From: Myxococcota bacterium
Lineage (GTDB): Bacteria; Myxococcota_A; UBA9160; JAFDDA01
Assembly: GCA_965228475.1 (NCBI GenBank)
Contig: OZ245817.1
Coordinates: forward strand, 1,984,001 to 2,048,000
Reading direction: 5' to 3'
Length of the DNA: 64,000 nucleotides
Shown here: positions 1 through 64,000 of the stretch, in pieces
Position numbering within the stretch: position 1 is the first letter of the stretch
Layout of the letters: the number at the start of each line of letters is the position of its first letter
The notes under the pieces: generated by a model
What the model was told of the DNA's origin: nothing
Databases searched by the model: none
The model's input: the letters and a program-made list of their open reading frames with translations, nothing else
Made by a program: the position numbers and the translations under genes

Positions 1-1
1 G

Positions 2-2128
2 GTCATCCGGACGACCGTCCCCAACGAGGGCAACGAGCGGGCGCTCGGCGCCGACCTCCACACCCACCCGAACCCGGACGTCCGCACGGCCTTCGAGCGC
101 GCCACCGCGACGGGCGGGCCGAGCCGGACGCCGGCGAACGTCGCGTTCTTCCAGGGCGGACGCGGCTTCGCCTTCTACTGGCCGGTGTACGCCGAGAGCG
201 GGGAATCGGAAGGCTTCGTCAACGGCGTGGTGCGGATCGACGAGATCATCAGCGACGGGTTCCTCGGGGAGTCCTCGATGGACCGTTTCCGACTCGCCCT
301 CTACGACGGGGAGGAGCGGGTCGCCGTGATCGGCCAGGGTGCCGCCGAAGCAAGCGAGGCCGCCGATTGGCCCTACGCGCTGACGCGGGAGGTCGACGTG
401 CTCGACGGCACCTGGCGGCTCGTGATCGCTCCGAGCCACGCGGCACTCTCGCCCATGGGCGGCGCCGGGGCCGCAGCGCTCGGCAGCGCGTACTTCGTGG
501 CGGGGCTCGTCGGCTGGCTGCTCCACGTCTCGCTCGCCGGGCAGCGGCGGCTGCGCCTGCGGCAGCTCGAGCTGCATCAGCTCGCGACGGCGATGGAGCA
601 GGCCTCCGAAGGCATCGTCGTGACCGACCCGCTCGGCCGGGTCGCCTACGCGAACCGCGCGTTCGGCGAGATGATGGGGCGCGACCGGGCGCGGGAGGCC
701 GGTGCTTCGGTCCTCGGCCTCGCCGCCGCCAACGGCAGCGACGACGTGCTGCTTTCCGAGATCGCTTCGAGCCTGCGCGAGGGCAAGCCCTGGCAGGGGC
801 GCTACGAAACGGTCTGGGACGACGGCTCGCGCCACATGCGCGCCGGCAGCGTCACGCCCGTGCGCGACACCGCCGGGAAGATCGTGCGGCTCGTCTGCGT
901 GCTTCGCGACGTGACCCGCGAGGAGGAGCTCGAGGATCAGCTCCGGCAGGGGCAAAAGATGGAGGCGGTGGGGCGTCTCGCCGGCGGGGCGGCCCACGAC
1001 TTCAACAACCTGCTCACCGTGATCAGCGCCTGCTGCCAGCAGATGCTCGAGCACCCCGAAGATGCCGAGGAGACCCGCCGCAGCGCCGGGATGATCCACG
1101 ACGCGTCCGAGCGGGCCGCGAGCCTGATCCGCCAGCTGCTCGCCTTCAGCCGTCAGCAGTCGCTCCGCCCGGAGCGGCTCGACGTGGACGAGGTCCTCGA
1201 GACGCTCGCGCCGATGCTGCGCCGGCTGATCGGCGAGGACGTCGCCCTCGAGGTCGAGCCCGGACCGGGCGTGCCCGAGATCGAGGTGGACCGCGGCCAG
1301 CTCGAACAGGTCGTCGTGAACCTCTGCCTGAACGCCCGGGACGCCATGCCCGAGGGCGGGCGGATCGTTCTGGCCACGCACCGCGAGACCGTGGGGGAGG
1401 GCCCGATCGACGTCCGGCCGGAGCTCGCCAGCGGCGTCTACGCCCGGCTCGAGGTGCGCGACGACGGAGCCGGCATGCCGCTCGCGGTCCGGGAGCGGAT
1501 GTTCGACCCCTTCTTCACGACCAAGGACGTCGGCCAGGGGACGGGCCTCGGACTTTCGACGGTCTACGGCATCGTCGAACAGAGCGGGGGCGGGCTGCGG
1601 GTGCGGAGCTCGCCCGGCGGCGGAACGGAGGTCGCGGTGCTGCTGCCCGGAGCGGCCGGTGCCGCCGCCGAGGCGTCGCGAGCGGAGCCGGCCGCGTCGC
1701 CCCGCGCCGCCTCCCGCCCGGCTCGCGGCGAGACGATCCTGCTGGTCGAGGACGAGCCGGCGATCCTGAATCTGGTGACGCGGCTGCTCGAGTCCGCGGG
1801 CTATCGGGTGATCGCGGCGTCGGACGGGGAGGAAGCGTTGGCCCGGGTCAACGAGTCCGGCGAGGAGCCGGAGCTCCTGCTGAGCGACGTGATCATGCCG
1901 AAGCTCGGGGGGCCCGACCTGGCCAAGCGTCTGCGCGAGCGGCTCCCGGGACTCCGGACGATCTTCATGTCGGGCTACGCCCTCGACCATCGCACCGGCG
2001 CGGTCCGCCTCGACCCGGGCGACCGGGTGATCCAGAAACCGTTCACCCCGCGCGCCCTGGTCGAGACCGTCGAGCGCGTGCTCCTCGGCCAGGAGATGGC
2101 CAAGGACGAGGAAACCCGGCTCTCGTGA
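2..2128 (+). CDS. Hybrid sensor histidine kinase (CHASE-like sensor, TM, PAS, HisKA/HATPase, REC); 5' partial
   Basis: Frame is open from position 2 ([19 protein letters not shown]...FQGGRGF, CHASE-like). H-box AHDFNNLL, N-box [21 protein letters not shown], and receiver domain ILLVEDE...SDVIMP...QKPF. Confidence 0.9.
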
Positions 2129-2613
2129 GTCAGCGCTACGCCCTCGAGGCGAGGTTCGGAGAAGAGCGGCACGAGTTCGTCGAGTGGGTTCCCCACTGCG
2201 CCGTCTTGGGGATCCGGGTGGTCCGGGTCGGGCCGGCGAGCGCGACGCTCCGGCTCCCGTTCCGCGAGGATCTCGTGGGCGACCCGGACCGCGGCGTGGT
2301 CTTCGGCGGCGTGATCACGACCCTGCTCGACCAGGCCGGCGGCGTCGCCACGATCTGCGGGCTCGAGACCATCGTGCCCGTGGCCACGATCGACCTTCGC
2401 GTGGACTACCTGCGCGCGGCGAGGCCGGGGATGGAGCTCTTCGGGACGGCCGAACTCTTCAAGCAGACCCGCAGCGTGGCCTTCGTCCGGGGCAAGGCCT
2501 GGGACGCGGACGAAGAAGACCCCTTCGCCCACTTCATCGCGACGTACATGCTCGGTTCGCGCGACATGGAGCACCCGCTGAAGCGTTTCGCGGCGGAGCA
2601 GGCCGGTGGCTGA
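2125..2613 (+). CDS. PaaI-family (hotdog) thioesterase
   Basis: GTG start overlaps the kinase stop (GTGA). Motifs FGGVITTLLDQAGG and ATIDLRVDYLRAA. Confidence 0.85.
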   Translation: MSQRYALEARFGEERHEFVEWVPHCAVLGIRVVRVGPASATLRLPFREDLVGDPDRGVVFGGVITTLLDQAGGVATICGLETIVPVATIDLRVDYLRAARPGMELFGTAELFKQTRSVAFVRGKAWDADEEDPFAHFIATYMLGSRDMEHPLKRFAAEQAGG

Positions 2614-2998
2614 GCCGCGGGATCCCGTCGAGCGCATCCCCTATGCCCGTCTGATCGGGGTCGAGACGCGCCGCGATGCCGAGGGGCTCCTGTGCGTGCT
2701 GCCCTTCAAGCCGGAGATCGTCGGCAACAAGGACCTCCCGGCCGTGCACGGCGGCGTCGTCGGATCCTTCCTCGAGATGACGGCGCTGCTCGCGCTGGTC
2801 GCGGAGGGGGGCGGCACGCGCATCCCGAAGCCCATCAACTTCAGCACGGACTACCTGCGCAGCGCCGGGCCCGAGACGACCCACGGCCGGGCCGAGATCG
2901 TGAAGCAGGGGCGCCGGATCGCGAACGTCCGCGTCGTGGCCTGGCAGGGGGACCCGGAGCGCCCCGTGGCCGCCGGCATCGGCAACTTCCTCCTCTAG
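2606..2998 (+). CDS. PaaI-family thioesterase
   Basis: GN..LPAVHGGVVGSFLE, PKPINFSTDYLR, GRRIANV. Confidence 0.85.
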   Translation: MAEPRDPVERIPYARLIGVETRRDAEGLLCVLPFKPEIVGNKDLPAVHGGVVGSFLEMTALLALVAEGGGTRIPKPINFSTDYLRSAGPETTHGRAEIVKQGRRIANVRVVAWQGDPERPVAAGIGNFLL

Positions 2999-4126
2999 GT
3001 GCCGGAGGTCGTCTCGCCGTACCGCGTGTGCCCGATCGGGGCTCACGTCGACCACCAGCACGGCCCGGTGCTCGGGATGGCCATTCGCCTGGGGACGCGT
3101 CTCTCGTTCGAGCCCGCTTCCGGGCCCGCGTGCGCGCTCGAGAGCGGCGCCTTCTCCGAGCGGGCGTCTTTCGACGTGCGAGCGCCCGAGGCGGGGCGTG
3201 CCGAGGACTGGACCCGCTACCCGCGCGCCGCCGCCTGGGCCCTGCGCGACAAGCTCCCCGCGGACGCTCGGGGAATCACCGGCCGGGTCGAAGGCAGCCT
3301 CGCGGGCGGCGGCCTCTCCTCGTCGGCATCGCTGATCCTGGCCTGCCTGAACGCGCTCGCCCTGGCGAACGGCATCGAGCTCGGTGCCGAGGACCAGGTG
3401 AGGCTCTCCTTCGAGGCCGAGAACGGATTCGTCGGGCTCAAGAGCGGCGTGCTCGACCCGGCCGCTATCGTCGCCTCGCGCCGCGGCGCGCTCGCGCTGA
3501 TCGACACGCGCGAGGTCCGCTGGGAGACGATCCAGCCCGCGCCCGAGACGCCGCCCTGGCGCGTGCTCGTGGCCTTCAGCGGGCGGACCCGGAACCTGGT
3601 CGCGACCGGTTTCAACCAGCGCGTCGAAGAGTGTGGCGCGGCGGCCCGCCGGGTCGCGGCCGCGACGGGCCTGCCGGCCACCGAACGCCTGGGCGATCTG
3701 CCGGAGGATCTGCTCGCCGAGGCCCTCGCCACGCTCCCGCCGGTCGAGGCGCGTCGCGCGCGGCACTTCGTCGGCGAGCGGGAGCGGGTTCGGGAAGGGG
3801 CCGCGCTCTGGAAGGCGGGCGACCTCGCGGGTTTCGGCGAACGAATGGTGGCCTCGTGTCGCAGCTCCATCGTCAACTTCGAGACCGGTTCCGAGGAGTT
3901 GGTGGCGCTTCATGAGCTGTTGCTCGAAGGGGGGTGTTTCGGCGCGCGCTTCAGTGGCGCCGGCTTCGCCGGTTGCGCTGTCGGTCTGGTGCCGGCCGCG
4001 CGCGCCGAAGCGTGCCGCGAATTCGTCGAGCGGCGGTTCGCGGAACGATTTCCGGCCCTCGCCGATTCGGCGCGGACCTTCGTGACCGAAGGCGACGACG
4101 GCATCCGCGTCACGCAAGATTCGTGA
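2999..4126 (+). CDS. GHMP sugar kinase, galactokinase/galacturonokinase-like
   Basis: SPYRVCPIGAHVDHQ, GGGLSSSAS ATP loop, GARFSGAGFAGC. Confidence 0.85.
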   Translation: MPEVVSPYRVCPIGAHVDHQHGPVLGMAIRLGTRLSFEPASGPACALESGAFSERASFDVRAPEAGRAEDWTRYPRAAAWALRDKLPADARGITGRVEGSLAGGGLSSSASLILACLNALALANGIELGAEDQVRLSFEAENGFVGLKSGVLDPAAIVASRRGALALIDTREVRWETIQPAPETPPWRVLVAFSGRTRNLVATGFNQRVEECGAAARRVAAATGLPATERLGDLPEDLLAEALATLPPVEARRARHFVGERERVREGAALWKAGDLAGFGERMVASCRSSIVNFETGSEELVALHELLLEGGCFGARFSGAGFAGCAVGLVPAARAEACREFVERRFAERFPALADSARTFVTEGDDGIRVTQDS

Positions 4127-4189
4127 CGGGGTTTGTTCGGCCGCCGGGTGCTTCCGCGCGGCGGAGAAATCGGTTAACAACACGGCGGG

Positions 4190-5050
4190 GTGAGGGCTTA
4201 CTCGCAAAGCGACGTCGCTCGTTTGTTCAAGGTGTCTCCCGCGCGCTTGCGCTCGTGGGAGCGAGCGGAACTCGTGGGCCCGAGCGTCGTCGTCGATTCC
4301 GAGCCGGCCTACGAGTACGAAGACCTGCTCTGCGTTCGCGCCGTTCTCGAGCTGCTCGACCGCGGCGTGCCGCTGCGACGCATCCGCAAGAGCGTCGCGG
4401 CGCTGCGGCGCCAGATCCCGGACATGGACCGCCCGGCCCGCGCGCTGCGCATGTGGCACGAGGGGTCCGGCCGGGTCGTGGTCCGGCACGACGATCAGCT
4501 CCTCGAGCCGAGCGGACAGATGGTGCTCGACCTCGGCGGTGAGGCGGCGAGCTCCGTCACCGAGATCGGCCGCGCCGAGGCCGCGCCGGCCCAGCAGGCC
4601 GGCGATTGGTTCGAGCTCGGCTGCCGCAAGGACACGGATCCGCGCACCTACGAAGACGCCATCGCCGCCTACCGCCGCGCCCTCGAGATCGCGCCGGACT
4701 TCACCGACGCCCACTGCAACCTCGGCGCCGTGCTCTACAACGACGGGCGCCGCGAGGAGGCGCGCGTGTGCTTCGAGCGGGCGCTCCAGCTCGACCCCGC
4801 GCACCTCGAGAGCAACCTGAACCTCGCGAACATCCTCGAGGAGGAGAACCGCAACGAGGCGGCGCTTTCGCACTACAAGCTGGCGTTGAAGGCGGACCCG
4901 TTCCGGGCGGACGTGCACCTGAACCTGGCCTTGCTCTACGAGAAGCTCGGCCTGCGGCGCAAGGCGCGCAGCCACTGGCGGGCCTATCTCCAGCGCGACC
5001 CCGAGGGCAGCTGGGCCGACGTCGCGCAGACCCGGCTGGACGAGGAGTGA
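4190..5050 (+). CDS. MerR-like HTH plus tetratricopeptide repeat protein
   Basis: N-terminal YSQSDVARLFKVSPARLRSWERAELV; C-terminal TPRs (AHCNLG, ESNLNLA, VHLNLA). Confidence 0.8.
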   Translation: MRAYSQSDVARLFKVSPARLRSWERAELVGPSVVVDSEPAYEYEDLLCVRAVLELLDRGVPLRRIRKSVAALRRQIPDMDRPARALRMWHEGSGRVVVRHDDQLLEPSGQMVLDLGGEAASSVTEIGRAEAAPAQQAGDWFELGCRKDTDPRTYEDAIAAYRRALEIAPDFTDAHCNLGAVLYNDGRREEARVCFERALQLDPAHLESNLNLANILEEENRNEAALSHYKLALKADPFRADVHLNLALLYEKLGLRRKARSHWRAYLQRDPEGSWADVAQTRLDEE

Positions 5051-5081
5051 GCCGCCGGTCCTCCGGCCGCTCGTCCCGGGC

Positions 5082-5510
5082 ATGAACCTGCGCCTCGTGG
5101 GCATCGTCGTCGTCGCTGGCGCCGTCCTGGCGCTGCTCGGGACCTGGTTCTACTTCGAACGCGTCGCGAACCCGCGCGTGGTCCGGGAGCTCCGGGCCGA
5201 CCCCGAGGGCGAGCGCGCGAAGAAGGTCGCGCTGCTCACGCTGCCCAGTGGGCGCGAGGTCCCGGCCAACTATCTCCGCAAGGGCGACGTGGTCTACTTC
5301 GGGGCGGACGGCCGCTGGTGGAGGGAACTCGCCGGCGCGGGCGGCCGCGTCGAGGTCCTGATCCAGGGGGAGTCCCTCGCCGGGCAGGGCCGGGCGATCG
5401 AGGACGACGCGGAGAAGACGAAGCGGGTCTTCGCCGAGCTACGGCCGACGGCCTTGCCCGGGTTCGGGACGCTCGTCGAGGTCCAGCTCGAGGGTCGCGC
5501 CGGCCCCTAG
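5082..5510 (+). CDS. Membrane-anchored protein, possible split-barrel nitroreductase/quinone reductase (DDN-like) family
   Basis: N-terminal TM helix; SGREVPANY...GRWWREL pattern resembles the DUF385/DDN family. Confidence 0.45.
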   Translation: MNLRLVGIVVVAGAVLALLGTWFYFERVANPRVVRELRADPEGERAKKVALLTLPSGREVPANYLRKGDVVYFGADGRWWRELAGAGGRVEVLIQGESLAGQGRAIEDDAEKTKRVFAELRPTALPGFGTLVEVQLEGRAGP

Positions 5511-6052
5511 CCGCGGGCGGCGCGGGCTCGCGCGGCCAGCACGGTCAGCGCGGCCAGCCACGCGACGCTCCGCCCCGGCTCCGGGACGATCTCGATCTCG
5601 AGGTTCGCGGTTCCGACGTCGATCAGGCTGTTGAAGAAGAAGATCGAGCCGAACGTCTGCCCCGGGCTCGGCGGCGGCAGGAACGTACCGGTGCCGGGCG
5701 CCAGGGTGAGGCTGACGCCGAAGCCGGTGGCGCCGGGGACGAAGCACGGGTCGCAATCGAAGAACTGTTCGAGTCGCCAGAAGGCCGGGACGTCGGTGAG
5801 GAAGCCGCCGTCGAGGGTGAGGGGCAGGCCCGCGATGGAGAGCGTCCCCTCCTCGATGAAGTGGGAGCTGCCGGAGGGGCCCGTGGTCGACACGACCTCG
5901 ACGCGCCCCTCGCTGGTGAAGCCGATCGGGAAGATGTCGAAGTCGGTGTTCAGCACCCGGGCACGGAAATCGAAGGCGAAGGAGACCGCCGAGGCTGGCG
6001 CCGCCCAGGCGAGGGCGATGAAGAGTGCTGCGGTGGCGGTGGCGAGTCGCAC
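5507..6052 (-). CDS. PEP-CTERM-type sorting domain exported protein
   Basis: GTG start after GGAAGGAG; signal peptide ending APASA; C-terminal VPEP, hydrophobic stretch and basic tail RARAARG. Confidence 0.75.
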   Translation of the reverse strand: MRLATATAALFIALAWAAPASAVSFAFDFRARVLNTDFDIFPIGFTSEGRVEVVSTTGPSGSSHFIEEGTLSIAGLPLTLDGGFLTDVPAFWRLEQFFDCDPCFVPGATGFGVSLTLAPGTGTFLPPPSPGQTFGSIFFFNSLIDVGTANLEIEIVPEPGRSVAWLAALTVLAARARAARG

Positions 6053-6123
6053 GGGCTTCTCCTTCCGGGAAGGAGGTGGCCGCGAGGGGGGCTCACGTGG
6101 CGAATCGGGCCCGCGGGGCCGGG

Positions 6124-7650
6124 CTACCAGCGCAGGACGGGCTTGCGCGCGGCGCGGGTCTCGTCGAGCCGGGAGTGCCGCGTGTGGTGCGGGGCGTCGA
6201 GGAGGGTCTGGGGCTCCTCGGTGGCCTCGCGGACGATCGCCTGGAGGCTGTCCACGAAGCGGTCGAGGCCCTCGAGACTCTCGCTCTCGGTGGGCTCGAT
6301 CATCAAGGCCCCGTGGACGATCAGCGGGAAGTAGATCGTCGGCGGGTGGTAGCCGTAGTCGATCAGGCGCTTGGCGACGTCGAGGGTCGAGATGCCGTGC
6401 TCGGAGAGCTTGCGGTCCGAGAACACGCACTCGTGCATGACGGGCTTGTCGAAGGGCACGTGGAAATCGTCGCGCAGGCGGGCCAGCAGGTAGTTGGCGT
6501 TCAGCAGCGCCATCTCGGAGCAGCGGCGCAGCCCCTCGCGGCCGAGGGAGCGGATGTAGGTCCACGCGCGCACCGCCATGCCGAGGTTGCCGAGATTCCC
6601 GTGCAGCCGGCCGATCGAGTGGGGGAACTCGTGGTCGAGGGTGAAGCGCGTCTCGCCCTCCCGCTCGACCTTCTGGATCACGGGGGTCGGCAGGTACGTC
6701 GCCAGGATGTTCTTCACGCCGACCGGGCCCGAGCCCGGGCCGCCGCCGCCGTGGGGCGTCGAGAACGTCTTGTGCAGGTTGAAGTGCATGACGTCGATGC
6801 CGAGATCGCCGGGCCGCGCGATCCCGAGCAGCGCGTTCAGGTTGGCGCCGTCGCCGTAGATCAGGCCGCCCTTGGCGTGCACGATCTCGGCGATCTCGAC
6901 GATGTGCTCTTCGAACAGGCCGAGGGTGTTCGGGTTGGTGAGCATCAGGCCCGCGACGGTCTCGTCCATGCGCTCGGCCACGGCCTGGGGGTGGAGGATG
7001 CCGTCGGGGCCGCCGGGGACCGCGACGACCTCGTAGCCGTTCAGGGCCGCGCTGGCGGGGTTCGTGCCGTGGGCGCTGTCCGGGATCAGGACCTTCGTGC
7101 GCTTCTCGCCGCGGTGCTCGTGGTAGGCGCGGATCATCATGATCCCCGCGAGTTCGCCCTGGGCGCCGGCGGCCGGCTGCAGGGTCACGCGGTCCATCCC
7201 GCTGATCTCGGCGAGGAGCCCCTCGAGCTCGAAGCAGAGCTGCAGGAAGCCCTGGGCCTCCTCCGCGGGCAGCATCGGGTGGGCCCCGGCAAAGCCGTCC
7301 ATGCGGGCGGCGCGCTCGTTGAGCTTCGGGTTGTACTTCATCGTGCAGGAGCCGAGCGGGTAGAGCCCCAGATCGACCGCTGCGTTCCAGGTGGACATCC
7401 GGGTGAAGTGCCGGATCACGTCGACCTCGGAGAGTTCCGGCAGGCCCGCCGACTCTTCGCGCAGGGTGCCCTCGGGCAGGACGTCGGCCGGGTCGACGGG
7501 CGGCACGTCGAGCTCGGGCAGGGTGTATCCGACGCGGCCGGGGCGGCTGCGCTCGATCGAGAGCGGCTCCTCGTAGGCGAAGCCGCGCGTGGCGTTGCCC
7601 GGGGCGGGGCCCGGCCGGCCGCCGTTCGTCTCGGTGCGTTCCCGGCTCAC
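6124..7650 (-). CDS. gcvPB: Glycine dehydrogenase (decarboxylating) subunit 2
   Basis: YPLGSCTMKYNP, SAHGTNPASA, HFNLHKTFSTPHGGGGPG. GTG start overlaps the gcvPA stop. Confidence 0.95.
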   Translation of the reverse strand: MSRERTETNGGRPGPAPGNATRGFAYEEPLSIERSRPGRVGYTLPELDVPPVDPADVLPEGTLREESAGLPELSEVDVIRHFTRMSTWNAAVDLGLYPLGSCTMKYNPKLNERAARMDGFAGAHPMLPAEEAQGFLQLCFELEGLLAEISGMDRVTLQPAAGAQGELAGIMMIRAYHEHRGEKRTKVLIPDSAHGTNPASAALNGYEVVAVPGGPDGILHPQAVAERMDETVAGLMLTNPNTLGLFEEHIVEIAEIVHAKGGLIYGDGANLNALLGIARPGDLGIDVMHFNLHKTFSTPHGGGGPGSGPVGVKNILATYLPTPVIQKVEREGETRFTLDHEFPHSIGRLHGNLGNLGMAVRAWTYIRSLGREGLRRCSEMALLNANYLLARLRDDFHVPFDKPVMHECVFSDRKLSEHGISTLDVAKRLIDYGYHPPTIYFPLIVHGALMIEPTESESLEGLDRFVDSLQAIVREATEEPQTLLDAPHHTRHSRLDETRAARKPVLRW

Positions 7651-8999
7651 GAGGCGGCTCCGGCGAGGGTCTCGACGAGACGGTCGATCTCCTCGCGCTT
7701 CGAGAGCTCGGTGGTGCACACGAGCACCGCGGGCCCGAGCTCGGGCGCCGCGGCCGAAAGATCGAACCCGCCGATGATGCCGGCTTCCCGCGCCCGGGCG
7801 AGGGCGTCCGCGGCCGTCCCCGGTACGCCCACCACGAACTCGTTGAAGGTGGCCCCGGGAAGAGGAAGCGAGAGGCCTTGCGTCTCGCGCACCCGCTGCT
7901 TCGCATATTCCGCCTTGGCCAGGTTCGTTTCGGCGAGCGAGCGGAGACCTTCCTTCCCGAGCAGGGTCAGGTAGATCGTCGCCATCAGCAGGCAGAGCCC
8001 CTGGTTCGTGCAGATGTTCGAGGTCGCCCGCTCGCGCCGGATGTGCTGCTCGCGGGTCGAGAGGGTGAGGACGAAACCGCGGCGCCCGCGCGTGTCGGTC
8101 GTCTCGCCGACGATGCGGCCCGGGAGCTGCCGCACGTGCTTCTGGGTCGTGGCGAGGAAGCCCAGGTGGGGGCCGCCGAAGCTCATCGGGACGCCGAAGC
8201 TCTGGGCCTCGCCGCACACGATGTCGGCGCCGAGCTTGCCGGGCGCCTCGAGGAGCGCCAGCGAGAGCGCTTCCGAGACCGCGACCACGAGCAGCGCGCC
8301 GTGCGCGTGGGCCTCTTCGGCCAGGGCGCGAAGGTCCTGGACGCTGCCGAGGAAGCCGGGCTGCTGGACGATCACGCAGGCCGTCTCGGCATCGACGAGG
8401 CCCGCGACCGAGGCCGCCGAGCCCTCGGGCGAGCGCTCGCCCTCGGCGATCGCGACACCGAGGCCGCCCGTGTAGGTGTCGAGGACTTCCCGCCAATGCG
8501 GGTGCAGGCCGTTCGCGAGCACGACCCGCTCCCGGCGGGTGATGCGCATGGCCATGAGGGCCGCTTCGGCCACGGCCGAGGCGCCGTCGTACATCGAGGC
8601 GTTCGCGACGGGGAGCCCCGTGAGCTCGGAGACCATGCTCTGCCACTCGAAGATGGTCTGGAGCGTGCCCTGGCTGATCTCCGGCTGGTAGGGCGTGTAG
8701 GCGGTGTAGAACTCCGAGCGCGAGACCAGGGAGTCGACCGCGGTCGGAACGAAGTGGGCGTACGTGCCGGCGCCGAGGAACCAGGCGTGGGTGGCGGGCG
8801 AGGCGTTCCGGCCGGCCAGCGCGTGGAGCTCCTCCATCAGCGTCTGCTCGCTCGCGGCCGAGGGCACGTGCAGCGGTCGGTCGAGCCGCAGCTTCTCCGG
8901 GATCGTGGCGAGGAGCCCGTCGAGGCTCTCGAGCCCGATCGCCGCGAGCATGCTGCGGACGTCTTCGTCCGTGTGGGGGATGTAGGGGCTGCGCGCCAG
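7647..8999 (-). CDS. gcvPA: Glycine dehydrogenase (decarboxylating) subunit 1; probable CTG start
   Basis: FYTAYTPYQPEISQG, REQHIRRERATSNICTNQ. The conserved YIPHT N-terminus lies upstream of the first ATG (8951). Confidence 0.95.
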   Translation of the reverse strand: MARSPYIPHTDEDVRSMLAAIGLESLDGLLATIPEKLRLDRPLHVPSAASEQTLMEELHALAGRNASPATHAWFLGAGTYAHFVPTAVDSLVSRSEFYTAYTPYQPEISQGTLQTIFEWQSMVSELTGLPVANASMYDGASAVAEAALMAMRITRRERVVLANGLHPHWREVLDTYTGGLGVAIAEGERSPEGSAASVAGLVDAETACVIVQQPGFLGSVQDLRALAEEAHAHGALLVVAVSEALSLALLEAPGKLGADIVCGEAQSFGVPMSFGGPHLGFLATTQKHVRQLPGRIVGETTDTRGRRGFVLTLSTREQHIRRERATSNICTNQGLCLLMATIYLTLLGKEGLRSLAETNLAKAEYAKQRVRETQGLSLPLPGATFNEFVVGVPGTAADALARAREAGIIGGFDLSAAAPELGPAVLVCTTELSKREEIDRLVETLAGAAS

Positions 9000-9002
9000 G
9001 GG

Positions 9003-9401
9003 CTAGTCCTCGCGGTCCTTCACGTGCTGGGCGTAGCCCTCGGACGAGAGCAGCTCTTCGTACTCGGACTCGTTCGAGGGGGCCAGCGTGATCATCCAGC
9101 CGTCGCCGTAGCAGTCCTCGTTGACGCTCTCGGGCGCCTCGGCCAGGTCGGTGTTCACCGCGACGACCTCGCCCGAGATCGGCGCGAAGAGATCGGAGAC
9201 GGTCTTGACGGATTCGATCACGCCGAACGGATCGCCCGCGTTCACCTGGGCGCCCACCTCGGGGAGCTCGACGAAGACGATGTCGCCGAGCTGCTGCTGG
9301 GCGTAGTCCGTCACCCCGATGACGATGTTGCCGTTCTCGGGGCGGGCCCACTCGTCCTCTTTGCTGTAGCGCAACGTATCCGGGAAATCGTAGCTAGCCA
9401 A
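9003..9401 (-). CDS. gcvH: Glycine cleavage system H protein
   Basis: GVTDYAQQQLGDIVFVELP and lipoyl-Lys motif IESVKT. Confidence 0.95.
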   Translation of the reverse strand: MASYDFPDTLRYSKEDEWARPENGNIVIGVTDYAQQQLGDIVFVELPEVGAQVNAGDPFGVIESVKTVSDLFAPISGEVVAVNTDLAEAPESVNEDCYGDGWMITLAPSNESEYEELLSSEGYAQHVKDRED

Positions 9402-10488
9402 CGGCAGCTCCTCCGTGCTTCGTGACGAACGGAGTCGAAACGACGTGTGCGCGCTTGTTGCGGCCGCGGATCACCACGTCGAGCGACGTGCCCTCGGCTG
9501 CGAGCGCAGGCGGAACGTAGCCGAGGCCGATCGATTTTCCGAGGGTGGGAGAGGGGGCTCCGGAGGTGACGACGCCGATCTCGCGCCCCTCCGCGGCCAG
9601 CGGATATTCGGCGCGGGCGACGCCCGGGTCGTCGAGCACGAAACCGACGAGGCGCCGCGCGGGCCCGTCGGCGGCTTCGCGCGCGAGGGCGTCGGCACCG
9701 AGGAAGCCGCCCGCCTCGAGCTTGACGAAGCGGTCGAGCCCCGCGGCCAGGGGCGAGGTCTCGTCGTCGAGTTCGTGGCCGTAGAGGGGGAGCGCGGCTT
9801 CGAGGCGCAGGGTGTCGCGCGCGCCGAGCCCGGCGGGCTTCGCGCCGGCCTCGAGGAGAGCGTCGAACACCGTTTCAGTGGCCGCGGCCGGAAGGTAGAT
9901 CTCGTAGCCGTCCGCGCCGGTGTATCCGGTGCGCGACACCAGGGCCGTGCTCCCCGCGACCTTCGCCTCGAGGAAGCGGAAGCGGCGCAGGCTGCCGAGA
10001 TCGGCTTCGCACAGGCCCGCGAGCCGGGCGGTGGCCTCCGGCCCCTGGAGCGCGAGCAGGCCGGTCGCGTCGCTCTCGTTGCGGACCTCGGCGTCGCCGG
10101 CGTGGCGGACCACCCAGCGGTAGTCCTTCTCGATGTTCGAGGCGTTCACGCAGAGGAAGAGCGTCTGTTCGTCGACGCGGTAGACGGTGACGTCGTCGAC
10201 GGTCCCGCCCGCCTCGTTGCAGAGGATCCCGTAGCGCACGCGCCCGGGCGCGAGGCTCGCGACGGGGCAGGTCACGAGCCGCTCGGCGGCGGCGACGGCC
10301 TCGGGTCCGCGCAGCCAGATCTGGCCCATGTGGGAGACGTCGAAGAGCCCGGCGCTCTCGCGGACCGCCCGGTGCTCCTCCACGATCGAGTCGTACTGGA
10401 CCGGCATGTCCCAGCCGCCGAAGGGCACCATGCGGGCACCGAGCGCGCGGTGCCGCTCGTTCAGCGGGGTCTTGCGGAGCTCGCTCAC
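9394..10488 (-). CDS. gcvT: Glycine cleavage aminomethyltransferase T
   Basis: KTPL..H, FGGWDMPVQY, LFDVSHMG, SRTGYTG, GLGARDTLRLEA. Confidence 0.95.
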   Translation of the reverse strand: MSELRKTPLNERHRALGARMVPFGGWDMPVQYDSIVEEHRAVRESAGLFDVSHMGQIWLRGPEAVAAAERLVTCPVASLAPGRVRYGILCNEAGGTVDDVTVYRVDEQTLFLCVNASNIEKDYRWVVRHAGDAEVRNESDATGLLALQGPEATARLAGLCEADLGSLRRFRFLEAKVAGSTALVSRTGYTGADGYEIYLPAAATETVFDALLEAGAKPAGLGARDTLRLEAALPLYGHELDDETSPLAAGLDRFVKLEAGGFLGADALAREAADGPARRLVGFVLDDPGVARAEYPLAAEGREIGVVTSGAPSPTLGKSIGLGYVPPALAAEGTSLDVVIRGRNKRAHVVSTPFVTKHGGAAVG

Positions 10489-11354
10489 GGCGTGGCTTCG
10501 GCGGGCACGCCGAGCTGGCGCGCGGCGGCGATCGACGTCTGGTCGATCAGGGTGGCGATGGTCATGGGTCCGACCCCGCCCGGGACCGGCGTGATCATCG
10601 AGGCCCGCTCGGCCGCGGGTTCGAAGTCGACGTCGCCGACGTTGCCTTCGTTGTAGCCGGCGTCGATGACGATGGCGCCTTCCCGGATCCAGTCGCCCTG
10701 GACGAAGTTCGGCCGGCCGACGGCCGCGACGACGAGGTCCGCCTGGCGGACCAGGCCGGGCAGATCGCGGGTGCGCGAGTGGCAGATCGTGACCGTGGCG
10801 TGGGCGGCCAGGAGCATCATCGCCATGGGCTTGCCGAGGATGGCGCTCCGGCCGATCACCACCGCGTGCATGCCCTTCGGATCGACGTCGTAGGCCGCGA
10901 GCAGGCGCATGATGCCGGCGGGCGTGCACGAGCCGTAGCCCGAGTCGAGTTCGAAGGTGACCGCGCCGAAGCTGTGCAGGGTCACGCCGTCGACGTCCTT
11001 GGCCGGCGCGATCGCCTCGAAGGCGACGCGCTCGTCGACCTGCGGCGGGGCGGGGTGCTGGAGAAGGATGCCGTGGATGGCCGGGTCGCTCGAGAGGGTC
11101 TCGATGCGCGCGACGAGCTCTTCGGTCGTCGTGCTCCCGGGCATCTCGACCGAGACCGACTTCATCCCCACGGACTCGCAGCGCTTGCGCTTCATGCGGA
11201 CGTAGGTCGCCGAGGCCGGGTCGTCGCCGACCAGGACGGTGGCCAGGCAGGGCGTCTCGCCCGTGGCATCCGCGATGCGGGCGACGCGTTTCGCGCAGTC
11301 GTCGAGCACACGGCGCGAGACCGCTTTGCCGTCGAGAAGTGTGGGATCGGACAT
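10485..11354 (-). CDS. folD: Bifunctional methylene-THF dehydrogenase/cyclohydrolase
   Basis: VGDDPASATYV, KDVDG, CTPAG, GRSAILGKP, TPVPGGVGPMT. Confidence 0.95.
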   Translation of the reverse strand: MSDPTLLDGKAVSRRVLDDCAKRVARIADATGETPCLATVLVGDDPASATYVRMKRKRCESVGMKSVSVEMPGSTTTEELVARIETLSSDPAIHGILLQHPAPPQVDERVAFEAIAPAKDVDGVTLHSFGAVTFELDSGYGSCTPAGIMRLLAAYDVDPKGMHAVVIGRSAILGKPMAMMLLAAHATVTICHSRTRDLPGLVRQADLVVAAVGRPNFVQGDWIREGAIVIDAGYNEGNVGDVDFEPAAERASMITPVPGGVGPMTIATLIDQTSIAAARQLGVPAEATP

Positions 11355-11407
11355 GGCGCGGAGTATAGGCGCCTGCCGCCGGGCGTCAGGCGGCGGGGCA
11401 GGGCGCG

Positions 11408-11752
11408 TCAGGCGGCGCTCTTCTTGCTCTTGCCGCTCTTCTTGTCCTTGGTCTTCGACTTCGAGTCTGATTTCGACTCCGACTTCGAGCTGCTTTTCGT
11501 CTCGGCGCTCGAGCCGCTGCTCTCGGAGTCCGAACTCGACTCCGACTTCGAATCCGTTCCCGAGTTCCCCGTCGAGGAGTAGAGGTCGTTGTACCAGCCG
11601 CCGCCCTTCAAGACGAACGACGTCTTGGAGATGAGCCGCTTCGCCTTCATGGCGCCGCAGGCGGGGCACTTCTTGATCGGGTCTTCGACGATGCGCTGCT
11701 CGCGCTCGAATTCGTGGCCGCACTTGGTGCACGCGTAGTCGTAGATCGGCAT
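11408..11752 (-). CDS. FmdB-family zinc ribbon protein with Ser/Lys-rich tail
   Basis: [13 protein letters not shown]...CPACG...FVLKGGGWY. Confidence 0.9.
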
Positions 11753-11889
11753 TTCACTCTCCCGTGCGACCCCTCCGCCGGCCGCGTACGGCAGGCCCTG
11801 GCGAAGGCGGCGAAACCTTGGGGTTCCCTTGGTCCGCCGTCAACCCTGGGCCTCCTGCGGGCCGAGGGCCCGGACGGGAGGTGCCGGCG

Positions 11890-12858
11890 CTAGCCCTGGC
11901 CGAAGAAGACCCGCCAACCCTGACCGGAAGGCGCCTCGGGCCGGGCCCGGCGCTTCGGGCGGGCCTTGGCCGGCTCCGAAGCCGCCGCGCGAGCCGGCTC
12001 CGGGGTGGGCGTCGCGGCCTCGCCGGCCGCGTCCGGGCTGGCCGCCTGGACCTCCGGGGCTTCTTCGCCCTGCGGCGGGCCGGGCGGGCCGAAGAGCTCG
12101 GTCTCGTTCTCGATCTCCTCGAAGAGACTGGCGACGGCGATCGCCTCCTCGGTCTCGGCGGCGAGCGCGGCCTCGTCGGCCGCCGTCTCGGCCTCGTCGG
12201 CCGCCGTCTCGGCCTCGTCGGCCGCCGTCTCGGCCTCGTCGGCCGCGGGAGCCGGAGCGGCGGCCTCCGCTGCGGCGATGGGCGCGGGTGCGTCTTCGGC
12301 ATCGGCGGCGGTCTCGACGGGCGCCGCTTCGAGCTCCTTCACGGCGGCCTCGGGCGACGGCGCCGCCAGGGCGGCGATCGGCGTCGGGCGGGCGTCGGCC
12401 TCTTCGTCGTAGTCCTGGGAGAAGCCCTCGAGCAGGGCGAGGTGGGTCTCGATCGTGGCGCGCACGGAGCTGGCGACGCGGGTGCGCAGGGCGCGCAGCT
12501 CGCGGACGTCGTGGGCCAGGCGGCTCGTCTGGCGGTGGGCGGCGGCGAGGATCTTCTCGGCCTGGATCTCGGCCGCGCCGACCCGCATCTGGGCCTCCTG
12601 CTCGGCCGTGCGGCGGAGGTCGTCCGAGAGGCCCTGGGCGGTCACGAGGGCATCGCGGAGCGTGTCCTCCTGGCTCGAGATCTCGCGGATCCGGGCCTCG
12701 AGCTCCGCGACGCGGCGGCGCAGGCCGTCGGCCTCGGCGGTCAGCTCGGCCCAGTCCTCCACGAGGCTCGCGCGGAACTGCTCGACCTCGTCGACGTCGT
12801 AGCCCGAGAAGCGGCGCGGGAAGGTGTGGTTCTGAACGTCGAGCGCAGTCATCCGCAT
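11890..12858 (-). CDS. DivIVA domain protein with acidic low-complexity C-terminus
   Basis: MTALDVQNHTFPRRFSGYDVDEVEQF followed by coiled coil; located in the yggS-proC-divIVA context. Confidence 0.85.
   Translation of the reverse strand: MRMTALDVQNHTFPRRFSGYDVDEVEQFRASLVEDWAELTAEADGLRRRVAELEARIREISSQEDTLRDALVTAQGLSDDLRRTAEQEAQMRVGAAEIQAEKILAAAHRQTSRLAHDVRELRALRTRVASSVRATIETHLALLEGFSQDYDEEADARPTPIAALAAPSPEAAVKELEAAPVETAADAEDAPAPIAAAEAAAPAPAADEAETAADEAETAADEAETAADEAALAAETEEAIAVASLFEEIENETELFGPPGPPQGEEAPEVQAASPDAAGEAATPTPEPARAAASEPAKARPKRRARPEAPSGQGWRVFFGQG
12168..12246. repeat. 21-bp tandem repeat, about 3.75 copies, encoding ETAADEA in the DivIVA protein
   Basis: cggcctcgtcggccgccgtct x3 plus a 16-bp partial copy. 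Confidence 0.9.
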
Positions 12859-12955
12859 GTCCGGGTCCCCCGGCTGATCAGCAGCCTTCCGGCAGGGGAT
12901 CGGCATTCCGGACGCGGCCCTTGAGGCCCGGGACGGGGCCTCCTCGGGGGCGGGC

Positions 12956-13780
12956 CTAGGACTCCCCGAGCTCCCGGGAGCGCCGGGTGGCCGCCTCGAC
13001 GGCGTCGTGGAGGGCCGCCCGGAACCCGCCCGCCTCGAGGCGTTCGAGGCCGGCGATCGTGGTGCCGCCGGGCGAGGTGACCTGATCCTTCAGGGCCGCC
13101 GGGTGCTGGCCGGACTCGATCGCCAGCTGGGCGGCGCCGGCCACGGTCTGGAAGGCCAGTTCGTAGGCCGCATCCCGGGGGAGCCCCATGCGCACGCCGG
13201 CGTCGCCGAGGGCCTCGAGGAAGACGAAGACGTAGGCCGGGCCGCTCCCGGAGAGGCCCGTCACGGCGTCGAGCAGCCCTTCGTTCGGGGCTTCCCAGCA
13301 GGTGCCGACGGCCGCGAAGAAGCTCCGCGCGATGGCCCGGTCCGCGTGGGTCGCCCGGGCGTTGGCGTGGATCGCGGTCGCGCCGGCGTGCACGAGCGAC
13401 GGGGTGTTCGGCATCGCGCGCACGATCCTGCCGCCACCGAGCGCCTCGCCGAGCGTGGCCAGGGAGACGCCCGCGGCGATCGAGATCCAGAGCGGACCCT
13501 CGGCATCGACGCCGGCCTCACGCAGGGCGCGCAGCGCCGGCGCCGCGACGCCCGGCTTCACGGCGACCACCGCGACGTCGCACTCGTCGAGGGCTTCGGC
13601 GTTGTCCGCGACGACCGCGAGGCCGCGGGTCTCGGCGAGGGCCTTCTGGCGGGCGGGATCCGGGTCGGAGAGGCGGATGCGGTCGGCCGGGACGCCGGCG
13701 CCGAGCAGGCCTCCGGCGAGGGCCTCGGCCATGGCCCCGGCTCCGATGAATCCGAATCGACGATCGGCGAGTTCGCTCAT
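12956..13780 (-). CDS. proC: Pyrroline-5-carboxylate reductase
   Basis: GFIGAGAMA, RAMPNTP, GLSGSGPAY, VTSPGGTT. Confidence 0.95.
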   Translation of the reverse strand: MSELADRRFGFIGAGAMAEALAGGLLGAGVPADRIRLSDPDPARQKALAETRGLAVVADNAEALDECDVAVVAVKPGVAAPALRALREAGVDAEGPLWISIAAGVSLATLGEALGGGRIVRAMPNTPSLVHAGATAIHANARATHADRAIARSFFAAVGTCWEAPNEGLLDAVTGLSGSGPAYVFVFLEALGDAGVRMGLPRDAAYELAFQTVAGAAQLAIESGQHPAALKDQVTSPGGTTIAGLERLEAGGFRAALHDAVEAATRRSRELGES

Positions 13781-13816
13781 GACTTCCTTCCGGCTCTCTT
13801 CGGGCTCTCCGTCCCG

Positions 13817-14533
13817 CTACTCGCGGGCGCCGAAGATCGCGCTGCCCACGCGGACCCGGGTGGCGCCTTCTTCGATGGCAACCTCGAAGTCCGCGGACAT
13901 GCCCATCGATAGCTCGCGCAGGCTGGCTCCGCCCGGCGCACTCCGGAGCTCCGCGAGCAGGCCCCGGAGCCGGGCGAAGGCCGGCCGGCCGGCCTCCGGG
14001 TCCGCCGCGGCGGCCGGGACGGTCATCAGGCCGGTCACCCGCAGGTGCTCGAGCGGTTCGCAGGCGGCCAGCAGGGCAGGGAGCCCTTCGGCGGCGACGC
14101 CGCCCTTCTGGGGCTCCTCGGAGAGATTCACCTGGAGGAGGACCTCGAGCGTGCGGCCGGCGCTCGCGGCGCGGGCGTCGAGCGTTCGCGCAAGGCTCTC
14201 CCGGTCCACGGACTCGATCACGTCGAAGGCTTCCGCGACCGGGCGCGCCTTGTTGCGCTGGAGCTGGCCGATGAAGTGCCACACCGGCGCGGGCAGCCCC
14301 TCGGCCGCGAGCGCTTCGCTCACCTCGCCGACCTTCGGGACGGCTTCCTGTGCATAGTTCTCGGCCAGCCGATCGAGGCCCGCCGCAACGGCCGCGACGA
14401 CGTCCGCCGCCGGCTTGCGCTTCGACACCCCGACCAGGGACACGTCGGAGGGGTCGCGCCCTGCGCGCCGGCAGGCGTCGGCGATCCGTTCGCGCACCGC
14501 GGCCAGGCCTTCGGCGACCGGGGCTCGGCTCAC
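13817..14533 (-). CDS. yggS: YggS-family PLP homeostasis protein
   Basis: VGVSK, ENYAQE, WHFIGQLQRNK, LSMGMSADF, VRVGSAIFG. Confidence 0.95.
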   Translation of the reverse strand: MSRAPVAEGLAAVRERIADACRRAGRDPSDVSLVGVSKRKPAADVVAAVAAGLDRLAENYAQEAVPKVGEVSEALAAEGLPAPVWHFIGQLQRNKARPVAEAFDVIESVDRESLARTLDARAASAGRTLEVLLQVNLSEEPQKGGVAAEGLPALLAACEPLEHLRVTGLMTVPAAAADPEAGRPAFARLRGLLAELRSAPGGASLRELSMGMSADFEVAIEEGATRVRVGSAIFGARE

Positions 14534-15123
14534 CCGAGCGCCGCCGCGACGAGGGCGAGCGACTCTTCGACGGGCAGGCCGATCACGTTGGTCTCGCTTC
14601 CGTCCACGTGCTCGACGAACTTCCGCCCCTCGCCCTGAAGGCCGTAGGCGCCGGCCTTGTCGAGGGGCTCGCCGCCCGCCACGTAGCGTTCGATCTCCTC
14701 GCGCCCGGCCGGGCGCATGCGGACCCGGGACCGGAACGCGCCGGTGTGCGCCACCCGCGATTCGCTCGAGAGGACCGCGACGCCGGTGATCACCTCGTGG
14801 GTCCGCCCGACCAGGCGCTCGAGCAGGGAGACGGCATGGGCCGCGTCGTCGGGTTTACCGAGTACGTCGTCGCCGAGCACCACGATGGTGTCCGCGCCGA
14901 GCACGATGCGTTCCGGCGAGGCGCCGATGCGGCCGGCCACCTCGGCGGCCTTCTCGCCCGCCAGCCGGACCGCGAGATCCGCCGGGGCCTCGCCCGCCCG
15001 GGGCACCTCTTCGACCCGCGACGGGATGACCTCGATCGCGACGCCCGCGGCGCGGAGCAGGTCGCTTCGCCGCGGCGAACCGCTGGCGAGAACGAGCGGA
15101 TGGGCGAGCTCGGGGGCGACCAT
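14530..15123 (-). CDS. maf: Maf-family nucleoside triphosphate pyrophosphatase
   Basis: LVLASGSPRR, GADTIV, LGKP, DKAGAYGLQG, NVIGLP. Confidence 0.92.
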   Translation of the reverse strand: MVAPELAHPLVLASGSPRRSDLLRAAGVAIEVIPSRVEEVPRAGEAPADLAVRLAGEKAAEVAGRIGASPERIVLGADTIVVLGDDVLGKPDDAAHAVSLLERLVGRTHEVITGVAVLSSESRVAHTGAFRSRVRMRPAGREEIERYVAGGEPLDKAGAYGLQGEGRKFVEHVDGSETNVIGLPVEESLALVAAALG

Positions 15124-15199
15124 CGCCCGGGGATACCGACCGCGTCGAGGCGGGTCAACGCCCTGCTCCCGGAAGCCGAAACCGGGCTAGCGTGACGGG

Positions 15200-15529
15200 G
15201 TGGAACGCACGTGGACCCTGGAGACGGCCCGCGCCCTGCTCGGCGAGGTGCGAGAACGCACCGGGAGCGCCTGCGCGGCCGTCGAGGCGCTCGAGGCGCG
15301 CATCGAGGCACGGCGCGGCGAGCCCGCCGAGGCGCGGGCCCTGGCCGAAGCGCTCCGGGAGCGCGTGTCCCGCTGGATGCGGGAGATGGAGGCGCTCGGC
15401 GTCCGCGTCGAAGGCCCCTGGCAGGTGCTCTTCGAGACCGAGGGCGGCGCCTTCTGCTGGGCCTGGCCCGAGGAAGAGCTGACCCGCTTCCGGGCGAGCG
15501 AGGCGATCCACGCCACGCCCATCCAGTAG
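15200..15529 (+). CDS. DUF2203-like protein
   Basis: WTLETARALL N-terminus; LGV.V....CW..PE pattern. Confidence 0.55.
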   Translation: MERTWTLETARALLGEVRERTGSACAAVEALEARIEARRGEPAEARALAEALRERVSRWMREMEALGVRVEGPWQVLFETEGGAFCWAWPEEELTRFRASEAIHATPIQ

Positions 15530-15709
15530 CAAGCCCGCGGCAAGGGACCCGCGGCTTCCGGCGTAGGGCCCCGGTTCGAGAGCCGTGGCTCGGTGCGTGC
15601 AAGCGCCGTGAAGCGCTGCGGCAGGCGTCACCTTTCGCAGCGGAACGCGACTCACGAGCGAGCCGGTCTGCCGCCACCCCCGGAACCGGACCTCGCCGGA
15701 GGTCTCGTC

Positions 15710-16570
15710 ATGAACCCGCAAGCCCCTTCGTTCTCGCTCGGCCGCGCAGCGCATCTCCGCTCGCGTTCCTTCTTCCGTGCTCTCGCCCTGCTCGCCATCG
15801 GCGCATCCTTCGCGCTCCAGGGGCCGGCGCAGGCGGCGGAGGAAGTCGGACGGGTCGCATCGGTCGAAGGCCAGGCCACCGCGGCCGCGCCGGGAGAGGA
15901 GCCGCGCGCCCTGCGCTGCGGGGATCCCGTCTTCGCGGACGAGCGGGTGGTGACGGGCGCGGCCGCCGGACTCCGGATCGAGACCCTGAACGGCGCCGAG
16001 CTCCAGCTGGGCGCGGGCAGCGGGCTCCACATGAACCTCGCCCACGGCGAGCTCACCCACCATCTCCACCGGGGCGTCCTGCGGGTGTGGGATGGCCGCC
16101 CGGCGCCCGGCGTGCGGATCGCCGGCCCGGGCGGAAGCGAAGTCGCGCACGCGGGGGACGTCGAGATCGTGCGCGTCGGGCCCGACGTGCGCGTGTGCGA
16201 GTGGCTCGACGCGGGGCTCGCGAGCTGCCGGTTGCTCCAGGCGAACGGCCGCGCGAGCTGGCTCGAGGACGCCTCGCCGCGCAGCCTGCTCGCCCTCGGT
16301 GACGGCTGCGGCTGGAAGCTCGGCTTGCGGGGTCTCTACTCGCCGGCGGACTTCCTCACGGCGGCGCCCGTCTCGGCCGGGCCGGGCGACGAAGCGCTCG
16401 CCTTCGATTTCGACGACCACGACCCGCCGTGCAGCGGCGACGAGTGTGGCGGTGGAACCGGCGGGCCCGGGCCCGGAGTGACCCCCGTCGATCCGACGGA
16501 CCCCGAGCGCGTGCTCACGGTGGCGCCGGCGCCGATCGGGATCCCGCCCTTCCCGCCGGTGATTCCCTGA
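15710..16570 (+). CDS. Exported FecR-like domain protein
   Basis: GGAGG RBS; signal peptide ending AQA; VGRVASVEG...L..GDPV...VTG...LQLG FecR-like pattern; Pro/acidic tail. Confidence 0.6.
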   Translation: MNPQAPSFSLGRAAHLRSRSFFRALALLAIGASFALQGPAQAAEEVGRVASVEGQATAAAPGEEPRALRCGDPVFADERVVTGAAAGLRIETLNGAELQLGAGSGLHMNLAHGELTHHLHRGVLRVWDGRPAPGVRIAGPGGSEVAHAGDVEIVRVGPDVRVCEWLDAGLASCRLLQANGRASWLEDASPRSLLALGDGCGWKLGLRGLYSPADFLTAAPVSAGPGDEALAFDFDDHDPPCSGDECGGGTGGPGPGVTPVDPTDPERVLTVAPAPIGIPPFPPVIP

Positions 16571-16614
16571 ACGCCGGTGATCCCCTGAAAGGAAGCCCTC
16601 CGGTGATTCCTGAG
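16554..16614 (+). repeat. Three degenerate direct repeats of CCGGTGATyCC(C)TGA spanning the stop codon
   Basis: cgccggtgattccctgaa / cgccggtgatcccctgaa / ccggtgattcctgag. Confidence 0.7.
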
Positions 16615-16763
16615 GGAAACGCCGCAACCCCTGTGCAGGCCGCTCGAACGGGAAGGGGTGCTCCAATGTCACAGTTGGCCGGATCCCCGCATTGGACCTT
16701 TCGAGGCCGCCTGGAGGGATTCGTGCCGACCGATTGCGCTGCGGCTCGGGATGGGTTGAATTC

Positions 16764-17960
16764 ATGGCCGTGATCCACGGCGACATCCATCCGGACTTCG
16801 AGACCGTCAGCCGAGCGCTCGAGAGCCAGATCAAGGGCGGCGGCGGAGCGGCGGTCTGCGTCTACCACCGCGGGGAATGCGTGGTCGATGCCTGGGCCGG
16901 GAAGCGCGACGCCAAGGGCAGCCCCTGGAATGCCGACACCACGGCGCTCTCCTTCTCGACGACCAAGGGTGTGACCTCGACCGCGCTCCACCTGCTCGTG
17001 GACCGCGGGCTCGTCGACTACGACCGGCCGGTCGCGCACTACTGGCCCGAGTTCGCCGCCGAGGGCAAGGGCGAGCTCACCGTCCGCCACCTGCTGGCCC
17101 ACGAGGCCGGGCTCTTCCGCATCCAGGGCCTGGTCGACCACGCCGACCACATGCTCGACTGGCAGCGCATGACCGAGTCGCTGGCGGCGGCACGGCCTTC
17201 CCACCCCCCCGGTGCCTACAACGCCTACCACGCCCTGACCTTCGGCTGGCTCGTCGGCGAGTTGATCCAGCGGGTCGCCGGCGTTCCGTTCCAGGACTTC
17301 ATCCGCAAGGAGATCGCCGACCCGCTCGGTCTCGATGGCCTCACCATCGGCGTCCAGAGCGACGAGGAGCGCGCCCGGGTCGCGCAGCTCCTGGGCGGTG
17401 ACCTCGCGGCCTCCGCGGGCGAGGAGACGGTGGCCGCCGAGAGCCGGCTCTTGCGCTGGTCGAGTCAGGCCGCGTCGTTCCTGCGTCTGCCCTTCAACCC
17501 CGGGCGCACCGCCGGCGCCCTCGTCCTTCCGGGCGTGCTGCGCTTCTTCTTCTCGCCCCAGGCGGTCGATGCGCCGATCCCCGCGGCGAACGGCACGTTC
17601 ACGGCCCGGTCCCTCGCGCGGCTCTACGCGACCCTCGCGGCCGACGGCGAGATCGACGGCCGCCGCCTGCTTTCGAACGGCACCGTCATGCAGGCCACGG
17701 AGATCCAGAACACGCGCGTCGACGGTGTGGTTCCCTTCCCGATGCGCTGGCGGCTCGGGTACCACCTCGCCGCGACCACGCGAGGGATCCTCAAGAACGG
17801 CTTCGGCCACTTCGGCTACGGCGGCTCGGGCGCCTGGGCCGACCCGGACCGCGACCTCGCCGTCGCGATGGTCACGAACCAGGTGGCCGGGACGCCCTTC
17901 GGCGACCTGCGGATGCTGCGCATGGGCGCCGCCGCCGTCAGCGCGGCCGAGGCGCGCTAG
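16764..17960 (+). CDS. Serine hydrolase, beta-lactamase/esterase (class C-like) family
   Basis: SxxK motif FSTTKG, YWPEF, LLAHEAG, YHALTFGWL, FGHFGYGGS. Confidence 0.9.
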   Translation: MAVIHGDIHPDFETVSRALESQIKGGGGAAVCVYHRGECVVDAWAGKRDAKGSPWNADTTALSFSTTKGVTSTALHLLVDRGLVDYDRPVAHYWPEFAAEGKGELTVRHLLAHEAGLFRIQGLVDHADHMLDWQRMTESLAAARPSHPPGAYNAYHALTFGWLVGELIQRVAGVPFQDFIRKEIADPLGLDGLTIGVQSDEERARVAQLLGGDLAASAGEETVAAESRLLRWSSQAASFLRLPFNPGRTAGALVLPGVLRFFFSPQAVDAPIPAANGTFTARSLARLYATLAADGEIDGRRLLSNGTVMQATEIQNTRVDGVVPFPMRWRLGYHLAATTRGILKNGFGHFGYGGSGAWADPDRDLAVAMVTNQVAGTPFGDLRMLRMGAAAVSAAEAR

Positions 17961-17975
17961 CGCCTCGAGACCCCG

Positions 17976-19220
17976 TCAGTCGTCCCGAGGCCCGACCGTG
18001 CCCTGGGCGCGCAGCGCCGCGCGCCGTTCTTCCGAGTAGCCGAGCTCCGAGAGCAGGGCGTCGTCGTCGGCGCCGAGCGCCGGGGCGCCGCTCCGCACGC
18101 GCGTCGGCGTCCGGGAGAACTTCGCCGCGGGGCCGACGATCGGTGCGGACGCGCCATCGGCCTGGGGCGTCATCTGGAGCATGTCGCGGTCGCGGACGAG
18201 GGGGTCGGCGGTGGCCTCGGCGTAGCTGCGAACGGGGGCCGCCGGGAGCCCGGCGGTGGCGAAGGCCTCGAGCACCTCGGCCACGCTCCGCTCGCCGACC
18301 CAGCCTTCGAGCCACCCGTCCACCTCGCCCCGGCGCGCGAGGCGTGCCGCCGTCGTCGCGTAGTCCGGGTGGTCCGCGAGCTCCGGCCGCCCGAGGACGC
18401 CGGCGAGGATCCGCCAGTGGGCGTCGATCAGGACGCCCACCGCCACCAGGCCATCGCGCGCCGGGTAGGTCCGGGCCGGCGCCGCGATGCGGAACTCGTT
18501 GCCGAGGCGGGGCAGGGGGATGCCGAGGGCCGCGAGCGTCGGGTAGCCGTTCGACTGGAAGAGCAGGGAGTCGAGGAGCGACACGTCGATGTGCTGGCCC
18601 TCGCCGGTCTGGCTGCGGTGGTGCAGGGCCGCGAGGGTGGCCGTGGCGGCGTGGAGCCCGGCGAAGTCGTCGCCGACGAAGGTCGGCGCCTTCACGGGCT
18701 CTCCGTCGGCGTCGCCGTTCAGGGACATGAAGCCGCTCGCCGCCTGGGCGAGGGGGTCGTAGCCGGCGCGTTCGTGCCCGGTTCCGAACTGTCCCCAGCC
18801 GCTGATCGAGACGTAGATCACGTCCTCGCGGACCGCGCGCACCTCGGGGTAGCCGAGCCCCCAGCCGGCGAGCGTCCCCGGCCGGAAGTTCTCGACGACC
18901 ACGTCGCTCCGGGCGGCGAGACCGAGGAAGATCTCGCGCCCGTCCGGGTGTTTCAGGTCGAGCGCGAGGCTCCGCTTGTTGCGGTTCACCGTGGCCTGCA
19001 TGAACCCGAGCGGCGGCTCGTGACCGGGGAGGTACGGCGGCGCTCGGCGTGCCATCTCACCGCGCGGGTGCTCGACCTTGACCACGTCGGCGCCGAAGTC
19101 CGCGAGGAGACATCCGCACAGGGGGCCGGCCCAGGTGGTGGTCGCCTCGAGCACGCGCACGCCCGCGAGGGGGCCCGGGAGATCGTCGCGCGCCTCTCGG
19201 TAGAAATCGTCTTTCTGCAC
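17976..19220 (-). CDS. CaiB/BaiF family III CoA-transferase
   Basis: GPL.GVRVLE, GADVVKVE, NRNKRS, VENFRPG, GYDPLAQA. Start is uncertain (19220 or 19256). Confidence 0.92.
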   Translation of the reverse strand: MQKDDFYREARDDLPGPLAGVRVLEATTTWAGPLCGCLLADFGADVVKVEHPRGEMARRAPPYLPGHEPPLGFMQATVNRNKRSLALDLKHPDGREIFLGLAARSDVVVENFRPGTLAGWGLGYPEVRAVREDVIYVSISGWGQFGTGHERAGYDPLAQAASGFMSLNGDADGEPVKAPTFVGDDFAGLHAATATLAALHHRSQTGEGQHIDVSLLDSLLFQSNGYPTLAALGIPLPRLGNEFRIAAPARTYPARDGLVAVGVLIDAHWRILAGVLGRPELADHPDYATTAARLARRGEVDGWLEGWVGERSVAEVLEAFATAGLPAAPVRSYAEATADPLVRDRDMLQMTPQADGASAPIVGPAAKFSRTPTRVRSGAPALGADDDALLSELGYSEERRAALRAQGTVGPRDD

Positions 19221-19285
19221 GGCGACGGTCGAAGCTATCCACCGCTTTCGCCCCACGCCATTACAATCCGGCGGGAGGAGGCGGC

Positions 19286-20017
19286 ATGGCGAACGGCGTG
19301 ATCGTGGTGGGTGTGGGCGCGAGTGCGGGGGTCGGCGGCGCGCTGTGCCGGCGCTTCGGGCGCGAGGGGCTGCACGTGTTTCCTGCGGGGCGAACCGGGG
19401 CGAACCTCGAAGCGGCCGCGGAAGAGGTCCGCCAGGCCGGGGGAGAGGCCACGCCCGTGGTCACGGATGCGACGGACCCCGCGGCGGTCTCGGCGCTCTT
19501 CGACCGCGTCGAAGTGGAGACCGGCGCGCCGCCGGAGGTGGTCCTCTACAACGCGGGGAACAACGCCTTCGGGAACCTCGCGGAGATGACCGAGGCTTTC
19601 TTCGAGGATCTCTGGCGGGTGTGCGCCTTCGGCGGTTTCCTGGTGGGCCGCGAGGTCGCGCGCCGCATGGCACCGGCCGGGCGCGGCACGGTGATCTTCA
19701 CCGGAGCCACGGCCTCGCTGCGTGCGCGGCCGCCCTTCACCGCGTTTGCCTCCGCCAAGGCCGCCGAGCGAGCCTTGGCCGCCGGCATGGCGCGCGAGTT
19801 CGGCCCGCAAGGCATCCACGTCGCCCACGTGATCATCGACGGGATCATCGATGGCGAGAAGGTGGCCTCGCGCTTCCCGCAGCTGATCTCGGACCGCGGC
19901 CCCGACGGCGTCCTCGACCCGGACGCCATCGCCGACGCCTTCTACGGCCTGCACGCGCAGCCGCGCAGCGCCTGGACCTTCGAGCTCGACCTGCGGCCCT
20001 ACAAGGAGGTGTTCTAG
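19286..20017 (+). CDS. Short-chain dehydrogenase/reductase
   Basis: VVGVGASAGVG, YNAG, FTGATAS.R, GIHVAHVIIDG; GGAGG RBS. Confidence 0.9.
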   Translation: MANGVIVVGVGASAGVGGALCRRFGREGLHVFPAGRTGANLEAAAEEVRQAGGEATPVVTDATDPAAVSALFDRVEVETGAPPEVVLYNAGNNAFGNLAEMTEAFFEDLWRVCAFGGFLVGREVARRMAPAGRGTVIFTGATASLRARPPFTAFASAKAAERALAAGMAREFGPQGIHVAHVIIDGIIDGEKVASRFPQLISDRGPDGVLDPDAIADAFYGLHAQPRSAWTFELDLRPYKEVF

Positions 20018-20703
20018 CCGGAGGCGGCGACGCCGTCGATGAACTGCCGCGTGGTTTCGGCGAGCTCTTCGAGGACGTCGTCGTCGCTGCGTCCGGTGCG
20101 CTTCGGGACGTGGAAGCCGTGGTCGGCCTCCTTGATCACGTGGAGCCGCGCACGCCGCCCGAAGCCCGCGACCAGGGGCTCGAGCAGCTCGAGGCTCGCG
20201 AGCTTGTCGCGGCTGCCCTGGAGGAAGAGGAGCGGGCCATCGGTCTCGGCCAGGTGCTCGGCCCGCTCGGTCGAGGGAGGCTTGCCGGCCGCGTGGAGCG
20301 GGAAGCCGAAGAAGACGAGGCCGCGGACCGGGAGCGGCGCCTCGGCCGCGCGGAGCGACGTCATCCGGCCGCCCATCGACTTCCCCCCGGCGAACAGCGG
20401 AAGCCCGTCGGCGAGCGCTCGTGCACGCTCGACGGCGGCGCCGACGGTCGCCACGAGGGTCTTCCCCGGGTTCGGGGCCCGGCGTCCCGCCTCGCTGTAC
20501 GGGAACTGATATCGCAGGGTCGCGATCTTCCGCCGGGCCAGGGCCAGGGCCGCGGCCTCCATGAAGGCATGGTGCATGTCGGCGCCGGCCCCGTGGGCGA
20601 GGGCGAGCGCCGCGGTGGCACCGCGTGGGCGGAGCCAGAGCGCCGAGACTTCGCCGTGGCGCTCGTCGACGGGAATGCGCAGAGATTTCGCCTTCGGGGC
20701 CAT
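20014..20703 (-). CDS. Alpha/beta hydrolase (Tex30/KANL3-like)
   Basis: LAHGAG, GGKSMGGR, GFPLH, QGSRD, ADHGF. Confidence 0.88.
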   Translation of the reverse strand: MAPKAKSLRIPVDERHGEVSALWLRPRGATAALALAHGAGADMHHAFMEAAALALARRKIATLRYQFPYSEAGRRAPNPGKTLVATVGAAVERARALADGLPLFAGGKSMGGRMTSLRAAEAPLPVRGLVFFGFPLHAAGKPPSTERAEHLAETDGPLLFLQGSRDKLASLELLEPLVAGFGRRARLHVIKEADHGFHVPKRTGRSDDDVLEELAETTRQFIDGVAASG

Positions 20704-20737
20704 GGGTCGGACGCTACCACGGTACCCTCCGGCCCCG

Positions 20738-21496
20738 ATGGCGTGGCTCCCGAAGATCCTGCAGACGCTGGCGTTCTCGAGTCTCTGGGTGGCGGCCGCG
20801 GCGTGCGCCCTGTGCGCCGCCGCCGGCCGGGCGATGGCGATCGAGGTCGCGCCGGCGGTGATGGGGCTCGTCTTCGCGGGAACCCTCGTCGTCTACAACG
20901 TAGATCGGCTGCGCGACCTCGAGCGCGACCGGGCCTCGGCGCCGCTGCGCACGGCCTTCGTCGAACGGCACGAGCTCGTCTTGACCCTGGTGTGTTGGGT
21001 GGGCGCCGGGGTGGCGGTCTTCTGTGGGCTCGCGGTCGGCGCGATGGCGGTGCTGGCCCTCGTGCCCGTCGGCCTGCTCGGCTTCTTCCACCGGCGGGCG
21101 AAGCGCTACTCGGCGCTCAAGGCGGCCTACATCACGCTCGCCTGGTTGATGGTCGTGGTCGCCTTTCCGGCGGTCGCGGCGGCCGAAGCGCACTCTCCGG
21201 CGGCGGTCGCCTGGGTGCTCGGGCTCGGGCTCCTCGCGAATGCCCTGGCCTCGAACGTCGATGCGCCGGGCTCCCGGGGGCTTGCCCTCGCCCGGGGCGT
21301 GGCCGTCCTCGGCGTGCTCTCGGCCTTCCTGGCCCCGGCCGGCGTCTGGCCCCTGGCGAGCGTCCCGCTCGCGGTCGCGTGGGCCCTCGTCCGCTTCGAG
21401 CCGGAAGAGCGCCATCGGCTGATCGTCCTCGACGGCGCGCTCCTCTGGGGCGGCCTCGCCGCCTTCCTGGTCGCGCCCCTCGTTCACGGCGGCTGA
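20738..21496 (+). CDS. Integral membrane protein, UbiA-prenyltransferase-like
   Basis: Multiple TM helices; YNVDRLRDLERD acidic motif after a TM helix. Confidence 0.5.
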   Translation: MAWLPKILQTLAFSSLWVAAAACALCAAAGRAMAIEVAPAVMGLVFAGTLVVYNVDRLRDLERDRASAPLRTAFVERHELVLTLVCWVGAGVAVFCGLAVGAMAVLALVPVGLLGFFHRRAKRYSALKAAYITLAWLMVVVAFPAVAAAEAHSPAAVAWVLGLGLLANALASNVDAPGSRGLALARGVAVLGVLSAFLAPAGVWPLASVPLAVAWALVRFEPEERHRLIVLDGALLWGGLAAFLVAPLVHGG

Positions 21497-21506
21497 GGGC
21501 GCCTCC

Positions 21507-22196
21507 TCAGACGGGAATGAGGCCGCCGCGAACCGTGGCGCCGGCATCGCTCGCGAGGAAGGCGACCACGTCGGCGATCTCGGCCGGCGGGGTCCACGCG
21601 TCGAAGTCGGCATCCGGCATGGCGGCGCGATTCGCGGGCGTGTCGATCGTGGTCGGAACGACCGCGTTCACGCGGATTCCGTGCGCGCCGAGCTCGGCCT
21701 GGAGGGTGCGGGTCAGGACGGCGACGCCGGCCTTCGAGATCGAGTAGGCGGCGAGCCCGGCCGGTGCGTCGCTCGCGGCCTGGGAAGCCACGGAGACGAT
21801 CACCCCCGCGCCACGATCGATCATGCCGGGTGCACAGGCCCGGGCCATGGCCGCGGCGGTTCGGACGTTCATTCGGAACATCGCGTCGAGCAGGTCGAGG
21901 TCCGCCTCGTGCAGGGGGTCACCGCCGCCGAAGCCGCCCGCGGCGTTCACGAGCACGCGGACCTCGCCGGCGGCTTCGGCCGCGGCGGCCGCGCCCGCCG
22001 CTTCGGCGATGTCCGCCTGGAGCAGGTGGAGCGTCTCCTTCGCGAGGGGTTCGGCATGGCTCGCTTCCATGCGTTCGCGCTCGGCCTCGAGGATCCAGGG
22101 CACGACGACCCGCGCCCCTGCGGCCAGGGCGCGATCGACGATGGCACTCCCGAGGGCGCCGGTCCCGCCCGTCACGATCCACGTGTCCTGCTCCAT
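21507..22196 (-). CDS. Short-chain dehydrogenase/reductase
   Basis: [13 protein letters not shown] (YxxxK), [10 protein letters not shown]. Confidence 0.9.
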
Positions 22197-22266
22197 GGTG
22201 TGTTCCTCGTTTCGTTTCGTGGTGCGCGCGCTCGTCCGCGGGGTCCGCGGCTCGGCGCGCGGTGGT

Positions 22267-22983
22267 TCAAGCGGGCCCGAGGGCCAGGCCGGCGGCGCGG
22301 GCGGCCAGGGCGCGCACCGCGGGGTCCGGGTCCCGCGCGGCCGCTTCTTCCAGGCGCGCCGCGATCGCGGCCCGCGCGCCGTTGCCCCCGGGCGCGCCGG
22401 AGGCCAGGGACGGAAGGGTGGTGATCGCGGCGCGCCGGAGGCTCGGGTCTTCCGAGCGGGATGCGGCCAGGAGGGCTTCGTGGGTTTCCGGGCGTTCCGG
22501 CGCCAGGTCGCGCAGGCAGAAGAGGGCCATCCGCCGGACGGACGGCGTCTCTCCGGCGTGGACGAGACCGGTCACGATGGGCAGGACCTCGGCGTGGAGC
22601 CGCCCGGTCGCTGCGAGCAGCCGCGCCGCCTCCCACGCCGTTTCCTGGGAGGGGCTGTCGAGCGCCTCGACCAGGGCGGGAATCAAGCGCGGCGCGGGCG
22701 GGGCCAGCTCGGCGAGGATGCGGGCGGCCTCGAAGCGCGCGAGGGGATCGTCGCCTCGCAGCGCCTCGCGCAGGAGCGGATCGACCTCCGCGTGGCGTTG
22801 GCCGAGCGCCGCGAGGGTGTCGCCCGCGGCGCGGCGCACCCGCGCCGCGTCGTCCGCGAGCGCGCCGACCAGGGCATCGAGGAAGAGCACGGCCGAGGGG
22901 TCTTCGAGCGCCGCACGGCAAGCGGCCCGGCGCTCGGGTTCCTCCGCGGTCCGGAGCGTCTCGTGCCAGGCCGGCGCGTTCAC
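22267..22983 (-). CDS. HEAT-repeat protein
   Basis: Repeated L.D....VRR.A helical units. Confidence 0.7.
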
Positions 22984-22993
22984 CTCGGAGACC

Positions 22994-23887
22994 TCACGCG
23001 AGGCTCCAGGTGGCCTTCCGCGCATCGCCGTCGCCCTCGGCCCGTGCGCGCCCCTCGTCGCGAAGCTTGATCAGGTGCGAGCTGACCGAGAGCTCCGCCG
23101 CCTTGTGCAGGACCTCCGGCACGTCCGTGTAGACCCGCGCGACGATCTCGGGGACGCCTGCCGCGCCCTGCTCGAGGGCCGCGACGATCTGCCGCTCGCG
23201 ATCGTCGCGGTGAGCCCGGTACTCGCGAATCTTGCCCGGGCCGTCCTCGATGCAGGGCCCGTGGGCGGGATAGATGCGCCCGGCGGGCTCCTCGAGGAGG
23301 CGCGCCAGGGAGTTCATGTAGTCGAGCAGGGAGCCGCTCTCGTAGGGGATCACCGTGGTGCCGACGCCGAGCACGTTGTCGCCGGAGAAGATCGCGTCCT
23401 CCTCCTCGAGGGCGAAACAGAGATGGTCCGGGGCGTGCCCCGGGGTGTGGATCGCGCGCAGCGTCGCGCCGTCGGTTTCGATCCGGTCGCCGTCGTCGAT
23501 GGCGGTGCGGGGGAAGTCGTAGCGTTCGTCGTTGCCGGGCCACGGCCGTTTCGAGACGCGCAGCGGGCCGAAGCGCTCGAGGATCGGCCCGACGCCGCCC
23601 ATGTGATCCGGGTGGCCGTGGGTGAGCACGATCTCCTGGATGCCTTCGCAGCCCGCGCGCTCGAGTGCGGCCTCGAGCACGTCGAGGTACTCGGGCACGC
23701 CCTGGCCCGGGTCGAGCAGGATGCGCCGCGGTCCGGTGCCGACGAGGAAGGTGTTTGTCCCGGGCCCGGTGAAGAGGCTCGGGTTCTGGCCGAGGGCCAC
23801 CACGACCCGATCGGACCAGACGTCGACGTCGGCCATCTCGAGGCCGATCATCGTGTTGCCGCTCGGACTTCCTCCGCTCCCGGCCAT
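22994..23887 (-). CDS. Metallo-beta-lactamase fold hydrolase (LACTB2-like)
   Basis: NPS.FT..GTNT, THGHPDH, HTPGHA.DH, FSGD, YPAHG; GGAGG RBS. Confidence 0.9.
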   Translation of the reverse strand: MAGSGGSPSGNTMIGLEMADVDVWSDRVVVALGQNPSLFTGPGTNTFLVGTGPRRILLDPGQGVPEYLDVLEAALERAGCEGIQEIVLTHGHPDHMGGVGPILERFGPLRVSKRPWPGNDERYDFPRTAIDDGDRIETDGATLRAIHTPGHAPDHLCFALEEEDAIFSGDNVLGVGTTVIPYESGSLLDYMNSLARLLEEPAGRIYPAHGPCIEDGPGKIREYRAHRDDRERQIVAALEQGAAGVPEIVARVYTDVPEVLHKAAELSVSSHLIKLRDEGRARAEGDGDARKATWSLA

Positions 23888-23899
23888 GGCGAACCTCCG

Positions 23900-25252
23900 C
23901 TACTCGCCCGCCACGGTCATGCGGGAGACCCGCAGCGAGGGGGCGGCGACGCGGCCGAGCCAGAGCAGGTCGCTCCCGACGACGTCGATGTCCGTGAGCA
24001 TCTGGCCGAGGTTGCCGGCGATGGTGATCTCCTCGACCGGGAAGGCCAGGGCGCCGTCTTCGATCCACATGCCCGAAGCGCCGCGCGAGAAGTCGCCGGT
24101 CACCGCGTTGAAGCCCTGGCCGAAGAGGCCCGTCACGAGCAGGCCGCGGGGCGTGTCCGCGATGATCTCCTCGAGGCTCGCCGTGCCGGGCTCGAGCCAG
24201 AGGTTCGTGGCGCCGACGCCCGGGCCGCTCCCGACCCCGCGCGCGGCGTTGCCGGTCGAGACCAGGCCGAGCTTGCGCGCGGAGTAGGTGTCGAGCAGGT
24301 AGGTCTCGAGCCGTCCCTCCTGGACCACGACGTTGCGGCGCGTCGGGAGTCCTTCGCCGTCGAAGGGCTTGCTGCCGAGGCCGCCGGGCAGCCGCCCGTC
24401 GTCGATCACCGTGACCTTCGGGCTCGCGATCCCCTCGCCCACGCGGCCGGCCAGAAAGCTCGACTGGCGATAGACCGAGTAGCCCGAGAGGCAGCCGACG
24501 AGGTTGCCGACCAGGCCGCGCGCCGTCATCGGGTCGAACACCACCGGGACTTCGCAGGTCGGGACCCGCCGGGCGCCGAGCCGGCCGAGGGCGCGCTCGG
24601 CGGCGCGGCGGCCGACCGCGTCCGGCGCTTCGAGGTCCGCCAGGCGCCGCGCGACGCTCATCCAGTAGTCCGTCTGCATGCCGCCCTCGTCCTTCGCGAC
24701 GGGCATGCAGGAGAGGCCGTGGTTGGCGCTCTCGTACCCGGCGAGCACGCCGGCGCTGTTGGCGAAGTGGACGGTCGAGAAGCTCGAGGAGGCCTCGGAG
24801 CCCTCCGAGTTGGCGATGCGATCGTCGAGCGCCCGGGCCGCCTGCTCTGCGGCGCGGGCTCCCTCGATGTGGTTCTCGACGGAGACGCTCCGGTCGCCGC
24901 CGTCGACGAGGCCGAGCTCGGGAACCGAGTCGACGAAGCCGCCGTCGGGCAGGCCGGCGTGGGGGTCGCGGGCCGTGGCCCGGGCCAGGGCGACGGTCTC
25001 CTCGGCCATGCGGCCGATCGCGTCCTCGCTGAGGTCGCTCGTCGAGGTCACCGCGACCGAGCGGCCGTCGCCGTTGCCGTGGAAGGCGCGGATGCCGAGC
25101 CCGCGCTCGCGCGCCTGCTTCACGAAATCGATCTCGCGGTCGCGCACGCGCGCTTCGACGGAGTCGCTCTCGACGGCCACGGCGTCCGCGGCCACGGCGC
25201 CCGCGGCGAGCGCCCGCTCGACGGCGAGCGCGACGGCTTCGCGTCCGTTCAT
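23900..25252 (-). CDS. pmbA: TldE/PmbA peptidase-complex subunit
   Basis: PFDGEG, STGNA, GDFSRGASG, EEITIAGNL; coupled to tldD. Confidence 0.9.
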   Translation of the reverse strand: MNGREAVALAVERALAAGAVAADAVAVESDSVEARVRDREIDFVKQARERGLGIRAFHGNGDGRSVAVTSTSDLSEDAIGRMAEETVALARATARDPHAGLPDGGFVDSVPELGLVDGGDRSVSVENHIEGARAAEQAARALDDRIANSEGSEASSSFSTVHFANSAGVLAGYESANHGLSCMPVAKDEGGMQTDYWMSVARRLADLEAPDAVGRRAAERALGRLGARRVPTCEVPVVFDPMTARGLVGNLVGCLSGYSVYRQSSFLAGRVGEGIASPKVTVIDDGRLPGGLGSKPFDGEGLPTRRNVVVQEGRLETYLLDTYSARKLGLVSTGNAARGVGSGPGVGATNLWLEPGTASLEEIIADTPRGLLVTGLFGQGFNAVTGDFSRGASGMWIEDGALAFPVEEITIAGNLGQMLTDIDVVGSDLLWLGRVAAPSLRVSRMTVAGE

Positions 25253-26682
25253 CCTTCGGTCCCGCCGACGGTGAGCTCGTTGATGCGGATGGTCGGCATG
25301 CCCACGCCCACCGGGACGCCCTGGCCGTCCTTGCCGCAGGTTCCGATCCCGGGGTCGAGGGCGAGGTCGTTCCCGATGTGGCTGATGCGGGTAAGGGCGT
25401 CCGGGCCGTTTCCGATCAGCGTGGCGCCCTTCACGGGCGCACCGAGCTGGCCGTTCTCGATCCGGTAGGCCTCGTTCGCCGAGAACACGAACTTGCCGCT
25501 GGTGATGTCGACCTGGCCGCCGCCGAAGGAGACCGCGTAGATGCCGTTCTCGACGCTCTTCAGGATCTCCTCGGGGTCGTCCTGGCCCGCGAGCATGAAG
25601 GTGTTGGTCATGCGCGGCATGGGCAGGTGGGCGTAGCTCTCGCGCCGCCCGTTGCCCGTGGGCTCGACGCCCATCAGCCTCGCGTTCAGCCGGTCCTGCA
25701 TGTAGCCGACGAGGATGCCGTCCTCGATCAGGACCGTGCGGGACGTGGCCGTCCCCTCGTCGTCGACGTTCAGGGAGCCGCGGCGCTCGGCGATCGTGCC
25801 GTCGTCGATCACGGTGACGCCCGGCGCGGCGACGCGTTCGCCGATGCGGCCGGCGAAGGCGGAGGTGCCCTTGCGGTTGAAGTCGCCTTCGAGGCCGTGG
25901 CCGACCGCCTCGTGGAGCAGGATGCCGGGCCAGCCCGGTCCGAGCACCACGTCGAGGGTGCCGGCGGGGCAGGGCTGCGCCTCGAGGTTCAGGGTCGCGA
26001 CGCGGACGGCTTCGTCGACCAGGGGCTTCCAGGCGTCGGCTTCGAGCAGGCGCGAGAGTTCGAAGCGTCCGCCCGTGCCTTCGACCGCGGCTTCGCGCCG
26101 GTCGCCGTCCGCCGCGATCACCTGGACGTTCAGCCGCACGAGGGGCCGTACGTCGCCGACGAAGGTGCCGTCGCTCGCGGCGATCATCACGTGCCGGTGC
26201 TGGGAGTTCACGCTCGCCATGACCTGGGCCACGCGCGGGTCGCGCGCCCGGGCGTAGGCGTCGATCTCCGAGAGGAGCGCGATCTTGTCCGCGACGGGGA
26301 CGTCGGTCGGGGGCGTGGCCACCGGATAGAGGTCGCTCGTGTCGGCGCCGCTCCGCACCGCGACGTTCGGCGTGCGGGCGCTGCCCTCGGAGATGGCGCG
26401 CGCCGTGGTCGCGGCGAGCTCGACGCTTTCGAGCGAGATCTCGTCGGCGTGGGCGTATCCCTGGCGTTCGCCCTGCTGGACACGGACGCCGAGGCCCTGG
26501 TCCAGATGACGGGTGCCGTTCTTGACGATGCCCTCCTCGAGCACCACCGAATCCTCGACGGCGTACTCGAAGAAGAGGTCGGCGTGGTCGACGGGACGCG
26601 CCAGCGCGGCACCGAGACCGGCCTCGACGCCCGCGTCGTCGATGCCGAAACGCTCGCGAAAGAATCCCACCGCTCGGGTCAA
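25249..26682 (-). CDS. tldD: Metalloprotease TldD
   Basis: GWPGILLHEAVGHGLEGDFNRK, PMPRMTNT, GTCGKDGQ.VPVG. Confidence 0.95.
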   Translation of the reverse strand: MTRAVGFFRERFGIDDAGVEAGLGAALARPVDHADLFFEYAVEDSVVLEEGIVKNGTRHLDQGLGVRVQQGERQGYAHADEISLESVELAATTARAISEGSARTPNVAVRSGADTSDLYPVATPPTDVPVADKIALLSEIDAYARARDPRVAQVMASVNSQHRHVMIAASDGTFVGDVRPLVRLNVQVIAADGDRREAAVEGTGGRFELSRLLEADAWKPLVDEAVRVATLNLEAQPCPAGTLDVVLGPGWPGILLHEAVGHGLEGDFNRKGTSAFAGRIGERVAAPGVTVIDDGTIAERRGSLNVDDEGTATSRTVLIEDGILVGYMQDRLNARLMGVEPTGNGRRESYAHLPMPRMTNTFMLAGQDDPEEILKSVENGIYAVSFGGGQVDITSGKFVFSANEAYRIENGQLGAPVKGATLIGNGPDALTRISHIGNDLALDPGIGTCGKDGQGVPVGVGMPTIRINELTVGGTEG

Positions 26683-27389
26683 GCTTCACCCCTCTCGAGT
26701 GCGCGCAGGTGCGCCGGAAGAGCGTGCAAGGTAGCAGGGGGAACGAGCGGGAAGGCGTGGAGGCCCGCTGCGCGCGCGGCCTCCGCGTCCTGCCCGGGGT
26801 CGTCGCCGACGTGGAGGGCCGCTTCCGGCCCGACCCGGAGGTGCGCGAGTAGGGTCGTGAAGAAACCCGTATCGGGCTTCGCGGCGAGGGCCCGGGCCGG
26901 GGTCCACGCGGCTTCGAAAAACCCATCCAAACCGAGCCCTTGGAGGACACCTCCGAGGCGGTGGTCGAAGTTCGACGCGAGGGCCAGACGGCGGCCGTCG
27001 GCGGCCAGGGCGGCCAGTATCTCGATCGCCCCCTCGGCGCACTGCCAGGCCCCGGCCTGCGCATAGTGCGCGAACAGCTCGTCGAAGAACGCGTCGAAGT
27101 CCGTGAACCGGACGGTCTGGTCCGTCGCCTTGAACGTCTCGCGCACGCGAGCACGCCACCACGCGCGTTCGAGCCCCGGCACCTCGGCGTCCGCGGCCTC
27201 CGGGAACACCATGGCGGGAGCGCGGGCCAGGATGCGTCGGAAGCCATCGTCGACCCGCCAGGCCGGAAGCTCCACGCCGTAGCGCCGCGCCGCGCGCGCG
27301 TAGGTCTCGCCGACGCTTTCGCGCAGGGTGAACACCGTGCCGACCGCGTCGAAGGTGACGAGTTCGATTGACGGCGGCGCTGGCTTCAC
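26679..27389 (-). CDS. HAD-superfamily hydrolase (HDHD3/REG-2-like)
   Basis: FDAVGT, SNFD.RL, KPD..F, HVGDD..QD. Confidence 0.88.
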   Translation of the reverse strand: MKPAPPSIELVTFDAVGTVFTLRESVGETYARAARRYGVELPAWRVDDGFRRILARAPAMVFPEAADAEVPGLERAWWRARVRETFKATDQTVRFTDFDAFFDELFAHYAQAGAWQCAEGAIEILAALAADGRRLALASNFDHRLGGVLQGLGLDGFFEAAWTPARALAAKPDTGFFTTLLAHLRVGPEAALHVGDDPGQDAEAARAAGLHAFPLVPPATLHALPAHLRALERGEA

Positions 27390-28330
27390 GCCGGGCGCCG
27401 GCCGCAGGCGATGAAGGTTCGCGGGAGCTCCTGGGCGCCCGGCTCCGGGGCCAGGGTGAGTTCGACCTCTTCGAGGCCGGCCTCTTCGAGCCACGCCCGG
27501 ACGGCGTCGGTCTCGAAGCCCAGCCAGACCACGCCGAGCTCGTCGCGCATCCACTCGCGGTCGTGGCGTTCGAAGTCGACCAGGACGACCTGGCCTCCCG
27601 GGCGAACGATGCGGGCCATCTCGGCGATGCCCGCGGCGGGCGACTCCACGTAGTGGAGGACCATGTGGGCGAAGGCCGCATCGACCTCGCCGTCCTCGAG
27701 CGGCAGCGCTTCGAGCGTGCCTTCGCGGAGCTCGATGCGCGCGGCTTCGCTCCCGCTGAGGTTCGCGCGCGCGGCGTCGAGCATGCGCGGGGAGTGATCG
27801 ACCGCGACCACCGAGAGGCCGAGGCCTGCGAGCTCCCGGGCCAGGACGCCGGTGCCGGTGCCGACGTCGGCGACGCGCAGCCCGCTCGGGACGAGCCGCG
27901 CGACGGCGCGGGCCCGCAGCGCCTCGTCGTTGAAGACCTTGCGCAGGGCGTCCCACTCCGGGCCGACGGCGTCGAAGAAGGCCCGCGTGCGCGACTTGCG
28001 CGTGTCGCGGTAGGCGGCGAGGGCGGCCATGTCCCGCTCGCCGGCCGGGTCGTCGCTGCGCGCCTCGGCCGCCAGCGCCCAGGCGGCGCGCCAGGCCTCG
28101 GGCAGGTCCGGGTTCATGCGGTAGAAGACGAAGGTCCCGTCGCGCCGGTCCGAGATCAGCCCCGCCTCGCGCAGGATCGCCAGGTGCCGCGAGACCCGGG
28201 ATTGCGCCATGCCGAGGACCGCCATCAAGTCCTGGACGGCGAGCTCCTCGCTCTCGAGCAGCGCCAGGACCCGGATGCGCGTCGGGTCGGCGAGGGTCTT
28301 GAAGATCTTCTGGACGTCGTCGATCGACAC
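27386..28330 (-). CDS. ArsR-family HTH fused to a SAM-dependent methyltransferase domain (SahR-like architecture)
   Basis: FKTLADPTRIR, QSRVSRHL; DVGTGTG, HMVLHY. Confidence 0.88.
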   Translation of the reverse strand: MSIDDVQKIFKTLADPTRIRVLALLESEELAVQDLMAVLGMAQSRVSRHLAILREAGLISDRRDGTFVFYRMNPDLPEAWRAAWALAAEARSDDPAGERDMAALAAYRDTRKSRTRAFFDAVGPEWDALRKVFNDEALRARAVARLVPSGLRVADVGTGTGVLARELAGLGLSVVAVDHSPRMLDAARANLSGSEAARIELREGTLEALPLEDGEVDAAFAHMVLHYVESPAAGIAEMARIVRPGGQVVLVDFERHDREWMRDELGVVWLGFETDAVRAWLEEAGLEEVELTLAPEPGAQELPRTFIACGRRPA

Positions 28331-28355
28331 GTTCGAAAGCCTACACCGGATGGAG

Positions 28356-28377
28356 CGTCCCCGGACGTCCGGGGACG
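28356..28377. promoter_or_regulatory. 22-bp perfect palindrome upstream of the ArsR gene (candidate operator or hairpin)
   Basis: cgtccccggac|gtccggggacg, overlapping the predicted -35 region. Confidence 0.5.
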
Positions 28378-28403
28378 TTCTCGCGCTAGCGGCCTCCGGA
28401 TCC

Positions 28404-29291
28404 CTAGCGGACGACGGGCGCCGCGAGGTTCCCGCGGATCTTCAGGTCGACCGTCCCGTCCTGCCCGAGGCGGATGCCCGCCGAGCGGAACGCCGGCCGC
28501 AGGTTCGGATCGCTGACCGAGAGGTGCACGTCGATCTGGAGGGGCGCGAGGAGCAGCGTCGGGCTCGGCCCGGTTCCGCCCTTCACCGTGGCGGAGACCA
28601 GGGGGCCGTCGAGGGCCACGTCCTCGAAGGTCACGCTGCCGTCCTCCGCGAAGATCAGCTCCCCGGCGAAGCGGTCGTAGGGCACGGCCAGGGGCATGCG
28701 CGGCGGGGCTACCGAACCCTCGCGGGAGGCGAACTTCACCTGGCCGACCGGCCGGCCCGCGACGAGTACGACGTCGCCGGTGAGATCGAGCTCGCCATCG
28801 ACCTGGGCGCCGCGCAGGAGCCCTTCGAGGGGGAGTTCGCCGAGGGCGACGCCGCGCAGCTCGCCGTCGAAGGAGGGCGCGTCGCCGGCGGCGAAGGCGC
28901 CGTCGATGGCGCCGAGGTCCGAGTCGGCGTCGACGTGGAAGGCCGGCTCTCCGGCGAGCCAGGAGGCGGAGACCGCCGGGCGCAGCTTGGCGCGCGAGAT
29001 CGTGGCCTTGCGCCCGTCCCGGAAGCGGATGCGGACGTCGCTCGCGACGAAGGCGGGACCCGTGAGGCCGATCGAGGGCTCGAGGCCGGCGATGTCGACC
29101 TCGGCATCGAGGGCCACGCCGGCCTGCCGGGCCAGGGTGCTCTTGAAGCGGTCGAAGGGGAACTGGAGGAAGACGAAGAAGACGACCAGCACGATGGTCG
29201 CGAGCGGCACGCCGAGCACGAGCAGCCAGCGCGGGAAACGGGGCTCTCGCCCGGCGCTGCGGGCAGGCTTCGAGGGGGAGGGGTCACTCAT
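28404..29291 (-). CDS. gspN: Type II secretion protein N
   Basis: TM helix then FP.D motif and a beta-rich body; last gene of the gsp cluster. Confidence 0.75.
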   Translation of the reverse strand: MSDPSPSKPARSAGREPRFPRWLLVLGVPLATIVLVVFFVFLQFPFDRFKSTLARQAGVALDAEVDIAGLEPSIGLTGPAFVASDVRIRFRDGRKATISRAKLRPAVSASWLAGEPAFHVDADSDLGAIDGAFAAGDAPSFDGELRGVALGELPLEGLLRGAQVDGELDLTGDVVLVAGRPVGQVKFASREGSVAPPRMPLAVPYDRFAGELIFAEDGSVTFEDVALDGPLVSATVKGGTGPSPTLLLAPLQIDVHLSVSDPNLRPAFRSAGIRLGQDGTVDLKIRGNLAAPVVR

Positions 29292-29325
29292 GGTTCAGGC
29301 GTTCGTGGGGGGCGGGTTCGACATC

Positions 29326-29874
29326 TCACGCAGGCTCGAAGGCCGAGACCGTGAAGGTGACGTCGAGCAGCTCCGGCTTGTCCGCCCGCGTCCGGATCCG
29401 CAGGGCCTTGATCGAGAGCAGCTGGGGCGAGGATTCGATCTGGTCGAGGTAGCGGCTCAGCTGCGAGAGCGTGACGCTCTTCAGGACGACCTGGACCTTC
29501 TCTTCGACGTAGTGGTCACCGGCCGGCGCTGCCTGGGGCTCGAGGGACTCGATTTTGACGGCGGAGTTGAGGGCCAGGGTCTCGAGGGTCGTGAAGACGT
29601 TGCCCTTCGGCCCGCGCTGGATGCGGTTCTCGACCTTCTGGAGGCGCCCGGCGATCTCTTCGTACTGGGCGCGCAGGTGGACCATCATCCCGATCTGACT
29701 CTCGGCGCGTGCGACGCGCTGGGCCGCGCGGTCGCGGGCGGTTCCGATCGGCAGCACCACGAGCAGCCAAACCAGGGCGCAGCCGATGGCGATGCCCATG
29801 CCCCAGAGGGCCAGCCGCTCGCGCGGGGTCAGGTCGTCGATGGCGGCCCGGATGCGGGCCCAGACTTCACTCAC
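29326..29874 (-). CDS. gspM: Type II secretion protein M
   Basis: LTPRER before a TM helix, coiled coil, ferredoxin-like C-terminus; cluster position. Confidence 0.8.
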   Translation of the reverse strand: MSEVWARIRAAIDDLTPRERLALWGMGIAIGCALVWLLVVLPIGTARDRAAQRVARAESQIGMMVHLRAQYEEIAGRLQKVENRIQRGPKGNVFTTLETLALNSAVKIESLEPQAAPAGDHYVEEKVQVVLKSVTLSQLSRYLDQIESSPQLLSIKALRIRTRADKPELLDVTFTVSAFEPA

Positions 29875-31435
29875 CGTCCGTTGCTCCTGCCGCCAGGCTG
29901 ACGGTCATGCTGAAGGTCGTCCCGCCGCGGCGCGAATCGGCGGAGAGCTCGCTCGTCTGGATGCGCGAGAACAGCGGCTCCTTCTCGAGCTCCGCCTTCA
30001 GGCGATCCACCGTTTCGAAGTTCTGCGCGTGGCTGCGAATGCGGATCACCTTGCCGTCGATCGAGAGCTCCTCGAAGGTGACGTCGAGGTTCTGCGGCAC
30101 CTGCGCCGAGAGCAGCGCGAGGAGATCGAGGGCCGAGAGGTTGCCGCGGTAGACGCCGAGCACGTCGGCGCGCTTGCGGGCCTCGCGGATTTCGTTGCGC
30201 AGGGAACGCACCGGGTCGCCCGGCACCGGGCGGCCGGGCAGGACGTCGCTGTAGACGCGCGCCACCTCGGCCTCCATGCGATCGGCACGCTGGCTCTCGA
30301 GCCGGAGCGAGGTCAGGATGCTCGCGCCGAACAACAGCACCGCCACCGCCGCGAGCGCGGCCGTCCAGCGCAGCTCCTTGCCGATCTTCCGCAGGTCGAC
30401 CTTGTAGGCCAGCTCGTGCTGGCGGAAGTTCATGTGGGTCGTGGCGCGGGTCGTGCCACGCAGGGCGAGGGCCACGGCGGGGCCGAAGGCGAGGGGGTCG
30501 CCGCCGGCGACGAGCGAAGTGGCCGCCGGCCCTTCGGGCAGCTCGAGCGGACCCGTCTCGATCCCCGTGCGTTCCGAGAGATGGAGGTCCATGCGGTGCA
30601 GGCGGGCGCCGCCGCCGACGAGCGTGATGCCGGCGAGGGTGCTCGCGGCCGAACCGCCGAGGAGCGGCTCGAGCGAGCCGACCGAGCGCACGACCTCGCG
30701 CGCCAGGCGGTCGAGGGTGCCGAGGGCGCCCGGGATCCGGCCGGCCAGGCGCGGCGTGAAGAGCCCCTCTTCGTGCTTGATGCGTTCGGCCTCGGCGACG
30801 TCGACGTCGAGGTCCTTGGCGAGCGCCTCCGTGAGCGCGCGCCCCGCGACGGGGAAGGAGCGGGCGGCGACCGGGCGGCCGTCGAGCAGCAGGCAGAGCG
30901 TCGACTTGCGGTGGCCGACGTCGAGCACGATGCGGTTCCCGGGCAGGTCGAAGAGCCCGGCGAGGTTGCCGAGCACGAGGCCTTCAGCTTCGACCACGCG
31001 CGGCTCGAGACCGGCCTGGCGGAGCGAGTGCAGGAGCAGCGCGACCTCCTTGCGCGGCGAGAGCGTCGCGACGAGCTCGGTCTTGCTGCGGTCGCTCTCG
31101 ATCTCGGCGTAGTCGATCACGATGTCTTCGAGATCGAAGGGCACCTGGGCTTCGACCTCGAAGGGCACCGCCTGGGCGATCTTGCGCTTGTCGCGGAACG
31201 GGAACTCGAGCACGCGGTTCGAGAGGCGGTCCGCGGGCAGGGCGGCCACGACGTGCTGGGTCGGCAGCCGGTGGGTCCGGACCAGCTCCTGGAGGCGCTC
31301 GGCCACGGTCTGGCCCGAGCCGCCGAGCGGGAGCTCGCGCAGCTGCACGACCTCGAGGTCCCGCAGGGTCTGACGCAGCTCCACCGCCTTGATGGCGTAG
31401 CTGCCGACGTCCAGTCCAAGAATTCCGCGACTCAT
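29867..31435 (-). CDS. gspL: Type II secretion protein L (PilM-like ATPase fold, TM, PilN-like)
   Basis: ILGLDVGSYAIKAV, LDVG, GGGARL, TM helix; cluster position. Confidence 0.85.
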   Translation of the reverse strand: MSRGILGLDVGSYAIKAVELRQTLRDLEVVQLRELPLGGSGQTVAERLQELVRTHRLPTQHVVAALPADRLSNRVLEFPFRDKRKIAQAVPFEVEAQVPFDLEDIVIDYAEIESDRSKTELVATLSPRKEVALLLHSLRQAGLEPRVVEAEGLVLGNLAGLFDLPGNRIVLDVGHRKSTLCLLLDGRPVAARSFPVAGRALTEALAKDLDVDVAEAERIKHEEGLFTPRLAGRIPGALGTLDRLAREVVRSVGSLEPLLGGSAASTLAGITLVGGGARLHRMDLHLSERTGIETGPLELPEGPAATSLVAGGDPLAFGPAVALALRGTTRATTHMNFRQHELAYKVDLRKIGKELRWTAALAAVAVLLFGASILTSLRLESQRADRMEAEVARVYSDVLPGRPVPGDPVRSLRNEIREARKRADVLGVYRGNLSALDLLALLSAQVPQNLDVTFEELSIDGKVIRIRSHAQNFETVDRLKAELEKEPLFSRIQTSELSADSRRGGTTFSMTVSLAAGATDGE

Positions 31436-31560
31436 GCGCCGAATGGATACCTCAATTTGCGGCCGTCTTCGCGGGCGGGATCGTCCACGCTCCGCACGAG
31501 CTTCCGGTTCTTCGTCCTGATCGCGTCCGCCGGTCCGAGCTTCCGGTTCTTCGTCTTCAT
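31432..31560 (-). CDS. Putative 42-aa basic small ORF between gspK and gspL
   Basis: ATGA overlaps with both the gspK stop and the gspL start; MKTKNRKLGPADAIRTKNRKLVRSVDDPAREDGRKLRYPFGA. Confidence 0.45.
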   Translation of the reverse strand: MKTKNRKLGPADAIRTKNRKLVRSVDDPAREDGRKLRYPFGA

Positions 31561-32612
31561 CGCGTCCTCAGCGCCACGAGGGTTGGCCCCTCGGCCTGGC
31601 CGCGGTCGATCACGGCTTCGATCGTGCGGCTCACGTCCCCCACCCGGGCCGTCGCCAGGACGGTGAAGACCTCCGAGGCGAAGGTCGCCGGCGGAAAGAT
31701 CGTCCCCGGGACCACCTCCGAGAGCGGACGGCACTTTGGGCTGTTCGCCGAGTCCGCGCACCACAGCTCGCCGCGCTCCCGCCCCGAGAGGAGGTCCTCC
31801 ACCTGGTCTCCATCGGCCAGACGGTAGTCCTCCGAGACCCCGTAGTAGAGGAGCCCCAGGACGTGGGGCGGGGCCGTGTTCGGGTTGACGCCGTCGCCGC
31901 CGGCGTAGGGATGCACCGTCAGATAGGGGGTCAGGGCCTCGACGAGCTGGCCGTCGAAGCCGGAGACCAGCCGGAGCTCGTCCAGGGTCACGAGGGGCCG
32001 GTTCCCGGCCCGGTAGGGCGGCTCGGCGCGCTGATAGGCGTCGTCTTCGAAGGCGCCGCTCGGGGTCTCGCCGTCGGCATCGATGAAATCGACGAGGTTC
32101 TCGGCCAGCTCGCGCGGGTCGTAGTCCTTGTCCTCGTCCGTCACGGGGAGGGCGTCGACGACGCGCTCGAGCAGGGCTTCGAGCAGGGCGAGACCGATCG
32201 GGTCGCGCAGCTTGCCGTCCTCGAACAGGGCGTTCAGGTTCAGGCGCGCGCCGGCGTCGAGGATGCGGAGTTCGAGGACCGCGTCGTCGCCCACCGGAAG
32301 CGGGGTGCCGGCGGCGCGCGCCCAGAGGTCGTCCGAAGCCTCGACGCGGAAGGTCTCGTCGCCCTCGCGCAGGCGATCTTCGAGCAGCAGGGCCTTGGAG
32401 AGCTCGATGCCGCCGCGGGCCAGGGCCTCGGCGGTGCGCGCGGCGTCGCGGTGCCGGGCCACGAGGCTGTCGACGGAGGCCCGGCGCGCGAAGGTCGCGA
32501 CGGCGGTCGTGAAGAGCACCACGAAGAAGACGACGATGATCAGCGCGATCCCGGCGCGGCGCCGGTCCCGCGGCCGGAGCCCGGCGGTGGTGGGCGGCGT
32601 GGGGCGCATCAT
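31557..32612 (-). CDS. gspK: Type II secretion minor pseudopilin K
   Basis: RRRAG|IALIIV, DAGARLNLNAL, DFIDADG, ELRLVSGF, VNPNTAP. Confidence 0.88.
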   Translation of the reverse strand: MMRPTPPTTAGLRPRDRRRAGIALIIVVFFVVLFTTAVATFARRASVDSLVARHRDAARTAEALARGGIELSKALLLEDRLREGDETFRVEASDDLWARAAGTPLPVGDDAVLELRILDAGARLNLNALFEDGKLRDPIGLALLEALLERVVDALPVTDEDKDYDPRELAENLVDFIDADGETPSGAFEDDAYQRAEPPYRAGNRPLVTLDELRLVSGFDGQLVEALTPYLTVHPYAGGDGVNPNTAPPHVLGLLYYGVSEDYRLADGDQVEDLLSGRERGELWCADSANSPKCRPLSEVVPGTIFPPATFASEVFTVLATARVGDVSRTIEAVIDRGQAEGPTLVALRTR

Positions 32613-33550
32613 CGGTTCCCCTGGCAGTGGGGCAGCACGGCGTCCATGGGCACGCCGACGTCGCTCAGACACTGGTCCTGGAGCTCGAGGATGATCGACA
32701 TGAGCTCGCCATCGAGGACGGCGGCGTCGATGCAGTCGCGCACGCGCAGGCAGTCCTCGTCCTCGCCTTCGCCGTCTTCGTTCTCCCCGTCCTCGTTCTC
32801 GCCGTCTTCGGAGCCCGCCTCGCCGGGCGCCACGCCGGCGAGCTGGGCGGCGAGATCGAAGGGCCGGACGGGGAGGAGGACGCGCCGCGTGAAGCGCTCG
32901 CCGTCGGCGGCCGGGTCCTCGGGCTGCATGCGGACGGAGACTTCGGCGACGAGCGGGAGCTGGCTCGAGCGCGCGAGCGAGGACGAGTCCCAGCGGTCCG
33001 TCCACTCGCCTTCTTCGTCCATCAGCCGGATGCCGAACTCGGCCAGGCCCTCGGCGGCGAGGAAGACGCCCGGGTCGTCGTCGCGCGGCATGCGGCGGTC
33101 GAGGCCTTCCGAGAGGCGCGGGAAGGACCAGCGGAACAGTTCGAGACTGCCGTCGACCGCCTCGCGCGTGAACCAGGCGACCTGGGCGAGGTCCGAGGCC
33201 TTGGCCCGGCTCGCGCTCGGCGCCTGGCCGCGGGTGATGAACTTCAGGCGGTTCGCGCCTTCGGAGAGGCCCCGCGCTTCCGCGAGGAAGAGCCAGGGGT
33301 GCTCGAGCGGGTCCATCTCGCCGGGTTTCTCGACGAGGCGCGCGGCTTCGAGATCGCGGGCGACGCGGTCGAGGACGGCGGTCGCGCGCCGGGCGTCGCG
33401 GGTGAGATCCGCCGCGCGGATGTTCTGGCTCGAGACGTCCACGTAGCCGCTGATCGCGACGCTCGTGACCGCGACGATCACCACGAGCACGGCCATCAGC
33501 TCGAGCAGGCTGAAGCCCCGGGCCAGCGGGCGGTGCTCTTGCCGCCTCAC
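32609..33550 (-). CDS. gspJ: Type II secretion pseudopilin J-like
   Basis: RG|FSLLELM prepilin motif, WDSS...LP motif; cluster position. Confidence 0.75.
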   Translation of the reverse strand: MRRQEHRPLARGFSLLELMAVLVVIVAVTSVAISGYVDVSSQNIRAADLTRDARRATAVLDRVARDLEAARLVEKPGEMDPLEHPWLFLAEARGLSEGANRLKFITRGQAPSASRAKASDLAQVAWFTREAVDGSLELFRWSFPRLSEGLDRRMPRDDDPGVFLAAEGLAEFGIRLMDEEGEWTDRWDSSSLARSSQLPLVAEVSVRMQPEDPAADGERFTRRVLLPVRPFDLAAQLAGVAPGEAGSEDGENEDGENEDGEGEDEDCLRVRDCIDAAVLDGELMSIILELQDQCLSDVGVPMDAVLPHCQGNR

Positions 33551-34110
33551 GGTTCCGGCGTGTCCTGGGCACCCGGAGGCGCCTCCGGCCCCGGCCCGTC
33601 GCTGCCGAGCGTCACGCCGGCCTGCTGGAGGAGTTCCGTGGCGGCCGCCGAATCGAGGACGAAGGTCGTCCGGCGCACCTCGCGGTCCGCCACGCCGTCG
33701 AACCAACGGACGGCGATTGCGATCTGGCGCAGGGCCGGCTCCTTGCCGCGGCCGGCCGGCGAGAGCAGGCTCGGCGCCCGGGTGTCGCGAGGGCGCGCAT
33801 CTTCCGGTTCGGGGAGCCACTCCTCGAACGGGAGCTCCAGGGCCGAGATCTCGATGCGGACGTCGAAGTCGCCTTCGTTCTCTTCGCGCACGCCGAGGGG
33901 GGCGGGCACGCCCAACGCACGCTGGGAGTCGATCTCGGCCAGCACGCGATCCGCGAGCAGGGAAGCGTGGAGCCGGCGGTTGGCGTCGCCCTCGGCGATC
34001 GTGGCGTTGATGTTGCTCGCCGAGAGCGCGCCGTACATCGCCGCCATGATGACCGCGGCGGCGAGCACCTCGAGCAGGGTGAAGCCGGTGCGCGTCCTAC
34101 GGCAGGACAC
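33547..34110 (-). CDS. gspI: Type II secretion pseudopilin I-like
   Basis: TG|FTLLEVL prepilin motif; cluster position. Confidence 0.72.
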   Translation of the reverse strand: MSCRRTRTGFTLLEVLAAAVIMAAMYGALSASNINATIAEGDANRRLHASLLADRVLAEIDSQRALGVPAPLGVREENEGDFDVRIEISALELPFEEWLPEPEDARPRDTRAPSLLSPAGRGKEPALRQIAIAVRWFDGVADREVRRTTFVLDSAAATELLQQAGVTLGSDGPGPEAPPGAQDTPEP

Positions 34111-34681
34111 TGACGCGCACCGTGTCGGCGAGGGGCAGGACTTCGAGGGCGAGGCCGTCGCCGTCCCCGTTCGCGAGGGCGATGATGGCGGGTGTGGCCG
34201 AACCGTCCTGGGCGAACTCGACGCCGACGATGCCCTGCTGCTGGATGCCCTCCGCGGTTTCGACCCTGGCGAAGTAGATGCCTTCGCCGAGCCCGGTCCC
34301 ACGGCCGAGCCGGTGGGCGATCGGCAGGAAGCTGCCGGTCACGGCCGGCGGGGCGAGCAGGGCGAGCGCTTCGTCGCGCTCCCGGTCCTCGGCGTCCTCC
34401 TCGGCTTCGGGCTCCGGCGTCTCGAAGCCTTCCACGTGGTAGCGGCTCTCGTCGAGGTCGATCGCCACCCGGTGGGGGGCTCCGGTCGCGATGGAGCGCT
34501 GGCGTGCGAGCTCGAGGCTCGCGCGCAGGGAGCTCGCGTCGCTCTCGAGGACGCGCCGGCTGCCGATCCCGAAGTTCGGCAGCACGAAGCCGTAGATGAG
34601 CGCGATCACGAGCACGACGGCCGCCATCTCGATCAGCGTGAAGCCCGCGAGGCGGGCCCGAAGGGCGGCCGGGCGGCGCAC
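34097..34681 (-). CDS. gspH: Type II secretion pseudopilin H-like
   Basis: AG|FTLIEM prepilin motif; F..DG; cluster position. Confidence 0.75.
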   Translation of the reverse strand: MRRPAALRARLAGFTLIEMAAVVLVIALIYGFVLPNFGIGSRRVLESDASSLRASLELARQRSIATGAPHRVAIDLDESRYHVEGFETPEPEAEEDAEDRERDEALALLAPPAVTGSFLPIAHRLGRGTGLGEGIYFARVETAEGIQQQGIVGVEFAQDGSATPAIIALANGDGDGLALEVLPLADTVRVSVLP

Positions 34682-34682
34682 G

Positions 34683-35129
34683 CTAGGCGTCGCCCCAGTT
34701 CCCGATGTCGGCGCTGTCCTCGCTTCCGCCGGGGGCTCCGTCGGCGCCGTAGGACCAGAGGTCGAACCCGCGCGGGTTGAACTCGCCCGGGGAGCGGTAC
34801 TGGTAGGGCTGGCCCCAGGGGTCGAGCGGCAGGGTCTTCTTCTGGAGGTAGCCGTCGGGCTGGTAGCGGCGCGGCTCCGGCGGAGACGTCGGCCGCGCGA
34901 TGAGCGCCTCGAGGCCCTGCTCGGTGGTCGGGTAGAACGAGTTGTCCATCCGATAGAACTCGAGCGCGCCCTCGAGCCGATCGATCTGGGCGCGCGCCGT
35001 GTCGACCCGAGCCTTGTCCATCGAGCCGGTGACGTTCACGCCGACCAACGCGATCAGCAGGCCGATGATGACGACCACGGCCATGATCTCGATGAGCGAG
35101 AAGCCGTTCGTCCGGGGGTGGTCTTGCAT
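34683..35129 (-). CDS. gspG: Type II secretion major pseudopilin G
   Basis: NG|FSLIEIM, YPTTEQGLEAL, DPWG.PYQY, SYGADG. Confidence 0.95.
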   Translation of the reverse strand: MQDHPRTNGFSLIEIMAVVVIIGLLIALVGVNVTGSMDKARVDTARAQIDRLEGALEFYRMDNSFYPTTEQGLEALIARPTSPPEPRRYQPDGYLQKKTLPLDPWGQPYQYRSPGEFNPRGFDLWSYGADGAPGGSEDSADIGNWGDA

Positions 35130-35140
35130 GGGGTGTCTCC

Positions 35141-36364
35141 TCAACTGAGCGAGCCGGTGAGTTTCATGACGGGCTGCAGCGTCGCCATGATGATGAACAG
35201 GACGAGCCCGACCATCACGAGGATGAGCACGGGCTCGAGCAGGGCGGTGAGGCGTGAGACGGTGGTCTCGACCTCCTCGTCGTAGGTTTCGGCGACCTTG
35301 TCGAGCATGGCCTCGAGCTGGCCGCTCTGCTCCCCGACCTCGATCATCTGGGTCACCATCGGCGGGAACTGGCCGCTCTGGCGGAGCGGGCCGGCGATCG
35401 AGGCGCCCTCGGTGATGCTCACGCGCGCGTCGTCGATGGCTTCGCCGAGCACGACGTTGCCCGAGACGTCCCGGGCCACGTCCATCGCGCGCACGATGGG
35501 GATGCCGCCCGAGAGCAGGGTGGCGAGGGTGCGGGAGAAGCGGGCGACGGCGATGACCCGCGCCACGCGCCCGGCGACGGGCATGCGCAGGACCAGCCGG
35601 TCCCAGAGGCGCCGCCCGCGATCGGTCTGGATGAACGCGCGGACGCCGAGGCCCACGGCCACGAGGACGAGTCCGACCAGCCACCAGAAGCGGCGCACGA
35701 AGTCCGAGCCCTCGATGATCGCGACGGTGTAGAAGGGCAGGTCCTGGTCGAGGCTGTCCAGGAGCTCCGTGATCTGGGGCAGGACGAAGCTCACGAGCAC
35801 GGCGACGATCACGCCGGTGAAGGTGAGCATGAAGAGCGGGTAGACGAGGATCGCGCTGACCTTGTTGCGGAGGCGGACCTGGCCTTCGAGGTAGTTCGCG
35901 AGCCGCTCGAGGATGCGCTCGAGGGCGCCGCCCGCTTCGCCCGCGCGCACCATGCTCGTGTAGAGCTCCGAGAAGACGCTGCCCTGGGACATCGCGTCGG
36001 CGAGGGAGGCGCCCTCGTTCACGCGGTCGCGCACGCGCACGAACTCGGACTTGAGCTTCGTGTTCTCGCTCTGCTCGGCGACCGCGCCGAGCGCCGTCAC
36101 GAGCGGGACGCCGGCGCCGACGAGGGTCGAGAGCTGGCGGGTGGCGACGGACTGGTCCGTCATGGAGACGCCGAAGCTCGGCATCGTGATCTCGAACTGC
36201 GAGCGTTCGGTCGGGTCCGGGACGTTGCCGCCCTCGCGCAGCTCGGTCGGGAAGACGCCGTCGCTGCGCAGCTGGAGCCGTGCGGCGCGGGCGTTGTCCG
36301 CGTCGATGTACCCCTTCAGGTTCTTGCCGGAGTCGGATACGCCCCGATATTCGAAGACGGGCAT
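35141..36364 (-). CDS. gspF: Type II secretion inner membrane platform protein F
   Basis: TRQLSTLV.AGVPL, AGEAGG.LE, GEQSGQL, LLEP. Confidence 0.93.
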   Translation of the reverse strand: MPVFEYRGVSDSGKNLKGYIDADNARAARLQLRSDGVFPTELREGGNVPDPTERSQFEITMPSFGVSMTDQSVATRQLSTLVGAGVPLVTALGAVAEQSENTKLKSEFVRVRDRVNEGASLADAMSQGSVFSELYTSMVRAGEAGGALERILERLANYLEGQVRLRNKVSAILVYPLFMLTFTGVIVAVLVSFVLPQITELLDSLDQDLPFYTVAIIEGSDFVRRFWWLVGLVLVAVGLGVRAFIQTDRGRRLWDRLVLRMPVAGRVARVIAVARFSRTLATLLSGGIPIVRAMDVARDVSGNVVLGEAIDDARVSITEGASIAGPLRQSGQFPPMVTQMIEVGEQSGQLEAMLDKVAETYDEEVETTVSRLTALLEPVLILVMVGLVLFIIMATLQPVMKLTGSLS

Positions 36365-36372
36365 CTCGGCTC

Positions 36373-38109
36373 CTAGATCTGCGCGACGACGCCTTCGTCC
36401 TCGGTGGCGCGCAGCACCTCGGCGACCGAGGTGATGCCCGCGAGGACCTTCCGGGCGCCGTCGACGCGCAGCGAGTGCATGCCGAGCTCGATGGCCTTCT
36501 TGCGGATCGTCTTGGCGTCGACGTTGCCGGTGACGAGGGTCCGCACTTCGTCGTCGACGAGCAGCAGCTCGAAGATGCCGACCCGGCCGCGGTAGCCCGT
36601 CTGGCTGCAGCGCGCGCAGCCCGTGGCGCGGTAGGCCTTCACCGGCTGGGCCGGGCGCCGGACGCCGAGCTCGACGAACTCTTCGTCGCTCGGCTCGTAG
36701 GGCTCGCGGCAGTCCGGGCAGAGCATGCGGACGAGGCGCTGGGCGAGGACGGCGACGAGGGAGGAACCCACGAGAAACGGTTCGACGCCCATGTCGACGA
36801 GCCGTGTGATGGCGCTCGCAGCATCGTTCGTATGCAGGGTCGAGAAGACGAGGTGGCCGGTGAGCGACGCCTGGATGGCGATCTCGGCGGTCTCGAGGTC
36901 GCGAATCTCGCCGACGAGGATGACGTTCGGGTCCTGGCGCAGGAAGGAGCGCAGCCCCGTCGCGAAGGTCAGGCCGATGCGCGGGTTCACCTCGACCTGG
37001 CCGACGCCTCGGAGCTGGATCTCGACCGGGTCCTCGATGGTGAGGATGTTCTTGTCGGTGCCGTTGATCTGGGCGAGGGCGCCGTAGAGCGTCGTCGTCT
37101 TGCCGCTGCCGGTCGGGCCGGTGACGAGGATGATGCCGTTCGGCCGGGAGATCAGTTTCGTCCAGATCTCGTGCTGCTGCGGGTTGAAGCCGAGCTTGCC
37201 GAGGTCGAGCAGCTCGGTCGAGCGGGGCAGGAGCCGCATCACGAGCCGCTCGCCGTGGGCGACCGGGACGGTCGAGAGGCGCACGTCGTAATCGCGGCCG
37301 GCGATCTTCAGCCGGATGCGCCCGTCCTGGGGCAGCCGCTTCTCCGCGATGTTCAGGCCGCCCATGATCTTCACGCGCGAGGCGATGCTCGCCTGGAGCG
37401 AGCGCGGAAGCGGCGGGATCGGCTCGTAGAGCACGTCGTCGATGCGGAAGCGGACGCGGATCTCCTCCTCGAAGGGCTCGAGGTGGATGTCCGAGGCGCG
37501 CTCCTTCACGGCGCTCTGCAGGAGCGAGTTCACCAGGCGGATGATCGGCGCGTCGTCGGCGGCGTCGATCAGGTCCGTCGGCTGGCTCGAGATCTCGTGG
37601 GCCATCGCGTCGAGGTCGAGAGCCGCGTCCTCGGCGAGCTTCTCGGCCGAGGCCGGGCCGCGGTCGTAGACCTCGTTGATGGCGGTCTCGATCGTGCGCC
37701 GGCTCGCGAGCGTCGTCTCGATCTCGGCCACGTCGAAGAGCAGCCGCAGGTCGTCGAAGGCGGTGGTGTCGAAGGGGTCCGAGACGGCGACGGTCACGGA
37801 CTCTTCGGTCCGCGAGAGCGGCAAGAGGTGGTGCGTTCGGGCGAAGGAGATCGGCACGCGGGAGAGCAGGTCGTCGTCGACGTCCGTGTGGCTGATGCTC
37901 TCGCGCACGGGCAGGTCGAGCTGCTCGGCGAGGGCGCGCACGACCTCGGTCTCGTCGACGTGGCCCTCGGCGATCAGGACGTCCAGCAGACCGCGCCCGC
38001 CGTCCTCCTGGAGGCGTCGCGCCTCCTCGAGGTGCTCGGGCGTGAGCCGCGTGGTCTGCAGCAGGACCGCGCCGAGCTCGAGGGAGCCGTTGTCCGCTGC
38101 GCTGCTCAC
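36373..38109 (-). CDS. gspE: Type II secretion ATPase E
   Basis: ASDIHLEP, PQDGR, Walker A GPTGSGKTT, LRQDPN, TGHLVFSTLH, CPDC..CARC. Confidence 0.95.
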   Translation of the reverse strand: MSSAADNGSLELGAVLLQTTRLTPEHLEEARRLQEDGGRGLLDVLIAEGHVDETEVVRALAEQLDLPVRESISHTDVDDDLLSRVPISFARTHHLLPLSRTEESVTVAVSDPFDTTAFDDLRLLFDVAEIETTLASRRTIETAINEVYDRGPASAEKLAEDAALDLDAMAHEISSQPTDLIDAADDAPIIRLVNSLLQSAVKERASDIHLEPFEEEIRVRFRIDDVLYEPIPPLPRSLQASIASRVKIMGGLNIAEKRLPQDGRIRLKIAGRDYDVRLSTVPVAHGERLVMRLLPRSTELLDLGKLGFNPQQHEIWTKLISRPNGIILVTGPTGSGKTTTLYGALAQINGTDKNILTIEDPVEIQLRGVGQVEVNPRIGLTFATGLRSFLRQDPNVILVGEIRDLETAEIAIQASLTGHLVFSTLHTNDAASAITRLVDMGVEPFLVGSSLVAVLAQRLVRMLCPDCREPYEPSDEEFVELGVRRPAQPVKAYRATGCARCSQTGYRGRVGIFELLLVDDEVRTLVTGNVDAKTIRKKAIELGMHSLRVDGARKVLAGITSVAEVLRATEDEGVVAQI

Positions 38110-40697
38110 GGGCCTCCCTGGGCCTGGGGCTCGCCCACGATCACGGTCGGTGCGAGGCTGAAGCCGGCGCGGACCTCGGCGGCCGCGTCCCGCGCCTCGC
38201 CGACGTCTTCGTAGGGGCCGAGCACCACCTGGAAGATCAGGGCGCCGCCGCTGTCGCTCGAGACGATGAAGCCGTCGTGGCCCCCGTCGACGAGCTCGGT
38301 CAGGGTCGTCGCGGCCGCGGCCTCCGTGCTGAACACGGCGGCGAGCACGCTGTAGCGCGGGCCGTTCCGGCTGGCACGCTCCTGCTCCTCCTTCTCGAGC
38401 ATCTGCTGCTCACGCTGCTGCTCGATGTCGCGCATGCGCTCGAGCGGGTAGCGGTCTTCGTGCTGTTGGACCACGCGCCGGGCCGGGTTGCGGCCGTGAC
38501 CGCCCGCCGGGGGGAGACCCAGGGCCGCGGCCTTCGCGTTCTTCGCCTCGAGCTCCTTGCGCTCCTTGTCCGAGAGCTGCAGCGCCTCCATGGAGCGCTG
38601 CCGGAATTCCTCGCGCTTGCGCAGGGTCTCGTACTCGAGATCCGCGGGGCTGCGGACGATCTGCGGCGTCAGGAAGATGAGCAGGTTCTCCTTGGTCAGG
38701 TTGCGGCGCTCGGTCTTGAACAGCCAGCCGAGGATCGGGATGTCGCCGAGCCAGGGCACCTTGGAGAGGTTGTCCGAGTAGACGTCGCGGATCAGACCGC
38801 CGATCACGATCGTTTCGCCGTCGGCCACGACGACGGTGTTCTCGACGCGGCGGTTCGTGAGCGCGACGCCCACGTTCTCCGAACTCCCGACCGTCGCGCT
38901 CAGATTCGTGTCGATGCCCGTGATTTCCTGGAAGATGTCGAGCCGCAAGCTCTGGCCCTCGGTGATCTGCGGTGTGACGCGCAGGGTGACGCCGATCTCC
39001 TGCCTTTCGACGTTCACCGAGGTCGCGAGGTTCGTGTCTTGGCCGGCGGCGGACTCCACGCGGCTCGTGATGATCGGGATGTCGTTACCGATCTGGATCT
39101 CGGCCTCTTCGTTGTCCGAGGTCAGGATGTGAGGCGCCGAGATGATGTTGGTGTCGCCGTTGGTGGCCGAGGCGCGGATGATCCCCTGGATGATGCTTCC
39201 GCTGCGGACGCTGGTCGGGTTGCCGGCGGCGTCCATGTTGAAGTTCAGGTTGTTTCGTAGGAAGTTGGTGACGAACCCTGCGCCCGGAACCGCAGCGTTG
39301 GCCGCCGCGTCCACCGCGGTGCCCGCGACGGCACCCAGGCGGTTGCTCGTGCCGAAGCTGGTCGTGCTGGCTTCGGCCGAGGAGATCTGGATGTCGTTCG
39401 TGCCGGCCAGCCGCGCGATGCCGTTGAAGCCGAGCTCGCTCGTATCCGTGATGTTCACTTCCATGATCAGCGCCTCGACCAGCACCTGGGGGCGCGGGAT
39501 GTCGAGTTTGTCGATCACGGTGGAGAGCGTGCGGTAGCCCTCCTGGCTCGCCTGGATCACGAGGGCGTTGGTCGCGGCGTCCGCCGTCACGGTCACGCCT
39601 TCGGAGAGCTCCGTCACCGCGGCGCGCAGGGCCTGGGCCTGGGCGGCGCCGCGGCCGCGGCCCGCGCCGGCGGTGGCCGTCGCGGCGGGCTGGCCGCTGA
39701 TCAGCGAGGTGAGGGTGGTCGCGAGCTCCTCGGCGTCGGCGTGGCGCAGGTAGCGCACGTGGATGCGCCCGCCGCCGGTCACCGGGATGTCGAGCCGCCG
39801 CACCATCTCGCGGATGTCCTCGAGCTTCCCGCGCGAGGCGAGCACGATCAGCGAGTTCGTGCGCTCGTCGGTGATGATGCGGATGCGTCCGGCCCCGGGC
39901 GAGTTGTCCTCGTTGTTCGCGGCGTTGCGGCGGCGCGCCGACGTGGTCCGGCGGGGCGCCGGGGTCGCCGTGGTGGTCTCGGCGCCGTAGATCTCGGAGA
40001 GCTGCTGGGCCAGGGTCGAGGCGTCGCCGTGCTCGACCTTCAGGACCGCCAGGTTCTCCTTGTAGGTTTCGACGTCGATGGCGTCGAGGATGCCGAGCAG
40101 GCGCCGGATGTTCGCGGCGGAGTCCGTGAGGATGATCGTGTTGGTCGGTGCGTAGGAGACCATCGAGGCCTCCTTCGAGACGAGCGGCTTCAGCGTGTTC
40201 GCGATGGCCTCGGCGTCGATGTACTGGAGCGGGATCAGCCGCGTCACGAAGCGGTCGCGGTTCGGCGTGCCCTGGCTCCCGCGCAGGGTCTCGACGCTCG
40301 ACTCCTTGGCGTCGCGGATCGGGATGATCTTCACCACGCCGGAGGGCGTCTTCACCGTGGTGAAGCCCTTCACCTGCAGGATCGATTCGAAGACCGCGTA
40401 GGCCTGTTCCTTGCTCATCGGGGCCGGCGAGATCACCGTCACCCGGCCGCGCACCTTGTCGTCGTAGATGAAGTTCGTCCCGGTGAGCTGGGCGATCGTG
40501 TCGATCACGACCGAGAGCTCGACGTCGTTGAAATCGAGCTGCACCTGGCCGGCCTGCTGCGCGCCCGCGGGCTGGTGGGCCACGAGCAGGGCGAGGGCCG
40601 CGAGCGCCCCGATCGTGCGCATGCGAGCCCGGACCGGCGCGTGCGGGGCGTGGGAACTGGAAGCCAAAGAACCGGAAAGCAAGGATTTCTCCCTCAC
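38106..40697 (-). CDS. gspD: Type II secretion secretin D with C-terminal SPOR-like domain
   Basis: N0-N3 domains, LDIPRPQVLVEALIMEV, KVPWLGDIPILGWLF, LLIFLTPQIV; SPOR-like tail. Confidence 0.93.
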   Translation of the reverse strand: MREKSLLSGSLASSSHAPHAPVRARMRTIGALAALALLVAHQPAGAQQAGQVQLDFNDVELSVVIDTIAQLTGTNFIYDDKVRGRVTVISPAPMSKEQAYAVFESILQVKGFTTVKTPSGVVKIIPIRDAKESSVETLRGSQGTPNRDRFVTRLIPLQYIDAEAIANTLKPLVSKEASMVSYAPTNTIILTDSAANIRRLLGILDAIDVETYKENLAVLKVEHGDASTLAQQLSEIYGAETTTATPAPRRTTSARRRNAANNEDNSPGAGRIRIITDERTNSLIVLASRGKLEDIREMVRRLDIPVTGGGRIHVRYLRHADAEELATTLTSLISGQPAATATAGAGRGRGAAQAQALRAAVTELSEGVTVTADAATNALVIQASQEGYRTLSTVIDKLDIPRPQVLVEALIMEVNITDTSELGFNGIARLAGTNDIQISSAEASTTSFGTSNRLGAVAGTAVDAAANAAVPGAGFVTNFLRNNLNFNMDAAGNPTSVRSGSIIQGIIRASATNGDTNIISAPHILTSDNEEAEIQIGNDIPIITSRVESAAGQDTNLATSVNVERQEIGVTLRVTPQITEGQSLRLDIFQEITGIDTNLSATVGSSENVGVALTNRRVENTVVVADGETIVIGGLIRDVYSDNLSKVPWLGDIPILGWLFKTERRNLTKENLLIFLTPQIVRSPADLEYETLRKREEFRQRSMEALQLSDKERKELEAKNAKAAALGLPPAGGHGRNPARRVVQQHEDRYPLERMRDIEQQREQQMLEKEEQERASRNGPRYSVLAAVFSTEAAAATTLTELVDGGHDGFIVSSDSGGALIFQVVLGPYEDVGEARDAAAEVRAGFSLAPTVIVGEPQAQGGP

Positions 40698-41596
40698 GGC
40701 GTCGGAGCGAAGGTCATCGTGTCCTCCGACCCATCCTCACGCTCGACCTGGATTTCGAACTCTTCGCCGTTCATGAGCTGCTGGAGGAACTGGGCGCTGT
40801 CGGCGGGGCTGCCCAGGCTCTGGCCGTTGAAGCCGGTGATCGTGTCGCCGTCGGAGAGGCCGACCTCCGAGAACACGCTGTTCTCCTTGATCGAGTTCAG
40901 CTGGATCCCGACCATCTGCCCGTCCTCGTAGCGCGGCAGGATGCGCGCCTCCGAGAACAGCGACGCCGGGTTGCGCACGGCCTCCTGGACGTCGTCGTTG
41001 TCCACGGTGAAGCGGTTCTCCGCGACCTTGCGCACGCGCGACGCGAGGTTCTCGGTGCGCTCGCGCGGGCGCACCGGCCGGGTGCGCCGCGTGGGCCGGC
41101 GCGAGGCGACCTTCGTCGGCGTGTCGTCCTCGTCGAGGGTCAACTCCTCGAGCTTGCCCTGGTTGCGCAGCACGACGCGCTTTCGCTCGATGCGAACGAC
41201 GGAGACGCCGGCGCGCGCCTCGCCGCCCGTCGCCACGACCTTGTGCTTGCGGAGTTCCTGATCGTCGATGGCGGCCCAGGCGAGCGCCTGGTCGTCGGAG
41301 GCGGCGGTGCCGAGGAGCTTCAGGGGAAGCTTGGTCTCCTCGAGGTCCTCGGTCACCGGTGCGGGCTCGGGCTCCACCGCGGCCAGCTCGGTCGAGTTGA
41401 AGAGGTTGCGTTCGACGATCCGCCCGCGGTTCGGCGCGGCGCGGCGCGGCCCGCCCGTGGGCGTCGGGGCCGCCACCGCCGCAGCGGCTTCGGGCGCAAG
41501 ACGCGCCGCCCCCACCTCGGCGATCACGCCGGCGAGGATGAAGCAGCACAGGGCGAACAGGCCTGCGTTGACGGCCCAGATGGCGTAGCGGTTCAT
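40694..41596 (-). CDS. gspC: Type II secretion protein C (HR domain plus PDZ)
   Basis: TM helix, LPLKLLGT, RVVLRNQG.LEEL, PDZ GL.DGD.I..NG. Confidence 0.88.
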   Translation of the reverse strand: MNRYAIWAVNAGLFALCCFILAGVIAEVGAARLAPEAAAAVAAPTPTGGPRRAAPNRGRIVERNLFNSTELAAVEPEPAPVTEDLEETKLPLKLLGTAASDDQALAWAAIDDQELRKHKVVATGGEARAGVSVVRIERKRVVLRNQGKLEELTLDEDDTPTKVASRRPTRRTRPVRPRERTENLASRVRKVAENRFTVDNDDVQEAVRNPASLFSEARILPRYEDGQMVGIQLNSIKENSVFSEVGLSDGDTITGFNGQSLGSPADSAQFLQQLMNGEEFEIQVEREDGSEDTMTFAPTP

Positions 41597-41837
41597 CGTC
41601 TCAAGCTTCCGGGCGGCAAGCCCGTCGTCCGCGGACCGCGGCCTGCGGGCGAGAGAGCCGCGTGCCGGGCGCAATGTAGCCCGGCAAACCCCTGAATCCA
41701 ATCATGTTCCCGTCCCATCGGCCATGGGTGCCCGCGAGCCAAACCCCGTCCCGGCGACCCCTGGGAGCCGGCGTTCTGGGCTACTCTTCTGGACACCGGA
41801 CCCCTCGATCCCGTTCATCGGCAGGCAGGAGGCAGCA

Positions 41838-42305
41838 GTGGAGTCCGAAGCCAAAACTCGGCGCGAAGCCCGCCGGAGCCGCGCCTCCGGGGATCGCCCC
41901 AGGAGCGGATTCACGCTCTGGTGGGCGGGCCTGCTGACGGGGATCCTGCTCTGCGGCTCCCTGACGCTCGTTTCGCCGGGCGGGCCCGGGCTGGTCTCGA
42001 TCGTCTCGCCGCTCCCGGGCGAGGTGGTGGGCCTGGCCGGGGTGGACGTCATGGCGCGCGTGCCGAGCGACCCGCGGGTCGTTCCCATGAGCGTCCGCGT
42101 CCTCCTGAATGGGGCGGATGTCACCCACCTGCTCACCGCCGGCAAGAACGGCGCCGTGGGACAGCTCGTCGGGCTGCTGGACGGCGAGAACGTCCTGCGG
42201 GTGGAGGTCGAGGCCGCCTCCTGGTGGTTCGACGGCCGCCCGTACGAGTCCGCCCGGGAGGTTCGCTTCCTCTCCCGCCGGCCCCTGGACCTCGACCGCG
42301 GCTAG
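41838..42305 (+). CDS. Hypothetical membrane-anchored protein with Ig-like beta domain
   Basis: AGGAGG RBS and GTG start; basic leader, G|FTLWW hydrophobic segment; VLLNGADVT...GL.DGEN.L.V. Confidence 0.6.
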   Translation: MESEAKTRREARRSRASGDRPRSGFTLWWAGLLTGILLCGSLTLVSPGGPGLVSIVSPLPGEVVGLAGVDVMARVPSDPRVVPMSVRVLLNGADVTHLLTAGKNGAVGQLVGLLDGENVLRVEVEAASWWFDGRPYESAREVRFLSRRPLDLDRG

Positions 42306-42480
42306 CACGGCCTCCGTGGGCCGCCCCACGCCCATCCCCCGAAAATCTCTGCAAAAAACCGCCGGGTCGGTTTGACACACCCCCCGGTGGACCCCAGGGT
42401 TCCGGCCGGATTTGCGCCCCGTGGTGGGCGAAGCGCGACCGGGCCGCCCCGCGGCCCCGGAATCAGAACCAGGAGGAATC

Positions 42481-44409
<1,929 letters not shown>

Positions 44410-44801
44410 CTGGAACGGCAACCCTCGGATCCCTTCGCTCCGCTGTTCGGCGACGACGCCGGGCGGCCGGACGACCGCTGGCGCCCGCCGGTGGACGTCT
44501 ACGAGACGGAGAAGGCGCTCGTCGTCCGCGTGGCCGTCGCGGGGGTGCGCAGCGGCGACCTGCGCGTCCTCGTCGAAGGGGAGCGGCTGTGCGTGCGCGG
44601 CGTCCGGAGCCAGCCGAGCGGCGGCCAGGACGTGCTGCGTCACCACCAGCTCGAGATCGAGCCCGGACCCTTCGAGGCGCGCGTGCGTCTGCCCGCGTCG
44701 ATCGAGAAGAGCGAGGTTCAGGCGAACCTCGAGGACGGCGTGCTGACCGTGCGGCTGCCCAAGCGAGCCCCGCGCCGGATCGACGTCCGATCGGAATCCG
44801 A

Positions 44802-44805
<4 letters not shown>
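44410..44805 (+). CDS. Hsp20/alpha-crystallin small heat shock protein; probable CTG start
   Basis: WRPPVDVYET, G.F...V.LP, A.LEDGVL.V.LPK. Confidence 0.88.
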
Positions 44806-47243
<2,438 letters not shown>

Positions 47244-47247
47244 CGGG

Positions 47248-48213
47248 GTGGCGCGCAAGCCCCGGCCGTCGTCCTTCGCCGCGCTGTCGGTGGCGGCCCT
47301 CGCGCTCCTGGCCCAGGGCTGCGTCTCCACCGAGACCTACGAACTCGTCCTCGCCGAGCGCGACCAGCTGCTCACCGAGCGCACGAACCTCCAGGGCCGG
47401 GTCCGAAGCCTCGAAGGCGAGAAGCGGCGCCTCCTCAGCTCGAACGAGAGTCTTTCGAACGAGCGCCGGCAGCTGCTCGAGAACGTCGAGGGCCTGCGCG
47501 CGGAGCAGGAGCAGCTCCAGTCCGACGTCGCGGGCCTCGAGCGGACGAAGAAGAATCTCGGAGAGGAACTCGCCAAGCGCGAAGGTCAGCTCGAGGAGCG
47601 CGAAGAGCAGCTCGCCGCGCGGGCGACGGAACTCGCGACGCTCGGCGCCGAGCTCGACGCGCGCAACGCCGAACTCGACGAGCGGACCCGCGAGCTCCAG
47701 GCCCGCGACGTCGAGATCGAACGGCTGAAGGCGAGCTACGAGGCTTTCGTCTCGGATCTCGAAGCGGAGATCGCCGACGGGCAGATCGTGATCGACCAGC
47801 TCCGCGAGGGGATGCTCGTGAACCTGCCCGACGCGCAGTTCTTCCCGCCGGACTCCGTCGATCTGACCCTGCACGGCAAGCAGACCCTGGCGAAGGTCGC
47901 GGCGCAGATCCGCGCGATGCCGCACGAGGTCGAGGTCCAGGGCCACACGGACGACGTGCCGCCGCCCGAGGCCCTGATCGAGCGCTTCCCCTCCGGCTGG
48001 GACGTCGCCGCCGCGCGCGCCACCGCGGTGCTCCGCCAGCTCGTCGCCCACGGCATCGCTCCGGACCGGATCCGCGCCGTCTCCTACGGGAGCGCGCGCC
48101 CCATCGCGCCGAACGACACGGCGACGGATCGGGCGCGCAACCGGCGGATCGAGATCCGGCTGATCCCGGCGGTCGCGAGCCCCCAGCGGCCCCTCGCCGC
48201 CACCTCTCGCTGA
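47248..48213 (+). CDS. Lipoprotein with coiled coil and OmpA/MotB peptidoglycan-binding domain
   Basis: Lipobox LLAQGC; long coiled coil; GHTD, RA..V, SYG..RP, NRRIEI. Confidence 0.85.
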   Translation: MARKPRPSSFAALSVAALALLAQGCVSTETYELVLAERDQLLTERTNLQGRVRSLEGEKRRLLSSNESLSNERRQLLENVEGLRAEQEQLQSDVAGLERTKKNLGEELAKREGQLEEREEQLAARATELATLGAELDARNAELDERTRELQARDVEIERLKASYEAFVSDLEAEIADGQIVIDQLREGMLVNLPDAQFFPPDSVDLTLHGKQTLAKVAAQIRAMPHEVEVQGHTDDVPPPEALIERFPSGWDVAAARATAVLRQLVAHGIAPDRIRAVSYGSARPIAPNDTATDRARNRRIEIRLIPAVASPQRPLAATSR

Positions 48214-48225
48214 AAGCCCGGCCCG

Positions 48226-49551
48226 GTGCCGCTCCCGCGCGAGCGTCTCGAAGCGTACTTCCGCGCGGGCCTCACCGCGGTGGATGCCGGGCATGCCGTC
48301 CGCGGCGTGGTCACGAAGGGCGCCGACGGCTCGCTCCAGCTCGCAGGACGGCCGCTTCCCGACGCCGCGCCCCTGGTCGTGCTCGCGGCGGGGAAGGGCG
48401 CCGTGCCGATGGCCGACGCCCTGTGCGAGGCGCTGCCGGGCCGCGCGCTGCGCGGACTCGTCGTCACGAAGGAAGGCCACGGCCGCGCGGCTTCCGGGCT
48501 CGAGACGCGGGAGTCGGCCCATCCCGTCCCCGACGATCGAAGCGAAGCCGCCGGCCGCGCGGCGCTCGACCTGGTCGCGTTGGGCGCGCCCGGGGAATGC
48601 CTGGTCGTGCTGCTCTCGGGCGGTGCATCCGCCCTCCTCGCGTGCCCCGCGCCCGGCCTCACCCTCTCGGACGTCTCCGAGACCACGGACCTCCTGCTCG
48701 CGAGCGGCGCCGACATCGAGGCGATGAACGTCGTGCGCAAGCACCTCTCGGCCGTGGGAGGCGGCAGGCTCGCGCAGGCGTGGCGTGGCGGTCCGATCTT
48801 CCTGCTCGCCGTTTCCGACGTTCCCGGCGACCGGCTCGACGTGATCGGCTCGGGCCCGTGCAGTGCGGACCCGAGCTCCTTCTCCGATGCATGGGGCGTG
48901 GTCGAAGCCTTCGGGCTCGCGCGTGCACTCCCGGAGCGGGTGAGGCGACACCTCGAAGCGGGCTGCCGCGGCGAGATCGACGAGACGCCCAAGCGGCTCG
49001 CGGGCGCGCACGCCGCGGTGATCGCGTCGAACGAACGTGCCCTCGCAGCGGTGGAGTCGGCGGCACGCGCGGACGGCCTCCGCGTGGTGAGATCGCAAGA
49101 ACCCCTGGAAGGCGAGGCCCGGGAGGCCGCCGCCCGGGCTCTCTCGGAGGCCCGGGCCGCAGCCCGCGAAGGGCCGTGCCTCTGGCTGGCCGGCGGCGAG
49201 ACCACGGTCCGTCTCGAAGTGCCGGAGGGCCTCACGCTCGGGCGGGGCGGACGGAATCAGGAGCTCGCCCTCGCGGCCGCCCGGGCGATCGACGGCGACG
49301 GCCGGGTCTCGTTGCTCGCGGTCGGCACCGATGGCACCGACGGGCCGACGGACGCCGCCGGCGCCTTCGCCGACGGCGGCACGGTCGAGCGCGCCCGCGC
49401 GCTCGGCCGGGACGCCTCGGACGCCCTCGCGCGGCACGACGCCTACGCCTTCTTCGACGCCGAAGGCGGCCTCCTCCGCACCGGCCCGACCGGCACGAAC
49501 GTGATGGACCTCCTGCTGATCAGCACTGACCAGGGGGACGTTCCTGCCTAG
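48226..49551 (+). CDS. Glycerate kinase type 2 (MOFRL family)
   Basis: LSGGASAL, VRKHLS, SDVPGD...IGSGP, GGETTV, GRGGRNQE, GTDGTDG, GPTGTNVMD. Confidence 0.9.
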   Translation: MPLPRERLEAYFRAGLTAVDAGHAVRGVVTKGADGSLQLAGRPLPDAAPLVVLAAGKGAVPMADALCEALPGRALRGLVVTKEGHGRAASGLETRESAHPVPDDRSEAAGRAALDLVALGAPGECLVVLLSGGASALLACPAPGLTLSDVSETTDLLLASGADIEAMNVVRKHLSAVGGGRLAQAWRGGPIFLLAVSDVPGDRLDVIGSGPCSADPSSFSDAWGVVEAFGLARALPERVRRHLEAGCRGEIDETPKRLAGAHAAVIASNERALAAVESAARADGLRVVRSQEPLEGEAREAAARALSEARAAAREGPCLWLAGGETTVRLEVPEGLTLGRGGRNQELALAAARAIDGDGRVSLLAVGTDGTDGPTDAAGAFADGGTVERARALGRDASDALARHDAYAFFDAEGGLLRTGPTGTNVMDLLLISTDQGDVPA

Positions 49552-49587
49552 CTCGGAGAGCTAGGCAGGAACGTCCCCCTGGTCAGT
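49525..49587. repeat. Perfect 30-bp inverted repeat with 3-nt loop
   Basis: actgaccagggggacgttcctgcctagctc-gga-gagctaggcaggaacgtccccctggtcagt. Confidence 0.95.
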
Positions 49588-49639
49588 CCGGGCTGGGCGC
49601 TATCGTCCAGGGGAAGCGCCGGAGGCCCGAAACTTCCCC

Positions 49640-51010
49640 ATGTCCCGATCCGAGGCTGACGGCGCGAGTCCCTTCGCACTCGCGCACCGTTTCGTGGTGC
49701 TGCTCGGCATGATCTTCCGCGCCGCGGTGGTCTACCTGCGGCTCGTCTTCGACACCCGCGGCTGGTGGAAGATGACGCCGGAGAAGCGCATCGAGATCCA
49801 GCGGGCCTTCGCCGCCCGCTTCGTGCGCGTGGCGACCCGGTTCCGCGGCGCGCTGATCAAGGTCGGGCAGGTCGCGAGCCTGCGCATCGACGTCGTCCCC
49901 GAAGAGGTCACCGACGAGCTCGCCACCCTCCAGGATCAGGTCGAACCGCACCCCTTCGAGGAGATCGACCGGCAGATCCGCTCCGAGCTCGGCCGGCCCG
50001 CCCGCGAAGTCTTCGCGAGCTTCGAGGACACCCCGATCGCTTCGGCGAGTCTCGGCCAGGTCCACCGCGCGACCGACGGCGAGGGACGTCCGCTTGCGGT
50101 CAAGGTGCTCTACCCGGGCATCGAGCGGGAGGTCGCGGTCGACGTGGCGGCCACGCGCATCGGGCTCTGGCTCTTCAACTGGCTGGTGGTCGCCGATCTC
50201 ACCCAGGTCTACCGGGAACTCCGCCGCAGCATCCTCGGCGAGATGGACTACGTGCGGGAGGGGAAGGCCGCCGAAGAGGTCGCGGCGAACCTGGCGAAGG
50301 ATCCGGCGGTCGCGGAGCGGGTCCGCATCCCGAAGATCCACTGGGAGACCACGACCCAGCGCGTGCTGACCATGGAGTTCCTCGAGGGCACGAAGGTCAA
50401 CGACACCGCGACGCTCGAGGCCTGGGGGCTCGACGTGAACGACGTCGTTTCCTGGGCGACCCGCGCCTTCCTGCACATGATGCTGCGCGACGGCTTCTTC
50501 CACTGCGACCCGCATCCGGGAAATCTGCTCGTCGACCGCGAGGGCCGGCTCGGCATCGTCGACTTCGGCATGAACGCGCGGATCGCGGCGCCCCTGCGCG
50601 AGGCGATCCGCAAGAACCTGATGGCCTCGATCCAGCGCGACCCCGAGGCCTACGTGGATTCGCTGCTCGAGGTGGGTTTCATCGGCCCCTCGGACCGCGA
50701 GGCGGCCGTCGGCCTCGCGCGCATGGGCTTCGACCCGCGCTACTACAACCTCACGCCGGCCGAAGCCATGAACATCGACCTCGGGGAATACATCTCCGAG
50801 ATGCGCGCCAACATGAAGAAGATCAAGAGCTTCCAACTGCCCGACGGCATCGTGATGCTCGGGCGCGCGATCAACCTGCTCTACGCCCTGGCGCTCGAGC
50901 TCGCCCCCGGCATCCGGCCGCTCGAGGTGGTCGGCCCCTACGTGCTCGAGTTCATGGCCGGCGGGCTGCCCAAGCCCGCGCCGGCGGACTCCGCGGCCGC
51001 TTCGGGCTGA
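49640..51010 (+). CDS. ABC1/UbiB/AarF-family atypical kinase
   Basis: IKVGQ, LQDQV, PIASASLGQVH, AVKV, FFHCDPHPGN, DFGM. Confidence 0.92.
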   Translation: MSRSEADGASPFALAHRFVVLLGMIFRAAVVYLRLVFDTRGWWKMTPEKRIEIQRAFAARFVRVATRFRGALIKVGQVASLRIDVVPEEVTDELATLQDQVEPHPFEEIDRQIRSELGRPAREVFASFEDTPIASASLGQVHRATDGEGRPLAVKVLYPGIEREVAVDVAATRIGLWLFNWLVVADLTQVYRELRRSILGEMDYVREGKAAEEVAANLAKDPAVAERVRIPKIHWETTTQRVLTMEFLEGTKVNDTATLEAWGLDVNDVVSWATRAFLHMMLRDGFFHCDPHPGNLLVDREGRLGIVDFGMNARIAAPLREAIRKNLMASIQRDPEAYVDSLLEVGFIGPSDREAAVGLARMGFDPRYYNLTPAEAMNIDLGEYISEMRANMKKIKSFQLPDGIVMLGRAINLLYALALELAPGIRPLEVVGPYVLEFMAGGLPKPAPADSAAASG

Positions 51011-51534
51011 GCGGCCCGCCAGACGCGACGTCGGATCCGAAAGAGGACCCGGCCTTCCGCATCGGTCCCTTCGCGCTTCGCGCCGATCTTCTCGGCGGCG
51101 CGCTGGGAGCGGCGGTTCTCGGGGGCGATCAGCAGGATCACCGAGTCCACCCAGCGGAAGGCGTGGTCGAGCATCAGCCGCTTCATCTCGCCGTTGAAGT
51201 CGCCGCCCCAGTGGGAGCGCGCGAGGAAGGTCCAGCCGATCTCGACCTCCCGTTTCACCGGATCATGGCCGTGGAAGCGGGACGTCCCGACCACGACGCG
51301 GCTCTCGATGTCTCGGGCGAGCAGGGCGCCGCCCGAGGCGAGCGCGTCCTCGAAGAAGGCCCGGAAGACGGATTCCTCGTGGCGGTCGCTCGCCGGGTGC
51401 TGGGCCCAGACGCCGGGGTCGCTCGCGGCGGCGTAGAGGTCCGCGAAGTCGACCTCGCGCAGGGGACGGAGCTCGATCAGCGACCCGCGCAGGATGGGCT
51501 GGGCGTCGAAGCCCTTCGCGGGCTCGGAGGCCAC
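50938..51534 (-). CDS. GNAT-family N-acetyltransferase (RimJ/L-like)
   Basis: LRPL...DF, EIGWTFL...WG...N.EMK.LML, N.RSQRA.EKIG. Confidence 0.85.
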   Translation of the reverse strand: MASEPAKGFDAQPILRGSLIELRPLREVDFADLYAAASDPGVWAQHPASDRHEESVFRAFFEDALASGGALLARDIESRVVVGTSRFHGHDPVKREVEIGWTFLARSHWGGDFNGEMKRLMLDHAFRWVDSVILLIAPENRRSQRAAEKIGAKREGTDAEGRVLFRIRRRVWRAAQPEAAAESAGAGLGSPPAMNSST

Positions 51535-51544
51535 GCCGGGTCTC

Positions 51545-52444
51545 TCAGGTCCGAGACGCGTCGAAGATGCTCTGGATCGACGCGTCGAGCGTGGCGTCGA
51601 ACTCGGCCTCGCTCTGCTGCGCGGAGAGCCCCTCGGTGAGCGCGCGGCTGAAGCTCGCGATCATGCGCGGATTGCGCGCGAGGCGGGCGTTCGCGTCGTC
51701 GCGCGTGTAGCCGCCGGAGAGCGCCACGACGCGCAGCATGCGCGGATGGTCGATGCACTCGCCGTAGAAGCCGTCCTCTTCCGGGAGGGTCAGCTTGAAC
51801 ATGACCTGGGTCTCGGCGGGCAGGGCGTCGAGGCCGGCGAGCAGGTGCCGCTTGAGCGTCACCTCGGCCTCGGCCTTCTTCGGGCTGTGGATGTCGACCT
51901 CGGGCTCGAGGATCGGGACGAGCCCCGCCGCCGCGATCTGCCGCCCGACGGCGAACTGCTGATCGACGATGGCCTCGATGCCCTTGGCGTCGTCGGTCTT
52001 GATGACCGAGCGCATCTTGGTGCCGAAGACGCCGTGCTCCCGGGCGCGGGCGAGGAGCGCGTCGAGGTCCGGCATCGGCTTCATGAGCTGGACGCCGTCG
52101 GCCTCGTCGGCGAGGCCCTTGTCGACCTTCAGGAAGGGCACGACGTTCTTCTCGTTCCAGAGGTACTCGGCCGTGGCCCGGCCCTCGATGGTCCGGTCCA
52201 TCGTCATCTCGAAGAGGATCGCGCCGAGGATCCGCGCGCCGTCGAAGGCCTTGCTCGTGATGATCCGCGTGCGCATCTCGTGGACGCGGTCGAACATCTC
52301 GGCGTCGCCCGAGTATTCGCTCTCCTCGACGCCGTAGAGGCGGAGGGCCTTCGGCGTCGAGCCGCCGCTCTGGTCGAGGGCGGCGAGGAAGCCGTCGGCG
52401 GTCCGGACCTTCTCGAGCTGTTTCGGGTCGACGCTGGCGCTCAT
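51545..52444 (-). CDS. Fructose-bisphosphate aldolase class I
   Basis: [51 protein letters not shown]. Confidence 0.93.
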
Positions 52445-52591
52445 GGGTGTCCTCGCTCCTGGCTGGGGGCTCGAAAGCCGCCCGATTTTCGCCGAGATGG
52501 GGAGTGGGGTCAACGGAGCCCGGAGCGCCGCGCCGTCGCGCTTCGAAGCGATGCTAGGCTCGGCCCGCCCCATCGCAGGAGATGCACGCCC

Positions 52592-53074
52592 ATGTCCATT
52601 TCGGCTGACGACTTCCGCCAGGCCCTCGCCTCCTGGGCCAGCGGCGTCACGATCGTGACCTCGCGCGAGGGCGACGCGATCCACGGCATGACGGTCAGCG
52701 CCTTCTCGAGCGTGTCCCTCGACCCGCCGCTGGTGCTGGTGTGCGCCGACAAGACCTCGGACACCCACGGCTTGATCGCCGAGTCCGGCTGCTTCGGCGT
52801 GAACGTGCTGACCCAGGAGCAGGAGGCGCTCTCGAACCGCTTCGCGGTCAAGAAGGATGAGCACCTCCGCTTCGAGGGCGTCGAATACTCGTCGGCCGAG
52901 ACCGGCGCGCCGCTCTTCGACGAGGCCCTCGTCGCCATCGATTGCGAGGTCGAGGCGGCCCACGACGCCGGCGACCACGTGATCTACGTCGGCCGCGTGC
53001 GCGCGCTCCGGTGCAACGAGGGCGAGCCGCTCCTGTACTTCAGCGGGCGGTACCGCGCGCTCCGCGAGGCGTAG
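52592..53074 (+). CDS. Flavin reductase-like protein
   Basis: [35 protein letters not shown]. Confidence 0.92.
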
Positions 53075-53076
53075 GG

Positions 53077-53745
53077 GTGGGAGAGCGGGTCCGCCTGACG
53101 GTCTGGTCGGACTACCTCTGTCCGTGGTGCTTCAACGCCTCGGTTCGCGTCGAGCGATTGCAGGACGAGTTCGGCGACGACCTCGAGGTCGAGTGGCGGA
53201 GCTTCCTGCTGCGCCCGCATCCGCGCGGCGGGGCGCCGGCCTTTCCGAGCGAAGACGACCCGCCGCGGCGCGTCTCCCTCGCGAGCCTCGAGAAGTTCCG
53301 CGCCTACACGCGGAGCTGGGAACGCCCCGGCGCCGAAGAGGATGCCGGCACCTTCCGCTACTGGGACGGCGAGACGCCGCCGCCCTCGCACAGCGTCCCG
53401 TCCCACGTGGCGGCGAAGGCGGCCGCGAGCCTCGGGCCCGAGGCCTTCCGCGCCCTCCACCGGCGCCTGCTCGAGGCGTACTTCACCGAGAACCGCGACA
53501 TCAGCGACCGCTCGACCCTGCGCGCGCTGTGGAAGGAAGCCGGGATCGACGACGCGGACTTCGAACGCTGCGACGATCCGGCGCTGCTCGCCGAGACGCT
53601 GCGCCAGCATGAGGAGGCCCTGGCCTCGGGGGTGACCGGCGCGCCGACGATCCGCATGGAAGGCAACGACGCGCTCATCCTCGGCGCGAACCCGCTGCCG
53701 CTCTACCGACGCTGGGTCGAACGCAAGCTCGCGGGTGAGATCTGA
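53077..53745 (+). CDS. DsbA/FrnE-family thiol-disulfide oxidoreductase
   Basis: [16 protein letters not shown]. Confidence 0.88.
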
Positions 53746-53763
53746 TCGGTCGGGAAGAGAAGG

Positions 53764-53850
53764 TGGTGCGGCGGAGAGGATTCGAACCTCCACGGGGTTG
53801 CCCCCGCCAGCCCCTCAAGCTGGTGCGTCTACCAATTCCGCCACCGCCGC
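53764..53850 (-). tRNA. tRNA-Leu(GAG)
   Basis: GCGGCGGTGGCGGAATTGGTAGACGC...CCAGC-TTGAGGG-GCTGG, long variable arm, GGTTCGAATCC, encoded CCA. Confidence 0.95.
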
Positions 53851-53928
53851 ACGGCGCGCCCAGGCCGGGCGCGGCGGGACCATACCGGATCCCGGCCCGC
53901 GCGGCAGCCAGCCCAGGCCTCGAAACGG

Positions 53929-53963
53929 GAAAGGCCCGCGACGAGTTCCGTCGCGGGCCTTTC
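53929..53963 (-). terminator. Probable intrinsic terminator of the PEP-CTERM gene
   Basis: 15-bp stem gaaaggcccgcgacg/cgtcgcgggcctttc; T-rich run follows on the minus strand. Confidence 0.65.
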
Positions 53964-53987
53964 GGAATCCGGGCTGGCTGGAACCGC

Positions 53988-54722
53988 TCAGGCGCGGCGT
54001 GCCTTCCGCGCGATCGCCAAGCCGACGAAACCGAGCGCGAGCAGCCCACCGGTGGCCGGCTCCGGCAGGGGCAGCACGACGAAGTTGCTGGTGAACGACG
54101 CCGAGTCCCCGGCCGTGAGCGTGAAGTCGAGCCGGATCGCGATCGACGTCAGCGCCGGCGGGCCCGCCTGGCTCGGGATCGGGGTTCCGTAGGCGAGGCT
54201 CGGGACGTTCACGCTGAGGAACCCGCCCGCGGAGTAGGAGGTCGGGTCGTCGTACAGGGTCTGCACGGAAGCGCCGTCGATGAGCGCCGTGTAGAAGGAG
54301 CTGCCGGTCGGCGCGGCGAGCGTCACGCCGTCGCCGTTGTTGTCCGTCGCTCCGCCCTGGATCGATCCGCCGATGACGGTTGCGCCCGGGATCGGCGGAG
54401 CGATCGGGAGCGTGAAGAGCAGGGTGAACTGCTGGGTGGTACCCGAGAGGTTGGTCAGGCCGATCACGCCGCTCACGACCGGGTCCGTGTCGACGAAGAA
54501 GTCCCACATGTCGAGACCGAGGTCTCCGATCTGGGCTCCGCTGCCGGTGCACTGAGCGGTCGGCAAGCCGCCCACGTCATCGACGCAGCCGAGCATCGCC
54601 GCACCCGCCGTCCCCTGATAGTTGCCACCTTGGAAAATGTCGAGGTCGAAGACGACCGCGCTGGCGGGAGACGCCAGAGCCACCGAGCCCAGTGCAACGA
54701 ACAACGTACGGAGAGAGCGCAT
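53988..54722 (-). CDS. PEP-CTERM-type sorting domain exported protein
   Basis: GGAAGGA RBS; signal peptide ending SPASA; Thr/Gly-rich body; LPEP, TM helix and RKARRA tail. Confidence 0.85.
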   Translation of the reverse strand: MRSLRTLFVALGSVALASPASAVVFDLDIFQGGNYQGTAGAAMLGCVDDVGGLPTAQCTGSGAQIGDLGLDMWDFFVDTDPVVSGVIGLTNLSGTTQQFTLLFTLPIAPPIPGATVIGGSIQGGATDNNGDGVTLAAPTGSSFYTALIDGASVQTLYDDPTSYSAGGFLSVNVPSLAYGTPIPSQAGPPALTSIAIRLDFTLTAGDSASFTSNFVVLPLPEPATGGLLALGFVGLAIARKARRA

Positions 54723-54887
54723 CCGGTCCTTCCCAGGGCTCGACAAGTGGAGCCCGAACCAACACAACGGGCCCAGTATAACCAGATGGATCAGGGCCGC
54801 GTCAGGAAAGATGGGCAAAAACGCCACAGTTGCGAGCGTTTCGCGCCCCCTGAGGGACGCTGCGGCACTCCTCAGGATGTAGAGAGG

Positions 54888-55340
54888 TCAGGACCCGGGC
54901 GGCGTGTCGAGCGGGATCTCGGGGGCCGGGGCTTCTTCGATGGCCTCGGCCGCCGGAGCCGTCGCGTCGGCGGCGGGCGCGGACTCCTCGGCCGGGACTT
55001 CCCCGAACTCGCCGAACTCACCGAAGGGCGACTCCTCGCCCTCGGGCGTGGTGGCCGGTGCTTCCTCGCCCTCGATCGTGGTGTCTTCGAAGAGCTTCTC
55101 GCCCTGGCGCGCCTCGGCGTTGAAGTAGGCCAGCGCCATGCTGGTGCACATGAACGTGATCGCCGACGCGGTGGTGATCTTCGTGAGGAAGTTCCCGGCG
55201 CCGCGGCTACCGAAGACCGTCGAGCTCGCGCCACCGCCGAAGACGGCGCCGATCTCGGCGCCCTTGCCGCGCTGGAGGAGCACGACGACGATGATCACGA
55301 GGCAGACCATCACGTGCAAAACGACGAGGAACGTACTCAC
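54888..55340 (-). CDS. secG: Preprotein translocase subunit SecG with acidic tail
   Basis: VLLQRGKGAEIGAVFGGGASSTVFGSRGAGNFLTKIT; follows tpiA. Confidence 0.93.
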   Translation of the reverse strand: MSTFLVVLHVMVCLVIIVVVLLQRGKGAEIGAVFGGGASSTVFGSRGAGNFLTKITTASAITFMCTSMALAYFNAEARQGEKLFEDTTIEGEEAPATTPEGEESPFGEFGEFGEVPAEESAPAADATAPAAEAIEEAPAPEIPLDTPPGS

Positions 55341-55374
55341 TGCGATCTCCTGGGGGCCCGGCTTCGGGCCGACG

Positions 55375-56145
55375 CTAGGGGCGGGCGGGGCCCGCGGAGC
55401 GGCAGATACTAGCGAAGCTCTCGGGGTCGAGGCTCGCGCCGCCCACGAGGCCGCCATCGATGTCCGGCTGGGCCAGCAGGGCGCCCACGTTGTCGGGCTT
55501 CACCGAGCCGCCGTACTGGATGCGGATGGCCTCGGCGCCCTCGGCGCCGAAGCGGCCGAGCAGCCAGCCCCGCAGGAACCCGTGGACCTCCTGGGCCATC
55601 TCTGGGGTGGCCGTCTTGCCGGTGCCGATCGCCCAGATCGGCTCGTAGGCGAGGGTCAGCTCCGGCGCGCGCTCGGGCCCGATGCCCGCCAGGCTGCCCT
55701 CGAGCTGGGCCTCGCAGACGGCGAGCGTCCGGCCCGCCTCGCGGGCCTCGAGGCTCTCGCCCAGGCAGACGATCGGGCGCAGGCCCCCGGCCAGCACCGC
55801 CTGGGCCTTGGCGGCGACGTCCGCGTCGGACTCGCCGAAGAGGGTCCGACGCTCGCTGTGGCCGACGATCACGTAGCGGCAGCCGACGTCGGCGAGCATC
55901 CCGACCGAGACCTCGCCGGTGAAGGCGCCGGAGGCTTCCGCGTGGACGTTCTGTGCGGCGAGAGAGACCGGGCCTCCGGCGAGAGCGTGGCCGAGGGCCG
56001 CGAGCGAGGTCGCCGTCGGGGCGAGTGCGACCTCCACCCCCGAGAGGTCCTTCACCGCCGGGAGGAACGCCTCGGCGAAGGCGGTGGCTTCGGCCACGGT
56101 CTTGTTCATCTTCCAGTTCGCCGCGAGGAACGGGGTCCGGCTCAT
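55375..56145 (-). CDS. tpiA: Triosephosphate isomerase
   Basis: ANWKMN, GHSERR, AYEPIWAIGTG, YGGSV, LVGGASL. Confidence 0.97.
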   Translation of the reverse strand: MSRTPFLAANWKMNKTVAEATAFAEAFLPAVKDLSGVEVALAPTATSLAALGHALAGGPVSLAAQNVHAEASGAFTGEVSVGMLADVGCRYVIVGHSERRTLFGESDADVAAKAQAVLAGGLRPIVCLGESLEAREAGRTLAVCEAQLEGSLAGIGPERAPELTLAYEPIWAIGTGKTATPEMAQEVHGFLRGWLLGRFGAEGAEAIRIQYGGSVKPDNVGALLAQPDIDGGLVGGASLDPESFASICRSAGPARP

Positions 56146-57335
56146 GGGGTTCCTTTCGTTCGGAGCGCCTCGACACCCGGGAGCGCTGCGCCCTGGACGA
56201 ACTCGAGGGAGGCGCCGCCGCCCGTCGAGCAGTGACCGATGCGGTCCGCGACGCCCATGGCGTTCACGGCGGCCAGGGAATCCCCGCCGCCGACGATCGA
56301 CCGCGCCGAGGAGGCCGCGACGGCCTGGGCGACCCCGCGCGTGCCGCGGGAGAAGGCCTCGATCTCGAAGATCCCCATCGGCCCGTTCCAGAAGATCGTC
56401 TTCGCCTCGGCGCAGGCGGCGCCGAAGCGTTCCGCCGAGGCCGGCCCGATGTCGACGCCGAGCCAGCCTTCGGGGATCGCGCCGACCACCTGGGTCGGCG
56501 AGCCGGCCTCGGGGCGCTCGGCCACGACGTGGTCGACGGGCAGGAGCACGCGGCGCCCGGCGGCCTCGGCCGCTTCGAGGATGCGGGCCGCGTCGGCGAT
56601 GCGGTCTTCCTCGACGAGCGAGGCCCCCGTCGCCTGGCCGGCGGCGCGCAGGAACGTGTAGGCCATGGCGCCGCCGACGCAGAGCGTGTCGGCGCGCGCG
56701 GCGAGGCTCTCGAGCACGGCGAGCTTGTCCGAGACCTTCGCGCCGCCGAGCAGGCACACGAAGGGCCGCGCGGGCTCGAGGACCGAGGCCAGGGCCTCGA
56801 GTTCGGCCTCGAGGAGCAGGCCCGCGGCGGCGCGCTCGACGTGGGGCACGACCCCGGCCGTCGAGGCGTGGGCGCGGTGGGCCGTCCCGAAGGCGTCGTT
56901 CACGTAGTCGTCGGCGAGCCGGGCGAGATCCCGGGCGAAGGCGGCGTCGTTCTTCGTCTCGCCCGCGTGGAAGCGCAGGTTCTCGAGCAGGAGGACGGCG
57001 CCGTCCCCGAGTGCCTCGACGGCGGCCTCGGTCTCGGGGCCGATGCAGTCGGGCGCGAGCGAGACGGGGCGGCCGAGGGCATCGCCGAGGGCGCGGGCGA
57101 CCGGCGCGAGGGAGAGTTCGGGCTTCCGCTCGCCCTTCGGGCGCCCGAGGTGCGACGCGACCGCCACGCGCGCGCCCGCCGCGGCGAGCTTCTCGAGCGT
57201 CGGGAGCGACGCACGGATCCGGCTGTCGTCGGCGACGGCGCCGTCGCGCAGGGGGGCGTTCAGGTCCGAGCGCACCAGCACGCGCCGGCCGGCGACGCCC
57301 TCCCGGATCAGATCGGCCAGGGACGGAAGCTTCAT
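56142..57335 (-). CDS. pgk: Phosphoglycerate kinase
   Basis: RSDLNAP, SHLGRP, ENLRF, DAFGTAHRAHAS, WNGPMG, STGGGASL. Confidence 0.97.
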   Translation of the reverse strand: MKLPSLADLIREGVAGRRVLVRSDLNAPLRDGAVADDSRIRASLPTLEKLAAAGARVAVASHLGRPKGERKPELSLAPVARALGDALGRPVSLAPDCIGPETEAAVEALGDGAVLLLENLRFHAGETKNDAAFARDLARLADDYVNDAFGTAHRAHASTAGVVPHVERAAAGLLLEAELEALASVLEPARPFVCLLGGAKVSDKLAVLESLAARADTLCVGGAMAYTFLRAAGQATGASLVEEDRIADAARILEAAEAAGRRVLLPVDHVVAERPEAGSPTQVVGAIPEGWLGVDIGPASAERFGAACAEAKTIFWNGPMGIFEIEAFSRGTRGVAQAVAASSARSIVGGGDSLAAVNAMGVADRIGHCSTGGGASLEFVQGAALPGVEALRTKGTP

Positions 57336-58351
57336 TCCGCGGCTCGGCTCATGTGCTCGATCAGGTCCACGACGCGGCAAGCGTAGCCCCATTCGTTGTC
57401 GTACCAGGAGACGAGCTTCGCGAAGTTGCCATCAATCACCTGGGCGCTCGGCGCGTCGACGATCGAGGAGCGCGAGTCCCCCCGGAAGTCCTGGGAGACG
57501 CACGGATCCTCGCATACGCCGAGGATGCCTTCGAGCGGGCCCGCGGCGGCGGCGCGCAGGGCGTCGAGCACGGCGCCCGCGTCGGCGTCCTGCTCGAACT
57601 CGACCGAGAGGTCGACGGCCGAGACGTTCGCGGTCGGCACGCGCATCGCGTAGCCGTCGAGCTTCCCGGCCAGGTGGGGCAGCACGAGCCCGAGCGCCCG
57701 GGCCGCGCCGGTGCTCGTGGGGATCATCGAGATCGCCGCGGCGCGGGCACGCCGGAGGTCCTTGTGGGGACGGTCGAGGGTCGGCTGGTCGCCGGTGTAG
57801 GCGTGGATGGTCGTCATCCAGCCCCGGCGGATGCCGAAGTGGTCGTCGAGCACCTTGGCGAGGGGCGCCAGGCAGTTCGTCGTGCACGAGGCGTTCGAGA
57901 CGATGCGGTGCTTGGCCGGGTCGAAGTCGCCGCCGTTCACGCCGAGCACCACCGTCACGTCCGGGTCGGGCGCCGGCGCCGTGATGACGACGCGTTCCGC
58001 GCCGGCGTCGAGGTGCCCGGCTGCGGTCTCGCGGCTGCGGAAGAGCCCGGTCGCTTCGATCACGGTGTCGACGTCGAGCTCGCGCCAGGGCAGGGCGGCG
58101 GGCTCGCGCTCGCCGCAAACCCGGATCGGCTGGCCTTCGACCACCAGCCCGTCGCCGTCGAGTTCGACCGAGCCGGGGTACGGACCGTGGACCGAGTCGT
58201 ACCGGAGCAGGTGGCAGAGGGTACGGGCGTCGGCCAGGTCGTTCACCGCGACCACGTTCATGCCGCGGCCGCGCGCCGCGCGCAGCGCCATGCGTCCGAT
58301 GCGGCCGAAGCCGTTGATCGCGACCCGCGTCTTGGAACCCTTCTCCGCCAT
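57332..58351 (-). CDS. gap: Type I glyceraldehyde-3-phosphate dehydrogenase
   Basis: INGFGRIGR, SNASCTTNCLAP, IPTSTGAA, WYDNEWGY. Confidence 0.97.
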   Translation of the reverse strand: MAEKGSKTRVAINGFGRIGRMALRAARGRGMNVVAVNDLADARTLCHLLRYDSVHGPYPGSVELDGDGLVVEGQPIRVCGEREPAALPWRELDVDTVIEATGLFRSRETAAGHLDAGAERVVITAPAPDPDVTVVLGVNGGDFDPAKHRIVSNASCTTNCLAPLAKVLDDHFGIRRGWMTTIHAYTGDQPTLDRPHKDLRRARAAAISMIPTSTGAARALGLVLPHLAGKLDGYAMRVPTANVSAVDLSVEFEQDADAGAVLDALRAAAAGPLEGILGVCEDPCVSQDFRGDSRSSIVDAPSAQVIDGNFAKLVSWYDNEWGYACRVVDLIEHMSRAAE

Positions 58352-58450
58352 CTCGTCCCTCCCGTCGTTGCTGGCCCTCTCGGGCGGGGGACAGGGTAAC
58401 GGCCCCGGCCTCCGTGAGCTTTGCCGTCGGGGTCGATAAGTTCCCTTTCG

Positions 58451-60907
58451 ATGCGACGGGTCTTCGTTCTGGCGGCGATCGCTTTGCTCGCGCTCTCGGC
58501 CTGGTGGTTCCACCAGCGCGAAGGCGAGGCGAGGCGCGTGCGCTCGGCCGGTCTGCCGACCGTCGAGGGCCGGATCCCCGTGGCCGGCGCCCAGGCGCCG
58601 CTTCGCATCCTGCGCGATGCGCGCGGCGTCCCCCATGTCGAGGCGGAGAGTGAACGCGACGCCTACTTCGGGCTCGGTTTTGCCCAGGCGCAGGACCGGT
58701 TGGGACAGATGGTCTCGATGCTGCGCGCGGCCGACGGCCGCAGCGCGGAGATCCTCGGGCCCGAGGCGCTCGCAGCGGATCGCATGGCGCGGGTGCTCGG
58801 CTTCCGGCGCCTGGCCGCGCGCGCCGCGTCGGATCTCGACGGCCGCACGCGCCGTCTGCTCGAAGCCTACGCCGCCGGTGTGACGGCCCGCCTCAGCCGG
58901 GTCCACGCCGGGCTCGCCGCGCCACCTGCCCAGCTCACGCCGGCCGATCTGCCGACCGCGTGGACGCCCGCGGACAGCTTCGCGGTGCTCAAGGTCTGGG
59001 CCTGGGGCCTCGGCGGTTCGATCGAGACGACCCTGGTGCTCGACGACATCCTCCGCCGCCTCGGTCCCGAGCGCGCGCGGCCCTTCTTTCCGGCGGGCGT
59101 CGGCGTGCGGCCGGCCGGGGACGGGCCGCCGGCGCTCGTGCGGCGGGGCACCCCCGCCGCGCCGAAGGCCGAGTCGACGGCCGGGACGCCGCGCCGGGCC
59201 GCGTTCCGGGATCCGCTGCGCGACGCGCTCGGGATGCGCGCACCCGGCCTCGGCAGCAGCGCCTTCGTCCTCGCGGGTTCGGCCTCCGCGAGTGGCCGGC
59301 CGCTCCTGGCCGGCGACACCCACCTGGCGCCGACGGTGCCCGCGCACCTTCACCTGGCGCACCTCCGGGCCGGGGCGTTCGAGGTGGCCGGTGCGGCCGT
59401 CCCCGGCGTGCCGGTCTTCTGGTCCGGGGGGAACGGCCGGGTGGCCTGGGCGGCGACGGCGGCCCGCGCCTCGGTGCAGGACCTCTTCGTCGAGACCCTC
59501 GACCGCAGCCGCGAGGCGGCCCGCGCCCACGACGGCCGGGGCTGGCGGCGTCTCGAGGTCCGCGAGGAGTCGATCCCGGTGCGCGGCCAAGAGCCGTCTT
59601 CCGTGACCGTCGAGATCGCGCCCCACGGCCCGCTCTTGAATGCGCTCCTCGAGCGCGACCGGGAGCCCCTGGCGCTGGCCTTCGCGGGCGCCCGGCCGGG
59701 CGACGGCATCGGCCCCTTCCTGCGCGCGGCGCGGGCGGCGGACGGGGAGGCCTGGCTCGAAGCGCTCGCCGACCACCACGAGCCGGCGCTGGTCCTGGCG
59801 TGGGCGGCGGGCGACGGGGACGCGGGCCGCACGGTCGCCGGCTGGATTCCCCAGCGCTCCCTGCCCTCGGGGCTCGTCCCCGTGAGCGGCCGCTCGGGCT
59901 GGGCGACCTGGCAGGCCGGGATCCCGGCGTCTCGGCTTCCGCGCGAGCGTCTCGAGGGGAAGCGTGGCTTTCTCATCGCCTCGGACGGGGCCCGCCCCGG
60001 CGGCGAGATCGAGTGGCTCTGGCGAAGCGGCGAGCGGCGCGCCCGCATCGCCGAACGCCTCGAGGCCCTCGTGGGTCGCGGCAGCGTCGACCTCCGCACC
60101 CTCGCGGAAGTCCAGCTCGACCGCCGCGCGGCGGCGGCCACGGCCGTCCTCGAGCCGGCGCTCGCCCTGGCCGGGACGCCCGCCCAGCTGCCGGCCGAGG
60201 AGCGCGAGATCCAGTCGCTCCTGGCCGAGTGGGACGGCGACACCGGCCCCGGGAGCGTCGGCGCCGCGGTCTACCACGTGTTCCTCGACGACCTGGCACG
60301 GGCGCTGCTCGAGCCGAGCCTCGGCGGCGAGCTCTACGCCCGCTACACGGCGCTGCCGCATGCCAACGTGATCCCGCTCGTCGCGCGCGTGCTCGCTGCG
60401 GCCCACGAGGGCTGGGCCCGCGAAGGCGTCGAGGCGCCGGACGAGTGGGCGCGCCAGCGCGTCGCCGAAGCGGTCCGCGCGGCTCTGCGGCGGACCTGGC
60501 TGCGCTTCGGCGTTCGCCTCGGGCCGAACCGCGACAAGTGGCGCTGGGGCGAGCTGCATACGCTCCGCTTCGAGCCCTTCGGCCTGCTGCGCTGGCCCGG
60601 GGAGGGCTTCGCGGCCATCCCCCACCCCGGCGATTCCTCGACGATCGACGCGGGCGGGTACGACTGGAACGATCCGTTCGAGGTGCGCAGCGCCTCGACC
60701 TTCCGGTTCGCGATCGATACCGCCGAGCCCGAGACCTGGCTCGCGCATCTGGCGCCCGGGCAGGCCGAGGCCCTCGGTCACCCCCACCGCGCGGACGGGA
60801 TCGAGGCCTGGCGGGCGGGCCGGCCGCAGCTGCTCTCCCTCGGCGCCGTCCGCCTGAACGAACAGGCCGCCGCGCGTCTCCAGCTCGTCCCCCAGGCTGC
60901 GCCGTGA
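58451..60907 (+). CDS. Penicillin acylase-family (Ntn-hydrolase) protein with divergent active site
   Basis: RDARGVPHV, GFAQAQDRL, LGSSAF...SGRPLLAGDTHL, W.WG.LH, PGQ...HPH. Confidence 0.8.
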   Translation: MRRVFVLAAIALLALSAWWFHQREGEARRVRSAGLPTVEGRIPVAGAQAPLRILRDARGVPHVEAESERDAYFGLGFAQAQDRLGQMVSMLRAADGRSAEILGPEALAADRMARVLGFRRLAARAASDLDGRTRRLLEAYAAGVTARLSRVHAGLAAPPAQLTPADLPTAWTPADSFAVLKVWAWGLGGSIETTLVLDDILRRLGPERARPFFPAGVGVRPAGDGPPALVRRGTPAAPKAESTAGTPRRAAFRDPLRDALGMRAPGLGSSAFVLAGSASASGRPLLAGDTHLAPTVPAHLHLAHLRAGAFEVAGAAVPGVPVFWSGGNGRVAWAATAARASVQDLFVETLDRSREAARAHDGRGWRRLEVREESIPVRGQEPSSVTVEIAPHGPLLNALLERDREPLALAFAGARPGDGIGPFLRAARAADGEAWLEALADHHEPALVLAWAAGDGDAGRTVAGWIPQRSLPSGLVPVSGRSGWATWQAGIPASRLPRERLEGKRGFLIASDGARPGGEIEWLWRSGERRARIAERLEALVGRGSVDLRTLAEVQLDRRAAAATAVLEPALALAGTPAQLPAEEREIQSLLAEWDGDTGPGSVGAAVYHVFLDDLARALLEPSLGGELYARYTALPHANVIPLVARVLAAAHEGWAREGVEAPDEWARQRVAEAVRAALRRTWLRFGVRLGPNRDKWRWGELHTLRFEPFGLLRWPGEGFAAIPHPGDSSTIDAGGYDWNDPFEVRSASTFRFAIDTAEPETWLAHLAPGQAEALGHPHRADGIEAWRAGRPQLLSLGAVRLNEQAAARLQLVPQAAP

Positions 60908-60941
60908 GCGAGCTCGGGGCAACGGTGCGGAGGAGCACGCG

Positions 60942-62018
60942 GTGAGCGAGCCGACCGTGCTCTACCTCGAGGTGCCGGGCTTCTACGCCGAGGTCGAGCG
61001 CCTCGCGCACCCGGAGCTCGCCGGGCGGCCCATCCTCGTCGGCGGGGACCCGCGCAAGGCCGGCACCGTCCAGTCCGCGAGCCGCGAGGCCGTCGCCGCC
61101 GGCGTCGAGGTGGGAATGACGCTGCTCGAGGCCCTCGAGCAGTGTCCGTCCGCGCGTCACTTCCGCACCGACATGCGCCGCTACCGCGAGTCCTCGGCAC
61201 GGCTGCGCGCGTCCCTGCGTCGCTTCGGCGAGCGCCTCGAGCCCGCCGGCCTCGGCGCCGCCTACCTCGACGCCAGCGCCACCGAGAGCCCGCCGGAGGC
61301 GCTGGCGGCCTCGCTCCACAAGGCGGTCGGCGAGGAGCTCGGGCTGCCGCTCCGCGTCGGCATCTCCGCGGTGAAGTTCCTCGCGCGGCTCGCGGCGGAG
61401 GGGCTTGCCGGCGCGCCGGGGGAGAGCCCGGTCCTGCGCATCCCGAGCGGCGAGGAGACCGCGTTCCTCGCGCCGCTGCCGGTCGAGCGCCTGCCGGGCG
61501 TCGGCCCGGCCACCGCGGGGAGCCTGGCCGAGCTCGGCGCGTCCACCGTCGGCGAGCTGGCGGCGCTCGATCGCGCCTCGGTCGAGGGGGCCCTCGGCAG
61601 CCACGGCCGCACCGTCTGGGAGCTCGCCCACGGCCGCGACGCCAGCCGCGTCCGCCCCGCGGCCCACCCGAAGACGCTCAGCCAGGAGTCGAGCTTCTCG
61701 CCGGAAGAGCGCGACGTCTCGGCGATCCTGGCGCGCCTCCAGGAGCTCTCGGAGGGGCTCGCCACCTCCCTCGGCCGGGAGCGGCTGCGGGCCCGCCGGG
61801 TGACCCTCAAGGTCCGCTACGCCGACCAGGAGCGCATCAGCCGGAGCAGCACGGCGGAGACGCCGCTCCAGCAGGCGGCGGAGATCCACACGCGCAGCGT
61901 CCGGCTGCTCGAGCGCACCCAGGCCGGGGAGCGGGCGGTGCGCGGGGTGGGGATCGTCCTGGGGGGGCTCGCCCCCGCCGAGCGGGAGGACCGCCAGCTC
62001 GAGCTCTTCGGCGACTGA
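60942..62018 (+). CDS. DinB/Pol IV-like Y-family protein lacking catalytic carboxylates
   Basis: FYAEVE...PELAGRP..VGG, GM...EA...CP, AYLD, LPGVGP, TLKVRY, C-terminal QLELF. Confidence 0.85.
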   Translation: MSEPTVLYLEVPGFYAEVERLAHPELAGRPILVGGDPRKAGTVQSASREAVAAGVEVGMTLLEALEQCPSARHFRTDMRRYRESSARLRASLRRFGERLEPAGLGAAYLDASATESPPEALAASLHKAVGEELGLPLRVGISAVKFLARLAAEGLAGAPGESPVLRIPSGEETAFLAPLPVERLPGVGPATAGSLAELGASTVGELAALDRASVEGALGSHGRTVWELAHGRDASRVRPAAHPKTLSQESSFSPEERDVSAILARLQELSEGLATSLGRERLRARRVTLKVRYADQERISRSSTAETPLQQAAEIHTRSVRLLERTQAGERAVRGVGIVLGGLAPAEREDRQLELFGD

Positions 62019-62081
62019 CGCCCCGGAAATCCTGCCCTCGCGAAACTCAAGCCCGCCCCGGAAGCCGCCGAAACGGGTCGC

Positions 62082-62414
62082 ATGGGCAAGAGCGGTGCCG
62101 AGCGACGGAAGTATTCACGCCTCTCCACGGATCACGTGATCTCGTTCGCGCACGTCGACACGCGCGATCGGCTGGCCGTCGGGAAGAACCTCTCCGAAGG
62201 CGGGATCCGCTTCGAGGTCGTCGGCTGCGAGATCGCCCTCGGGGACTACCTCAAGGTCACCTTCAACGTCGGGGACCACACGGTGGTCGCGACGGGGCAG
62301 GTGGTCTGGGCCACCGAGATCGACCCGTTCACCCAGGACATCGGCCTCGAGTTCTCGGACGTCGACCCGATCGCCCTGGCGCTCCTCCAGGAAGCCACCA
62401 CCGAAATCGAGTAG
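62082..62414 (+). CDS. PilZ domain protein
   Basis: ERRKYSR (RxxxR) and NLSEGG (D/NxSxxG), G.VVW, GLEF. Confidence 0.85.
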   Translation: MGKSGAERRKYSRLSTDHVISFAHVDTRDRLAVGKNLSEGGIRFEVVGCEIALGDYLKVTFNVGDHTVVATGQVVWATEIDPFTQDIGLEFSDVDPIALALLQEATTEIE

Positions 62415-62522
62415 CCGCCGCCCCGTTTCCCTTCTCACCGTCCGGGATGGGCGGTTGGGAGTTCTGCGTCCGGACGCTCCTCGGCGGTGCGGGCCTGGCG
62501 CGCCAGGCCATGAGGTGCGCGA

Positions 62523-62624
62523 GGGGTCTCCGGGTCCCCCAGCCGGGACCGTAAACCACGCCCCGACGCCCGCGCCCCCAAGCCGTGCGTGACGCCGGTC
62601 CCGGCTGGGGGACCCGGAGACCCC
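62523..62624. repeat. Perfect 29-bp inverted repeats around a 44-bp spacer (MITE/REP-like or structured RNA)
   Basis: ggggtctccgggtcccccagccgggaccg (62523-62551) and its exact reverse complement (62596-62624). Confidence 0.9.
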
Positions 62625-62696
62625 CATCTCCCCCGGAAAGCCGAGAATGTCGCCGCCTTGACACCCCCGCCGGGGGGGTGCGAGCCTCCGTCCGCC

Positions 62697-63929
62697 ATGG
62701 CCGACTTCCACCAGACCGGGGTGATCACCACCCTCCATCGACTCGGCGATCAACCCCTCGAGCTGCTCGAGAAGCGCCTCCTGAACCACGCGACGAACCG
62801 GCCGATCGCGCTCGTCCTGCCGTGCCTCTATCAGGAGCTCCAGGGGCCGGCCCTGAAGCGGATCCTCGAGTCCCTCGCCGGTGTCCGGTACCTGAAGCAG
62901 GTCGTGGTGAGCGTCTCGGGGACGAAGTCCCGGGAGGAGTTCGACCACTTCCGCAAGGCCTTCGACGCGGTGCGGACGCTCGACGACCGGCCGACCACCT
63001 TCGTCTGGAACGGCAGCGACCGCGTCCAGCGCATCTACCAGCGGCTTCGGGAAGAAGGCCTGGACGCCGGGGAAGACGGGAAGGGGAGGGGCACCTGGCT
63101 CGCCTACGGCTACGTCCTCGCCAGCAACCAGGCCCGGGTCGTCGCCCTCCACGACTGCGACATCCTCGACTACGACCGCGAGCTCCTGGCGCGCCTGTGC
63201 TTCCCGACGGTGAACCCGAACCTGAACTACGAGTTCGCCAAGGGCTACTACGGCCGCGTGAGCGACCGCCTGCACGGCCGGGTGACGCGGCTCTTCATGA
63301 CCCCGCTGCTGCGCGCCATGAAGTCCGTGCTCGGCGAGATCCCGCTGCTCGACTACCTGGATTCCTTCCGGTACCCGCTGGCCGGCGAGTGTTCGATGAC
63401 CACGGATCTCGCGCGCATCAACCGGATCCCCTCGGACTGGGGCCTCGAGGTCGGCATGCTCGCCGAGGTCTACCGCAACTGTTCGCTCAAGCGGATCTGT
63501 CAGGTCGAGGTGGTCGAGAACTACGACCACAAGCACCAGGATCTCTCCGAGGAAGACTCGACCCGGGGCCTCCACCGCATGGTCACCGACATCGCGAGCT
63601 CCCTGATCCGGAACCTGGCGAGCTACGGCGTCCAGTTCGACGCGGGCTTCCTGAACACCCTGATCTCCGCCTACGTGCGGACGGCGCAGGACGCCGTCGC
63701 TCGCTACAGTGACGACGCTGCGCTGAACGGGCTCGTGTTCGACCGCCACGAGGAGGAAGTGGCGGTCGAGACCTTCTCACGGGCCCTGCGGGCAGCCGGC
63801 CTGTCATTCGTCCGTGACCCCATGGGGGCCCCCCTCATCCCCAACTGGAATCGCGTGACGTCGGCTCTGCCCGACCTCCTGGGCGAGCTCGAAGCGGCCG
63901 TCGAGGAAGACCTCCAGGAAGGGGTTTAG
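62697..63929 (+). CDS. Glycosyltransferase, glucosyl-3-phosphoglycerate synthase-like
   Basis: MADFHQTGVITTLH, GKGR..W, LHDCDI, KGYY.R, GRVTRL, FRYPLAGE, DWGLEVG, YDHKHQ. Confidence 0.8.
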   Translation: MADFHQTGVITTLHRLGDQPLELLEKRLLNHATNRPIALVLPCLYQELQGPALKRILESLAGVRYLKQVVVSVSGTKSREEFDHFRKAFDAVRTLDDRPTTFVWNGSDRVQRIYQRLREEGLDAGEDGKGRGTWLAYGYVLASNQARVVALHDCDILDYDRELLARLCFPTVNPNLNYEFAKGYYGRVSDRLHGRVTRLFMTPLLRAMKSVLGEIPLLDYLDSFRYPLAGECSMTTDLARINRIPSDWGLEVGMLAEVYRNCSLKRICQVEVVENYDHKHQDLSEEDSTRGLHRMVTDIASSLIRNLASYGVQFDAGFLNTLISAYVRTAQDAVARYSDDAALNGLVFDRHEEEVAVETFSRALRAAGLSFVRDPMGAPLIPNWNRVTSALPDLLGELEAAVEEDLQEGV

Positions 63930-63932
63930 AGC

Positions 63933-64000
63933 TTGCAGCTGAAGATTGGTTCCATTCCGCTCGGCGGCGGGGCGCCGCTCGTCCTGATTTCGGGGCTGAA
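63933..64000 (+). CDS. kdsA: Probable KDO-8-phosphate synthase, 3' partial
   Basis: TTG start; MQLKIGSIPLGGGAPLVLISGL resembles the KdsA N-terminus; only 22 codons are visible. Confidence 0.55.
   Translation, partial: MQLKIGSIPLGGGAPLVLISGL

Follow-up and report, generated by a model that had tools for sequence, protein, structure and literature searches.

Introduction

Catalytically inactive Y-family members among the DNA polymerases have so far been understood through ImuB, a scaffold with a C-terminal extension that is linked to DnaE2. Inactive PolY groups that lie nearer to the PolY core than ImuB are also reported and described as being 'dispersed' or as making up 'diffuse groups' (PMC6511836, PMC12926913). 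The groups of Timinskas and Venclovas include scDinB2-like iPolYs accompanied by DnaE2B and Kyrpidia-type iPolYs accompanied by ImuB-C and DnaE2; the operons of these iPolYs contain dnaE2, a stand-alone ImuB-C or both, and most of the proteins bear a RecA-NT motif. In E. coli, replisome progression is reported to be slowed by Pol IV in a process that requires clamp binding and does not require catalysis (PMC9522359).

The window analysed here, i.e., the whole 64-kb stretch of Myxococcota DNA, encodes a protein, PolYi, that belongs among the known inactive Y-family homologues as a distinct form. The same genomes encode an intact DinB, the ImuA-ImuB-DnaE2 set and this dead DinB-like protein, for which a clamp peptide is the sole obvious handle. 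Kept under purifying selection across a bacterial class, PolYi is thus a natural test case for a question that single-molecule studies of Pol IV from E. coli have raised, namely whether selection can favour the mere occupancy of the clamp by a Y-family protein that does not synthesise DNA, for its effects on fork speed, on polymerase traffic or on the avoidance of mutations.

Domain organization and fold of PolYi

PolYi has the full Y-family fold, comprising palm, fingers, helix-hairpin-helix (HhH) thumb and little finger. Three Pfam families were matched along its length: IMS (residues 12-152, E 6.7e-30, 104.4 bits versus a cut-off of 23.2), IMS_HHH (residues 171-199, 26.6 bits, cut-off 24.4) and IMS_C (residues 243-355, E 3.7e-18, 66.4 bits, cut-off 20.7). 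Together, these matches rule out chance similarity. Residues 6-350 were aligned with residues 5-343 of the DinB structure 7yll_A (E 4.6e-38), and residues 6-346 with residues 5-343 of E. coli Pol IV, 4ir1_F (E 1.1e-29). The AlphaFold2 model has a mean pLDDT of 93.5 and a pTM of 0.84, with block means of 91-98 for residues 241-340. Its best Foldseek matches (E 1e-34 to 1e-26) were all Y-family polymerases, and DinB, Dpo4 and Rev1 were each matched with a Foldseek probability of 1.00. In the thumb, L184, G186, V187 and G188 were invariant among 31 diverse members, and the TLKVRY sequence of the little finger occupies residues 288-293. A look-up in the ESM Atlas returned generic IMS clusters only, and neither PolYi nor either of the two adjacent genes was matched by PADLOC. 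Of 10 clusters looked up for taxonomy, one was named, as a Myxococcota MAG.

Table 1. Features of the PolYi locus, in positions of the window
Feature	Coordinates	Strand	Remarks
Penicillin-amidase-family gene	58421..60907	+	828 aa; Pfam Penicil_amidase, E 9.1e-144
Shine-Dalgarno-like GGAGGAG	60929..60935	+	6 nt 5' of the PolYi GTG; direct sequence reading
PolYi ORF	60942..62018	+	GTG start, 358 aa; DinB-like paralogue of the Y family, catalytically inactive
Motif I region, residues 8-20 (YLEVPGFYAEVER)	60963..61001	+	E. coli Pol IV alignment
Former Y..R dNTP-triphosphate-binding site, residues 47-51, SREAV	61080..61094	+	E. coli alignment
Former SLDE motif, residues 100-110, EPAGLGAAYLD	61239..61271	+	E. 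coli Pol IV alignment
Thumb helix-hairpin-helix LPGVGP, residues 184-189	61491..61508	+	Kept; IMS_HHH match
Little finger, residues 243-355	61668..62006	+	IMS_C; conserved KVRY, TRS and R331/R334 (31 diverse members)
Beta-clamp-binding-type QLELF, residues 352-356	61995..62009	+	Followed by GD and stop

In public records, proteins of the PolYi type are labelled 'DNA polymerase IV', and counts of translesion synthesis (TLS) polymerases in these lineages are consequently inflated.

Loss of the active site

PolYi lacks every residue that ligates metal or the incoming dNTP. In the alignment with E. coli Pol IV, motif I ('hvDmDcff' in E. coli) reads 'ylEvPgfy', such that the first catalytic Asp is replaced by E10 and the second by P12, while the steric-gate aromatics F14-Y15 are retained. 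Among 120 PolYi homologues, P12 was present in 116 and both F14 and Y15 in 118. The first-Asp change to Glu is conservative in this particular copy; family-wide, column 10 contains Glu (63 homologues), Thr (35) or other residues.

The remaining motifs are similarly altered. Over 'YpaR' of E. coli, PolYi reads 'ReaV' (Tyr to R48, Arg to V51); the Tyr (Y46 position) was found in none of the 120 homologues and the Arg of the motif in 34. The former SLDE motif reads 'glGAayld' over 'slDEayld', the catalytic Asp-Glu pair being replaced by G105 and A106. Column 106 was Ala in 113 homologues, Gly in four and Ser in three, with the catalytic Glu (E104 position) in none; column 105 comprised 53 Gly, 29 Asp, 23 Glu, 12 Ala and others. 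In addition, the lysine of the E. coli 'nKp' is replaced by Ala. Across the 120 homologues, neither the D8 nor the D103 column is conserved; the commonest combination was E-P-G-A (38/120), followed by T-P-D-A (21/120).

Active-site loss was also observed in all 41 of the distinct orthologues derived from the loci, none of which carries the catalytic Glu. The canonical D, D, Y, R, D and E are kept by 17 of 17 DinB paralogues from the same order, the genome's own among them, and by 39 of the 40 other PolYs compared. Among the 31 diverse members, the former active-site segments VPxFYAEVER and EPAGLxAAYLD are among the most conserved parts of PolYi.

The C-terminal motif

A Q[LM]x[LM]F motif was detected within the last 25 residues of all 118 full-length homologues, followed by 0-12 residues, and the sister-order proteins terminate precisely in RQL[RE]LF. 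The genome's own DinB (QLPLF at 351) and own ImuB (QLDLF at 356) carry such a motif in the equivalent place. The tail of PolYi is a putative beta-clamp-binding peptide. The genome's own beta clamp gene, dnaN, lies at C1:4897652 onward.

The preliminary description of this ORF had aligned it end to end with DinB, and the Pfam, 7yll_A, 4ir1_F and AlphaFold2/Foldseek results agree. It had also reported a retained LPGVGP thumb, TLKVRY little finger and terminal QLELF, which were located at residues 184-189, 288-293 and 352-356, respectively, as well as loss of the catalytic Asp-Glu pair, which the E. coli Pol IV alignment and the absence of the Glu from all 120 homologues confirm.

Conservation and selection

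An uncultured class of Myxococcota has PolYi as a fixed third paralogue of the Y family. Within the same order, 37 of the 41 genomes contained an orthologue, as did 9 of the 10 genomes from the sister order (f13). In family f9, three genomes (99, 94 and 74% complete) contained DinB-level matches only, and genome G005 contained a DinB-level match and a partial PolYi candidate only. The lack of a clear PolYi in these genomes indicates that the gene is dispensable in some lineages.

Values of dN/dS by the NG86 method were 0.18-0.41 for eight PolYi pairs and 0.11-0.23 for six DinB pairs from the same genomes; NG86 was used because YN00 was saturated in 12 of the 14 pairs, and the NG86 dS values (0.50-1.01) are themselves near saturation. 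Fifty-six columns were invariant among the 31 diverse members. The orthologues thus share the loss of the Asp-Glu pair under purifying selection (Glu in 0/120 and 0/41 sequences), a circumstance that the preliminary description had raised. Strain-specific decay was considered and rejected on the basis of the orthologues in two orders, the shared loss and these dN/dS values.

Other Y-family genes and phylogeny

The genome's own imuA-imuB pair and dnaE2 are located at C1:3.175-3.190 Mb, ∼1.13 Mb from PolYi, and an intact DinB bearing RecA-NT is also encoded away from it. Neither imuA nor dnaE2 occurs within the 64-kb window, and the only other IMS, RecA-like and DnaE matches of the genome lie 0.4 to 1.36 Mb from PolYi.

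In the phylogenetic trees, PolYi was monophyletic, with SH-aLRT supports of 97 (30 rows) and 100 (21 rows). The ImuB clade (five rows, SH-aLRT 99), which lies on a branch of 2.27, was separated by branches of 2.27, 1.07 and 0.51. PolYi was also distinct from all 44-45 active sequences sampled, in trees that were quick searches with SH-aLRT support only and in which the active sequences had been sampled by similarity to PolYi. The PolYi, ImuB and DinB groups meet at one node; the point of attachment of PolYi separates the short Myxococcota DinBs of the E. coli type from all others (supports 91 and 80).

The Pro shared at the D10 position prompted the idea that PolYi could represent an ImuB of short or early form, which was rejected owing to the common node in the tree and the lack of any special affinity in the HMM cross-scores: the ImuB HMM gave a median of 57 bits for PolYi versus 62.5 bits for active PolYs/DinBs. 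By its own clade, its profile scores and the lack of a C-terminal extension, i.e., at the level of sequence, PolYi is not ImuB. The preliminary description had likewise noted the missing ImuB-type tail (no more than 12 residues stand after the clamp motif in 118/118 homologues) and the absence of imuA and dnaE2 neighbours from the window, both of which hold. An intact dinB, imuA and dnaE2, genes that it had listed for a genome-wide search, are all present elsewhere, together with the genome's own ImuB, and PolYi falls outside the ImuB clade.

Gene neighbourhood and regulation

The penicillin-amidase-family gene ends 34 nt 5' of the PolYi start in this genome. Of 47 related loci, 46 have an amidase-family match directly upstream of the PolYi gene. 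The gap between the two genes has a median of -1 nt and is ≤34 nt in 41 of 43 loci from two orders; an RTGA 4-nt overlap of stop and start occurs in 18 of the 43 loci and a TGATG-type -1 overlap in five. The conserved order is GAPDH / amidase > PolYi > PilZ > GpgS-like, in which the amidase, PilZ and GpgS-like neighbours are each present in between 42 and 46 of the 47 loci. The other flanking genes are unrelated metabolic or signalling genes. The amidase-family protein has an N-terminal hydrophobic signal or anchor, and PolYi has none. Judging from this arrangement, the amidase gene is the likely operon partner of PolYi. The earlier designation of PolYi as 'stand-alone' does not hold strictly, since PolYi is the distal member of a tight pair with the amidase gene.

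In terms of regulation, the upstream regions of lexA, recA, imuA, dinB and dnaE2 were searched for a shared operator, and GC-rich near-matches only were obtained; among these regions, a genuine common motif was confined to those of imuA and dnaE2. This 20-nt motif, unique to the two, is absent upstream of PolYi, for which no damage-inducible regulation is thus evident. A scan of positions 57800-62700 for the sigma-70 consensus yielded no promoter-like sites, and the same interval contained one minus-strand terminator-like hairpin, no more than in shuffled sequences.

Possible role of PolYi and alternative explanations

Tentatively, from its conserved motifs and by analogy, and with a probability that we place just short of even, PolYi would most likely occupy the clamp and primer terminus without catalysis and so modulate the access of polymerases. 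Its tail would dock into the beta clamp's hydrophobic cleft, its thumb and little finger would hold primer-template DNA, and the protein would sit at the site while the primer is not extended. How readily Pol III, DinB or ImuB-DnaE2 can reach the clamp and primer end may thus be modulated by a gatekeeper or brake, in which the clamp-dependent, catalysis-independent slowing of the replisome by E. coli Pol IV would have moved to a separate gene. The partner of PolYi in co-transcription and translational coupling would be the upstream amidase gene, and not the genes of the mutasome. A more elaborate form is on balance unlikely, namely that PolYi evolved naturally as a dedicated gatekeeper of the clamp or brake on the replisome, having taken over from a Pol IV-like protein both replisome slowing and polymerase exchange; its remodelled but strongly conserved pocket would cap the primer terminus, and its expression would come from a non-SOS operon. 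If this reading were true, non-catalytic clamp occupancy would be a selected physiological function and not a side effect of TLS polymerases.

Several observations run counter to the occupant reading. A pure competitor would require little but the tail, yet the former active site is highly conserved, which hints at a more specific activity or partner. Moreover, a role in replication leaves unexplained the coupling to a gene whose product bears a signal or anchor. The missing imuA/dnaE2 upstream motif and the lineages in which the gene is dispensable also weigh against it.

It is rather improbable that PolYi acts instead as an ImuB-like adaptor, which would tether DnaE2, DinB, Pol III alpha or else RecA/ImuA to the clamp and belong to the mutasome or replace one of its subunits. 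The precedent is ImuB itself, presented in PMC6511836 and PMC12926913 as the established dead, clamp-bound Y-family scaffold. Like PolYi, it carries Pro where Pol IV has D10 and a small residue where Pol IV has E104. The two proteins mostly co-occur (ImuB in 38 and PolYi in 37 of the 41 genomes of the order). The few residues beyond the clamp motif of PolYi, however, leave no room for RecA-NT or ImuB-C contacts, and its gene lies far from imuA-imuB and dnaE2 and lacks their shared upstream motif. Nor is co-occurrence strict: in genome G034 (91% complete) PolYi is present and ImuB was not found with the query used, whereas genome G010 (99% complete) has ImuB and no PolYi was found. The ImuB HMM, moreover, scores PolYi no better than active DinBs.

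Exaptation for an amidase-linked role, such as a regulatory or structural one, unrelated to replication, with the tail as a relic or serving another partner, seems very doubtful to us. A QLxLF end kept in every full-length homologue would be unexpected in a relic, and the amidase is probably exported, whereas PolYi has no such signal. The conserved translational coupling does favour this explanation, as does the conserved gene order, but an order shared within one class may reflect simple inheritance, and the remaining neighbours are unrelated metabolic and signalling genes.

The Glu at the first Asp position of this copy, the Asp (29/120) or Glu (23/120) in the D103 column and the steric-gate aromatics F14-Y15, invariant among the 31 diverse members, might suggest an active polymerase or nucleotidyl transferase with a non-canonical site. 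Such an enzyme is highly improbable, since three metal-ligand columns are without any conserved acidic residue and the equivalents of the triphosphate-binding Tyr, Arg and Lys are gone as well.

Finally, a decaying pseudogene or a GC-rich-frame annotation artefact is scarcely credible: although the genome is 68-77% GC in 2-kb windows, in which long spurious ORFs abound, and the ten NCBIfam matches of PolYi (nine Pol IV models, the best being NF002751 with 208.6 bits versus a cut-off of 371, and one UmuC) all fall below their cut-offs, this explanation is contradicted by full-length intact orthologues in two orders, dN/dS below 0.42, retained synteny, 56 invariant columns and a confident fold prediction.

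Comparison with known systems

DinB/Pol IV (4ir1) belongs to the same length class as PolYi, has the same four-domain architecture and aligns with it end to end, with 26-30% identity in the structure-based matches. The HhH thumb, little finger, steric-gate aromatics and QLxLF-type motif are common to both. Unlike DinB/Pol IV, PolYi is devoid of the catalytic carboxylates and of the Tyr, Arg and Lys contacts to the dNTP, and the genomes that encode it have an intact DinB as well.

ImuB resembles PolYi in its dismantled Y-family active site, its retained clamp motif and the Pro at the second-Asp position. The genome's own ImuB, however, is 544-558 aa long (depending on the start), as opposed to 358 aa for PolYi, which has no C-terminal extension. 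About 184 residues follow QLDLF in this ImuB, versus 0-12 in the PolYi homologues, which have no RecA-NT-like stretch or ImuB-C. In contrast to ImuB, PolYi is not linked to imuA or dnaE2, and it is nearer to DinB, scoring 104 bits with Pfam IMS versus 47 bits for the own ImuB.

The iPolYs described by Timinskas and Venclovas differ from PolYi in their operons and RecA-NT, as PolYi has neither association; it adjoins an amidase gene, in genomes with the full ImuA-ImuB-DnaE2 set. In the PMC12926913 supplement, the first 30 of the 50 'Myxococc' entries represent cultured Myxococcales genera only, and the lineage of PolYi was probably not sampled in that survey.

A laboratory parallel is given by the inactive mutants of E. 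coli Pol IV, dead DinBs with an intact clamp motif that are reported to slow the replisome via the tail (PMC9522359). Those are engineered point mutants, whereas PolYi is a naturally fixed, separate paralogue in which the whole pocket has been remodelled.

Architecture of PolYi

PolYi, the catalytically inactive DinB-like paralogue of the Y family, is a real, conserved, full-length member of this family, and Pfam domains cover its whole length (see the table of features). In phmmer searches of PDB sequences, residues 6-350 matched 7yll_A (E 4.6e-38) and residues 6-346 matched E. coli Pol IV 4ir1_F (E 1.1e-29). The ten NCBIfam models matched by the protein (nine for Pol IV and one for UmuC) all scored under their curated cut-offs, the best with 208.6 bits versus 371. 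Alignment to E. coli Pol IV placed E10 and P12 at the positions of the two motif-I aspartates, R48 and V51 in place of the Tyr..Arg pair, G105-A106 in place of the Asp-Glu of "slDEayld", and an alanine in place of the "nKp" lysine. PolYi is incapable of the canonical two-metal mechanism, and its dNTP pocket is no longer intact.

The AlphaFold2 model, based on an alignment of 31 family members, had a mean pLDDT of 93.5 and a pTM of 0.84, with disorder confined to the last residues, the clamp peptide among them. Its top Foldseek matches were DinB, Dpo4, Rev1, iota and kappa, with a TM score of about 0.6 and a high rmsd, as results when the little finger is placed differently. The domain, alignment, motif and model results therefore bear out every element observed in the preliminary description, namely an ORF that is DinB-like from end to end, a dismantled active site, and a retained thumb LPGVGP, little-finger TLKVRY and terminal QLELF.

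Features of the PolYi region (window positions or PolYi residues) and of L006, the mutasome locus of the source genome (G000)
Feature	Position	Strand	Remarks
Amidase gene	58421..60907	+	penicillin-amidase family
GGAGGAG site	6 nt 5' of PolYi start	+	read from sequence
PolYi ORF	60942..62018	+	GTG start, 358 aa
IMS domain	residues 12-152		Pfam, E 6.7e-30
IMS_HHH domain	residues 171-199		Pfam
LPGVGP	residues 184-189		present
IMS_C domain	residues 243-355		Pfam, E 3.7e-18
TLKVRY	residues 288-293		present
QLELF	residues 352-356		two residues from stop
PilZ-domain protein	62082-62414		110 aa, 3' of PolYi in nearly all related loci
GpgS-like protein	62589-63929		446 aa, downstream in nearly all related loci
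ImuA	L006		RecA-like, 249 aa
ImuB	L006, directly after ImuA		558 aa, IMS only 47 bits
DinB	L006:7108-8328	-	2 kb past ImuB, 406 aa, IMS 187.7 bits
DnaE2	L006, about 9 kb past ImuB		1052 aa
20-nt motif, two copies	L006:2901-2920 and L006:14515-14534		G000:C1:3174901 and 3186515

Ancestral loss of the active site

Of 8000 candidates scored in a collection of 5.8 billion proteins, 709 matched PolYi. The best 120 of these were about 350 aa long (two are fragments), with 53-100% identity, and where a database name was given, it was "DNA polymerase IV". In the 120 homologues, the column of E. coli D8 contained E (63), T (35) or other residues (D in 2), D10 was replaced by P in 116, and D103 was represented by G (53), D (29), E (23), A (12) or others. 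The E104 column held A (113), G (4) or S (3) and in no case Glu; Tyr was likewise absent at Y46, and Arg was present at R49 in 34. Among 41 distinct locus-derived orthologues, none had the Glu and 40 had the Pro. All six catalytic and dNTP-binding residues were retained by all 17 DinB paralogues of the order, including that of G000 (D, D, Y, R, D, E), and by 39 of the 40 other PolYs fetched. The exception, L095 from a Dehalococcoidia MAG, is a different inactive Y-family protein of 422 aa with Y/E/G/H at the catalytic columns, and further unrelated-looking inactive proteins were seen in Conexibacter and Solirubrobacterales MAGs (L096, L097); inactivation thus seems to have taken place repeatedly among PolYs.

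The terminal clamp-type peptide is universally kept in PolYi: Q[LM]x[LM]F occurred in all 118 full-length homologues, with 0-12 residues after it (mode 4). Across 31 diverse members 56 columns were invariant, including F14, Y15, A16, E19, the GG..RK.G loop, E100, the HhH glycines and several little-finger arginines, and the former active-site segments were very strongly conserved. NG86 dN/dS was 0.18-0.41 for eight PolYi pairs versus 0.11-0.23 for six DinB pairs, of which five represent the same pairs of genomes, ratios that are rough owing to dS values of 0.50-1.01, near saturation. PolYi is thus somewhat faster-evolving than DinB, yet clearly constrained. The loss of the active site is ancestral, shared by the orthologues, and the remainder of the protein is under purifying selection.

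Distribution

When 41 genomes of the order were searched by tblastn, 37 contained a near-full-length match to PolYi, with 42-67% identity and scores of 192 bits or more; the DinB paralogues fell clearly below these matches (33-41%, at most 170 bits), as did ImuB at about 30%. No PolYi-level match was obtained by tblastn in the other four, of which one (G005, 91% complete) had a partial candidate only, and three make up family f9 (99, 94 and 74% complete). When 301 genomes from across the phylum were scanned with a profile, a PolYi-level match was present in every same-order genome drawn from families f5, f7, f8, f10, f11 and f12, accompanied by a second, DinB-level match except in G210, while the f9 genomes drawn had the DinB-level match only. 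PolYi-level matches extended to 9 of 10 genomes of the sister order f13, where the neighbouring genes are the same and the C-terminus is exactly RQLRLF or RQLELF. Genomes of other classes gave one match each, and all eight sequences fetched were intact short DinBs. In one genome of the order (G020, 83% complete), two separate contigs carried a PolYi-level match (G020:C166:16628-17668 with 51% and G020:C22:1279-2325 with 50% identity to PolYi), reflecting either gene duplication or a bin of mixed origin.

Among 1.84 billion representatives clustered at 50% identity, a profile search ranked 28 PolYi-type proteins first (547 to 322 bits), followed by the first active-type protein at rank 29 (321 bits); the PolYi signature was found in about 35 of the best 150. 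The named records with orthologues were all MAGs, entitled Deltaproteobacteria, Myxococcota or Proteobacteria bacterium, or "uncultured Spirochaetales". Several MAG records with the last label (L038, L044, L047, L048 and L054) carry the same GAPDH-amidase-PolYi block as the Myxococcota MAGs, together with the PilZ and GpgS-like genes where the contig extends far enough, and their labels are probably wrong.

Relation to ImuB and DinB

A first, quick IQ-TREE search (LG+C20+F+G4, SH-aLRT support only) comprised 80 rows: 30 PolYi, 17 DinB of the order, 5 ImuB and 28 other PolYs, after removal of 11 genome_contigs PolYi rows (L038-L052), three truncated rows and 12 "other" rows thinned as likely near-duplicates. 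PolYi formed a single clade (support 97), as did ImuB (support 99, branch 2.27), and all 44 active sequences lay beyond a branch with support 95. The three groups join at one node, which places PolYi neither within ImuB nor within the DinBs of the order. In a second tree of 66 rows, without ImuB and with five sister-order PolYi and eight short Myxococcota DinBs added, PolYi was again a single clade (support 100, stem about 0.69). Its point of attachment is flanked by the short E. coli-type DinBs on one side (support 91) and by the other active groups on the other (80). HMM cross-scoring revealed no special affinity between ImuB and PolYi: ImuBs scored 64-85 bits against the PolYi HMM versus 46-82 against that of other active PolYs, and the ImuB HMM gave a median of 57 bits for PolYi versus 62.5 for other active PolYs. 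PolYi is a distinct, class-wide family outside the ImuB clade.

The window (G000:C1:1984001-2048000) lies on one 5.0-Mb contig, in a genome with three IMS and two DnaE genes. The imuA and dnaE2 genes, noted in the preliminary description as absent from the window, are present together with imuB and dinB at L006, about 1.13 Mb away. G000 thus possesses a canonical mutasome with its own ImuB, and an apparently active DinB; PolYi is a third Y-family paralogue. QLxLF occupies the equivalent position in all three (PolYi 352, DinB 351, ImuB 356), followed by about 50 residues in DinB and about 184 in ImuB, whereas PolYi ends. The DinB tail of G000 (LNQALDEIADRFGG...) resembles the RecA-NT motif of Timinskas & Venclovas. 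Intact DinBs of the order (L006, L098-L113) share this tail of about 50 residues, with a conserved LN.ALD.I..RFG stretch and a terminal QIKRGE-type motif, and are consistent with the RecA-NT-bearing PolY groups of those authors; other Myxococcota classes have the short E. coli-type DinB instead (L125-L132).

ImuB was found in 38 and PolYi in 37 of the 41 genomes of the order, so that their presence together is too widespread to be informative. Two discordant genomes, G034 (PolYi present, ImuB not found) and G010 (the reverse), weakly favor their independence.

A 20-nt A/T-rich motif (GCRAAAATWAAGCGAAARTC) lies directly upstream of both imuA and dnaE2, adjoined by a second common element (AGTCTTCCG..CAGGAGG). 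The exact motif had no further occurrence in the 5.0-Mb genome, and it was not found in the PolYi/amidase region or upstream of dinB, lexA or recA. The motif is a candidate for an operator that serves only the split mutasome genes.

Genomic context

The recurrent gene order in related loci is GAPDH (-), amidase (+), PolYi, PilZ and GpgS-like. Matches to the amidase were found in 46 of 47 loci, to PilZ in 43, to the GpgS-like gene in 42 and to GAPDH in 17 of the 18 with long flanks; the 47 include the same contigs from two collections, and the misses are mostly at contig ends. The GpgS-like gene is the best conserved of the block (62-88% identity). Its product scored 365 bits against the glucosyl-3-phosphoglycerate synthase model (cut-off 700), and its true start is probably an internal Met near 62697.

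Among 43 distinct loci (L009-L052; window 60905-60944), the amidase stop and PolYi start overlap as RTGA in 18 and by one base (TGATG) in five. In 41 of them, no more than 34 nt separate the two genes (median -1 nt; 34 nt in G000). Such overlaps and short gaps are characteristic of two genes that are transcribed together and coupled in translation. Between PolYi and PilZ, the median gap is 87 nt. The arrangement suggests that an amidase with an N-terminal hydrophobic signal or anchor is coupled in translation to a protein of DNA-polymerase fold. The term "stand-alone" thus holds with respect to mutasome linkage and fails with respect to this tight coupling to an unrelated upstream gene; the interpretation as a conserved pseudo-polymerase family outside ImuB stands.

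Possible function and comparison with known inactive proteins

PolYi represents a genuine, unstudied family with an inferred function. The tail of PolYi would bind the beta clamp, and its retained HhH and little-finger residues would bind primer-template DNA; PolYi would therefore occupy the clamp and the primer end without synthesis. It may quite possibly be a gatekeeper or brake, a reading favored over that of an adaptor by the nearest functional precedent: as reported in PMC9522359, slowing of the replisome by Pol IV depends on clamp binding and not on catalysis, and is still seen with a catalytically inactive Pol IV. An ImuB-like adaptor is unlikely, the interaction surfaces that an adaptor needs being visibly missing from PolYi.

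Literature searches (full text for inactive Y-family/DinB proteins and clamp; titles and abstract openings) produced no description of the PolYi family. According to a 2026 survey (PMC12926913), inactive proteins are dispersed or in diffuse groups, and the RecA-NT motif occurs in by far the most groups, active and inactive alike; the first 30 of the 50 "Myxococc" entries in its supplement are cultured Myxococcales genomes only. PolYi is a "solo" inactive PolY: the clamp motif is all that it carries, and it shares the genome with DinB and a complete mutasome. The inactive PolYs described by Timinskas & Venclovas (PMC6511836), scDinB2-like and Kyrpidia-type, are linked to DnaE2 and/or ImuB-C, whereas PolYi is linked to an amidase.
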